From NCBI GenBank assembly GCA_010093815.1, contig ML996570.1: a stretch of 64,000 bases of DNA; one strand, 5' to 3'. The position numbers and the translations under genes are program-made. This DNA comes from Pseudovirgaria hyperparasitica (taxonomy: Eukaryota). The notes beneath the pieces were generated by a model, which made no database searches, was not told the origin of the DNA, and worked only from the letters and a program-made list of their open reading frames with translations. Below, one piece after another: positions 1 to 64,000 of this stretch. Within the stretch, counting starts at the first letter, position 1. Each line of letters opens with the position of its first letter.

Positions 1-1813
1 CGTGGTCAGTTCCGGACATGGCCATTGCGAATGAACACGTACCTAACTTATGCCAAGGCTGGAGAACAGATATCCAGGCTGCGCGTGCGATGTACCAAGT
101 GTCAATTACCAATTCTCTTGGAAGATCAGATTATGGTCTCATTACTATAGCTACTCCCCAGAGATATGGGAATACCTGAAAGAGATCGAGCGAGAGAATA
201 ATTTTATCGAAAAGTACATCAAATTGCGACATAAAATTGAGCACGCTGCATGGGACAATGAAGCAGGACTATGGAGACTTCAGATCAGAGATCTGGAGGA
301 AAATAAAGTGTTCGGCGATACCGCTGAATTCTTCATCAATGCTGGCGGAGTGCTCAACAAGTGGAAATGGCCGGACGTGCCAGGATTACGCAACTTCAAA
401 GGCAGAATCATGCATTCTGCTAGGTATGAGGTAAACTATCCTTTGTCAGGCAAGAGAGTGGCAGTACTTGGAGCTGGAAGTAGTGGAGTTCAAATAGTAG
501 CCGCCATACAGGAAAAAGTTGACACTCTGTATCACTGGGTTCGCTCGCCTATCTGGATTACTGCAGGCTTCGCTCAGACATGGGCCGGAAGAGATGGAGC
601 TAACTTCAAATGTGAGTACATGTTGCAATAATTTCCTTGGTCGTTTTGCGGGATATTGCGAACTTCGACATACTTCGATGGGGGATATATGCCATGACTC
701 CACTTTCGCAAGACAGACGCAGCTCAAAAACTTGCTGACGTTTGGGTAGATTCTCCTGAACAAATAGAGTTCTTGAGAAACAATCCGAAGAAATACCATG
801 AGTATCGCAAACAAATCGAAAATGAGCTCAATCAGCGGTTCAAGTTCATCATTAAAGGCTCGGAAGATGCGAGGAAAGCCAGGGAATCTGCACATGAACA
901 AATGTCACGAAAGTTGAAGCACGACCCACGCCTGTGCGAAAGCATTATTCCAAAAAATTTCAATCCTGGATGTCGCCGGCCAACTCCTGCTCCGGGCTAC
1001 CTAGAATCGCTTTTAGCATCTAATGCCAAGGTCTTCACAACTTCGATCAGCAAGATTGATGAGGATGGTTTTGTTCAAGACGGCACCCATTACGACGCAG
1101 ATGTGATCATATGTGCCACAGGGTTCGATACGTCGTGGCTGCCGCACTTCACCTTCGTAGGCAAGGACAAATCCATACACGAACTGTGGTCTCCCGATGC
1201 CGGCGTAACGTCATATCTGTCCGTGGGCGTACCAACCTTCCCCAATTATCTTTCGTTCTGTGGTCCCTATGGCCCGCTCGGTCACGGCAGTTTCATGCCA
1301 TTGATCGAGGAATGGACCAGGTATATGTTCAAGATTATTACGAAGGCGCAAATCGAGAATATCAAATCCTTTACTCCTCGTATGGACGCTTCTTGCCAAT
1401 TCCGCCAACATGCAGACCTTTTTCTGAAGCGTACTGCGTGGACCTCGCCATGTCGCTCTTGGTTCAAACAAGGCAAGGCGGATGGCCAAGCTGGGATCTG
1501 GCCAGGCTCTCGACTGCATTTCCTACACATGATGAAGGATGTGCGCTATGAAGATTACGAGATTGATTACTGGGACGAGAACCGCTTCGCTTTCATGGGT
1601 AATGGGTTCGACACGCGAGAGTTCGACGGGCGCGATATCACAAATTACCTAGGGATTTTAAACGATGAGGGCAAGGACGTACAGCCGGAGTATGGCGAAG
1701 AACTGATGAAGACTCTGGCTGGTTGGGCAATCGATGAGAAGTACGAGGTTCGAGGCGTGGACAGAGAGGCCGGAGACACAAGAGACGGACAGCCTTGCGC
1801 TCCAGAGGAGTAG
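1..1813 (+). CDS. Baeyer-Villiger/flavin-containing monooxygenase (StcW/MoxY-like fungal group), 5'-partial
   Basis: Introns 5-57 (GTCAGT..CTAAC..AG) and 612-749 (GTGAGT..GCTGAC..TAG) join the track ORFs 50..631 and 773..1813. Motifs: WLENRYPGCACD, fingerprint FKGRIMHSARY, NADPH Rossmann VAVLGAGSSG, PGCRRPTPAPGYL, DVIICATGF, CRSWFK. The N-terminal FAD Rossmann exon lies upstream of the window. Confidence 0.9.
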
Positions 1814-3598
1814 GCTTGAAAATGCTTCGGACGGAGGGCGTCGTGCTCTTTCCACAACAAGAGCATCTGTCCCAGGTTTCTTCATGCGCCAAGTATTGTG
1901 TGTTTGGGAATATCTTCTTCCGCACTCCGTGGGGCTAATTGCTTGACTTGCGAATAGCTATGCAAGACTTGGTAAGTCCCTCAACCCAGGCAGTGCGAAC
2001 ATAGCATGAACGAACACGTATCTACAAAACCACCAATGTAAGACTCAACTACACAACACGATATCAAGCAAGATCTCGGCAATTGTCACAGTGTGTTCGA
2101 CTTCCTATAGCATTTAGGTTCTGTTTTGTTGACATTTCACCAAATACCCAGGGCCTCTCACACGGTGCATTTCTATCATTGTCTCGCAAGTATCGGAGCT
2201 CATCAGTCAGACCCTTGATTCACGAGTCGACAATAACATTGGTGCCTGGCAGGTACTGTAATCCAGCACTTTGCGTGAATTCGTAAGTTCTAGGTATGCA
2301 GGTAATTACATCGCGATGGTTCCAATTAGTCGTTAAAAGATATCCAGTTATTAGATATATCCATACTTAGCTAGACTAGGATTGCTCCTTGCATGACCCG
2401 CTCAGCGTGGCTGCCATGGATCCATGCAGCCCGGCTCGGAGATATCATAGAAAGTACTGTAGTGTCTGCTGGGGTATCGGTGTATTTTTACTTTTTCCCG
2501 TAATCCGTCTTGGCCGTGCTCTGAAGCTGCGGTGTGGCATGGTACCTCGTGTGGACCTATGATATGCAAGGCCTCTAGTGCGGTCTAGTCATATCTGGGA
2601 TCTGATGTAGTAGTTCTGCCGAGAAAGCGCAGTGATTAATATACATTACGTAGATAGTCCTAGCATCCAGCCAGGATGACGAGACTGCGCAAGGCTCGAG
2701 ACGGTCTGCAGATATAAGTATAGTACACAGCATGTCGCGGTAGTTCTAGTGTGCTCCAGCAAACACGATATGTACGCAGCACAAGATAGGAAATATGACC
2801 GCCGAAAAGCGCCGATAGATAGACCGAACATGCTATTCTAGAGTGGAACTACGCAAATGTTGCATCTGCATAGTCCACTCTGCAAGGCTGAACCGTTGAC
2901 CAAGCTCGTAAGCGATGAAGAGCCAACAACATCGCTCAACCTCCTTTCCAGGGCCTGGAAGGGGAGTGGGTGCGGCATCATCACAAGTCAACATGCATAT
3001 CTGGAAGTGCTGCGTCTCGGCTCCGGGGGACTGAGAGAACCGTGTCTCCGCGTTACCTCACTGCGTGTTCGAAGCAAAGACTGCATTGGCTGATGTTTGG
3101 CATGGTGGATGATATTGATAGGGCATCTCATGCGCTGCCACACGTCGGACTGACATCGGCTGCATCCATCGCATTGAATCTCTCAATCTCAGAACGGTAT
3201 CATGGCCACGAAGCCGTTGCAATCCGTTCCGCCCTCCCCATCACAATATCGAATGCCGAATTACCATCTCTGGCGCTTCACTTTGTTTCCTATATGGCCA
3301 TGGCCATGCCCAACAATCAACCTTCGCCGCCATCGTCTGCGGCGTCGTGCTGTGCCACTTCCAGGCTTCAGCTCATCCCACAAACGCACCGCATACCTGT
3401 TTGTCCACGACTCAGTAACCTGCCCGAGCAACCTTATATAGCCCCGGCTGGATCTCGATTAGCTCGACCACCACGCGACTTTCACATATGCTGTAACCTC
3501 GATCTGCTGTATGCCAGTTGAGAAATAAAGTCTTTGCCCGTACGTTGCTATAGGGTTTAGATAGCCTTACCGCACTCGACCCATCATCATCATCGACA

Positions 3599-5095
3599 AT
3601 GATCAGTGCGTTTGTCCTTCTGCTCTGTTCACTCTCTGCTTTCATCTCTTACCAGACATGGCACATACTCGTGCGCCGGCATAAGTCTTATCAGGACGGC
3701 TGTGAACCGCCGACACGCCTTCCTGGAATTGACCCAATCTTTGGCTTGGACTTCTTCTTCGAATCACTCAGACTGCAGAGATCTGACAGAATACTGGCAA
3801 CCATCAATTCTCGCTTTCAGAAATATGGGCGGACATACGAGCTACGAGCTCTTGGCTCTCCAGTCATTTTCACTATCGAGCCCGAAAATGCCAGGGCTGT
3901 CTTCTCTACAAATGAAAACCACTGGGGAGTGGCGCCCCTGAGAGCCAGTGCTATGACATTCCTGGGTCGTGGTATTATCACGGTCGATGGAGACGAGTGG
4001 AAGAGAGCCCGGAATCTAGTCAAGCCCAACTTCACCAAGTCAAATGTCATGAACTTCGCCCCGATAGAGTCTCGTTTGACCGAATTGTTCGAAAACATCC
4101 AAAGTGGCCAGCAAATTGACTTGCAATCTTCTTTCCTGCGGCTCTATATGGATTTCGGCGCCGAATGGGTCTTTGACGAGACGTTTTCGCACGCAGACAT
4201 GAAAGTGTTCGAGGCCGACTTCGACAACTGTCTATCAGGGTCAGGATTACGCCTCGCATTGGGCCCTTTTGCATTCCTCGTCCCAAAGACCAACTGGCTG
4301 AAAAGTAGAGACGTTGTACGGTCTCTTGCAAACAAATACATCGAGCAAGCTCTCTGTTCCATCTCTCCGGAGAAGTCACAGACACAGGGCCGTCTCTCAT
4401 TTCCGCGCTACCTCGCCGACAAAGCCATCAGCCGACCCGAAGCAATCGACCAGGTCCTCAACCTCTCAATCGCAAACATGGCCACCACAGCCATCCACCT
4501 CAGCAACTGCCTCTTCATCCTCTCCCGCAGACCAGACATCTGGCAGCTCCTCCAGGCCGAAGTCGCCGCCCTGCCCAACTTCACCTTCGACTCCCTGCGC
4601 ACCCTCAAAGCAATGCGAAATCTCCTCCTCGAAGCCCTCCGCTTATACCCCATCTTCCCCAATCTCTCCCGCGTCGCCCTGTGCGACACCACCCTACCCA
4701 CCGGCGGCGGGCCCCTCGGCACATCCCCCATTTTCGTCCCAGCCGGCACAAAGATCGTGCCCTCGCAAATGTCCATGGGTCGCGACGAGCGCATCTGGGG
4801 TCCCGACGCCGCCCAAGTCCGCCTGGATCGCTGGGACGAGGGCGACCTGGAGCGTCGCGCGTGGCACTTTATGCCCTTCGGCTACGGCACGCGCGCGTGT
4901 CTGGGCCAGCAGAAGTCGAATATGGAGGTGTCGTATATCCTTGCGCGGATGGTGACAAGGTTTGAACGGATAGAGAGTAGAGATGCGCGAGAGTGGGTGG
5001 GCCGGATGCGGGTGACGACGCGGAATGCGAACGGCTGCTTGGTGGCGCTGTATAAAAAGGAGGGCGTGGGAGATGCGGCCGTGGCGGATGCGTGA
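3599..5095 (+). CDS. Cytochrome P450, CYP52 clan (alkane/fatty-acid hydroxylase-like), intronless
   Basis: 498 aa ORF with an N-terminal hydrophobic anchor, ExxR (EALRLYP), the CYP52-clan insert LPTGGGPLGTSPIFVPAGT and heme loop FMPFGYGTRACLG. The I-helix is atypical (ANMATT). Confidence 0.92.
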   Translation: MISAFVLLLCSLSAFISYQTWHILVRRHKSYQDGCEPPTRLPGIDPIFGLDFFFESLRLQRSDRILATINSRFQKYGRTYELRALGSPVIFTIEPENARAVFSTNENHWGVAPLRASAMTFLGRGIITVDGDEWKRARNLVKPNFTKSNVMNFAPIESRLTELFENIQSGQQIDLQSSFLRLYMDFGAEWVFDETFSHADMKVFEADFDNCLSGSGLRLALGPFAFLVPKTNWLKSRDVVRSLANKYIEQALCSISPEKSQTQGRLSFPRYLADKAISRPEAIDQVLNLSIANMATTAIHLSNCLFILSRRPDIWQLLQAEVAALPNFTFDSLRTLKAMRNLLLEALRLYPIFPNLSRVALCDTTLPTGGGPLGTSPIFVPAGTKIVPSQMSMGRDERIWGPDAAQVRLDRWDEGDLERRAWHFMPFGYGTRACLGQQKSNMEVSYILARMVTRFERIESRDAREWVGRMRVTTRNANGCLVALYKKEGVGDAAVADA

Positions 5096-5701
5096 TGTTT
5101 GATTGTGCACGTTCGGGGGGAGAGTCAGGGGCAGCTAGGCACAACACCCTGTTGTAGTCGATATGATTTTTGTCAGATATCTCCATTTCAATGAATGACG
5201 TTAACGTAATTGCGTTCCATTTACACTCCTGCCGAACTAACAGATACTTTAACCCGTTGCTATGTCGGGAACACTCCCTTCCATGTCCAGGATATATGCT
5301 CGTTCTCGCTCAAATCGATCGAGTAAACGCCTTGACATCACCATCATCATAATCTCACACAAGGCGCTAATCACACCAGCAAGCCTATATAGCACTCGTG
5401 TCTAATCCCGCCTCCAACGCTCAGTTTCAAGGCCATCTCATCTCTTCTGATACACTCCTGATATTTCCAGCCAGACCCCTCTCCCTGTTTTCTCTATGAG
5501 AACACAAACCACCTCGTTTTCCCTGGTCCCTGTTCCTCGATCCTTCAACATATTGACTATATAAAGCACTCCGACCTCTACCTTCGTAGCATAGTAGGGT
5601 ACTAACTTTGTTGTTCACTGACCAAGCATAGTATAAGAATTGGTGCTACCTCTGTTATACCCAAGACTCCGACAGCTAGATAGATAGACAGATAAAGCGA
5701 T

Positions 5702-5845
5702 AGACAGATAAGTAGAGAGACAGATAAGTAGAGAGACAGATAAGTAGAGAGACAGATAAGTAGAGAGACAGATAAGTAGAGAGACAGATAAGTAGACAGA
5801 TAAGTAGACATATAAATAGACAGATAACTATGCAGACAGATAAGT
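5702..5845. repeat. Minisatellite of AGACAGATAAGTAGAG (16 nt) decaying into 12-nt AGACAGATAAGT units
   Basis: Five perfect 16-mers start at 5702, 5718, 5734, 5750 and 5766, followed by 12-mer variants to ~5845. Confidence 0.95.
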
Positions 5846-6006
5846 AAAATTGTCGCGGTACATATACATACATAGATACATACTTATAGTATCCAGTACT
5901 AATCTATACGTACTGGAAAAGCCCAAAATGAGGACTACACGTGGTTCTTTGAAATTGACCTACCCGGAGATACTATACCGCTATAGCAGTATGTTAGAAT
6001 ATATAG

Positions 6007-6069
6007 GTTAGTAGAGTTAGTAGAGTTAGTAGAGTTAGTAGAGTTAGTAGAGTTAGTAGAGCTGGTAGA
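6007..6069. repeat. 9-nt tandem repeat (GTTAGTAGA)x6 plus one GCTGGTAGA variant
   Basis: Six identical units at 6007-6060 and a variant unit at 6061-6069. Confidence 0.95.
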
Positions 6070-9000
6070 GCTGCGGTCTTAATGTATGTGCTGTATCATT
6101 ACAAAGTAGTTATGGCTTATTTATGAATATGATACGATCTTTGCATTAGGGTTCCTTCGTATACTATACTGTTATACTATAGCCATGGCTATGTTATTAT
6201 AGATAGCCTGTTCACCCAATGTAGTATAGTAGGAAGGGGGAAGTGGACCAGAAACAGACAAACCGAAACCAAGCAGAGATACGAACACATCCACAAGACA
6301 ACACGATTACTGATGTATCCGAACCGCACTTCCTTCTTCAGAGCAGTGCTGCCGGCCAATATACAAGGGCTGAGTGGACTGCTAGGTTCTGGGTTCTAGG
6401 TTCCTATCTCAATATCAATATCATAACATACCCTGAACTATAGGTCCTGCCAAGTTCTACATACCTGTCTTCTTCTATGTACCTACTACCCACACGACAA
6501 CGACGACGATCGCGGGCGCCGACACAGACACAGCCCGCTGCAAGTATCGTGATACATTACATAAATCGTGTCATGCTCTAGCATATATGCTAAAGAGCCA
6601 GGGCCCCTTAGTATCGTTTTGATATCGTGCTGATATCGATCTGCTACGACTATACCAACCACCGTAGTATTCTCGCCGCGGAAACGCGTGATGAAACCCA
6701 CAAATTATGAACTCGATTCGTATAGTGCAGAAACACTGGGGCCGAGGACAGAGTATGCGATATGCTGTGCGCGCTACGAGTCAGAGACATACCGTTGCGC
6801 GTTGCTTTTCTGCTTCTTCGCTGCGCGGTGGACTGCTGTGTCTATGACAATCGACGATCTCTATCTGAAATTTGAGCTATGCGGTCAGCTCAAGTCGGCT
6901 CGAGATGTAGGCTGTTAAGTTGTGTGCTGGGGGGCATGTAGGAGGTATATGCCGGCTAATAAAAGCGTTTACGTATGCGAGACGCGAGATACAGAACTGT
7001 TGAGAAGGTGTTCTGCGAGGAATGAGTGCGTCGACAGGGATGGTAGGGATGCTGATTATGTGGGCATGTGTATGCGTGATTGTGTGAATATACGTGTATG
7101 TGCGACTCGGGGTCGTAGCAGAGATGTGGGGAAAGCAGTCGACGCAGAGATCTCATAGCGGGCGGCATGATCTGAATCAGATCTGACCAGATCAGATCGG
7201 CAGCGACAGATGCTAATTTGGCTGCAACGATGGGTGGATGTGCGGATCGCACAGCAGGTGTTCGGGTACGCTCCATGTGCTGCGCCCCCCTCCCTCCACG
7301 ATCTCAGGACCCTGCATCTGTAACGACCGCATCGAATGTGCACATGTGTGGTTGGGTTTAGCACGTATAGTACCAGGTTCTTTGTCTGTGGTTTTGTGAG
7401 GTGGCGCATGTGTGGTTCCATGGCTGCCTGTGATGATGGATGGAGCCAACGCGAGGTGCGGAGATGCTAGGATACTGCTGGATTGAGAAAGGCTTTCTAT
7501 CAAAGAGCCAGGGGTCCTAAGGGGGTAATGCTGGGCTGGGAGTCAATAGTGCAGGACGTGACGATTGTGTATCGTCGTAATCAAACCTAGGTCTTTGATA
7601 CACAGAAATATGAGGTGTTTCATCGAGACCTTGCGTATGGGAGCCCGAGCGGATGGCCATCGCAACTGAAGTGTCGAGAGGTCTACGTAAAGGGAGCATT
7701 GGCATTATGGATTTACAGTTGAGTTTTCCTGCTTGCAAATGATATATACATATACCGTGCTGAACTGGGTGCGAAGATGTGAGAGAAATACGTGGATCAG
7801 CAGCGGGTGCTGACATCCTTTGTGTGGATGCCTAGCAGGAGTTCAATGAAAGAGCCCTGGTGCTATAAAAGCACATTGTACGACATTATTGAAGACCATC
7901 CCAAACGAATGGTTCGCGGCATTTGATCCAATTGGTAGAGCACGAGAGCCATGTGGTAAGTTGAGCAAGGCCCGTATTCATACAACTCATCTGGTGCACA
8001 TAAACCAGATGCATCGGTTCCGAATCCTCGGGAGCCTGTACCAAGGATAAAAAAAACCAGAGACCCGGGCTGTGGTACAGAGGGACTCTGTTTCTGGAAT
8101 AAGAGACGTACACAGTGTGGTGATCGGCGTCGAGTTGTGTACATAGACCGTCGTGGATCGGACAAAGCTACGTGTGTAAACTGGCTACACGATCTATATT
8201 TGGCAATAATAGATCGGCTACAAGTCTTACAGATTACCGCCCTGGATCCAATTTGAGCGGCAGAAAGCGTCGACGCCGAATGCGTGTTCGAAGACTTATA
8301 GAACGTGAGAAAGTGAGCCGAAAGCAGTGTCCAGATCCCATCCGGGGGCATATGCAGTAATCGATGGAAATGGACATTCGATGTAGTGAAGCTATATCTG
8401 ACGCGGGGTACGGATGGAATTCACAAAAGTGCTCTGACAACGTTTCGCTGATGAGCAGCTGCCCCAGTAGGTGTGGATTGCTTGTCTTAGAAGAGAATTC
8501 AGAATCCAAGTACTTGCGTGTTCTTGTGCCACAACGCCAGCTGTGCTGGTTGGGTTTTAGGGACAGAATGATGCGGACTTGTAGCCGTGACAAATAGGAT
8601 TTATCCCACGCTACAATATGGAGTTCATTAACAAATGGGCTACGTCTGATGTTTAGTAACACGACCATGAATACAATTTGGTCTTGGGTGTCGACCGCTC
8701 CACGTATCTGGCGAGCTGCCTAACTCCTAGGATTGACTCAGTATTCTAATCCATGTAGCCGACTAATGTGGCTGCTGAGTATTGACTGACAAGGCAGATT
8801 GTCGCATAGGCGTTCTCATTGAAACACCCGATATCTGTCTGAGGGAAAGCGTACTGGCTTGGTATTATCCCTGACCCATATTCATGGATAGACCCTTTCG
8901 AGAACTGATATTGGAAATGGTTGCAGGTGGACGCCACTGGAAGAGCGCAATTTTGTCCAAGGTAGAGCATCAGGCTTGCAATTTGTTATTACTTCTTCGG

Positions 9001-10143
9001 ATCAAGATGCTCCTGCCGAGACTTGAACACATATAAGAAAGAAGAAATCCACATTGCTGGTAGAGGGCCGCCAGTGTGAAAAAAATTTACTTCCGCTCCT
9101 TCTTATCACTACTTCTTGCTGGAAGAATCAGATTATTTTGTATCCGTGCCGTCCACAATCTCAATCGTTCTTACGCCATACTTTCGATTAACATTGTTCT
9201 GTACGATCGATACGACGTAAGAATAGCCTTCTGCACCTTTCCGTGCCAAAGTTGTACATAAGTCATGCTGATCGATGCACAGATTTAATTTTGCCGTACA
9301 GTTTCAAGGGTGCTACTGCCTCTCAAACATCCGACAGAAGGTTTCCTGCGGTGGTCCAGTCCAGGATCAAGCGTTCAGCGTGCGTTTGCGGCAGCGAGGT
9401 AAGCTGATAAGATCCCATTGCATGTCGAGTCTGTTTCGACCCCTGGCATCTCATGGATCTAAGAACGACTCGTTCTGAGCGCCTGGTACTGTACGCGTCC
9501 TGTGTCACGTTGGGTCGTTGGTCCGCGCATACCTGCAGGTAGCTGAATTAAGCAACCTGAGCGTATTTAGGATGAGCGACAAATGCATCACAACGTATGA
9601 TACGTTTACACCTTTGATCGCGAAGATGCACAAATCGTCGGAGCCGCGCAGGACTATTATCACCAAGGCTATCCTCGTTAGATAGTATGTCGCGAAAGCC
9701 AGCCTGAAAACGACGTGCTTTCGAGGATTTTGTCATTGACCACGGTAATGCTCCAGCCCAGATAGTAACCCCTGGACGGATGCTCGTTCGAAAATTATGA
9801 GTCGCTCTCCATTCTTGCGCATGCCCAACAAGCGAACATTGCTAGAAAGACCATACAGATGACAATCGACAGTACGCGAAGGATCGGAACGAGAGGACTT
9901 CCTGCATATGATGATGACATCGGTATCCCAGTCGAACTGGAGGGCTCGAGTGCCCGGGGTAATTATCTCTGAAGATGGATTCCTCGCTCGCGAATCTGGA
10001 GTCCCTCGGATTTCCATGCGCCTTTTAAGTCGTATTGTATCCAGTCGTGGTTTCTATCTCCTGTCGCTGATACCTGTCTTTCATATTACCTACAGTCTCG
10101 TTGAGAACACATACTAAGGATGATCAACAGTTGAGTGCGTTGT

Positions 10144-10914
10144 ATGCCACGAATAAGAACCGTAAGGATAGCCCTCAAGATCATAAACAGACAAAAGAAC
10201 GACAATTCCAAGCATTATCGACCCTCATCGACCGAGCGTGACAGAGTTATTCGACGCTCTGCTCGTATTGCTGCTCGACGCGAGCTCGACAAGAAGACGG
10301 CGATGACGGACATTGTTCGACACAGCTCGCATCTATACGCAGATTTGGTTGGTGAGAGAACAATGCACGGATCAAGGCACGGAAGAACAAATCATGGCCG
10401 TCAGACCGTCGGACACCATCATGATGCTAGTCGTCGAGGACCAAAAAGTCCCGGCGAAGCGATTGGATATGAGATGGATGTAATAGTCCAGCCTCCTGCG
10501 AGAGCTCGCGTTGGAGCTCTACTTCAACCTGCAGTGACAGTGCGCCTTCGCCCTACCCCAAACAGAGGCATAGAAGCCGCCGACATTACTGAGGCAAGCC
10601 AGCTTCTCGTTATGGTCTCGTTGATGAAGGACGAGTATCCGGTCTCATCTGAGCGTTTGCAGCATCTGTTCTTCGGACGGAGAGTTGACTCAATCCGACC
10701 ATTCAGCGGCGGTGACGAGAGTGCACAGAACAGAGACTACGGCTTGGGATACGCCTCGTTCTCTGATCTCATCATCAACGAGGAGGGAACGTACCGCCTT
10801 CGACTCACGCTCATCAAGATGCATGGGGGCCTAGGGCAACCTGGGATGAGTAATGGAGGAACTGCGGTCGGCATGGTCGATAGCAACACTATAAAGGTCA
10901 GGGCTTCACCTTGA
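10144..10914 (+). CDS. Small divergent velvet-domain-like protein (start uncertain: ATG at 10144, 10303 or 10363)
   Basis: The C-terminal ~145 aa carry velvet-fold landmarks: YEMDVIVQPP..RAR..G, LQPAVTVRL, YASFSDLIINEEGTYRLRLTL (cf. FxDLSVRxEGxFRLxFxL) and VDSNTIKV (cf. xSxxFxV). Confidence 0.7.
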   Translation: MPRIRTVRIALKIINRQKNDNSKHYRPSSTERDRVIRRSARIAARRELDKKTAMTDIVRHSSHLYADLVGERTMHGSRHGRTNHGRQTVGHHHDASRRGPKSPGEAIGYEMDVIVQPPARARVGALLQPAVTVRLRPTPNRGIEAADITEASQLLVMVSLMKDEYPVSSERLQHLFFGRRVDSIRPFSGGDESAQNRDYGLGYASFSDLIINEEGTYRLRLTLIKMHGGLGQPGMSNGGTAVGMVDSNTIKVRASP

Positions 10915-11303
10915 TAATTCGATTGAGGCGGCAAGTCTTCATCGCTTGTACCCCGGGCAGGCCATCTTTGTATGCACTGTTTTGCGATCATCATTGGGTC
11001 CAGCTAATTTCCGGGAGCTGAGCTGTATTGTAAGCTAGTTGCTATTTTTGACCAATACATTCCCCGTATTGTTCTGTGGTGTTGCGATAGTGTTCGTGTC
11101 CAAAGACCCTGTCTATCTGGCGCCATGTCATACAGTCAAGTGGCAAAATTTCGCTGCGCTCGTATCTGAATCATACCATAAAATGAAAGTTTGAAAATAT
11201 TAGAATTATTATTATAGAGTGACGAGCCGACTTGATGAGGACAATGATGACCCGTCCGTCCAGCCGTAGTCACGGGGTATAGAGAGCGAGAAAATACGAC
11301 TTG

Positions 11304-11918
11304 CTAAGCGACGACAGAGTTCGCCTTCGTCGTATCCGTATCTTTGACAACCTCGTGCTGCCTGGCATCGTCCATCTTGATCTCGAATATCTGTCCACCA
11401 AGGCTCTTGATCGTTTCGTCCTCGATGCTTAGAAGAGCGGCCTTCATTGCCTCCACAGTCTCAGCCTTGAGGCCTTCGGGAGCTCTGCTGTAAAAGTCGA
11501 CTCCAGCAGGGGTGAAGAGTGTCTTGTTGAAGAACGTGACGGCGTATTCATTCTCGGAACCATGCTCTTTGCCAAATGCCATAATCTCCCACTTTGAGCT
11601 CGCAATCATGAGGAGACCCTTGCCTCGCCATTTGTAGCTCCAACCACCGTCTTGTGCAACATCTACACCGTCAACATTCTTAATCTTTGCAGCAGTAAGA
11701 CTTTGGTAGGAGACGTTATCGTTAATCTTGACCGGGCCATTGCCAGCTTGATGTGGCGTGTATGTGATGCGGATATTACGAGCCTTCTTCCACATGGGAA
11801 GTGTAGAATGCGTGACGTGCCATACTCCTTTCAGATCCTCGACAGATGGTGCAGTGAGACCCTCGGGCACCTTGGCTGAGGATGTGATGGGTGGGCGAAG
11901 AACGATTGAGGCAGCCAT
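11304..11918 (-). CDS. Conserved lipocalin/calycin-like protein
   Basis: 204 aa intronless ORF with the lipocalin-type GxW motif (LKGVWHVTHSTLPMW), YKWRGKGLL and a C-terminal KTLFTPAGVDFYSR. No signal peptide. Confidence 0.7.
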   Translation of the reverse strand: MAASIVLRPPITSSAKVPEGLTAPSVEDLKGVWHVTHSTLPMWKKARNIRITYTPHQAGNGPVKINDNVSYQSLTAAKIKNVDGVDVAQDGGWSYKWRGKGLLMIASSKWEIMAFGKEHGSENEYAVTFFNKTLFTPAGVDFYSRAPEGLKAETVEAMKAALLSIEDETIKSLGGQIFEIKMDDARQHEVVKDTDTTKANSVVA

Positions 11919-12734
11919 GATAGCTTGAGAGTGGCTCTGCCGTCGGTGAGTATATGGAAGCGGCGGGATCGTGAGAATGGCGGTTCTTTGGTTGTTAGAG
12001 TAGTGTGAGCGATGATATTACGAGAGGAGGGCAATTGGAGTATGTATGCACCTACCTAAGCTCTACCTTTCATTAAGATGAAAGATGAGTGTCGCGCTAG
12101 CCGTAGCTTTGGAAAGTGCACCGGGAGTTAAGACTTCCGAGTTGGGGAAGAGAAGGCATCATGAGCCTTGGAATAGACCATCAAGTGGCGGCGCACAGAT
12201 GTGCGACATTCCGAGTAGTCAAAGTTGACTAGAGTATCATCGTGGTGATGGGATCGTACATCATCATCTTTCAGCGCTCTTGGGCTTTGATGATACGAAC
12301 TTGAAACGGATCGACGCAACGGGCGAAGGCGCAGTCTTGGCGCCGGGATATCAGTCGAACAGTTGTAGGTCCCATTCTTCCACCGTTTGGTAAACGTTAT
12401 TTTGACCCACTGTCGATTGACCTTACACTGATCAACATACTTCGGGAACAGCATATTTGAGACTTACGAGCATCAAGTGCTACATTCTGGCAATCCAGAA
12501 CTTGTGTAGCCTTTACGAAAGCCTAGATGGCAATTGATCAACATAAAACTTTCGTACATAGCATAGCAACTTGCGCTAACTATGCAATATGCCAAATTCC
12601 AGCCCCCAAAGTGGGCCTTCTCATCGCTACGTCAATTATCTCCGACCTAGGCTAACGAGAAAGGATGCCTCATGTGAAGCCATGGTCGTTGTTTAGCGGG
12701 TTCCAATTGCTATTTGGTGTCAACTTGGACACGA

Positions 12735-14126
12735 ATGTCAAATAGACATATTCTAGGCACAACACACAACATATACACCACTTTGAAGAGGTTGGACACA
12801 GCGGTGCCTTCCGAGCAAAGCCGATACACACCTGTGCCAACTCCAATGGCAGACGAGGAGATCACTATGGCCGATGCCATCGCTCTGTACCGCTCGAAAT
12901 CCCCCACCGACGAGATTAGTGAGCTTTTTATAGTCCTCGCAACGCTGGGAATGTATATGGTTCCACTTGGTGTGATCAATCTCCACGACCTAGATAGCGC
13001 CCGAACTGCTGTCCGACAAGCCATCTCCGTGACCTCGCCGACCTTTGCAACCCGCTACGATGCTCTCGACGAGCAGTTGAAAGGCGTCATAACATGCGCT
13101 CTCGTCCTTTGCGCTGAGTGCTACCCTATGAAGATATATCACGGCTTCGGTGTCGGCGTATACAACGACTGGCTATGGGCCGCGAAATGCTGGGAGAGCG
13201 GGACATGTACAGAACTCGACAGGATAATCGCAGCTGTCAAGGACGAGCGCAAGGATTTTTGGCTGCTACGAAAGGTACCTACAGGCATGAGCCGGATCCA
13301 GCCTATCCGTGAGAAGATACCATTGAAGCAGAGGAAAGACATGGTGAAGGCCCGCGAGGATATGGCGAAGAGGCTGGAAAAGAAAGGCTTCCCGCAGCCG
13401 CACGATAAGAGCTTTAAGATCAATGCGTGGTGGATCCCATTTGCTACGTGGGACTCAGCGTTCCTGCTTTACAACGAGGGTCACAGCTTCGAGCGCTCGG
13501 TACGATGGCAGACAGATCCTGGACGTCTTTTATACGCTTTCATTGTCGATCGCGAGCTTAATCTACGGGATGGCGAGCTGATGCTGGTCCCCGCGGGACC
13601 TGGAGAATGCCTCGTTCGCTGGCTCGAGGGCTTGCAAGGCATGGGAATCAAGATTGTACCAGAAGTAGATCTGAATATCAAGGGGCTAGGATTGAGCTCG
13701 TCGACTAGAGACACATTACACTTTCACGGTCGTCAAGACGCATACGTCATTCGAGATCATCACTCCGCCCCCAGACGACCAAGCGCTCCACACCTCCCGA
13801 CAACGCATTATGTAGCGAAGACCATATCCAGTCCATCTCACATGGTAGAGATGCCCGGCGACACAACACATCAAGACTCGGCTCTGTGTGTCAGCACTGT
13901 GCGGCCTCCTCCGTACACCACGTCCTCATCATCACGGCCTAGGCCCGAAGCCAGCCCGGTAATCCTGCAACCAGATTCGTTTAAAGCCGATGATAGAACA
14001 ATCGCGTCGCTCCAGACCCAGCCACTCTCGCCTTCTCAGACGAGTTTCAAGACGACGAGTACGAAGTTCACGGAGGGTCGAAGTACAAGCTTTCTCAGAG
14101 GGCTAATGCCGGGTGGGAAGACATGA
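12735..14126 (+). CDS. Hypothetical protein (start may be the ATG at 12846)
   Basis: Open frame of >460 codons with a globular-looking N-terminal two thirds and an S/P/T-rich tail. No motif recognised. Confidence 0.6.
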   Translation: MSNRHILGTTHNIYTTLKRLDTAVPSEQSRYTPVPTPMADEEITMADAIALYRSKSPTDEISELFIVLATLGMYMVPLGVINLHDLDSARTAVRQAISVTSPTFATRYDALDEQLKGVITCALVLCAECYPMKIYHGFGVGVYNDWLWAAKCWESGTCTELDRIIAAVKDERKDFWLLRKVPTGMSRIQPIREKIPLKQRKDMVKAREDMAKRLEKKGFPQPHDKSFKINAWWIPFATWDSAFLLYNEGHSFERSVRWQTDPGRLLYAFIVDRELNLRDGELMLVPAGPGECLVRWLEGLQGMGIKIVPEVDLNIKGLGLSSSTRDTLHFHGRQDAYVIRDHHSAPRRPSAPHLPTTHYVAKTISSPSHMVEMPGDTTHQDSALCVSTVRPPPYTTSSSSRPRPEASPVILQPDSFKADDRTIASLQTQPLSPSQTSFKTTSTKFTEGRSTSFLRGLMPGGKT

Positions 14127-14884
14127 TGGAAACCTGTCGATATCCTTGTCAAGTGATTTCGCTATAGTTGCTTTGTGCTCTTCGACTTCTGTGCACCACT
14201 TCGCACTAGAGAGTGACGATTGCGGTTCTTCAGACTGCTCTATGCGTTCACAACGGCTTGTCTATATTTGCTGTCATCGACAGTAGTGCAGTCTTTCGCA
14301 ACGTACCTAACGTGATCTCGAGTGGCACCTTGTCATGCTGCTCCTTTGAACCTATTCACATGAACCGCGGAACCTGTGTCGCGCCGCAATCGCGAATAAC
14401 TCCCGGACGCAACAATCTGTATAGTGTAGCGTGAGAGAAGATATATGCCGTGGCATGTCCTGTACTGTTGGGAAGGGTAGGAAAAAAAGCCGGACAGACG
14501 TGCACTTGGTCGTCGTCGGCCCGGCCAAAGACGTCCCTTTTCGCGTAGCCTTCGGAGAGTTCTCGTGTTTCTCCATTCCCTGTAGCTGCATAAAATCTGT
14601 GTACGATCGAGTAACTTTGTCATTCATGGCGTATGCTGAACGGTACTGTGCGTGTGTCTCTGGGGAAGGAGGCTTTTAGAGTTCTAGAGAAACTGATTTG
14701 GAAGCAATGTTATATAAACATCTGAGTGTAAATTATGTTCCTAGCATGGTGTCAGTCATCTGTCTGCACTGATTCGATCAGACTATACTCACGCCAGGCA
14801 TCCCATGCACATCGCACTTCCTCAGTACATCTCACAGCAACACCCACATATTGTCCGCCTCATTTACGAAAGGGCATTATAATC

Positions 14885-17800
14885 TCAGCCTCGCCGCAGC
14901 TCGTATTGCGACAGAATAAACAGTGGAATCGGCTTCGTTGCAGCATCATCGTCTTCGCGCAGCTCCCAGTGGTACAGCGGCTCGTCACCCATGGCGCGCA
15001 CAACTGAGCGCGTTGCGTCTTGTAGCATCTTGACGATGCCGCCCTCGTAGTCTACGAGCAGCCGTGTGCTGGCGAACGTCTCGATGACCTTCAGGCGCCC
15101 GGATTCCAGCCCGAATCTGTCGCCTTTGTGCAGTTGGCTGATGCGCCATGGACGCTTGCTGTGTGGGTTCTTGGCTTGAATGTCAGTTTGTGGTCATTGA
15201 GCACAGGGGTTAGAGGGATGGGTGAGTAGACGGATATATACGGACCTTTTCGACGTTGATCTTCCGCAGCTCTAGGCCTGAGGGCTTTGGCGCACGGGGG
15301 TTGATGACGAGAGAGGTTTCGAGCAGCGGATAGCCCAGGTCGGGGGAGTAAGGGTGCAGCGTAGTCTGGCAGGTTGCACCGGCCTTATAGTCGGACTGCA
15401 GACAGCGACCGCTCATGACGACAAAGGCACAGGTGTCTTTGGAGTCGGCCAGGAAGCTGGTCCAGCTGTGCGGGTTGTTCTTGAGCTTGACGCGATACCG
15501 CGTGTCGTCATGCGGCATCCACAGTGCACGCAGTGTGCCGTCCTGCTCGAAGCTCGAGTACCGCAGTCCGTCGAGACACCAGGAGACTAACTGCTCAAGA
15601 TCACGGCGCCACTCACGGTGTCGTTTCCACAGGTGGCGGAAGGCGTACGGGTCGTCATCTTGGAGGGCTTCGTGGAAGGCCTTCTCGCAGGGGGAGGGCT
15701 CGGCGTTGGTCTTGCAGGCTTCGAGCCAGTTGCGCATAGTGGTGCAATTGAGAATGCTTTTGAGTCGGCGTCTCCGTGCATTTCGGCTGCAGAAGGAGAC
15801 TTCGACGCCCAGGAAGTGTTCGAGGATGGCGGGATTTCGATTCCCTTCTTTGTTGCGCCAGGCGTCGCAGATTGCGTCTTTTAATGTGACTCCAGCACGT
15901 CGCTGTAATTTTGTTGGTCAACTGGCCATTATGTGGTGGTGTTAGTTGTTTAGGCAGGACTCACCTTGTATACTCGTGTCCCACCCAGTTGTACGCCTTG
16001 GAAGCCCATACCGAGCTGGACTGACTCTTCTGCGAGTTCAGAATATCCAGCTCGGGTTCCAATCTCTTCCAACAGGTGCTGAGATTTCAGCTGCCGAATG
16101 ACTTTTCTTGTCTTGTTCTGGCATTCTTCATTCTCTTTTAAACACGAGGTTCTAGTGTAGTTAGAGGCACTGTTTCCATGTTCCAGCCGTTCATTATAAG
16201 GCTAAAAAGTCTCACTCACCTTCGATCGACAACGGTAGGAGCTCCTATCAGTAATGTTTGTTCTGTATTATTACCTATCGGCTCGCTGGGGTATGTCTCC
16301 CCCAAGCGAAGCCAATGGCATAATATTTCATCGTTCAGCGGCGGATGCTTAAAGCTGCTCGACCATGCTACGATCGCACCAGGGCCAGCATTGTATCTGA
16401 CAGTCGTAGACTCATTCATCACAGCCCATACTGGACCCCATATATCGGCGAGCTGATTGACAGATGCAGATAACCAGAGATCCTGCTTGTGATCTCGACT
16501 TGATTGTGGCTGTATGACCCATACCTTCTGGTGCGCGAGAAACTCGCCAAGGCATCGCAAAGAGCGCCGTCGCAAGACCAAGCCCGCCTTACTCCGTGTA
16601 GCAAATGTCCAAGCAGTAGTAATCTTTGCGAAATCGAGGTCTTGCTGGATGTGGCGGGTATCGAATCGCTCGACGTGGGCGCCACTGTATGATACAACGG
16701 CGAGATCGCATAGTATTGAAGCTGTTCGCCAGATGGTACATTCTGAGAAACTTTGCTGTTTCACGGGGCAGTCTTGCAGTAGAGCTCGAGCGGCCTGAGT
16801 GACTTGATTCAGCTGGCCTTGGATTTCGGGCGTCCATTGATCTGCACCCTTCTGCATAAAAGAGACAATGCGATCTAATGCGTGCTCCAAAGCCACATGG
16901 AGAGATCGGATTGTCTCTACATGAATGGTAATAAGTCGCACCACATCATCCCTAGAGGGATCGAGGGTGAGGTAGTTAATTGACTCGTCACAGAATCCTA
17001 CTCTTCGCATTTCTTCGACATTGGCTAGAACCCCTAACATAAGATTTCTGCATTCGAGAAGATGATAAGCCCAGTAAGCAAATACTGTCGGAGCATCCTT
17101 CTCGTTGTATCCCTTCGAAGAGAATGATCTGTCACTCTTGCAGAATTGTATAACCTGATCATCGTAATTGGGAAAGCACCATGTCAAAACGGCACTGGAC
17201 TGATCAGGGAATGCGACGTGGAGATTGAATACCCCGGTTGGGTATTCCTGCCTTTGGGTGCTTTTCATAAGATGAAGCCCTGATCTGCTGATTACGTTTG
17301 TTTCCAGGTTTTCAAGTTCTTGGTAATAGGCCCTAGAATTGATCAAAGGCTCATCGCGGTCCACATCTGGAGGAAGACCATGATCGCTAAAGACGGAGGA
17401 TGAGAGATCTGTAGCCGATTCGTTTTCGTAGTCGGAATTCTCGGCCGCAGAATCGAAAATGGTGTCTCCGGACTCGGAAATGGTGGACTGTGTGCTTTCG
17501 ACTTGAGATAGCGACGGCATCTGTGTGCGAGAAGTGATTGGAAAGGCAGGCTTTAGAGATACGTCGAAGAGATCTCGGAATGGCGACGTTACTATAGCTT
17601 GCCTTGGTTGGACACCAAGAGCTTGGGCATAGGTGAAGCGGTTTTGAGCTCCCAGGTATGTGTTTTGCGCCTTCAAAGGCTGAGCTGACCGGCCGAATGA
17701 CTTCAAGACTGGGTCGAAGTGCTTGCCCTGGAAAGAGCCTTCACGGCGTTTGCTGGGCTTGCCTTTTCTCCATGAGGGCTGTTCAAATGAGTCTGTAGAC

Positions 17801-18146
17801 CCGGTCAGTGCCCCTATTGAGAGATGGTAAATTGATACTAGCCTTGATCTTCTCGTGGACTGCCTCGACTTTGTGAGTCATCTCTTTGGCATCGAGGTTT
17901 TGCTGCCACTGATAAAGGCGGAGCACTAGATCTCCTTTCGCCCTGCAGTTCAGGTCTGGGAGTTGAAGTCCTGGAAGGTGGTGGCTCACTGTCGCGCACC
18001 CTAATCCGATCCTTTTTTCCACGTGGTTGTGGCGCAATGAGTCCTGCGAAACGCGTAGTATCTCCGGTGCTATGGCTTGCAGGAGTCGTCCTGGATTTGC
18101 TGACATCAATGCTCCCTCCTATCCTATTGCGCTTGGCTTTGTCCAT
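14885..18146 (-). CDS. Large fungal hypothetical protein (~1000 aa, 5 exons)
   Basis: Exons 18146-17843, 17792-16220, 16151-15965, 15902-15246 and 15169-14885 splice in frame; the first intron is GC-AG. Conserved-looking blocks: YSGAHVERFD, RRRSLRCLGEFL, QLADIWGPVW, GVEVSFCSRNARRRRL. Confidence 0.75.
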
Positions 18147-19762
18147 GATATTCAGCGGCTACGCGATGAGCGGTGGCGTTTCGATCGCTGTGAACCAAAA
18201 GCTTTGAGGTCATGCGACTTCCTGAGAAGTGATGCAGTAGGATAGTGCGCTCATCACATTTCACAATGAATCTCATCAACCGTCATACTGTAGTCAGCGA
18301 TGTCTGAATTTCCTGACAAGTTTTCCGCGGTGTGTCAGAGAAGTCAGCCGCAGCCGCAGAAGTGGCCTGCAAAGCGATTGGCTAGGTAGCCCCGTGGGCA
18401 AGGCTGACAAGCTATAAATGACAATTTGGCCCCAGGGCCGCGGAATTCAAAATCATGTCTGAACCACAGCAAAACTTTCTTTGATGCGAGTGATGAATAT
18501 TCGATATCATTTCATCTGACACGCTGCAAAATGGAAGAACAATATCTACTCCTCAAAGTTGACTCTCTTGGTGGCTGCAGCGGTTCGTAGACGAGTGCAC
18601 TTGGCGAGAGAGACCTTCAGCCAGTGACATGTCTAAATAGGAAGCATGAGGGCGACAATGAACTGAGACGGGCCTGAGCTGGTATCTCTAACAATCAGAG
18701 AAATACCGTAACTGGCCTCGAGGCTGATGAGATGCATGTTTCTTGAGAAGCATAAGATAAAGAGAAGATGGAGATCTGCTATTTTGCTGCCCACGCCTGA
18801 TTGGCACTAAGCTCTGTTAGGCTAAGTATTTCTATGTATATGGTTGGAGGTTATAAAAAGCACTGTATGCGCTTATGAAGTAATGTTATACCAGTCTTGG
18901 AAGAATGGAATATGGACTCTGATACTTATCCAGCCTGCTAGTCCAAGATTCGTCAGGAGTATTCCAAGCCGTTTTGGCATGACCAAGCGAGACGACCCTG
19001 ATCTTCTCATTGAAGTATATACTATAGCACAAGCTCCATCAGGCCTGTTTAGGCGGCGCGTATTCGATGCACCTTGCAGTATGTTCAGTATTCACATGTC
19101 TCACGTGCACCTGAGTCCTTTGTCTAATTGGCTCTTTCACCAACTGTACTAATTACGAACCGTGTCCGAAACTCAAGATGTCTCTGGGTCTGGCCAAACA
19201 ACCGAAGCGGCTACATTTGTTTACAAGTCGGTCCATGCGAAAAGATAAATCTGATACTCAGGACACGGCATCAGCTACTAATATTAGACCTAAGAAAGGT
19301 TCTGTGAAACCCATTGAAACAGAGGAAAGCCAATTGACCATGTTGAAGGCTCATACTCAATATCCAGCAGTGTGGGGGAAGAGGGGTACTATTCGCAGCG
19401 CGGGAGTTGAGTGGAGTCCCGAATAGCTGGATAGATGCAGGAGACACGAAACACAATCTCACCGACATCTCATTCCATGCAATGTTGCTCATTAGAATTG
19501 ATCAATGCTATAAAAGGGGACCTTTTCTCTCAACTAAATCATACTCTTCCTCTTTCCTTGATCACTTCACTGTGTTCCAATTGTGCTTGTGTTTCGCCCA
19601 GACATTGTTCCATAGCACCTACCCCGCTATATATTTGTTGTCTGCCCCTCCTTCATTTCATCCCCAACGCCTCAGACCGCTATTTAAGTTCCGGTTCCAA
19701 TCTTCCTACCCTCCTCAACGACCAGCAATTCGCCCTATTTACCGACTTCACAATCTGCCAAG

Positions 19763-20584
19763 ATGACTGTTCGTTAGCCCAATCGTCTCACTCCACTTCA
19801 CAAACACCCCAACTCTCAACTGACACAACACCCCTTCACACAGAAAATTAAGCAAATCCTCCTCGACTGCGATAACACGCTCGCCCTCTCAGAGCACCTC
19901 GCTTTCGAAGCCTGCGCAGACCTGACCAACGAGCTCCTTCAGAAATACAAAATCGATGCCACCTACACGGGCAAGGAGCTGCTGACGGAGTTCGTAGGGC
20001 AGAACTTCCGCGGCATGATGGTCGGCCTGCAGAAGAAGCACAACTTTGACATGGACCAGGCCGAGCTGGAGCGCTACGTCAACATGGAGGTCGACCGCGT
20101 CACCGCAAAGCTGCTCGAGAAGTGCGAGCCCTGCCCCGGTGCCCCCGAGATGCTCGAGTGGGCCAAGCAGAAGGGCTACCCACTGGCTGTCGTGTCCACT
20201 TCTGCGAAGCCCCGTGTGGTGGCCAGTCTGAAGAAGTGCAACATTGACAAGTATTTCAAGGATGAGCATGTCTGGAGTGCAGCTACATCGCTCAACCCCC
20301 CGTCATCTAAGCCTGACCCCGCTGTGTATAACTTTGCCATGAAGGAGCTGGGCGTGAAGCCCGAGGAATGCATCACGGTTGAGGACAGCAAGAGTGGCGC
20401 TACGGCAGCCATGCGTGCTAACATTCCGTTCATCGGCTACGTAGGTGTCTATGGCATCGAGGACGGCAAGGAGAAGATGGAGCAGATGGCAAAGGTTCTG
20501 ACGGAGCAGTGCAAGGCTGCTGTCATCATGTACGACTGGAAGGAGTTTCCTGAGTGCTTGAAGAAGATCGAGGAGAGCTCTTAG
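19763..20584 (+). CDS. HAD-superfamily hydrolase, subfamily IA (beta-PGM/CbbY-like phosphatase)
   Basis: Two-codon first exon (ATG ACT) and intron 19769-19843. Motif I LLDCDNTL, motif II VVSTS, motif III KPDPAVY, motif IV VEDSKSG. Confidence 0.88.
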
Positions 20585-21035
20585 ATCTGCGTACTTGCCA
20601 CCACACACCTCATAGGTCCGACCTTCTGATTCTTTTCAAAAGACGTCGCAGCAGGTACTATACTCAGTCAAAAGTCTAAAAACAAGCCCAAAGATATCAT
20701 ATACGCTAGAAGGAGCAATATGCATGTTATGGACCTAGAGACAAAAATTCCAGAAATCACAGTTATGACGTCTCATGCTGGAGAGAGTGAACTTTTTTCT
20801 TCTTCTCATTATTGATACACGTTTCGGCCCCAAGACCTCCCTTCATACAGGTTCGCACTGTCCCAACCCGTGATGTACAATATACATTAGGAATATGGTA
20901 TCTTTCGCTAAAACAACAAACTGCCGGACACGGCAGGGGCAAAGGAACGAGAACTACACACCTCATAATGTCTTCATCTCATCATGTCGCCATTCTCCAT
21001 CTTTTCTGTTCCACATGTGTGTCTGGAGGTGGCAC

Positions 21036-22775
21036 TTACGCTACATACGCTGGCGGCGCCTCACTTGCACCTTCATCACTTCTCTTCCGCTCCCTGTCCC
21101 ATGCGGCTTGCACCGCCTTTCCATCACCTGCTCTCCTCAGCGGCGGACGCGCACTTCCCTCATCCGGACTGCGCGAGCGTTCGCGCTCCTCGGCGACCTT
21201 GCGTGCTATCTCCTTTGCCATCTTCATCATCCACGCCTGCTCAAGGATGCCACCTGTGCTGGCTAGGTTGCTCATGCTGACCTCGGCGATGCTCGGCGAA
21301 GCGAGTAATGTCGGGCTCGACGAGGAAGGGTAGCGGTCTAAGGAAGTTGTTTGGAGGAGTGGCGTTCTGGAGGATGTGGTGGGTTTCGGGTGATGCAGGA
21401 CTTGTGGAGCGAAAGGAACGGGTGCTTGAGTGTATGTTGGGGTAGAGTCTTCATGAGACGGGGTGGAGGTTTGGCGCGACGGGCCTTGGTTGTCAAAGAC
21501 GTCAAGACTGGTTGGTTTCGCGTTGAAATGTACGTTTCTGTGTACTGGGCGAAGGGTAAGTGAGAGGTCGTCGTCTTGTGAGAGAGCGGGAGCGGAAGAG
21601 GGAGTTGCGAGAGGCGTGATGGGAGTTTCGGGAGTAGTACAGTCGTCCGTTTTGTCTTTTCGAAGGTTGATTACTCGCTTCTTCCGTTTACGATTCGAAT
21701 TTCGTGATCGGCCTCCACCCAAGCCAAGGCCTGAATATATTGAGCTAGCTCCGGAAATCGACGGACGAGATGCTGTAGTTCCAGTGTCGCTACCTTCAGA
21801 GATACTTGGCGCAGATAGAGATGTGGTGCTAAGAGTAGATTGTACGCGTGATAGGGCAGATCTGGTGAGTGTTGGAGATTGCAGACCGGAGCTCTCGGCT
21901 CGTTCAGCTGCTCCTGCCCAGGCACGGAAGACGGCGCCCTGTATGGATGGCGTAAACAGTGATAAAGTCTTCTGAGACTCCGCGAGTGCTGCCAGACGGA
22001 GGATGTTCTTGTTTGAAAATGACGCATGAGTTTCAGCGCTATCTAGTGACCAACCAGCTAGGTCACCTTCATCCAGTGCATTGCCAGCGTTGTCAATAGG
22101 GTCTTGAGCAGGGTTGTATAGGGGGTCTACAGTATTTGCGCCTCTAATCGCTGGCGCATGTTGCTCCTCCATCTCTTGATAATCCGGAACAAAAAGGCGA
22201 AGTGAGAGACGATGTAGGATAGCCGGCAGATCCTCCATAAATAGCACGCGGAGCTGACCCTCGATTTCTTTTTGTAAGTAGTCTCGCACGAAGGGTATCG
22301 AATCAAATGTAGAAGATACTTTCAAGGATTCGAGAGGGTCGTTACGAAATACGAGGGTAAGTCCTTTCTGTCGAGAGAAGACAAGGATAACGAACCCCGA
22401 CAGCCGAAAGTCAGAGAGAGTTATCGAGAGTGGAATTGTGAGGCTAGACGCAGCGGCAAGCGGTTGTGGAGAGGCAAAAGAAGGTTTGGTAGACAAGTAA
22501 GTGTTCAACGGATTGGCCTGGACTCGCGTTTTAAGGGTCAGAAACGCGTCTCCAGTATATGACATCTTAAAAATTCCTCTGAATCTATCTTCAGCCAAGT
22601 CTCCGATCTCGAGTATTTCCAGCTCTGGAGGTATAGATCCCAGGTTCAACTCTGTTACTATGATGTCGTCTACAATGATGGGAGGTTTCGGCGACTTGTT
22701 CAGAGCAGCTGTAAGCATGTCCTTGGCGCGAGTAGTATCCGCGATGAGTGGGGACCAGTTGAAGTTGAACGCCAT
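21036..22775 (-). CDS. MDM34: Mitochondrial distribution and morphology protein 34 (ERMES subunit, SMP domain)
   Basis: Diagnostic N-terminus [10 protein letters not shown]..., [46 protein letters not shown]; low-complexity C-terminus ending in PPAY. Confidence 0.95.
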
Positions 22776-23324
22776 GATGGAGTTGGTGGCGATGATTTGC
22801 GATGCTAGAGTAAAAGTGTTCTATCTCTCGCAGCAGGACTGTTTGATGCGCAAACCGGGAACAATGTCTCAGTTACGCCGGGTCGCGAGCGTCGCGTGAG
22901 AGCGTTGATAGTGCTGCGCGTGGCCCCTTGTGCGCCATCAGGCGATGTAGATTTAATGGAGGGTGCTGGCGAGACTGTCAAGTTATAGTCTGAAGGGAGG
23001 TTCGAAGGCTCGTATGATGACGACGGATGGGCAGGATAGAAGGATGACGGATCGCAGTGTGTTGAAGCAGAGTTGGAAAGATGAAAATTCTGGGTATGGA
23101 ACGGGGCGCCGGCTGTCGATAGGCAGTGGAAGCCACTAAGGGACAGGGCTGTGGGTGGCGTCATACGCAGAAAAGCTCCACCAACAAGGCCAATTTTCTA
23201 TCCATTCTACCTCGGACCACATGTGAAGCGTCTAAACTACAAGACGAATGGCTTCATAAAGATCAAAACTTGGATATTCGAAGTGCTAGCAGAACAGTAA
23301 TAGTAGCAGCGGCACATGCTTCTA

Positions 23325-23739
23325 TTACTCGCTTGATTTTGCATCGCTAGCAAGTAACGCTTCCACTTTGGCCGTCTTGTCAGCAAAGCTTTGCTTCTTG
23401 TCGGTCCTTGTGCCAACTCTGATATCGCTTTGGATTCGCACCACGCCGTTAGAATGCAGCATCGAGTGTGCTTGTCCAATGATCTTCATCACCGCATCCC
23501 AAGAGCCCTCTACACGTGGTATTAGCACATTAACCTTACAGACAATGGAACTGTACCGTCTTACCGATCGTTGTGCCAGCTGAGTGCATCTGATAGTTAA
23601 GCCCCGACGCTTTCAATAGCCGCTGAACCTCTGCGACTTCTTTTGAGACTGAAGCAGTGGGAGTTCCGATGGGAATGAGGCAGACATCGGCTGTACAGGC
23701 TGGTGGGGTCGGGAGCGTCAGTGGATTCATGTCGGCCAT
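23325..23739 (-). CDS. ECM15: UPF0045 / thiamine-binding (YkoF/MTH1187-like) protein, ECM15 homolog
   Basis: Intron 23510-23564 joins ADVCLIPIGTPTASVSKEVAEVQRLL..MHSAGTTI to EGSWD..RIQSDIRVGTRTDK. Confidence 0.88.
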
Positions 23740-24898
23740 TTCTTATATCGAATTGGATGTCCGGATGTGTTTCTTGGGTTTATGAAGGATTCTTAGTCTC
23801 CTTCGTCACTGTGTAATTAATTAGAGCTATTAGCTATTCTACAAATCAGGGTGACGACACGTGACCAAAAGGGTTATTCGCATCATTCTAGGTGCATTGG
23901 CTTCTATTGCTCTCAATAACGATACAAGACACCTGCTTAGTACTCGGGCAATTACTTCGTTCCATATATCGTGCTTATGCGACAGCATGAACCAGCGGAC
24001 CTCCAATATACACTCAATCGATTCATCTATAGGGAGCCCCAAGGCCGGTGGAACATTGCAAGCGAGCTTCCAGAGACGAAAGTGTCAGTCATCATAGTCC
24101 ACGAAACGTCAAACAACTTTCACATTCGTGTGTTTCTCACATCGTGGTGATCGTGGGATATTGACACTGACAGCAGCTTTGGCATTCAGGCGGGCACCGC
24201 GCCTATGGATGACTGGATCCATTATTATTCCTCTCCACTTATGCCGCCCGGTCCCGTTGTCGCAAAATGAGCTGGACCTGCTTTCAACACTTCCACGCAC
24301 ACGCCCACGCTCGTCACTTTGTTGAGCGTGGGAAGCAACAGCACGAGCATGCCTCACCCCCAAGACGAGCGCAACTCTCTCTCACCGGTGAATACGACAT
24401 GGTTCATCTCCAGACCAGTTGTGCCTTGGAATGACGATGAACAACAGACGCCTTTGAGGTAAATTCCGTTCAGCTAGCCACTAGCTGATCCAATCCTCAT
24501 TTCCGCTCGCCCACAAGCCTTCGCATATTACGGTCTATCGTCGAATTAGTCTTTGCATCGCTTCTTCTTGTCTTGCCTGCATGCTGTGTCAGGTTGTGCT
24601 TGCTGTGGTCTTGTATACTTGAGAAAAGGCAACTGCTTCGTACAATATACCCCTCTGATTCTACCATCCGTGTGACTTATTGAAGCCTGAAATGCAAGGT
24701 TGCGGTATTCTTTTCTTTTAAACTCCTCCTAAATCTATAGTGAGTGAGCATTGTGAAGCTCCACAACACTTAGGCAAAGTCAGTCTAACATTGCTTAGAC
24801 CGTCGGCCAGTACGTACTGACTGAAGAGCTATAATTCTTTCCGCACAGCCTTCCAATCTGGTCCAGTGTTCAAGTCATAGCTGTACTCTCCCACTACT

Positions 24899-26177
24899 AT
24901 GTCAGTTTCATTGATTCAGCTCGAGCCTATCAAGCTTGGTCAACAGTCATTCCGATACTTTGGTCTCAAGCTCATTGACGAAGTGAGCCATCATTTATGA
25001 GGACAAGGAAGTGCTTCGACTAACTCGTCTCTAGGGTGCTGCAAATGTGGTTTACAAGCTGACCGAGCTATTTCCTGGAGATATTAGATCTACTTCCTCC
25101 GATACTTCGCCAAAGTTTATGGTGTCTAGCAGTATAGCCCATATCAACTTCACGCGGATGCTTCTCCGGGTCCGTAAGGCGGCCGCAGAGAATGTTGAGA
25201 CTCAATGCGATATTGTTGACAAGCTCAATAATCTCATACCAAGCCATCACATTGTTCAGATGATCCCTGTACAAGCTTCGTCTGAGCTTTTAAGTGCGCT
25301 TAACTCAGACTTGCTCACCCGAGAACGTCAGAGAAGACGACCTCAGATACGTTGCGGTAGTATGATCGAAGAGACCAATCCGACCGTGGTGCTTGTTGAG
25401 GACATGAGCGCGGAGTCTACAATGTCATTCACGGTTGAGTTCAAACCGAAGTGGCTAGTGCAGTCGCCTGATGCTCCAAAGGATGCCATCCGATGCCGCA
25501 CCTGCGCTCTACGAGCTATGAAACTTTTACAATCCCGAGATGGAAAACTCTTGACAAAAGTACCGCCATTCTGCCCGCTTGAGCTCGTAGAGGGAAAACA
25601 AGATTTTGTCCGACATGCGATGTCCGGTTTACTGCTGTCCGCTAAGCTACCCTACGAAAGAGGTAGCTCGAATTATGAAGCTGTGCTAAAAGACCTGGTC
25701 CATTACTTCTCCGATGGGAACGAGGGAAACAAGCTCCTCCATTCTATCAGGAAGGCCCAGCAGCATTTTTCCCCTGGCCCATTCAGAGACCTTCCGGAAC
25801 TCAACCAAGACCGCAATACTACCTCCATCGTCACTGTGAAGAAACTCGAGGCTGCCGTCACAACTATGACGTTACGAGATGTATCTCTATTTCTACGCTA
25901 TACATTCTCCCAAAGTAAGAAAGATGGTTCAGTCATAGAGGCGAAGCTGGCCGATCTTGATAAGAAGTCAATTGACAAGATAAGTTCGTGGAAGGATACC
26001 GAGCTGAAGCTGCAAAGCGGTGGCTACTACGCCAACAAAGAACCCAACGCTGTGTTCGAGAAGATCTGTTTATTGTCTCGACCTCGTCAGCAAGGCTATC
26101 GTGCCCAAGATATGTCAAGTGAGCTTCAAGATACAGGGTATTCTCACGTGCATAGGAGTACCCCTTCGACTTGTTGA
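24899..26177 (+). CDS. IPK1: Inositol-pentakisphosphate 2-kinase
   Basis: Intron 24983-25034 restores EGAANVVY. Further motifs: VEFKPKWLVQSP, CRTCAL, FCPLEL, MTLRDVSLF, ADLDKK. Confidence 0.85.
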
Positions 26178-27275
26178 AATTATACAGTAATACTGCAACA
26201 CTGTATAGATCTCTGCTCAAGTCTGCTCCACTGATCAGCCGAACATTATCTCGCATATGAGATTATGCATGTTCACGTCGACAGTGACGCATATGTTTTA
26301 TCCGCAGGCCCCTTCTGATTGGACACATCGACTTATTCGACAGCCCGGAGCAAGTCAATGTCACCACAACTTTCGCCCCAACATTGGCCAAGTAATAATC
26401 CATCAGGCAGAGAACTCAGTAATGAGCGAGGTCATCCGGCAGGACTAAGCAAAGTGACGAGACAATTACGACACCCGCTATAACAGCACAAAGCCACGCC
26501 TTCGGGGCAATTCACGGTGGGTGTTACCTCGAAACCGAAGTACCTTCTCCGATCTGTCCTTGTTCCAGTGTACGCGGAGGTATTACTTTTCGGACTGAGG
26601 CCAGAGCAGTCGATGTCGTCGTCAGAACCGGTCTCGGTATTCCGATGCTTACTGAAGACACAGAGCGCAGTGTAAGAGCCTGTCGAAAAGCCGACGTAGT
26701 TATGCTTTAGATTCAAGATTATGACCGCAATGCTCTTGGACACCATTAAGAGGCGCTCGATGCGTGGGCATGGTCGCGAGCATTATGTTGTGACGTTTAA
26801 GAAATGCTCCAAGGCAAGGCAGATACGCACGTCTGGTAGAATGATCCTCATTGGTGATGCGCAGTGGAATGTTTTTGAGATGTCTTGTTGCTCATCTGTC
26901 TTCACTTCGAGTAAAGTCAAGCATAGTCTATCGTATAGTTTTACAAAAACCTCTCTATAGTTTCATGAATCTTCTAAGAGGCTAGTGCTATTCACTGAGG
27001 CATACGTAACAGACACTGGACCCCCAATATTATACTATCCGTGCCACACGAACGAGCCAAACCTGCCCTGCAACTAATGTAGTCGCGTGGGCCACTCCCA
27101 CCACCAGAATCTATGGTTCAACATATAACCCACGAACCATCGGTCGACGCTCTGGACCACCGCCGGAACGTCAGAGCATCAAGGAGCACCGCATCAGGGA
27201 TCATCGCTCCAAGTCGAGATGTATCGTCCAGTGTGCCGTTGAAACACATAAGCCTTTGTCAGGCCGGGCCTCCCG

Positions 27276-27323
27276 CCGGGGTGTAGCGGGGAAATGTGGA
27301 CCTCCTGGAGGGAAAATCTGGGG
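27276..27323 (+). promoter_or_regulatory. Cluster of four CreA/Mig1-type SYGGRG sites upstream of abfB
   Basis: CCGGGG at 27276, GCGGGG at 27286, CTGGAG at 27305 and CTGGGG at 27318: four sites in 48 bp, ~560-610 bp before the abfB ATG. Confidence 0.55.
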
Positions 27324-27884
27324 TATGTGGTGATTAGCGCCCCACGCGTGGCTACCTACCGGGATTTGCGCAGACGACATGGGGATCTACTTGTACTATA
27401 TATGCCATCAGCGGTTCCATATAGTAGTCGAGCCTCGCTCTAGTTGTGGATCGGACGCTATCTCATTAGGAAACGCTGTCTCGTGACACTTATTGGGTCA
27501 ACCCACCGGAACTTGTGCTCCTGTCAACTTGTCATTCGCTGCGAATCTCTCTGCTTTTGTGCGATGCATGGGCTTTTTATGGTTACGGCCCGGTTCTGGA
27601 GAGTGGAGTGGGCTTAATATCAACAAGAGTAACGAATGGCAACCTTTGGTGAGACGTGGTGCCGCGTGTGATCATAGTTCAGATCAGGGGTATAGTGGTT
27701 TACGTTTATGATATGCATTATCCCACCGGAACATGTGGCCTTCGCGGATGTTTATTCCTACAAAGAGAGAAGTTAAGAACAATACGAACACTTTGTTTGC
27801 CTCACCAACGGTATTTTTTAAATACACCCCTTGATACTGTTGATACAACGCTTTGCTCTCATCTACGGCTTGTGTCAATCGAAT

Positions 27885-29587
27885 ATGCTTCCCAGACTAG
27901 CATTGGCCCTTGTGGCGGGAACTACGGTCAGTCACACACTCATGCCAATCTTCAAGGCCTCAACTGACGGCCCATAGTTTGCAATCGCTGGGCCTTGTGA
28001 TATCTATTCGTCAGGAGGCACACCATGTGTCGCGGCACACAGCACTACTCGAGCATTATACAATGCCTTCACAGGCTCCTTATACCAAATCAAGCGCGGC
28101 TCTGACAATACCACAACGAACGTCGCACCACTGTCCGCTGGTGGAGTTGCAAATGCTGGCACCCAGGATAAATTCTGCTCTGGCACTACGTGTTTGATCA
28201 CAATCATTTACGACCAGTCTGGAAAGGGAAATCATCTTACTCAAGCCCCGCCAGGTGGCTTCAAAGGTCCAGAATTGAACGGATACGATAACCTTGCTAG
28301 TGCGATTGGAGCGCCTGTCACCTTGAATGGACAGAAAGCGTATGGCGTATTTATCTCCCCTGGGACTGGATATCGCAGTAAGTGAAGTATGGTATCGATC
28401 ATTAAGCCAAAACTGATCCACTAAAGATAACGTTGGGTCCGGTATTGCAAGAAAAGATGCCTCGGAGGGCATGTATGCAGTTTTTGACGGCACTCACTTC
28501 AACGACGGCTGCTGCTTCGACTACGGCAACGCCGAGACGAATAACCTCGACACTGGCAATGGACACATGGAGGCCATCTACTACGGCACGAACAGCTTCT
28601 GGGGTTCCGGTGCTGGGTCCGGTCCTTGGATCATGGCTGATGTTGGTGTCCCCTTGAGCTCCCTTGACAATATGGCTAACAGAAATCACACAGCTAGAAA
28701 ATGGCCTTTTCTCTGGGTACAATGTCAAGAACAACGCTGCAGACCCAACCATCAACTACCGCTTCGTCACTGCTACTCTCAAAGGTCAAGCAAATAACTG
28801 GGCCGTAAGTACTCCCCCTTTCCTCCTTCCCACCACCCCTTCTAACACATTCTAGATCCGCGGCGCAAACGCCGCATCCGCAACCTCCCTCTCCACATAC
28901 TACACCGGCCAACGACCCAATGCCTCCGGCTACAACCCCATGAGTAAAGAAGGCGCCGTCCTTCTCGGCATCGGCGGCGACAACTCTATCAGCGGCCAAG
29001 GTACCTTCTACGAAGGCGTCATGACCTCCGGCTTCCCCTCCGATGCCACCGAAAATGCCGTCCAGGCCAACATAGCCGCCGCAAAATACGCAACCACCCC
29101 CCTCTCCACCGGCTCCGCGCTCACTGCAGGCTCCAGCATCAGTCTGCGCGCCACAACCCCGGGCTACACCACCTCATCACTCACACACGCTGGCGCCTCT
29201 GTCAGCATCGCGGCCGTGTCGAGTACATCCAGCAGCGCGGCAAAGCTAGCCGCCTCGTGGACGGTGCGCGCGGGCCTGGCGGATAGTGCGTGCTACTCGT
29301 TCGAGGCGCGCGATGCGCCAGGCTCGTATTTGCGACACAATGCATTTGTGCTGTATGTGAATGCGAATGATGGCTCGAAGCTGTTCCATGAGGACGCGAC
29401 GTTTTGCACCATGGCCGGGCTAGATGGGCAGGGGAGCTCGTTGCGTAGCTACAATTATCCGACGCGGTTTGTGAGGCATTATGAGACGGTGGGATATCTG
29501 GGGAGTAACGGCGGTGTGCATGCATTTGATGCAGCGACGAGTTTCAATGATGATGTGAGTTTTGTGGTTGGGGGTGCTTTCGCGTAA
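27885..29587 (+). CDS. abfB: Secreted alpha-L-arabinofuranosidase B (GH54 catalytic domain + CBM42)
   Basis: Introns 27927-27977, 28378-28426, 28642-28693 and 28805-28855. Signal peptide MLPRLALALVAGTTFAIA; GPCDIY..TPCVAAHSTTRALY, GCCFDYGNAE, GPWIMADLENGLFSG, LGIGGDNS..GTFYEGVMT; C-terminal CBM42 (SYLRH, FHEDATF, TRFVRHY). Confidence 0.96.
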
Positions 29588-30018
29588 AGGGGTCGGGAGT
29601 GAGTTTGTTGGAAGGAGAGTGTGGAAAGGGAATGGGTATGTGTTGTATTGGATGGAATCTAGTATGGCCATGAGTTCCATTTCCGGATAGTGAGACAACT
29701 TCCCGCACATTCTGATTGTACTACTTCGTGTATGAACGACGTTGATGTGTGATCGACGAGACGTTGAATCATAGAGGGTTGTGTGTGCCGGCGGTGTGTG
29801 TGCTGGATATTACTAATCAATACCTGTACGATAGCGACATCTGCGTTGAGGCTTTTTGTCCTTCTTGGGGTCGAGATGGTTGCCTGATTTGCCAGTTTCG
29901 AGTCGAGCGCCACGGCCGTTCTTGATAGGCTCTCGGTGTACGAGGCTCTTTGTCTAAGAGGCTGAGCACGAAGGAGGGGCTGGAAGCTGGAACTCATAAA
30001 CACCCTCATCTCTGGTCG

Positions 30019-30779
30019 ATGTCTCCAGCGTCACTTGTCCAGCAAATGTCGTTACGGCGGAATTCACGGGTCCTCACACCTGGCTCTCCTGGCGAGCCAC
30101 GCGCGCAGCACAATAACACTGCCTTTGATACGTCTTATACTGTCACTAGCCCAACCTTCAAGTCAAGGCAATGTTCGAGCTCCAGAGATTCACTATATAA
30201 CTCCTCCTTACAGAGAGGTCCTGATGTACCTAATCTGGCGGGATATCTCGGCTGCGTTCCTCAAGCTAGTGCTTCAAGACATCAAGCTCGAGTGCCTCGA
30301 GGTCACTATGCCGGCTACAGCAGTCGAGCTTCCCAGGCCGGTCCTTTGGGCCATGAAGCTCCAGTTCCTCAGTACAGTGGCCCGGGATATGCCGCAGCTA
30401 GTGCAACTGCGCTTGCTGTAGGAGCTGTCGGTGCCTCTATAGGGTATATGTATGGGCACAGAACCAAATTGCCAGTCTATGAACAACTGTGAGTCAAAAT
30501 ATCCGCTGACATGATTCAGCTAATCATGAGTGAACTAGCAATATGGAGGATATAATGGGCAACGAAACTCTTGAGCAGCAACGTTACGTTCAACTAGCAC
30601 CAAAGGTCCCAGGCGAAGCATATACTGGAAATCGTCCCCCACGTGTGCGCGGCAACTGTGCAAGCGCTGTCTCTTTCAGGGAGGAAGATGTCAACGTCAC
30701 TGAAGATAGAGGCACGAATGAGGAGACGCAAGGCGAAACTACTAATTATGATTGGTACGCAGTGTCCGAGGGAGAGTGA
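30019..30779 (+). CDS. Hypothetical low-complexity protein with one hydrophobic segment
   Basis: Track ORF 29950..30492 joins ORF 30543..30779 in frame through intron 30489-30538 (GTGAGT..GCTAAT..TAG). Hydrophobic stretch AASATALAVGAVGASIGYMYG. Start uncertain. Confidence 0.45.
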
Positions 30780-31729
30780 GCGCGATGTATCATACATCAG
30801 AACTCATGCTATTATATTGTGACAGATTCACTAGACGTATTCTAAACTATGAAGTCACTGATCTTACATGTATCGGTAGTGATTACTAGTGTCCGTCTCA
30901 TTCGTGGATGTTAGCCCGTGCCATGTCAAATCTTAAGGAACCCCTGAGCATCCCAAAGCTCGGAACACACGAGTTGGCTTATGCCGACTCTCCGGTTGGT
31001 TGAGACTTAGACACGTTAGGTCTCACATTCTTATTTAGACTAGTCTTTGAGAATTCTTATTAGGAGGTCTTGCGAAATCTAGTCTATGGAAGAGAATAGA
31101 CGACATAAATGAAGGCATGGATATGAAGAAGATAGCAATAGATGAGGTAGAAGAAGATATGAGATATAAAAAGACGACCTTTCAAGCACGTAAGTTGATG
31201 AGCAAACCTTTCTCGAAAATAGACTTAGATTAGAATATAGAATTTGTGGTAGAATTGCTCTGCACACATATTTACTTATGTATATCACGATTCTCAATGT
31301 GACTCGAACACTTTTACTTCTGCAGTGCCGATTCCATATTGAAGCAAAGACCATTTCTTCGCAGTAGGCCTTATTAGAACTGAATTATGAATACTCGATC
31401 CTATGGAAGGTGAATAATGCATTGAATCACTCATTCGGAGCTCTGACCATCCGACTCACCGACTTCCGAGTAAGCTTTGTAATGCTGTTATCACTAGCCG
31501 ATCCGATCTTATTTACACTCAGACAGTGCAAGGGCCAAATACAGTCTCAGATGCATATATATAAAGACACATTGCCATGTTGACATTGTGTTATACATTA
31601 GGAAAAACAGTCCTACCACAGTCCAACTCCCTATTTCAACCAAACAGACAATCCGCTATAAATAAAAGTCAATCCCCAATTTCTCTAATCATCACCACTA
31701 TTTCTCACACAAGAAAGCATCATAACATA

Positions 31730-32401
31730 ATGTCCACTCTCAAACCGTTGACGTTATGGGGCAAAGGCGGCATCAACCCCAGCAAAATCGCCATCCTCCT
31801 CGAGGAACTCCACATCCCATACGACGTAAACCCATACCCAATGTCCAAAGTTAAAGATCCTGAATATCTCGCCCTCAATCCCAACGGCCGTCTTCCCACC
31901 ATCGTGGATCCAAACACCGACCTCACACTCTGGGAGTCCGGAGCCATCACCGAGTATCTCATCGAGCAATACGACAAAGACCACACACTAAGCTTTGCCT
32001 CTAACACCACCGAGTCCTGGCACGCAAAGCAATGGCTTTACTTCCAAGTCTCCGGCCAGGGCCCGTACTACGGACAGGCGTCCTGGTTCAAGAAGTTCCA
32101 CCCCGAACAGGTGCCGAGCGCACTCACACGGTATGTGGACGAGATGAAGCGCGTAACTGGGGTCTTGGAAGGCCACTTAGCGAAGCAATCCAAAGATAAT
32201 GACGGGCCTTGGCTGGTGGGAAATAAATTGTCCTTTGCAGACTTGTCGTTCCTCACCTGGCAGAAGATCATCACGTGGGTGGTGACAAAGGAGGATGGCT
32301 TTAATCCTGCGGAGTTTCCGTTGGTTGCGGAGTGGATGGAGAAGATGCTGGCGCGTGATAGTGTCAGGATAGTAATGGGCGAATTAAAGCCTGCGGCATG
32401 A
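31730..32401 (+). CDS. Glutathione S-transferase, Ure2p/Nu-like class
   Basis: Intronless. NPSKIAILLEEL, LNPNGRLPTIVD, LWESGAITEYL, WLYFQVSGQGPYYGQ, WLVGNKLSFADL. TATA-like TATAAATA ~75 bp upstream. Confidence 0.92.
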   Translation: MSTLKPLTLWGKGGINPSKIAILLEELHIPYDVNPYPMSKVKDPEYLALNPNGRLPTIVDPNTDLTLWESGAITEYLIEQYDKDHTLSFASNTTESWHAKQWLYFQVSGQGPYYGQASWFKKFHPEQVPSALTRYVDEMKRVTGVLEGHLAKQSKDNDGPWLVGNKLSFADLSFLTWQKIITWVVTKEDGFNPAEFPLVAEWMEKMLARDSVRIVMGELKPAA

Positions 32402-33344
32402 TGTGCGGATGAGGCGAGGAAGTTGACGGTTCATGGGGGATGATGATTTAGAAAGAGGCTGTTCATGTGTGATAACTGCGGCTACTACTACGGTCTTTTC
32501 AGTCTTTACAATATGTCTTCAGAACACCAAGAGTATTCTAAGAAGAAAGTTCTGCTTTATTGTTCATTTTCAATAATCCGGTATGACGGTATCTACATTA
32601 CTAAACGACCGTTCCTCTTAGAGCCCTAGCAGGTGCGTCTTAATCTGTCTTCGAGTTTAGTCCATAGTAGTTCTTGTATTAAAGGTATAAAACTTTGTCA
32701 AAGTTCCTCATTGTCTAGACTTTACCCTTCATTTCTGTTCGCTAATACTAGTATCAACCTAGACTTGCAAATGGCTCTACATGCTAGACGGGTAGTAAAG
32801 ACTTACTACATGTAGTGCTGGGTGAACGCAGTTTCTATTCTAGGCAATGACGTAGTAACCCGTCTTTACTATATATGGTTTCTTTCACCTATACACATTT
32901 CTTTAAGCAGTGTCCTGCGCCAAGGGTAGGACGATATATATGTAGAGAATATGTATTTGGAGTTTACGGTCTCACAGAGGAATTAAGGATATTATAGATT
33001 GAAGATTCGTATTATTTATTGTTAGATAATACTATCTCAAGTAGGAAGCTCTTACACCCGTGTATGTAACGCGATAAGGAAATGTCTGACCGAATTGCTT
33101 ATCTTGAAGTTGCTTATGTTCATCCTCTATGTATGTGTGTCCTTATGCTCAATTTTAGCAGATAGCTATATGTATACATACGAGGCGACCCCACAACAAG
33201 TGACTAATGCAGCACAATAGATGATAAAAATCTTAACATATACTTTATTCATATATTCATCACTTGTGGTATATGACACAGTAGTACGCAGCGAGGACTA
33301 CACGCTATGCCATCTCTCCCACACATCCACCTCACACTGCACAA

Positions 33345-35882
33345 TCACACCGTCAGACTCCCACTAACCACCAAATCTCGCGAACTGAACCCAACACTAA
33401 CACCGATACTCTCACTCGGCAACGTCCATTGCTGTGCAACGACATCCCAATAGCTCAGATCGCGCCTCATGAGCTCGAACTCGACCGTCTTGCTCTCGCC
33501 CACCTCCAGCATGACCTTATCGAACCCTCTCAACACCCGCACCGGCGTCCCGGCGCCCACGCTTGCCGGCATGCTGATGTACAGCTGCGGCACCGTCTGG
33601 CCCCCGACACTGCCCGTGTTCGCCACCGTGACGCTGACGCTCGCGATGACGTCCCAAAGCTCGGCGTTGCCGCCCGGGACGATAGGCGTGGCTGGCGAAG
33701 GTGTACGTGCAAGTGGCGACGTAAACGTGTATGTGACAGCGAGATCAGCAAGGGAGAACGACGTGTAGCTGAGGCCGAAGCCGAACTCGTACGCGACGGA
33801 TTTGTTGAATGCGTCGAATTCACGGTAGTCGGTCAACTGGCCCTCTGTGAAGTCTGCCTGCCAGGCGTTTGGATCGGTAGATGCAAGAAGTGCAGAGCTG
33901 TTAACGAGATTGTATGCGTAGTCGTCTGCGTTCTTGGCGATGGTGTAGGGGAGGTGGCCTGACGGGTTCGTCTTGCCGTACAGGACGTCGACGATGGAGT
34001 TTCCGGTTTGCTCGCCGGGGTAATGAGCGGCAAGGATGGCAGTGACGTTCGGATTATCGGCCCAGGGCATGATTACGGGTCCGGGACCGTGGACGACGAC
34101 TATGGTGTTGTTGCAGACTGAGGTGACGGCGGCGACCACGGCGGTCGAATTAGATTCGGCGATGAGGGAGAGCCGGTCGAAGCCTTCGGTGGCCCAGGAT
34201 TTGAGAAAGACGAGACAGGTGTCTGGGACTGGAGCAAGGCTTTCGAGGCCGGCTTTTGTGATGTACTTGTTGTCGAGGATGTACTGGACTAGCGTCGAGT
34301 CGGCTTGGCCTTGTGCCTTCAGGGCTTCGAGGGGTGAGACGATATACGAGAATCTTCCGGCGCCAGAGCCGCCACCGACGGCAAAGGTTCCAAACTCAGG
34401 GAAGGAAAAGGCATCGAAGAGTGCAAAGTAGTACAACCCTTGAGAGGCATCACTCGCATCGTTGCCGAAGATGGCGAGGTTCTTGGGACTACTTAGTGGT
34501 AGAGCATTGTTCTCGTTCTTGAGAAGCACTGTACCGGCAGCACCAAGCTCACGGATCAGATCAGCATGGCCCTCACCACGGGCATCAACAAGAGGCCCTT
34601 GTTTGAAGATTTTGTCTGCTTCTCGCGCCCCGAAGAAGTTGAGACTGCCAGTGGTTTCGTCAACAGGCGGAAAATTCTCGTCTTGATGGAGATGAAAGTA
34701 AGGGGTCAGGATGCGGAGCACCATGTCATCCAGACGTGCCACATCAAGTGTCCTATTATTCACAGCGGACGTGATATTGGCACCGAAAAAGCTTCCACTG
34801 CTCAGGTCGCCAAAGCTAATAGTGCCTGGCATGTCCATGTCCTGTCCAGCCTCGATGGCAGCTACACCAGAGTGTGTGGCACCCCAATCAGACATGACGT
34901 AGCCCTGGAAGCCAAGTTCAGTCTTGAGGAGGTTGTTTAGTGTATGAGAGTTTTCGCAGCCATAGGTTTGGTTCTATTGAGACTGATCAATAAGCAATTA
35001 CTGGCGATCAAGGATGGATCACTTACCAATCTATTGTATGAGCACATAATACTGGCAGAGCCAGCACGTACCGCATTCGCGAACGGCCATAAGTATAGCT
35101 CATGCAACGTCCGGTCATCGATATTTGACGAGATCGATTTAATAGTCGTACCGTTGACAGTAGTAGGATTGCGCTGAGTTTCTTGCTCGTTTCCAATGTA
35201 ATGCTTGGAGGTCGCCTGGACACCAGCAGCTTGCAGGCCCAAGACTGTTTCTTCCATTGCGACACCACTCAGATAGGGGTCAGTAGCAAACCCTTCCCAA
35301 TTGCGACCCCCAAAGGGGCTGCGGCCAAGAGGTCCCGCGACAGGCGCCAAGGCAATGTGCGATCCTTTGGCTCTGAACTCCTCGCCCAGATACCGACCAC
35401 GAGCGTTGATTAATCCACGATCCCAAGACGCACCGGCCGCGATACCCGCGGGAAAGACGCTGGCGTACAGAGCTTGCCTGATAGCTGCTGGACCGTCTTG
35501 AAGACATAGGCCACCGAATCCGATGCGCTCTATAGGTGCGATGTTCCCCTTGACATAGTAAGCAACGTATCAGGACATTAGGTCAGGACACTCTTACGGC
35601 ACATGGACCAGAAGACCCCGTCACCAGACCGACTTTTTCTGCCAGAGTAAGGTTTGAGACCCAAGTCTGTGCCTTGGACAGAGACTCTTCCCATCCTCCC
35701 GAGCCGCTTATCTTAGCTACAGTGGGTGTTAGTATGGTTCGACATGAAAAACAAGATTGATACTTACGTGAAGGATAGAACGAATCGCTTGAAGCGTATA
35801 AAGAACTATCCCATTCAGCATTTCCAAGAGCAACAAAGAAGCCAAGTAGTGACAAGCACCACAACTTGTTGATTGAAGCCAT
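33345..35882 (-). CDS. Secreted GH3 beta-glucosidase with C-terminal Fn3-like domain
   Basis: Introns 35717-35767, 35549-35597 and 34974-35026. Signal peptide; LCLQDGP, GRNWEGF, KHYIGNEQE, MCSYN, nucleophile motif GYVMSDW, VLLKNE, YEFGFGLSYT, LRGFDK. Confidence 0.96.
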
Positions 35883-36638
35883 GGTAATTGATGACTGGGG
35901 GTAGTGAGCCCGAGATAGGGTGCTTGGAATCTATCATAGTAGCGGCACGGGCTGTCCTTTAAATGCTGAGTGGTGAAGTCGCCAGAAGATCGCATATGCC
36001 AGACGGCTTATGGCCTTTCCCACCTGACGGGAGAGCAAGAAGCTTCGATCAAGGCCAGCTTCTCCACATCGCGAGCGCATGATCTATGGAGACCCGAAGT
36101 TGCCCCATATTATATGGGTCATGGATGAAGACCTTCCGGCGGCGCAGTTCTACTTTGGCTGTCTACCTTATTGCTAAGGTGGAGAAGACCAGTAAGAAAG
36201 AAAGTATCGCTACTGTCACGTCAAATATAGGTACTCAGCCTACAGCACTTGACTAGACACTGAGAAGCATTCGTGCCTTCTCCGGATCAAAATAGTCGGC
36301 CACTCAAGCAAGACACAACGAAGAGGCTCATCTGCCAAGATACAGCTGTTATCTCTCAGCAAAAACACCCATTTTACGGGATTGCGTGATACACTGGATT
36401 GAGAGAACGAAACTACCTTGACTCGGCACGAGGTGTAAGTCTGACCGGCAGTTGTATCATTTGCCTCAAGCATTCCTTCCGACAACCATGAGGTTGGTCA
36501 AGACAGCATAAGTTAGGGTTGACTCTGCAGGGCCAGCTTGATAGTACGGGCCCAACCCAATCGTCATTCAACCTTCACTTCTCCGCATCTCACTGGTACT
36601 TATTGAATAATATGATTGGATACCATGATGTCAGTATT

Positions 36639-36890
36639 TGGGGTCGGCAGCGAAAACCTTGTCAGAGAAAGGTGAAAGTGGGTCGACATCGGAGTTCAGG
36701 CTCTTCTCGCTGGGTCCTCTACACGCTTCTCCGCAAAGTCTGCGATGTTACGTGATGGGATCTGGGGTCGGCAACGAGAACCTTGACAGAGAAAGGTGAA
36801 AGTGGGTCAACATCGGAGTTCAGGCTCTTCTCGCTGGGTCCTCTACACGCTTCTCCGCAAAGTCTGCGATGTTCCGTGATGGGATCTGGG
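36639..36890. repeat. Tandem duplication with a 124-bp period (2 copies, 5 mismatches)
   Basis: Copy 1 starts at 36639 (TGGGGTCGGCAGCGAAAACC...), copy 2 at 36763 (TGGGGTCGGCAACGAGAACC...). Confidence 0.95.
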
Positions 36891-37580
36891 AATCGGAGAC
36901 TGGGGACTGGGGATTAATTGGTTCGTGCGACGGGGAAATGCACAGCGAAGGTGGGTAGGACGGGCTTTGATCTGACTGCCGAAGATCGTGATCGCCGCGG
37001 TTTTGCCGGAATCATCTGCTTATAGGTGTGAATTGTATTGTGATGAGAGTTGTTGAGCGGAGATCCTTAAAACTTGTGCTTGAGTGAGTGAGGTGAGAAT
37101 GAGTACAAGGACAGCGTGGATGAAGTGAATGGCACCCCGGCGGCGAGAAGAGGTGAGTGGGCGTGATTGAAAGTGCGCAAGAGCGGGCATAGACCTGGAG
37201 CTACGAATATACACCTAAGACACCTCAGTAATACCCGAGTACACGTGCCGGACAAACCTTCACACTAATACTCTCTATCCTCACGAGTCGTGGACTCCAG
37301 CACAGTCGAGTACCTGGACTTTGTCTGCAGTAAGACGAGGCATAGCCAAAGCAAATAGTGCATGACAGGCTGTAACGAGCCGGCGAGAAGACCGATTGAA
37401 TTCACACCGCCTTCGTCTATCAATCCCTGCTTGGTTGGTCTACAACCTTCTCATGACATGACAGGTGCAATCGAGCGTTGAATTCAGTGTATATTTAGCA
37501 GTAACAATGTACTTTTTATTACGTTTGCTATGTGGGTATTATGGCTCTATCATTAATCCGCGCATTACATAATAAGTATC

Positions 37581-38332
37581 TTACAATGCCAGCATGGCGG
37601 CGGCGACACCGGCAAGGCCAGCGATTGATGCGCCACGGATGAGATTCGCGGACGCAGCGCCGGTGTCAGCAGGCGCAGAGCCTTCAGTTGTTGGGCTACC
37701 GCCTGTGGGTTGAGAACCAGTAGCTGTGTATTGTCAGTATTGTGTACGTGGATATATAGGGTTGCAGAATCGGGCTTACGAGCTGGGGTAGTACGAGTGA
37801 TGAGAGAACCAGTGTGCGCAGGCGACGATGGGTTAGACGATGGAGAATCGGAAGTAGGTTCGGGCGATCCAGTAGCAGCAGATAGCTTGTCGGCGCCGGC
37901 AGTAACAGTAGCAGGGCTGAACACGAGCTCTCCGCTGCTGTATTCCGTTGCGAAAGATGTTGTCAGGACCTCGCCTTCGACAGTGCCGATCATTGTCTGA
38001 TCGCAGCTCGCGGTGGTAGTGCCGCCAATGCTACAAGAAATAGTCGCCGTCACGACGGGGATACTGTTGCTTTCCTCGCCGAAAGCTTCTGTAAACTCTG
38101 CGTAGAAAAGTTCCGGGCCAGCAGTGACAGTAAAGGCATCGGCATAGCAGCCGTCAAACTCGTCAGGGTCTTCGGGAGCGTCGGTTGGGCACGACAAGAC
38201 CATAGTTGTGGCTGTAGCGTCTACAGTGACGACGGACGCGCTGTAATTTGGTGGGAGGAGAAAGACGTCGACTGTGGTTGACTGCGCGATGGCAATGCCA
38301 CTTAAGAGCGCGAGAGTAGCAAAGGATTTCAT
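37581..38332 (-). CDS. GPI-anchored Ser/Thr-rich cell-surface protein
   Basis: Signal peptide MKSFATLALLSGIAIA, a 4-Cys domain and an S/T/P stalk. Intron 37724-37779 gives the C-terminus DTGAASANLIRGASIAGLAGVAAAMLAL*, which looks like an omega site plus hydrophobic tail. Confidence 0.85.
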
Positions 38333-39829
38333 CTTGCGTATGAGGAAAGCGAAGTTCGGGGAGGAGATTAATGGTTCAAGATAGACGTGTGGTGTATGAA
38401 ACGAGGGTAGTTGTTAGATTTGTTGAAGTGATTTTGAAATATCTTGCAAAAGAGCGTAACTCCACGAAGGATGATGAAGATTAAAGGCACGAAAAGGAGA
38501 TCAGTGTAAGAGTAGTAAGAAAAGGAACTGAACAGACGCACGCGATGATTTATAAAAACAGCCACCGACGGTAGCGGAGTCCGTTATATCGTGAAGCACG
38601 AAGGATTGGAATAGCTTTGTTTTTTACCGCCCGCCATCCAGACCCAACTTCGCCCCAAGTCCTTCGCTTGAATGCCTGCACTGGGTTGGACGCATTGCTT
38701 ACTGTTACTACCAATATACTGGAGCGAATGGGAGACGTGTATCTGCGAGGCTTAGCACCCACTTGAAGAGAAGCCGTCCTTGGCGATGTGACAGGACGAG
38801 GTGACAAAGAACAGTGCCATTTTCGCGAAGGGTTTTGCTGAGTGAAAGGAGTTCCAATGTGGTGAGGCTCTTGCAACCGTGGTCATGCATGAGAATCACC
38901 CTGCCACGCAATGCTTGTCAAGACACCACTGTGCCATGCACGAGACATTGATGGGTAAGGCGGTGCAAAGCGAGTGAGTACAAAGAGGATTAAGTTAAGA
39001 CTTGAGATTTGCCCAGCTAGTCAGTCAGCAAAGAGTCATGAAGATGCTAAGTGTCGGGGCGGGCGAGAATCAATAATTATTATATTATTGGTCGCGGAAT
39101 GGCAAGCGAGATTGCGACACACGTGCTGCCCGCGCCACAAACTGCCGCCCTATGCCCAGCAGTAGTAGGTGCAACCGGGCAGCTAATTGAAGCTTCCTGT
39201 CAGCGTAATTCTTTCCTCCACACTATCACGAACCTTTCCTGATATCACCTACAGTAGCTTAACCACTGCTTTGCCAGGTCATCGTTCCCGAACGTCAGGC
39301 CGTCGCGCATGGCGAACACATCATTGTCATAGCGCAATGATGTTTCAAATACCCCCTTGCGTCGCAGCCACAGCCTTGTCGCATCTTTGTCAAATTCCGT
39401 TTCCGTTGTATCTAAGCAAAACGCCTACCTTTTAAGTTACACCCTCGATCACCTCTCTACGGCGTAATTGCGATACTGTGTTGATATAAAATTGGAGAAA
39501 AGAGCGTTTTAATGTCATGGGAGTCTACTATACCGCGAGATCCTGCCCTGATATACGGTGCATGCTCCGACGAATTCTTCTTTCGAATAGACTCGTTAAC
39601 ATGCTATAACTAGGTCGTACGTAGTATGACAAAGAGGAAAGAATGAGGAGAACTGCCCGCTATTCTTGCTACGATGTCAATAGCACCAGAAATCTGTCGA
39701 GGCTTGCAGACTACTCATCTATCTTCAAATACTCATGCACGACAGCAACCTTGGCGGCCTCTAGAGAAGATTATGACGATGCATAAGGCAAGAAGAGCTG
39801 ACAGTGCCCCAAGAAATTCGGTTATTGAT

Positions 39830-39854
39830 GATTTGACGTCCTAGACGTCAAATC
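39830..39854. repeat. Perfect inverted repeat with 11-bp arms containing two CRE-like cores
   Basis: GATTTGACGTC-CTA-GACGTCAAATC. Confidence 0.85.
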
Positions 39855-40298
39855 GCAGCACTGAGCACGAGACTGCAGCCGCCTCCACAAGACAGGTGAG
39901 CGTGAGAGTAGGCACATTGACTGAAACCATGAAGATATCTCAACATGACCAAAATAATGCTAATCATGCACTCGACTGATTCAACTCTTGAGGTACATGA
40001 AACAGCTACACTATAGCCATTACTAATGATGCCCCCCTATTTCATTGATCATGGTTTCTAGCTTCCAGGCAACAATGAACCCAGAGACTAGCGACTCAGC
40101 CACTTCAATACAATGTCGAGGTCCTGTGTTGGTGTCTGCATATGTCTATAAATGCAGTCGTTGAAAAAGAGACTCGTGCCACTCAACAATTCATCAACTC
40201 ATCGAACCCTGGTATAACAACCCGTTTTCTAACCCTTCGCGCCAACTGTCCACTATATCAAAGACAAGCTCCTACAGTTCGCGTAATATCCGCTCAGT

Positions 40299-41057
40299 AT
40301 GAACACATTACCGGCCAGCCTCACCACTAAGTCAAACTGTCTTAGTAAATCAGCTCTCGTCGTCCTCAACAAGAAACAGCGCTGGCTCAGACACTTCAGC
40401 GTCGAAGGCTTAGAAAGCACTTTGCACTGCGCCATCAATGCTACCCTGATCTTCGCCCAGGAAGAGGCTGGCACGGCAGTATGCATCTCGCGTACAGGCC
40501 TGATCCTCACATGTGCCCATTGCATCGCGGAAGACGCAGAAGAATTCGCTCATATACGGCAGCGCGACGTCTATCATCTGTTCGCGTCTGGTTCGGTCGT
40601 CAGTGCGCGATGCATAGCATGGGATGCCACGCGTGATCTAGCTCTACTGCGGATCGTAGCGAGCCAGGATGCCAGCGGCTCCTTCTCCTACGTGTCTCTC
40701 GCTACGCAAACTCCAAGATTGAACGCTCGTCTAGTATGTGTCGGACATCCGGGGAGCGATGATCTGGAAGTTGGAGTCGATGGCGCAAAGACTGGATATG
40801 ATATACTGCACGTGAGCACAGGACGGTTTCGAGGACTGGCAAAGGGGCAGAGCATACATGATAACAGTGAGATTGGCGCGCTGAAACACGACTGCTGGAC
40901 GTACTGGGGCCATAGCGGTGCACCACTTGTGAATAGAAAGTCGGGTGAGGTGGTGGGTCTGCATTCATCTTGGGACGAAGAGACGGGTATGAGGAGGGGC
41001 ATTGCACTGAAAGCGATACTGGACTTTCTGCTCGAACAGAGCATCAATCTGGAGTAA
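40299..41057 (+). CDS. Trypsin-like (S1/Trypsin_2) serine peptidase without signal peptide
   Basis: Catalytic triad contexts GTAVCISRTGLILTCAHC (His), RDLALL (Asp) and CWTYWGHSGAPL (Ser), followed by VVGLH. 5' end uncertain. Confidence 0.85.
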   Translation: MNTLPASLTTKSNCLSKSALVVLNKKQRWLRHFSVEGLESTLHCAINATLIFAQEEAGTAVCISRTGLILTCAHCIAEDAEEFAHIRQRDVYHLFASGSVVSARCIAWDATRDLALLRIVASQDASGSFSYVSLATQTPRLNARLVCVGHPGSDDLEVGVDGAKTGYDILHVSTGRFRGLAKGQSIHDNSEIGALKHDCWTYWGHSGAPLVNRKSGEVVGLHSSWDEETGMRRGIALKAILDFLLEQSINLE

Positions 41058-41100
41058 ATTCACAACTCAACGCTACTACTAAGATTTATTTTCTCCCACA

Positions 41101-41955
41101 TCAGCTGCTGATCCTTTTTCGATCGCGCTGAGCACCCGTCGATATTCCAAGTCTTCGCCTCAACCCATACTCCCTAGCCCCGTGCCGAACGTCTTTCCTC
41201 ACCACTATCTCTTCTCCCTCTGCCTCTACTCTCAGGGGCGCAAACACCGGAACCTCTCTTCCCTTTGCCTCATCATGGTCCACATAATAATAGATATCCT
41301 CTGTCCGTCCGTACCTCTTCCTCTCCCCTCTTCTCCCATCCGCTTCATACCGCGCTAGCCGCACCTTCAAGCAACGAAACGCCGCCGAGCGCGCCTGCAG
41401 CGTCTCCCGGATCTTCGCACTCGCCGCCGCATACGGGAAATCGCGCTTTGCTGTGTCGATATGCAGGTTGACCACAGACGCGGGAAGCGCAGACAGGAGC
41501 GCCTCGATAGCCTTTTGCCGGATCCAAGTCGTACCAGCCGGGCTCTCCTGGACACGCAGCTGGAACGTCGAAAGAGCTGTCATGCGCGGGAGGCATTCAA
41601 TGAGGGGTGTAAGATCGAGTTCGTTGAACGCGCGATCGTCATCATCGTTATCATCATCGTCTGCTGCTGCGGTCGGAAAATGCATGTCTGCTACTTGTAG
41701 CTCGAACGACTTGATATACGCAAAGAACGAGTGAGAGCGCGGTAGCTGTGCGGAGAAACGCAGATCGGATGCAAGGTTGTTATGGTGCTGTGGTCGTAGG
41801 AGCATGTGGTAGCTCCGCACGTAGGGAAATGCGAGTGAGAACCAGTATTTACAGGTCAGCAGCACGGGGAGCATTTGTTGCGGCGTCGAGGAGGCGTGAA
41901 CAGCGCGAAGGATTTCAAGGACCAGCTCAGTGGGGAGTTTGTCGAAGGTTGCCAT
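41101..41955 (-). CDS. F-box domain protein with LRR-like segments
   Basis: N-terminal F-box pattern FDKLPTELVLEILRAV..VLLTCKYW; later LPRMTALSTFQL and LPASVVNLHID. The ATG at 41955 is preferred over the track start at 42135. Confidence 0.7.
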   Translation of the reverse strand: MATFDKLPTELVLEILRAVHASSTPQQMLPVLLTCKYWFSLAFPYVRSYHMLLRPQHHNNLASDLRFSAQLPRSHSFFAYIKSFELQVADMHFPTAAADDDDNDDDDRAFNELDLTPLIECLPRMTALSTFQLRVQESPAGTTWIRQKAIEALLSALPASVVNLHIDTAKRDFPYAAASAKIRETLQARSAAFRCLKVRLARYEADGRRGERKRYGRTEDIYYYVDHDEAKGREVPVFAPLRVEAEGEEIVVRKDVRHGAREYGLRRRLGISTGAQRDRKRISS

Positions 41956-44265
41956 GATGTCTGCGTTCTGCGTATTATTGTCTATATATAGTATATCCAG
42001 TGAAGACCCTGAGGTGCAACACGTCGTTTTCCTGTCGCAGATAGCTGTGCGCCAGCGACGAACAAAAATATTGATACGTGACGGAACCACAAAGAACTTC
42101 GAAAGACAGGACCAAAGGAGATCAGAGCAGGGCATGACCGGACAGGCACAAGGGGATTTATACGGAATAATACTAATTATTCCTACCGCCCAACAACCAA
42201 CCCAACATCAAACACGCACGAGCACGCAATGATGGTACAATAGAGCCGCAAGGAGATGACATCGTGCGCCCCTGGGTCTAGATGCGCACCCGACACACGT
42301 GGCGTGTGCCGTTGGCTGGCCCGAGAGCACTCTAGCCCCCACCATCGCCGCCGTCGCTATCCTGAAGTGCTAATTACAGCTTAGGTATCATGTTAGATGA
42401 TACTAGTTATTATATATATAGGAGGTAGTTTCGTGACAGGGCTTATGGGTATAGTAGTACTAGTTCCTTTCTCTCTTCAACTCGCGCTGTGTTAGCAGAT
42501 TTTACTTCTGGTGTTGCTTGGACTGTGAGATGCTATGCGCAAAGCCTGCAGAAATGCACTGCATGATTTCGGTTGATTAGTGTACTTGCAATCTTTTGTA
42601 CTGCTGTCCCATGTATCATGCTTGATGGGAGGGTTTCTGGAATTATATTCCGAGCTCTGCAGTCAGCTTGTGGCTTACACGTGATTTGTCTTGGCATGAG
42701 ATGTCATACATATCGTCTGTCGCGAAGCTGGATGTCTTGCGTGAGGGGACGCCAGCAGAGTAGACGCGCGGTAAATGTATAATCATATCGAGTCTTCTGG
42801 GACTCTATATAGAAGGTGCAATGCGTGCTGGGAGGCTTAGAAGAAGTTTCGAGAACTCGGCAAGTGCTACTATGGCTGGACAGGTCAAGATGAGCAGTGG
42901 AGAGCAGAACTGTGTTTAAGATATGTGGAATCGCCGTGTTCATACAACAGTGTTACTCCCAGTTCTTCGTTCTGCAGTCCACTTATTGAAACTTTAGATT
43001 ACCCTATGCCGCATGAGCGTTGAGGGCTGCTTCGGTGTTTGCATGCTCGAGCATTGAGCTAGCGCGAGTCCTAAAAAAGCGTGTAAAAGAGAGCTGCTGG
43101 TTCGAGATAAGGTCTTCATAGCCGAAACAAGATGGAAAACCGACGGCTTTGGGTTCTAGTCATTACTCCATGTAGCGATTCATTTCGCTATAGACTGACA
43201 TCGACCACGATATGATGACAGTTCCTGGCAGTAGACTTATGAGGATGTTCTGTTCGTCCGATCGACAGTTTGTATAAGTTTCGGACACTCCCATGCTTTT
43301 GACGTAATTGACTTTGACGGAGTGATGTAATGAAGATCAGAATGTTAGGTGCTTTTCCATCCAACTGAAGATCGCCTCGACTGCGCGAACGGATCCTTTC
43401 ACTCACTACTGTATGTTAGTATATTTCCGACCCGATGGCCGCGATGTAGGATGCACGTCGGAGAAAACGGCGAAAGAATATGAGCTCAAAGACCGAGCAG
43501 CCCGGTGATATGTGCTGGCACGTGATATTTTCGACCAGTCGGAGAAAATATAGCGTGCTGAAATATACCACGGTGGAAATGACTGACTGAGCATAAGGCG
43601 AAAGGCGGCAGGTATTAACGTTCTATTAAAGCAAGTTCTGATGTCACTGTTGGAGTAAGTTGTTACAGGCATGAATCACGACGATTCTATTTTTCAACAC
43701 TCCCTGCTCTGGATGTTTCGTCTACTCTATCCCTGCCTTGTGGCCCGTAGATGTAGCCAAATGTAGTAATACTATGCCAAAGTGTCTTGTCTCATTGAAT
43801 GCAAGGTCTCCTTGTCCGTTTGCCTCTTCTATTCTGGGTACGGCAGCGGCACGGCTATTATACAGTGATACCGTAGTCCATCTCGTTTCTCATAACGTCA
43901 TTCAGCCTAAGTGCGAAAACTGCCCCAGATTTTCTAAATTAAGCCTTTACAGGAGAGAAACTCGAGAATATTGCACATTTTCGTCCAGTTGAGGTTATGC
44001 ATTTTCGCCGCAGTGGTGTTGGAAATTAAGCCAGAATTTGCCTCGTGTAGTACTGGGCAGTGTTCAGGATCCATACGCCGGTCTAAATAGGAAAACCCTG
44101 GCAGCACATGATACTTCTGGTAAAATAACGTTAGCACTACCTGATAGTATGCTGACATGACTCGAACAATAGAACGAGGCAGACTTATTACACACACCCA
44201 GCCTCCAAGAAGGTAATGTTGTCCATTGCAGGCGTACGTGTCAAAGTTGATGTATCGCCACAAGT

Positions 44266-45218
44266 CTATACATGAAGAGTCCTCTTTACAACATCTTCAA
44301 GGTTTTCATCCTTCAGTCCAAGAAGGTCCATGGCGAAGTCCTGCTTCTCTTCCCAGTTTGCATCGATGATGCCAACGACTCCGACCATGTTCTCAATGGC
44401 CTCACCATCATTTGGATTCTCCTCGAGTATGTGCTGGAGGTGCTTGATGTAGGTATCAGAGTCAATATTCTTCACGTCAAATTTCGCATCAACGACCTTC
44501 TCGGTTGCTTTCAAGACCTCGTTCTGGCTGACACAGAAGCTCTGCACATAGAGCATCCTATTCTTTGTTGCCGCCTCCTGGTGCAGTACCTGCACAGTCG
44601 CCTCAGCAACCCTGGCAAGAGTTGAAGCGCTTCCTCGAATATCACCTCCGTCGAATATCATTGCTTCGCGTTTACTGAGATCCACATGAAGCAGCCCACT
44701 CTTCAGACCGTAATCAAAGAAGTGGCCACAGACAAGCGATGTCCATGAGAGCTTGTCCTCTTGCGACCTGAGATAATCGCGCACTTTGGTTTTGCCAACA
44801 TACAATGGAACAAGTTCCAATGCACGAGGACTCGAAGAGTCGCAAGAGCCAAAGTCTATGAAAAAAGTTAACCCTACCTACACATAGGTATATCTCATGC
44901 ATAGTGCTCTATACCTGCTGGTATGAAGGTGCGAACACCAGCAGCGATACAAGCGTCTGCAAGCTTAATCTGCATTTCAACCAGTGTACCACCAAAAGTG
45001 CACAAAAGAGCATCATGGCCATGAAGAGCATCAATCAGTTCTCCCATAGGCAAGTCATCGGAAACAGACAAAACGTTTGCGCCATTGGGATAGGTTGACT
45101 TTGAGGATTTTCTGGAAATGACTGTAGTCTTAAAATTTGGCTCGGCTAGAAGAGCATTCAAAATCGATGGGCCAAGATGGCCATTCGCGCCTATGATGGC
45201 GATGTTTCGGCGTGACAT
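44266..45218 (-). CDS. NmrA-like / isoflavone-reductase-family NAD(P)-binding oxidoreductase
   Basis: IAIIGANGHLG Rossmann motif; intron 44856-44914 restores FIPADFGS; conserved Lys region YVGKTKV; WTSLVCGHFFDY. Confidence 0.9.
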
Positions 45219-46318
45219 GCTGTATTGACAACGAAATCGAAACTAGAGGCATTCCTTCGATAGGACAAAATTTGTTCTCAGTAGTTCTAGTGCACGTGAC
45301 TTCTGCCGAGTAGCTATTTTCTGCCACCATCGATTTTTACTGTTATAATCTCTCAACACGCTCATGTCTAACAATAAGTGACTTTAAAATCTATACATAT
45401 ATATATATATATATGGTATGAAGTTACTAAAAGCATCGAACCTTCTGCCGGTTTCAAGGAGGTTCGCTCTACGCTCTGGAACAGAAATGCAGAGTCTCAG
45501 ACTGACGTGGGTACCTGGTATTGTCTGTGAAGCATCAGACGCATAATCACTCTCTTCCGCTTACGGGATCTCGGCCGCAACCTGATGCAGGCCAAGTGAG
45601 CTCGGTGGGGATCTTGAGACCAAACATCTGGCACCCGTATTGGGTGGTACGATCATTAACTATATTGTTGCATGATATTCACCAATACTCACTACTGACC
45701 GGGTAGATACTGGAAATCAGAGTTTGTACCGAAAAAGAAAAAGCACAGAAGACGTAGCAATGGACCTGGGTAATTACCACTGTGCCTGCTCGACTCTATA
45801 GACCTTAAATTAGGGCAAGAAACAGTAAGTCTACACCCAAACTCGAAACATAACAGTGAGTGGCCGGGTTTGGAAATTGAAACGTTATCCTGATTATCCA
45901 TGGAGCATACATCGTCATGCTCTTGCGACAACCGGCCCCGAATTACCTAAAGTTGATAGCAGGTGGCTCGAGCGGTGAGTGTGCCAACAAGGGATTAGTT
46001 ATAAGCCGCTATGTCCCGAACACCAGTTGGGCCGCTTGCAGACTAAAATTGTCCAAGCTCCACTTACGCCAACCGGTCCTTTAGGTGTCCACTCAGTGAG
46101 TCCAACCGTGGATCCTTAGACGACCACGAATAGAAATGCAGTTAACTTCGCCGACCGTTGTGGGTCGATCGCAAGGCAGCCTCGTAGCGCTATACCGCTT
46201 GTAGATTCACCAAACGCTAAAGACCATGCATATACCTACATGTATCTCGGGCGAACCCAAAACGTCACCACTGCCACATTTCCTATATTGCTTTGTTCTT
46301 TGGATCCTAATATCAAAC

Positions 46319-47214
46319 ATGATCGATATACAACGCCCTTTGTCAACTATGGATTCTACATTTACCACATACCACCCTTTCAGTAGTGATTTAGCCATGG
46401 TCCTCAATGAGCCGTACATACCCGCTATTAGGTCAATGCATACCCCACTGTCTACGTCTCGACTGCTACCACCAATCGCTCCAAGACCGAATATACCAGG
46501 GAGCATTTTACCGCATGGAGAGACGATCGAAGACTCTCTACAACCAACAGATCGACATTACCAAATATATCTCACTAGCAGCAGAAGACGTAAGCTCGAC
46601 CTCACGGAGGAAGACAAATTTCTACTGAAATTACGAGAGGAGGAGCGCCTGCCATGGAAAGCTGTCGCTGCTAGGTTCAAATCAGACAAGGGCAAAGTGT
46701 ATAGAGTCCCTGCACTGCAAATGCGCCTAAAGAGAATAAAAGAAAGAGTCAGGGGATCGGAGTGGCCGGAGAATGACCTTCGAGCATTGCGAATGTCTCA
46801 CGATCACTGGGCACAGAATAGATTTGAGATTATTGCGAATAAGGTGGGTTTCGAATATGTTCCAGTATTTCTATGACGGCCTCTAACAGACTCTAGATGA
46901 CTGACTTTGGTGTCACCCAGAGGTGGAGTGCACATCAGTGCGCTCGCAAATGGCAAGAGGCCGAGTACGACTCTCCACCTCAGTCGTATTGTGTCGCGCA
47001 TGAGGATTCGCCCAAAGAGTACGCACTCAGCGAAGAGCCCGAACGAGTTATGTATGATTACGACCATGAGGCTATCGAGAGACTATCTCACACTCCTTCG
47101 GCAAGTCAGGAAGAGCAGTGGGACTATGTGAGCTCGTGGAAAAGCATACATCCAACAGATATATCCATACCGTCAGCACCACTATACGCACATGAGACTT
47201 ACGCAGGCGTATGA
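46319..47214 (+). CDS. Myb/SANT-like DNA-binding protein (start uncertain: 46226, 46319 or 46349)
   Basis: LTEEDKFLLKLREEERLPWKAVAARF..VPALQMRLKRIK. A second repeat W..NDLRAL..RFEIIANK joins MTDFG..WSAHQCARKW across intron 46844-46896. Confidence 0.75.
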
Positions 47215-48527
47215 GTGCATGATTCTTCGATATACCATTCGCAGTTCGGGCGCAGTCTTACCATCCACATTAACGATGATCAAACCAAAGGAATCTTTCA
47301 TCTACCATGTACATAAATTATCATACTCTTTCACATTGGACCTAAATGAAGCCGATATCAAATCCAAGACTTCTACTCATTCGTCTTCTGAACAATCACT
47401 CAGTGTACCAAGTCAATACAAGGGTAGGCCTGCTTGCTGTGAAACGAGACGAGTACATGGTCCGACTTGTTCCCCTCAGAGGATTCCGCGTCCTCAGCTT
47501 GGGGCTCATGCATGAATACCAAAGGACTCCCAACTCATGCACGACTATACATATCATTCTGCAACGTCGGCCTAAGTAAGCCTGTCGGTCTGAGATATAT
47601 TTGTGAACTGTGTTGTATGTATACCGCCTCTTTGGAAGGAAAGAACCCGGTTCGGCCAAATGCAAGTTAGCTTTACGAGCATAATGAGGTGGAACGCAGG
47701 TGTCCGTAACTAGATTACGGCCCACCTAGAATCCTTCGCCAAGTCTGCCCTCAAGCCTACGCATGGAGGTGCCGTACTATGGTAAGACTCTAGAGCCAGG
47801 CAGAGAGGGGATGGCTATAACTAGCCATATATGGCATACGGAGTGTATATCCGCGACCGGAACAATGTGACAATAGGAGAAGCACTTATTGAGAGTGGCC
47901 GGTGTCACTATAGCATGGAAGCGATATACTAATTTCTGCGGCTGCTCTGCGAAAGATGGTACAAAGACCGTTTCTTAGAAGGCGATCGAAACGGTTCAAC
48001 AACAGATCCAGCATCCGCCTCAGTCCAGCGATTACAGGTGTACACTATTAATCAGACTATAGGCCGAGTTGGCCCAGGACGCACGACTACGTAAAGGAAG
48101 GGAACCCCGCCCTGCAAAGGCAGACCGGCCGAAGGTCCTATCAATAGGACATTCTACAGGCAACATGGGGATGGGTGAGGCGGTAAGTAAGGAGTGTCAA
48201 GCATCAAAAGCCTCCCCTGCAACACTTGCTGACACGCCCGGCTTGCCTTCAGCTCGGGAGACCGGGATGCTCGCCCGAATAAAGCTAAAGCTGTAGGCCC
48301 CAACGGCCGACTGGACTTCGACCTTTTCGCACACCATGAATCCTGCAATCTATGCCCTATACCCTTACCTTACGCCGACAGCTGCATAGCACCGATTGTG
48401 CAAGCGCAACCTGTGGGAACTGCATCGTCTATCGTCTGTCGTATAGCGCCCTAGGCACAAGCCCACCACTATCTTGCCGTCACGACCCCACAAGGTTAAG
48501 ACTTCGGGGCGCAGTCCGGGTCCTGCC

Positions 48528-50244
48528 ATGGCGGGAGTTCCGTCAGGTCGAGCGTGTGAGGCTTGCCGCAAGCAGCGCCGCAAAGTGAGACTCACGAGCC
48601 TGCCTATCTAGACAGTGTCAATTTTCAGGCCTGACATACGTTCAGTGCGATCAGCAACAGCCGTCGTGCTCACGATGCAAACGATTGAAAATAACATGTG
48701 TAGGTGCTGGGGTGAGACGATATCTCTTCAAATCCTACGATGCCTCGAATGAGGCTTGTAAAGCATCGAAACAAGAACACACATCACCAGAACGTCGAGA
48801 CAGGTTGCGTATTGCCCCATCGCCAGGAAATCACAGATCAATGGTTGTGGCAGCCTTCGTTCGCGGTCTTCAAGTTGTCGACCTAAGATTTGATCTTTCC
48901 TGGGCACATGGCCCATTCTTGCATGATGTGCCGAAACGCTTGGGACAGAGTAGAGTCCTTGACACAGCAGCTATGGCCCTCATCGCCAACTTTTCGAACT
49001 CCTCTCCTATTCAGGCGAAACAATGCCCGCGAGCAACGTACATATTCGACCGAGCCGTCAAAGCTCTTCGCTTGGGTCTGAGCAACCAAAGAGAGGCTCG
49101 ATCTATAAACACTCTTTGCGCTATCTATCTACTCTGTATAGTCCAGGTGTGTAAACCACTCTCCAGTTTTTAGCATGAGGTTGCAAAACGAGACTGAGCG
49201 TCAGTAGAACTGGATCGGTCTTTCCGATGAAGCGGGTTTCCAAGGTCATGGAGAAGGTGTAGCGCAGATTCTGAACTCTGGCATCGACTATAACCCCATG
49301 GATGATTTTGAACGAAACATCATTGCAACACTATGCAGCGCAGTGGTAAGTTCCCTCTTCATTTGAAGTATTGTCTTGCATACACTGAATGTTGCCTCTG
49401 TTGGTAGATCCTGGAGAGGTTCAGGAACCCTAAGATTCGGATTGTGACATCAAGTCACCCCTGGATTTCCTGGAATAAGTCTATTGGCCTTCAATGTTGT
49501 CAAGATGACTCTTCCCCTCCGGCAGTATCCGAAGACGAGAGACATGGTACACCTCAAGAGTTGCTTCGTCTTCTCACGAAGGCTCCCGACTTCTTTTGGG
49601 CGGATGGACTACGAAAAGATGCGCGAACATTCTATGAAGACATCCTTTTGGTTATCAAGAAGTTTCGTCAATGCATCGACGAAAACATACCAGTTCCACC
49701 GTTACGATCAGATGGGAAAGAGACAAAATTCTTTAAGATAGAGGAGCTGTCTGATGCGGCAAGAATTGAATGCCATAACAAAAGGCGATACAGCTTCGCT
49801 CTAGGCTTGGGATTGATGTTTAATGCTTATCTACGAACCAACAAGATGCAGGACACCACACTCACAGCCCAAGCGAGATACTTCACAATGGAGCTGCTTA
49901 ACATCGCTGAACGAGCCGCCCAGTACCGGCCATTAGGAGCTGGATATATGATAACCCACTTGCTAGCTGCATGGACAGTGGAGACAGACTACGTTCTCAA
50001 GCTTGACATCGAAAGGATTCTAGCACTATATCGAGTCAATCTTGCGCAACGTCATTTCAGGAATGTTAGCCTCGAGGTCGAACAAGATTCATGGACGAGG
50101 CTACGTAGCCTGTCCTCCGCGGACGCTATGTTCACACCCCTGGGCGTGGACATCCTAACGTTCGGCCGACCTCCTGGTGGCACTAAAACGGTGGCATTGC
50201 TAAATCGCTTTTCCCCTCTACCTGCTATGATCGCCTCCGTGTAA
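48528..50244 (+). CDS. Zn(II)2Cys6 transcription factor
   Basis: The zinc cluster CEACRKQRRK|CDQQQPSCSRCKRLKITC is split by intron 48585-48645, so the ORF track misses it. Further introns 49147-49207 and 49346-49407 keep frame. C-terminal YRPLGA block. Confidence 0.9.
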
Positions 50245-53200
50245 CAGTTCCATTATAATTCCATGCTAGTTGGAGAGCATGGATATTAACTGCAGACGAT
50301 TGGCTTGAATCTGTTATCGTGCAGGATCCTCAGCCAAAATTTACGACACAGTGTAGGTGTTTATGCATCTTGGTCCGTCTGCGTCAACCACAATTCTAAT
50401 ACTGTCGTGTGAAAAATCTATGACCACATGGCGATATTGGCTGTCAACCATGGTTCAACGGCTCCTGCGAGGCAGACACGAGAGTCTGCTCATTGGAACG
50501 TGTGGACTTCCCCAATTGGCTAGATCGCAGACGTTCTCAAGTATAAGACCAAGATGGACACGGCAGGATTCACTGTGGAGGCGCTATAGTCATCACTAAA
50601 AGGGACAGATGGATGGTACTTGAATGATCACATTAACTCTCGGACCTAGCTTACTTGTCTTGACCCTTAAAAAATTTGTTCAAATAGTATCTTGGTGAAA
50701 AAAAGGATAGGCATAGTGACGAGAGCTTTGAAGACCCGGGCCTACATAATGTCCTCTAGGGCCAAAAGCACAGGTGACTCTAGTTAACTGAACTACGTAA
50801 GTACATTTTGAACTAAAGTGTACAATCATTCGCCCTAGAGTAAATAAGTCTTACTCGTGGGGGCGAACTTTCGCCTATGATAGGCATAAAGGACTCTATC
50901 CGGCCCTATTAAACGAACCGTCCACTCCGCGCGTTCAAGCAGTACCGACACAGCGGCTTTGGCCTGACGCACTAACCTCAATAGACAGAAACCTACGAGC
51001 TCTTCGCTGTTCGGGAGTGACCGCCCCTAGTATTAATACGGGAGTTTCGTCGGGACACGCATGCGTTCCATATCTAAATAGCAGCAACTGCGTAGCAAAC
51101 GCATGCGCTACAGAATGAGCAGAGGCATTGGCGCGGCCGACACGCGATACCCTCGCCTCGAGCTCCAGTCTCACCACCATCAATGGTCTACAATATTTGT
51201 CAATGGTGCACCGGAAATCCCGATGATTGCTCAAAAGACCTCATGCGTTGAAGGCTCGTATATACTGGTTGGGTTAGATACATTAAGTATCTGCATTCAT
51301 AAGAGCATCCGTCGCGTGCGGTAGGATCTTTAGAAACAGCATGGCGGGACGCATCCGAGGCCGAATCACAACAGTTGATAGCATCAATAAGCTATGCCAA
51401 GGAGATTTAAGCCTTGCACTGCGTTGGCCCTATACGTCGTTCGTCACGGCCCCAAGTTTGGGTTCACTATACCTACGAAGCAGGCGGAGGGATGATGCAA
51501 ACAGCCGCCGCCAGGGTTCTGTTAGCTGTAACACTGATTCTCACATCAATGTAATGATCACTATTATATCTAGGGGTGTTGTGGAAGTGACTTGTAAGCG
51601 CTCGGGGCCGACGCGGTTTGATTCTAGAGAATGTGCGCACCCAAAGGTGCAGGCTGAGGCTACCTGCTACCCTAGCCAGCCTGCTTGGAGGTCATGAGGC
51701 AGCCTTTGAGATGGCAAGACCCGAAATGGTGTTTGGGCCTGCAAAACTTCGATGGTGGCAGTGGCCATGAAGGAGGCATGTCAACTTTTGATCATTTGCT
51801 CGGATTATTATACCATTGACGTACCTCTAATCTCGTTTGGCACTCAAATTCAGGCTCGGCTCATCTTTTGTTCAACATTTTTGGCCGGAAAGATAGTTGC
51901 TCAAAGATGAGAGAGAAGTTTCAGTACCACAAGTACATTTACAAGAGGCAGGCGTGTATTGAGCCCGCAGAATTAAGAGTCTCAACATGCCATGGATACA
52001 TGGATTTCTGGAAGAACCAACATGCAAAAGGTCGAGTAGGTAAAATGAATGATTTCAACTTGAAACCATTCGGACCCTGGCAACAGCCTCAACACTCATT
52101 CACTAAAATTGACACAAACTATGGTCCTGAGACATCGCAGCTCTGGGACGACCAGGAGACCAAGAGTCGCCAACCCTACGCAAGGAATCAAGCGCTTTGA
52201 CTCCAAAGCTCAAGCGTAATGAGTACAACGGTACACTTGATGGACTGCAAACAGCATCAAAGCCATAGCTGAGACATTGACAGTGCGTCCATTAGCCCAA
52301 TCAAATACTCATCGAGCGCCTTATAGGCACGGTTCAACAGTTCAGCCGTTCGGCAGGCGTGCAGGGCCATAAACCCTATGCAAGTGCCCACAACCATCCC
52401 ACGTACGACCGATCGGGATCTTGCAAGACGAATTTCCTAATTAGGCGATTTGGCAAACGACAGCTCTCTGGCGCCAGTGTGGCTTCCCCTACGACCCTCC
52501 CAGTCTGCAACTTGATGACATATGCACGCTTCATGTCCCATACATTTCGCGAGGCTCGGGCCGCTGATGGGGTGTTTTCATCCGAGGGCGCTATAGTCCG
52601 AACTTGTGTGCCGTTACGCACGTTAGAAAGGCTGGGGCAAGATCCGTGGCGTTGACGTGAGATCGACTTTCTGCAGATAAGAAGTAGCGAAGGTACAGCC
52701 CTACCACGCTTCTGAGGCTCCTTTGAAACAGAGCGTAATATTCCCCACAGGTGCAAACGGTTCCCAAGGTTCAAGAATCTTATAGCTGGAAGATAGGCTG
52801 TCAATCTTGTGGGATCACGACGATCATATGACAGCACCGTTCTTGCTCCGGGATATAGGATGATAGACAGGCAAAGGAATACATCCATCAGTTTCGCTGT
52901 GGCGCGTGTGCTCTCCCGCCTCCCGCCTCCTGTCCTCCCACCTACATCTAAATACGTTCTACAAGATCCATCACCCTCGAAAGGTAAATTCAGACCATCA
53001 AATTACCATGGCCCGGGCATAACTTCACAGACTGCTAAGAGTAGGCGCATTAGCACGCGCGAACTCCAACGGTGCTCCCGCATTAACGCAGGTTCGTTCG
53101 GCGTCTGTAACAAACACAACAGCCTGACCCATCTTTCGCCAAACAACCATCTTGGGACTAGCGTACATGACGTACATGATGTGTTGGATTCTCCAGTTGT

Positions 53201-53577
53201 AGCGCATTTGATTCGTTGTGTCTGGAGTGGAATGATGGATCTCAATTGTATATTAGTATATCGAAGACAAAGGCGCAGGGAGACATGTTGCATAGGAGAT
53301 GGTATAATATAAGATTGATGACCCATATCAGTGACGTTTTTGCCTTTCTCAGAAATCATGGCGCAGCGACTGTGTTGGGTAAGATCGACGACAAAGAATT
53401 GTGGCAACAATGCAGCCTACCAATTCCTCCGCCGGGTCGCCAATATGAACATGACCACCATTCTACCTATGTGGTAGATTGGAGTCGAACAAAAGCTTTG
53501 CATTACATATAGTCATAAACAATCTTTGGCTACGATCACGACGGTATTTGACCGAGAATTTAAGTGAACCACGTAAC

Positions 53578-56494
53578 TCACTTCCCATCAAGGACCACAT
53601 GACCAGGGCTCGGTGGCACTGGACCTTTGCAAAACTGTTAGTCATTGTCAGTCGGACGTTAGTTTTTGGCTCACCCGTCTCCCACACGATCGGTTCACTG
53701 CCCAGTTCAAAATGAATTTCACCTCCCTCTGTCATGATACCCAAATCCTCGTGTTCGAACCAATTTTTGTCCCATATCTGTCCATTGATACTCACGCTCT
53801 GGACATAAAAACCTTTGCGACTATTTGCATCATCTAAATTCGAAGCTGTGATCCGCAAATTCTTGTCGTGGTTGATTGTTATATTAATGTCGTCAAACCA
53901 AGGGCTTTCGATCAAGTATACTGGGGTTGTCACGATGGGGTACAAACCGAGCATTTGCCATAGTAGCCAGCAGTTCAGAGCCCCAGCGTCAGAATTTCCA
54001 GGGATGCCGTTAGTGGCGTTGAAGAAAAATTCGTAGCCGAGACTTCGGGACCGCTGAACGGACTTGTGCTGCTTGTTGATGTAGTTGTACAAATACGGAG
54101 TCGCGAAGTCAGGCTCGTTGCTATCATGTAATCAGTCGGAAAGTTATTACGAGGTGCACCAAGAGAGGCTCACGCAATGTTCATCAGAGTGGTGATGCCT
54201 AATCCGTTGACTCCTAGATCAGCACTGGTAGTGTTGGCTTGGAAGATGTAGTCTAATCGGGATTCAAAGAGAGTTTGACCACCCATGAAGCCAATCAATG
54301 TTTCCATATCGTGTGGAACGACGAACGAATACTCTATCTCAGTCAAGGAGATACTAGAAGTGATTTTTCAGACTCGAGACTCACCAAAAGGCGTGCCTTC
54401 ATAACAATAATCTGCCCAATTGCAGTCCCCACACTGATCAAGATCGTAATTGGAATCAAAGGTACCGTTCGCAAACCTTGGTGCCATGAAACCTGTAAAG
54501 TTACGGCTCTGTGCATCGTGGCTCCAACTTAGTTGCCATCCAGCACCTCTGTTGAGGTACTTTTCTTGCTCAGCCACCATTTCGCCTGAGGCAATCTGGC
54601 TGACTGCAAAGTCGTTGAGAGCATATTCCACAGTCTTAGAGATACACCGAGTGTTACGGTCAGCAGTGACATATCCGAGCGGAATCCAGTCGTCTAGAGC
54701 TCCTCGGCCTTCTTTCAAGGTACCTTGAGAGTCCACTGGGTTGTTGTCGTAGAATGGGTAGACTTCAGCATTAGTCCGGACTGCCATGTATCCGTCGGTC
54801 CAGTTGATGGCCCCACGGAGGCCTTTGACGTAGGCATCGGCAAGTACATTATCGGCATTTGAACCGCCCTGTACTAGACCGTTGTAATTGCCAGACCTTC
54901 CATCTGGCAGGAAGCCTTCGAATCTATCTGATTAGCCAAAATATCGGCATGAGCGTGCAGCATTTACCTCCACATGTCGATTACGGCTCTGATTAGGCTC
55001 TCGTAGTACCTCGGTTGTATAAGATGATAAAGACTAGCTTGGTTACGAAAAAGATCCCCTTACTGGGTTAGCAAGGACCCATAAAGTACTCATTTAACAC
55101 TTACACATTGTATAGATGTCGTCCCAGTAAGGCTCTGCAGACTCCCAGAGAGGATTTTCTCCAACGCGCTCTGAAGGTATCAGGTGCATAAAATAGAGGG
55201 ACGAATAAAGCAATGCAACACGAGTCATGTTGGCTCCCTCATTGATAGCAACTTTGATCTTACTGAAGACATCTCTATTCCACTCTTCACGGGCTGATAC
55301 AACAATATTCTGTAGATCCCAAGAAGGTATCTCTTGAGTTTTGTAGTTGCAAGCTTTGTCGATAGACATGAAAGATACTCCGACACGGGATTTAATTCGT
55401 GAAATTCCGGTCGTATTCCATGAAAACAGGGCACCAATGCGATCTCCAAGTGGTCCAGACCGGGCGACTTCTTGACCGAATGTAGGTTCAGGAATACTCG
55501 CATCCGCCGCCTGGAAACTGCGAAAGTAGCGACTGCTTGGGATCGTGTTGCGTCCAGAGAACGTTCTGGCCTGAGAAGGGGCTTGATCGAACTCGCCACA
55601 AAAATATATGGTGACTGGAGCGCCGATATTCCAGCCACCTGCGATGCTTGTCCACCCGGTATATACAAGGCCACCTGGTTGTATTTCTATTTCTCCTCCA
55701 ACGTACAGCTGAGCATCCCAAGCTCTATTTATACTTGGTAGAAACTGCTACCTGTTAGCTCTGAACAGCTAGTGTATGAGTGGTACACTGTACATGGGAA
55801 GCGTCTACGAGAATATGCTTTTCATCTGAAGGATATAGGTAGCTCATGATTCCAGCATGACGACTTGCTGATAGTTCGATAGTAACATTATTCTGAAGTT
55901 TGGTCTTGAAGTAGCCCACGCGAGCCATCTCTTCGGAATAGATCCTCTCCTGCATGTACGTATTGTTGTCCAGAATGTTGACTGGCGATGACACAGATAC
56001 CAAGGGCATCTGTGATGGATATCCATATCTACAAGTGTCAGTGTCCAAGAGCACTCTACTCGATGCGTTAATCTGACTTTGGCCCACCACCAGTACCTTA
56101 GCTTTCTATCAGTCTTTTTGCCATCGTATCTGGAAACATGTGACTACCTGACTCATGTAGCATAGAAATACCGGTAACCCTTCCTCGAGGGGTGTAGCCT
56201 CCATTTATGGTGGTCATGTTCAATGGCGTTTCAAGAGTATCGATGCCTAATTTGACCATACCAAATGGCATAGCGGCGCCGACAAAGATATCGCCTCCTC
56301 CATCTGGCAATATATCAGTGATCATACACCGCATACTAATTCCGTGGAACTCAACAGGCGAGCCCTGAGATGGCACCCTCTGAACCAATCAAAGGATTGA
56401 CGAATTGTGAATAATCCATGTAATCTTCTGGTGCTTGAAGTCCACCAACAAGCTTCAGGGCTACAAGCACAATCGCTCGCGCTTTGACCCCCAT
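53578..56494 (-). CDS. GH92 alpha-1,2-mannosidase (10 exons)
   Basis: Introns 56304-56355, 56097-56147, 56029-56077, 55745-55793, 55059-55104, 54924-54967, 54334-54384, 54121-54173 and 53625-53674. Motifs: VNPLIGS, PFGMVKLG, HESGTGGGPKYG, WDLFR, QGGSNAD, SKTVEYALNDF, NEPDF, PGNSDAGAL, WETGPVPPSPG. Confidence 0.93.
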
Positions 56495-56805
56495 GGCAAT
56501 GTTCCGGATGTAGGCTTTCGTTTTAGTGTTCCGTTGTAGCAATATATACACAATACCTTTCATGCGGCAAGAAACGGAAGCTTTCTCCTGGCGTATGGAT
56601 CAAGACCCCGCATTGCTCGTCTAGTGCACATGACGTCGGCTGGCATTTAGCAGTTTCTGTAAATCTAGGTAACAAGATCGGTATTTGACGATAACGAAGT
56701 GATCCGGGCGCGCCAATGATATGCGAAATGTCAGTAGAGATTCAGGAGCGTTTACTAAGGAATAACATAGGTAAGATAATTATAGCCTGAGGCATCAAAT
56801 TCTTC

Positions 56806-58910
56806 TCACACTACGACACGCATGAACCTATCGAAGTACATGCGTGCGCTCTCAACATCATCGACGTCAGCCACTACCCCGATATATCCATCTGGACGAA
56901 CGATAACCATGCGGCCCTTAAGACGATCGACTTCTAGCCTTTCATAAGCACGGCCATGCCCCTCGTGCGCGCTTTCCACATCTGCAAATACGCGCCAGTA
57001 GTCGTACCCATATTCCTCATTCCACGGTCGAAACACTTCTGGCAGACTGAGTAGCTCAACCTTGTCTCGGTCTGCACAGTGGATCAAAAGAACCTCTACC
57101 TGGGCTGGATCGCTACCTTTGATAAGATCCCCCAGTGGGTAAGAGTCGTCAGCCAGTTGTGTTCCAACCTTTCGCAAACGGTCAAAGAGCGGAGGCTGAG
57201 AGATATCTCCAGCGAATACCAAGATGCGAAACTGGCCAGACGCGTGCAGCCGCTGGTGTATGCGCGTTGTTGTACCATCAACTTGCAAGACCAATTGAAC
57301 GTCTGCGAGTCGTTTCCCTGGAACGAGATCTAGTTTCAAGAGACTAGGGCCGAGATCTCCCAAGCCACGTGGCATTTGAACGATATTGGATAGGGAATAT
57401 CTTATGGACATTCCAGTAGTGAACCGTGAAGCCTTGGCGAATTCATCGTCGAAAGAGTTCGATGACGCTGAGAATAATTTGAGATACCCACGATCGAACG
57501 CAATGAGGTCCTGAGCCACCGGGCGACGCTCTGATTCGTACGTGTCCAGGATGCACGGGTCAGCCTTACCCTCAAGAACTAATCTGAGCTTCCAGCCAAG
57601 ATTATTGACGTCCTGCACGCTTGTGTTCATACCCTGTCCTGCCTTAGGAGAGTGGGTATCTAGAAGGATTAGCCAATGTCGCAGCCACCTTTTCTATATT
57701 CATACGTACGGACTGCATCGCCCGCGAGAAATGCCCGAGAATCATGGGTTGTAAAATGATCACCCACACGCTGGCCCACACGATACGCCGACCACCAGGA
57801 ACAAGTGGCTATGTCGAGATTGTAGGGAGAAATAATCTTGCGCGCCGCCTCAAGGATGATGTCCAGGGTAATGTCTTTTGGGTCAGACAGCTCACTTCCA
57901 CTCTCCACCTATGAAAGGCTCAGCTAGCTGCGGGTGCGTAGGTCCTATAACATCGACTTACCGGTATATACATACGCACTTCCCGATTGGAGCGAGGTAC
58001 CAATAGTATGGTTCCATTCGAGGCTCGCAAATAACATACCTTTCGAATATCTGGAAAGTTCGTTTTTGGGATGAAGTCCATGACACCTAGATCGCATGAG
58101 GTCGAGATTCTATGAATCGGGGCACTCTCTTACCAAAGACAGAATCCGTCAGATCACCTTCGAGCTTCACATTAAGTGCTTTTCGCATCCAGCTGCGGGC
58201 GCCATCACAACCTACTACGTACTTTGCACGTATCGTGCCGACCTGGCGGAACTCATCGGTGACCTACATTGATCAATCTGTGAATAGAAGGGTACCAGAA
58301 AACTCACATTGATTTGATGATCCTCCGAGCCAATCTCCATCCTCGATAATTGTACCGAGACCGGATAGGCTTCTGAAGTCAGCATGTCCTTGCTATCGAT
58401 GTTGATGGAGCTCGGTCGGATATTCCTTAAAAGGGTCACATTTTTGCTCTGTAAGAGGTTGTGCGCCATATGGTGTTCACATCTAGACTGTTGCAACATG
58501 CACTCTCGCGGCTTCCCCAGCTCTTGAACTTTATCTTGCATCACTTGCTCTCTCCTAATTCCATGAACGCCTTCGCTGTGTCCCCATATTGCAATCTCTT
58601 CCAAACGATGCGCTTCGGCCCATATCTGCGAACCAATGCCAAAGCTTTCGAAAATCTCGACTGTAGTACTCTTGAGACCTTCTGCTTGTCCACAGAGAGT
58701 TGGGTGCGCTCGTTTATCCACCAAAAGTACTCGTATTTTACTTTTATGGAACCAGTTTGCCAACGCCAAACTGTCTAGAGCATTCAGTGAGGGTATTCTA
58801 CCCGTCAACACAATACTGGGTATGTCAAACAGGAAATTCATAGACTCTCACCCTGCTGGCCCGGCGCCCACTATAAGAACGTCCACAAAATTTGCACTCA
58901 GGCTCCCCAT
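56806..58910 (-). CDS. Phenol 2-monooxygenase-family (group A) FAD-dependent aromatic hydroxylase with C-terminal thioredoxin-like domain
   Basis: Introns 58771-58851, 58264-58307, 58087-58133, 57909-57961 and 57660-57709. Motifs: VDVLIVGAGPAG, KYVVGCDGARS, TNFPDIR, FLAGDAVHTHSPKAGQGMN, NLGWKL, TYESER, VRPDGYIG. Confidence 0.93.
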
Positions 58911-59288
58911 TTTCGAGACTGGGATACTGCCCACAGAATATCACCGTCGTAGAGACTCAAGGTCTGAAGAAGCAGATGCTTTGGTTGCGTTACAATAATT
59001 CCTAAATGGATCGAGTTACTCATTCGAGTTAGCTCGGAGACACAAGCTTGCGATATCGCTCCGTAGATACACATATCGACGACAGCACAGCAGGGGTCGG
59101 AATGTGCAGAAACGAGCCATAAATTGCATGGATTTTCGTTTCCAGCTTGATCTACATCACTAGCCTGAATCCTGGTGCGGTTTTTATTGAGAAACACCTT
59201 TACACCTACCGCTAGGTATTCTCACCATCTGGCCAATAATCCATCCAATCACGCCGAAGGTCAGGCTCCCGCCATCAACAGCCACCCA

Positions 59289-60510
59289 TCACTCGGCTGG
59301 CTGAAGCCAGTAAATACCTGCAACATTCATCAGCTATGCATTCCGTCGTTGGATGTTTAGACTTGCCATAACCAACATCAGGACTACTCCATATGTCGGC
59401 TAGTACGAGACCTTGCGGCGAGCACATTCGGTCAACGTCGCTTCTCGTCCATTTGCCGCTACTCAGAGTATGCAAACGCTCTCCTTCTTCAATTTTGACC
59501 ATCGTACCGTCGATGGTCGCGGTCAATGTCTTCCTGGCGGTAAGGTAGTTCTCATAGCGATGATTTCCGGGATTCCAGGCTGCTGCCCACTGCCAATTGT
59601 CGTCATGGAGAACGGCATCGGCTTCAGGCCCGAGTTGAAGTCTACCGGCTTTCAATGCATACCGAACCCACCGCCGTGTGGCACCTCCCGGGATATCATA
59701 CGCTTTATTTATTCGTGACACGTCCTGACATCCATCGATGCCAATGATGAATCCTTGGAGGCATTCAACCCCTTGAGCTTCACTGAAACGACCTAGTAGG
59801 TCACCAGCCTCGCCTTGCTCGAGGTTTGCAATACTATTGCCTAACCATGCGATCGTCTTCTTTCTCCCTCGTGCTTCCTCAGATGTCGCTAGCCATTTCG
59901 CAGCATCCTCATAGGTGCCTTGAAGGGCACAAAGGTTGATATTACGGAGCTTCAAGCTGTCTTGTAAAGACTTGAGAGCGTATTCGAGAGCTGTATGGTC
60001 GACATCGAGGGCGTAGTATGTCAAAGGTGTATCTAGTGCATCAAGATGGCGCAGTATGAGGCCAGTCTTCTCCATGTTGCCAGCCCCAAGCTCCAGAAGG
60101 ACATCGCTGCCTGTGCTCGCTATCTTCCGCGCAATATCGCCGACCTTCAGTTTCAAGAGCTCACTTTCAACCCTGTACGGGTAATAGTGCTTTGACCTTA
60201 CGATTTCATCGTACAGCTGCTGACCTTCATCTCCCCACAAGAGCAGAGACGGTAGGTACTTTTGGTTCCGTGGCTGTCTCAGACCCTCCAAAGTCTGTGT
60301 GCGCAGGTTGGTCAGTGGTGCGTCTTCTTGTCGAATATCGACGATTCGGTAGGTGCCTTCAATTGAAAGACTCCTCGAGTTGATAGAACTAGGAGATGAA
60401 GAGCAATCTTCATATCGATATTCGTGCTTCAGACTCTGTCGCCCTCGATTATCAGTAATGAAAACATTGCTGAAATTAGCCTTGCTAGACGGGTCCTTCT
60501 CTGATAACAT
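59289..60510 (-). CDS. Stand-alone EgtD/EasF-family (Methyltransf_33) SAM-dependent aromatic amino acid N-methyltransferase
   Basis: IVDIR, KYLPSLLLW, YYPYRVE, SAM motif LLELGAGNMEKT, YYALDV, GTYED, WLGNSIAN, IIGIDG, EEGERLHTLSSGKW. GC-AG intron 59318-59366 gives the C-terminus DVGYGIYWLQPAE*. Confidence 0.9.
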
Positions 60511-61944
60511 GATCGCGATGTTATACTGTAGGTGAAGAAAGGTTGTGGTTTATACAAGAATGGCATGTCAAGTCAAAAAGATATACAGACTTTAATACTA
60601 ATGTTACCAGCTATAATCTCATCTCGACATCCCGGAACACAAATCACTTTTCGTTGCGTTCTGACGGACTTAACGAGCCGTTTGTCCAATGCAAGCTGCA
60701 CAGCAGCGATCGTGTCTGCGACCTTTGAATCCATTCGGCTAATGTAGAACTCCTTAGCCATCCTTGTGTCGGTCTCTTCAAACAGCGCAGGGTACAGCTC
60801 CTAGTGAGATTCGGACCTAATATGCGGCTCAACAAAGCGCCATCAGAGCAGTATCTGGCATTAATACCATATAGTTCTCTAAATGGTACTTTAGTAAGCA
60901 GTTATGAATTATTTATGAAGAGGTCTCAGTATCAACAAGCACTGATTTAGCATAGAATATACTGTGTTCACTATGTCACTTTCGCAATTTTCCACATTAT
61001 TTCCATATTACGCAAACAGTATTACAGAAGGAAGAGTATCGCATCTTCTATGCTGATCTCACTCAGTCCCCATTCCTACTCTTATGAAAGATGTATTAGG
61101 TTTGCGATTAAGAACCACTCGTTAGGTCACGTGAGAAGGTTACTTATTCGTGCCCTTTTCTCAGTATGTATGACTGATGTCATGTAGGAATAGTGATTCT
61201 CCTATCAATTACTGATAACCAAGTACCGAGCCCTACTAATCCCAACTCGTCTATCATCGATCGAGGATAACAAGGACGAAAGGTGCCTATAACGGTCATC
61301 ATGATGCGCACTAGCGGCGGGTGCTGGTAATATGTTATCTCGGTCCAAGCTTTGTCACCGTGCGCACGCTCCACTTGCATGAGCCCATTCGAGCGACAGA
61401 AAGCATAATCTGCCGTATCACTCATGACGTGTTCTAATTACCATTTCTGGAGATATCTCTTCCAAGGCCAGACTAAAGTAACCGACTTACCTAAACTGCG
61501 TATTGCCCTAACGCAAGGTGACTGAGCACGCAACTGTGTTGAAAAGCTGATAGGTACCGACACACACGGCTACATATACACTAGCGGCAGACCGCAGCTG
61601 AGGCTCGGGCCATTCTTTGGACAGCTCATCCGGTGGCTGGCTGAGCTGACAAGGCGCGGCAAGAGGTGGGGATCGCGTTTAGAGCCGTGTAGGCTTTTAG
61701 GAACGGCAGGGATCAGCCGATCGGAGTTTGCTGTAAGATCAGATCCACAACTCCTTGTCGGAGAGATTAGCGATAATCGTACACCCGGGCTTGAGAGTCA
61801 ACATTGGCCGACGTCAATACTTTTACTGTCTCCCTCAAACTTTACATATGTTCGCGTTCACATTCTCGGGCTAGTGTCTACCGTGAAGTCACAAGCAACA
61901 AGGTTGCTACGGACCGCCGCCTGGAGATCCCTGTGAGCTGCACT

Positions 61945-64000
61945 ATGTCGTTGGATCAGTCACATAGAAGCGAGATAGGATGTGAAAGAACAAACCTCCT
62001 ACAATCATCAAGCAGCAGCACGTCTGGAAGCGGGCAGCATACTCCTACGTATGCAAGCACAGTCAACGAAGAACATAAGCAAGGTGCTATCAAAGGTCAC
62101 CGCCATGATTCTAGTACCAGTGTGGTCGAGTCCCTGGACTACCGCACTCAGTTGAAGAAGAACTTAGTGTTGCTGTTGAGTATGTACAGTTCTCCATTCC
62201 TAGAGCTTCACTGATCGGCCAGGTGTTTATCTATGCAACTCTGATACATCAATTCTACTGGCCATGTTCCGTTCAGTCGCCTCTGAATACGACAAGATGG
62301 ACCAAGCCAGCTGGATCATCAATAGCTACATCATAGGCCTCATTGTTGCACAGCCCATGGTATGCAGACCAAGAAACTACCTGGACCCTTGACTGATAGT
62401 CAATAGTATGGGAAGCTTTCTGATATCTATGGCCGCAAAGGTCCTCTTCTCCTGGCCTATGTTTGCTACCTTATAGGCGCCATACTCGCGTACGTAAAAT
62501 CCATTCTGAAGCGCGATTCTTCTCACATGTCATACATAGTGGAAGTGGTGTATCATTTACGGGAGTCCTGATAGGGCGCGCTATTGCGGGCGTTGGCAAT
62601 AGTGGCATCTCTGTCCTCATCTCTACGCTCATTGTAGATCTGGTTCCTATGCAAGAGGTGGCTGTTTGGCGTAGCTATGTATACGCACTAAATATGGCAG
62701 GTCGAGCCCTCGGACCCCCGATTGGAGGTCTTATTGCCGACAGGAGCAACTGGCGATGGTTTGTCTAGATAGACTTGACGCTCGTTCACACCACTGACCA
62801 AGGCAGGGCTTTCCTCTATCAGACCCCGATCGTACTGCTCACTATCATCTTTGTTTGGTGGAAGATGGAGATCCCAAACGCTGCGAAGAAGATCGAAAAC
62901 TACGCTGATGAGGACCGCTCGAGCTGGACCAAGAAGCTTAAGCGAATCGACTTTGGTGGATCTATAACCCTAGGCATTGCAAACATTGGGCTTGTGCTCT
63001 TTCTTGACGAGATCTCGAAAGATCTCAATCTGGCACAGAACACGCTTGCGATCGTTTCAATGGTGATATGGCTCGTTTTCTTGGTCGCTTTTGCAGTCTG
63101 CGAGGGTTTCATCGCCCATGAACCCGTATTGCCACTTCGACTGCTGATCAAGCGGAATGTTTTCGCTGCGTACATGATCCAATTCATGCAGACGGCAGCA
63201 CAAGTCGCTGTAAGTTTCTGAATGTTTCCAATATTTTGAACAAACTAATCGGCTCATAGCTATACACATCCATGCCTCTGTACTTCAGGGTGACGGTAGG
63301 AGACAGCACGACCAGAGTTGCCCTCCGTCTCGCCATAGTCACGGTTGGGACGATCGTAGGTGGACTCATCAGTGGATTCGTAATAAAGCGGTACGTATAG
63401 TCAATAAAGGCACTATAATAACCACGTCCTGACAGCTTGCAGAACTGGAAAGTACAAGCGGCTCATATTCGTCTCAGTTGTCATGTCCAATATTTCTTTG
63501 TTTGCCATCTATATTCGATGGCAGGGCAACACTGACTGGGCCGAGACGCTCTATGGATTTCCCGTTGGACTCGGCTTCGGCGTTTCTCTATCTGCTGCAT
63601 TTATCGGCTTGACCTTTCGCCTGGAGCCATCTCAGATTGCGATAGCAACATCTGGATTCTACCTCAGCGTCAACCTTGGTAGTCTGTTTGGAGTTAGCAT
63701 ATCCTCCCTCATAATCGTGTCGATAGTCAAGAAGAACTTGTATGCATCACTCAGTGGCTTTGATAATGCTACTGCAATCATCCAGAGTGTTGTAAGGAAC
63801 TTTGATGAGATCAATCGATTGCCTGGAAAGGTTCAACTGCTTGTCCAGCGCGCCTATATCGATAGCATGATTTCCGTTTGGCGTAAGTTCACACTGACAA
63901 CCTCGGCGACTCTTCTAAGAAATTTTCACTGACTACATTAAGTTTTTGCATTTATCTGTGGCATGCTCTCTCTTCTAGCCACTTTCTTAATGCAAGAGAC
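61945..64000 (+). CDS. MFS drug:H+ antiporter (DHA2/Vba-like), 3'-partial
   Basis: Introns 62180-62222, 62360-62406, 62490-62539, 62759-62806, 63210-63259, 63391-63442 and 63883-63942 all keep frame. Motif A YGKLSDIYGRK, GRAIAGVG, motif C GPPIGG, WRWAF, RIDFGG, EPVLPL. Runs off the window end. Confidence 0.92.

What the first reader, a model, noticed from the sequence alone, without database searches (positions are those of the whole stretch)
56806..64000. Edge of a putative isoquinoline / N-methyl-aromatic-amino-acid alkaloid gene cluster
Seen: a phenol 2-monooxygenase-family gene and a stand-alone EgtD/EasF-family methyltransferase in tight tandem (378 bp apart), sharing a 1.4-kb divergent region with a DHA2-type MFS exporter that runs off the window. 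Established: in A. fumigatus fumisoquin (FsqG phenol monooxygenase, FsqC N-methyltransferase, FsqB FAD oxidase, FsqD ATP-grasp enzyme, FsqF NRPS-like) and A. flavus imizoquin (ImqC, ImqF, ImqH, NRPS ImqB), tyrosine is ring-hydroxylated, N-methylated and oxidatively cyclised to a tetrahydroisoquinoline. Inference: this is the left boundary of a related, possibly undescribed cluster. If no core enzyme follows, it would be a minimal NRPS-free route to an exported hydroxylated N-methyl amino acid or betaine. The core gene is not visible here.
Basis: partly seen in the sequence, partly recalled or inferred. Interest (0 to 1): 0.8.

Follow-up and report, generated by a model that had tools for sequence, protein, structure and literature searches.

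The report
Backbone-free tyrosine-modifying fungal gene cluster
These genes are not the edge of a large alkaloid cluster but a complete small gene set, shared with Neurospora and switched on there in fruiting bodies, that probably turns tyrosine into an exported N- and O-methylated DOPA-like compound nobody appears to have identified.

Summary
The three genes are real, intact and at the stated spacing. No NRPS, ATP-grasp or FsqB-type oxidase follows. Beyond the window lie only a catechol O-methyltransferase (COMT) and then housekeeping genes, so the cluster has four genes: monooxygenase, EgtD-type N-methyltransferase, MFS and COMT.

The set is conserved. In 13 of 15 named genomes the N-methyltransferase orthologue shares a contig with the monooxygenase or COMT orthologue. 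In Neurospora (NCU07916-07920), Podospora and two metagenome loci a laccase follows as a fifth gene; here its closest homologue is unlinked.

The monooxygenase clade is sister to the FsqG clade, away from catabolic phenol hydroxylases. The methyltransferase keeps the amino-acid-backbone residues but has lost the histidine-specific glutamate. The Neurospora genes are co-expressed in perithecia, and three of them depend on VE-1.

Best reading (about 0.55): tyrosine is converted to an N-methylated (mono to betaine) 3-O-methyl-DOPA, exported, and perhaps oxidised by the laccase in the fruiting-body wall. An isoquinoline is unlikely. No substrate or product has been shown, and ten literature searches found no description of the cluster.

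The parts
56806..58910 (-). FAD-dependent phenol 2-monooxygenase-family gene, 6 exons, 609 aa; clade sister to FsqG; putative tyrosine ortho-hydroxylase
   Evidence: Pfam; model; 5 of 5 introns skipped in spliced contigs; tree; shared residues
59289..60510 (-). Stand-alone EgtD/Methyltransf_33 N-methyltransferase, 390 aa; keeps Y56/N166/Y206/S284 equivalents, E282->L, M252->N, F47->Y
   Evidence: separate fused Egt1 on contig C16
59318..59366 (-). 49-nt GC-AG intron at a position where relatives have GT-AG introns
   Evidence: GT donor visible in 8 of 9 related loci examined
60511..61944 (.). 1434-bp divergent region between methyltransferase and MFS
61945..64000 (+). MFS transporter, 8 exons, 594 aa; ends 79 bp beyond the window. 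The fourth cluster gene, a 279-aa catechol O-methyltransferase, follows wholly outside the window (G000:C6:808665-809586, plus strand, 585 bp after the MFS stop)
   Evidence: MFS: model; MFS_1; 7 of 7 introns skipped; orthologues at 36-48% in related loci. COMT; DHHK and ADN motifs; intron skipped

Best explanation
A complete backbone-free pathway acting on free tyrosine. The FAD monooxygenase hydroxylates the ring ortho to the phenol to give DOPA. The EgtD-type enzyme methylates the alpha-amine with SAM, one to three times (up to a betaine). The Mg/SAM COMT methylates the new catechol, most likely giving an N-methylated 3-methoxytyrosine. The MFS exports the product. Where the conserved fifth gene is linked (Neurospora, Podospora, two metagenome loci), a secreted laccase would oxidise the exported guaiacyl or catechol compound outside the cell, in perithecial tissue. 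SHOWN: gene content, intact spliced genes, synteny, clade positions, retained motifs, co-expression of the Neurospora genes. INFERRED: tyrosine as substrate, reaction order, number of N-methyls, O-methyl position, export direction, laccase step.
For: The cluster ends after COMT, with no backbone in 120 kb. The window monooxygenase clade (15 rows, SH-aLRT 99) is sister to the 19-row FsqG clade (99). Window enzyme and FsqG score 372 and 382 bits against PHHY 1pn0, versus 698 for a general-clade member. K53, S54, E77 are in 26 of 26 window+FsqG rows, while the general clade mostly has Q, C, L. The methyltransferase keeps the EgtD residues that bind carboxylate and amine (PMC8593015 passages; mapped) and none of the 45 clade rows has Glu282. 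A hydroxylase that makes catechols sits with a catechol-specific O-methyltransferase; all three enzymes share a contig in 6 of 15 named genomes, and at least two do in 13 of 15. N. crassa NCU07916-07920 each correlate 0.87-0.99 with the other four; 5 of 5 rise at least 4-fold at 72 h versus 2 of 19 flanking genes. In a second study, NCU07916/19/20 rise 8-18-fold one day after fertilisation and not in the ve-1 deletion. Related chemistry exists in lichens as sticticin (PMC6332210).
Against: There is no enzyme assay or metabolite. FsqC, ImqF and ImqC could not be identified by name in my sets, so the methyltransferase's relation to them is untested; the named outside relatives compared are only 32-36% identical. 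F47->Y does not settle mono- versus trimethylation, because some Egt1-like rows also carry Y there. NCU07918 (the presumed MFS, annotated hypothetical, not checked by sequence) is not induced with the others in the VE-1 study and is higher in the mutant. The MFS is absent between methyltransferase and COMT in L017. The laccase is unlinked in this genome. In the Lehr data the 72 h jump coincides with a switch to hand-picked perithecia, so it shows tissue enrichment rather than timing. The genome has 3 other COMT paralogues. The monooxygenase tree is a quick, midpoint-rooted tree without PHHY itself.
Confidence: 0.55

Rival explanations
1. Tetrahydroisoquinoline pathway: N-methyl-DOPA is cyclised by the unlinked FsqB-like oxidase, or by the laccase, and then O-methylated.
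For: The monooxygenase is sister to FsqG. An FsqB-like gene exists at G000:C3:925-927 kb (E 6e-49 to 6gg2). FsqB converts free N-methyl-DOPA without an NRPS (PMC6222107 abstract).
Against: That oxidase is on another contig among unrelated genes and hits 0 of 13 related loci. No oxidase motif lies in the 120 kb examined. FsqB needs the meta-hydroxyl to cyclise, which a 3-O-methylating COMT would cap; a betaine could not form the iminium (chemistry, inference).
Confidence: 0.12
2. Same logic but another aromatic substrate (Trp or hydroxy-Trp, Phe, or a tyrosine-derived acid or amine), or repeated hydroxylation and methylation to a syringyl-type amino acid.
For: The clade has its own pocket residues (F216->W, N217->V/I/M, M252->N/S/T), and the monooxygenase has Glu where FsqG and PHHY have Asp in GQADGL. 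An EgtD variant with V252/A282 (4pip) is recalled to bind Trp.
Against: PHHY-type enzymes need a phenol and COMT needs a catechol (established knowledge). The backbone-binding residues point to a free alpha-amino acid, which leaves Tyr/DOPA as the simplest fit.
Confidence: 0.2
3. Detoxification or catabolic module: plant- or host-derived phenolics are hydroxylated, methylated and pumped out.
For: The hydroxylase, COMT, MFS and laccase families all have such members. A CLR-2 binding peak is assigned to both NCU07916 and NCU07917 (PMC7084071 supplement). Many carriers are dung or litter saprobes (recalled).
Against: The monooxygenase lies outside the PHHY-like clade. An amino-acid N-methyltransferase has no place in phenol catabolism. 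Expression is low in the vegetative comparisons seen (baseMean 2-99), near zero for NCU07916/19/20 in germinating conidia, and high in perithecia under VE-1.
Confidence: 0.08

Closest known systems
Fumisoquin (fsq) cluster of Aspergillus fumigatus
   Same: The monooxygenase is 44% identical to FsqG (UniRef name FSQG_ASPFU) and in its sister clade. It is paired with an EgtD-type N-methyltransferase (FsqC role recalled).
   Different: No NRPS-like FsqF, ATP-grasp FsqD or oxidase FsqB at the locus. It has a COMT and, in relatives, a laccase. It forms its own orthologue clade at about 60% identity.
Imizoquin (imq) cluster of Aspergillus flavus (recalled; not retrievable here)
   Same: Recalled hydroxylation plus N-methylation of tyrosine. 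An A. flavus enzyme of the FsqG side is 46% identical (P0331); that it is ImqC is a guess.
   Different: No NRPS and no cyclising oxidase.
EgtD/Egt1 histidine trimethylase and aromatic amino acid betaine synthases (fungal Tyr/Trp betaine synthases recalled from Vit et al. 2015, not seen)
   Same: PF10017 fold, E 4e-25 to EgtD 7scf, backbone-binding residues kept.
   Different: Lacks Glu282, Met252 and Asn217; not fused to the sulfoxide synthase; the genome has its own Egt1; clustered with ring-tailoring enzymes.
Sticticin (lichen alkaloid; PMC6332210 passages show a 1,3,4-substituted aromatic that gives methyl caffeate in base; 'DOPA betaine methyl ester' is recalled)
   Same: The kind of product expected from ring hydroxylation plus N-permethylation of tyrosine.
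   Different: Sticticin is a carboxyl ester with a free catechol; here a catechol O-methyltransferase is encoded. No named lichen row fell in the cluster clades.
N. crassa NCU07916-07920 and P. anserina Pa_6_7840 ... Pa_6_7880 (annotated, uncharacterised)
   Same: Orthologues: monooxygenase 63% and 59%, methyltransferase 46%; COMT and laccase by annotation.
   Different: Monooxygenase and methyltransferase are divergent in the related loci that show both but tandem here; the laccase is linked there and unlinked here.

Membership tests
fsq/imq isoquinoline clusters | FsqG/ImqC-type phenol monooxygenase | tested here: met
   Sister clade to FsqG with shared diagnostic residues; not within the FsqG clade itself
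fsq/imq isoquinoline clusters | FsqC/ImqF-type N-methyltransferase (orthology) | tested here: inconclusive
   Lies in an 81-row non-Egt1 group (support 1.0) with Aspergillus/Penicillium N-methyltransferases, but no row could be named FsqC or ImqF
fsq/imq isoquinoline clusters | Linked FsqB/ImqH flavin oxidase | tested here: not met
   None in 120 kb (motif control positive); nearest homologue on C3; 0 of 13 related loci
fsq/imq isoquinoline clusters | Linked NRPS / NRPS-like / ATP-grasp core | tested here: not met
   No true motif hit in 843 ORFs; longest ORF 1204 aa; no A-domain on C6 among 13 of 97 candidates scored; ATP-grasp only on C11
Egt1/EgtD (ergothioneine) | Histidine-specific pocket (Glu282) and fusion to, or linkage with, sulfoxide synthase | tested here: not met
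   E282->L; stand-alone; separate Egt1 on C16
Aromatic amino acid N-methyltransferase (PF10017) | Fold plus carboxylate/amine-binding Y56, N166, Y206, S284 | tested here: met
Betaine synthase (trimethylating) | Processive trimethylation | not testable with these tools
   F47->Y is ambiguous; needs an assay
Catabolic phenol hydroxylase (PHHY orthologues) | Grouping with the PHHY-like clade; GQADGLQCRT motif | tested here: not met
   372 versus 698 bits to 1pn0; GQAEGLKST
Mg-dependent catechol O-methyltransferase | COMT fold with D-H-x-K and D-N metal/catalytic motifs (their roles recalled from the mammalian enzyme) | tested here: met
   E 7e-39 to 5zy5, 1e-33 to 6aw5; FFDHHK and ADN conserved
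DHA2 (14-TM) exporter | 14 transmembrane helices, efflux direction | tested here: inconclusive
   MFS_1 hit; crude hydropathy gave 11 peaks in 594 aa

The most novel reading that the evidence does not exclude
A fruiting-body 'tanning' pathway distinct from DHN- and DOPA-melanin. N-methylation blocks DOPA from cyclising to melanin, as N-acylation does in insect cuticle catechols. O-methylation gives a guaiacyl, lignin-like monomer. The exported monomer is coupled into the perithecial wall by a dedicated secreted laccase (NCU07920 / Pa_6_7880; here the unlinked C1 homologue). This would be a fungal counterpart of cuticle sclerotisation or lignification built from an amino-acid betaine, overlooked because it has no backbone gene.
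Probability: 0.2. Interest if true: 0.85.

Novelty: new variant of a known kind. Interest (0 to 1): 0.62.

Why it matters
It is a conserved, developmentally regulated biosynthetic cluster with no PKS, NRPS or terpene core, so backbone-based genome mining would likely miss it. It sits unstudied in two model fungi where knockouts and expression data make a direct test cheap. It suggests that the tyrosine-tailoring pair of the fumisoquin pathway also works as a stand-alone module, and it offers a candidate natural substrate for an orphan, perithecium-induced laccase.

Tried and rejected
1. Larger cluster downstream: rejected. After COMT come an Sm protein, dihydroxyacetone kinase, Ybp2, cyclin, a transglutaminase-like protein and a helicase.
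2. Upstream GH92 mannosidase and Zn2Cys6 factor as members: no support was found, but this was not cleanly tested. The tblastx part returned noise and was discarded.
3. Finding FsqC or ImqF by name: 10 look-ups gave none.
4. Baccile et al. 2016 was not held, so fsq/imq gene roles other than FsqB and the FsqG name are recalled.
5. The look-up of sequencing runs listed no holder on record as RNA. The two runs nevertheless gave spliced contigs; they are one sample, and their depths were not used to rank genes.
6. ESM Atlas gave only family-level names.
7. Earlier scan notes: nothing relevant.
8. Podospora gene ids for the four core genes: no paper. PMC9103826 held nothing relevant. The PMC9922455 supplement had no rows.
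9. The careful IQ-TREE run did not finish, so the quick tree was used; the 1193-aa fused row P0151 was dropped. 53 of 201 methyltransferase rows were dropped as partial before the residue table.
10. The 357-bp gap printed came from a wrong donor guess and was corrected.
11. No structure or complex prediction was run.
Full report
OBSERVATION. The window is G000:C6:744001-808000. Its proteins match records that the databases label Pseudovirgaria hyperparasitica. Three genes are as described: a phenol 2-monooxygenase-family gene (58910-56806, minus, six exons, 609 aa), a stand-alone Methyltransf_33 gene (60510-59289, minus, 390 aa), and an MFS gene from 61945 (plus, eight exons, 594 aa). The gaps are 378 bp and 1434 bp. 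Contigs of two public runs from one sample skip all five monooxygenase introns, all seven MFS introns and the intron of the next gene at the predicted sites. The listed contig over the methyltransferase is unspliced at its single 49-nt intron, which has a GC donor where 8 of 9 related loci show GT; three joints were not displayed.

WHAT FOLLOWS. I read 56 kb beyond the window. In window numbering continued, the MFS ends at 64079. 585 bp later comes a 279-aa catechol O-methyltransferase (64665-65586; E 7e-39 to PDB 5zy5; DHHK and ADN motifs). After it come housekeeping genes. Across 120 kb, 843 ORFs of at least 60 aa gave no adenylation, carrier, condensation, KS or amine-oxidase motif except one chance match inside the monooxygenase; the longest ORF is 1204 aa. 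No A-domain lay on contig C6 among the 13 of 97 candidates scored (a lower bound), and the one ATP-grasp hit is on C11. An FsqB-like oxidase exists, but on C3 among unrelated genes. The locus is therefore a closed four-gene set.

CONSERVATION. Each enzyme has a distinct orthologue clade. Trichocladium and Copromyces do not, though the Copromyces cluster-mate does. Tags or accessions are consecutive or nearly so in Venustampulla (04569/04570), Thermocarpiscus (5431/5433/5434), Ophiocordyceps sinensis (004477/004479), Collariella, Diplogelasinospora, Cercophora, Bombardia and N. crassa. These span Dothideo-, Leotio- and Sordariomycetes (classes recalled). The metagenome scan gave 13 loci, one of them distant. 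The other 12 reduce to 8 distinct ones by my reading of identical coordinates. The monooxygenase is adjacent in 6 of 8, the MFS in 4, the COMT in 3 and a laccase in 2; most of the rest are short contigs, but L017 lacks the MFS between methyltransferase and COMT. The FsqB-like query hit 0 of 13. In N. crassa the genes are NCU07916 (phenol 2-monooxygenase), 07917 (methyltransferase orthologue), 07918 (hypothetical; MFS by inference from gene order), 07919 (COMT) and 07920 (laccase) (PMC7084071 supplement rows; PMC9922455 passage). P. anserina has Pa_6_7840 and laccase Pa_6_7880 (PMC3129052 table). The closest laccase in this genome (59-62% over about 315 aa; the other loci match at 28-59% and at far lower scores) stands alone at C1:212.8-215.6 kb.

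ENZYME IDENTITY. In a quick midpoint-rooted tree of 51 rows, the window clade (15 rows, support 99) is sister to the clade holding FsqG (19 rows, 99), apart from the general clade. The general-clade member P0122 scores 698 bits to yeast phenol hydroxylase 1pn0, against 372 for the window enzyme and 382 for FsqG. K53, S54 and E77 are in 26 of 26 window+FsqG rows and rare in the 17 others. The methyltransferase keeps the equivalents of EgtD Tyr56, Asn166, Tyr206 and Ser284, which bind the amino-acid backbone (PMC8593015 passages; alignment). It has Leu for Glu282, Asn for Met252 and Tyr for Phe47 (148 of 201 rows kept). Its clade (45 rows, 1.0) lies outside the Egt1-like group, and the genome has a separate fused Egt1. 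FsqC and ImqF could not be named in my set.

EXPRESSION IN N. CRASSA. In Lehr et al. 2014 (PMC4203796, supplement rows and passages), each of the five genes correlates 0.87-0.99 with the other four over eight stages. All five rise 4.2-16.8-fold from 48 to 72 h; 2 of 19 flanking genes rise at least 4-fold and 1 of 19 reaches r 0.85. From 72 h the samples were hand-picked perithecia, so this shows perithecial enrichment. In an independent study (PMC11481897, supplement rows and passages), NCU07916, 07919 and 07920 rise 8-18-fold a day after fertilisation, not in the ve-1 deletion, and are in the VE-1/MAK-1/MAK-2 co-regulated list. Against my reading, NCU07918 is not induced there and NCU07917 is not in that table. 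Counts for 07916/19/20 are near zero in germinating conidia (PMC9239088 supplement; its sexual series may be the same data as Lehr's). Pa_6_7880 is abundant in wild-type P. anserina and was proposed as a melanin laccase (PMC3495915 passage and one supplement row); I did not check the tissue used.

MECHANISM. Most likely free tyrosine is ortho-hydroxylated, N-methylated and O-methylated to an N-methylated 3-methoxytyrosine (mono-methyl up to betaine), exported, and possibly oxidised by the laccase in the fruiting-body wall (0.55). Gene content, synteny, clade positions and co-expression are shown; every chemical step is inferred. An isoquinoline (0.12) needs an FsqB-type oxidase and a free meta-hydroxyl (PMC6222107 abstract and passages); the first is unlinked and the second would be capped by a 3-O-methylating COMT. 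Another aromatic substrate or a more substituted product (0.2) and detoxification (0.08) remain possible.

KNOWN AND NEW. It works like the first two steps of the fumisoquin pathway but fails membership of the fsq/imq family on two defining features. Ten full-text searches found no description of this cluster or its product; the genes appear only in annotation tables and passing mentions. The library lacks most subscription journals and bioRxiv supplements. Baccile 2016, the imizoquin paper and Vit 2015 were not seen and are recalled, so prior characterisation of a Neurospora or Podospora enzyme cannot be excluded. Verdict: a new variant of a known kind, interest 0.62. The boldest reading not excluded is a laccase-coupled wall-tanning pathway built on a blocked DOPA monomer (probability 0.2, interest 0.85).

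Noticed in passing
window 59318-59366 (-): GC-AG intron in the methyltransferase; if retained, the frame reads on to 59275 and gives a 21-aa longer C-terminus. The public model P0002 also has a different N-terminus (422 aa) from the simple ATG at 60510.
   Followed up: partly
window 58264-58307 (-): Spliced contigs support a 44-nt second intron (609 aa); the public monooxygenase model (602 aa) omits seven residues here.
   Followed up: yes
window 58852-60561: One spliced-run contig runs unbroken from monooxygenase exon 1 through the 378-bp gap and the methyltransferase, and continues into the divergent region and MFS with unlisted skips: possible read-through or overlapping UTRs; a contig does not prove one transcript.
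   Followed up: no
G000:C1:212836-215600 (L044): Stand-alone laccase, the closest own-genome homologue of the laccase linked to the cluster in relatives; neighbours look unrelated.
   Followed up: partly
G000:C3:925254-926951 (L035): Amine-oxidase gene whose best PDB match is FsqB (6gg2, E 6e-49); unlinked to any biosynthetic core in 30 kb read.
   Followed up: partly
window 53463-56520 (-): Multi-exon GH92 alpha-mannosidase directly left of the cluster; spliced in the same contig as the monooxygenase.
   Followed up: no
window 48589-50244 (+): Zn2Cys6 transcription factor 6.5 kb from the cluster, beyond the mannosidase; no evidence that it belongs.
   Followed up: no
window 47-5095 (+): A flavin monooxygenase-like gene (by eye) and a cytochrome P450 (PF00067) close together at the window start; a possible small oxidative pair.
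   Followed up: no
window 40287-41057 (+): Stand-alone Trypsin_2 peptidase without an obvious signal peptide, next to an F-box-like gene.
   Followed up: no
P0366 and P0369 (lichen fungi): EgtD-type domains at the N-terminus of 1580-aa and 528-aa proteins from Squamulea and Wetmoreana, in the same non-Egt1 group; possible fusions to other biosynthetic domains.
   Followed up: no
P0502 / P0085 (Penicillium coprophilum, contig length 1873788): An FsqG-side monooxygenase and a related N-methyltransferase share a contig, suggesting that the pair travels together in further clusters.
   Followed up: no
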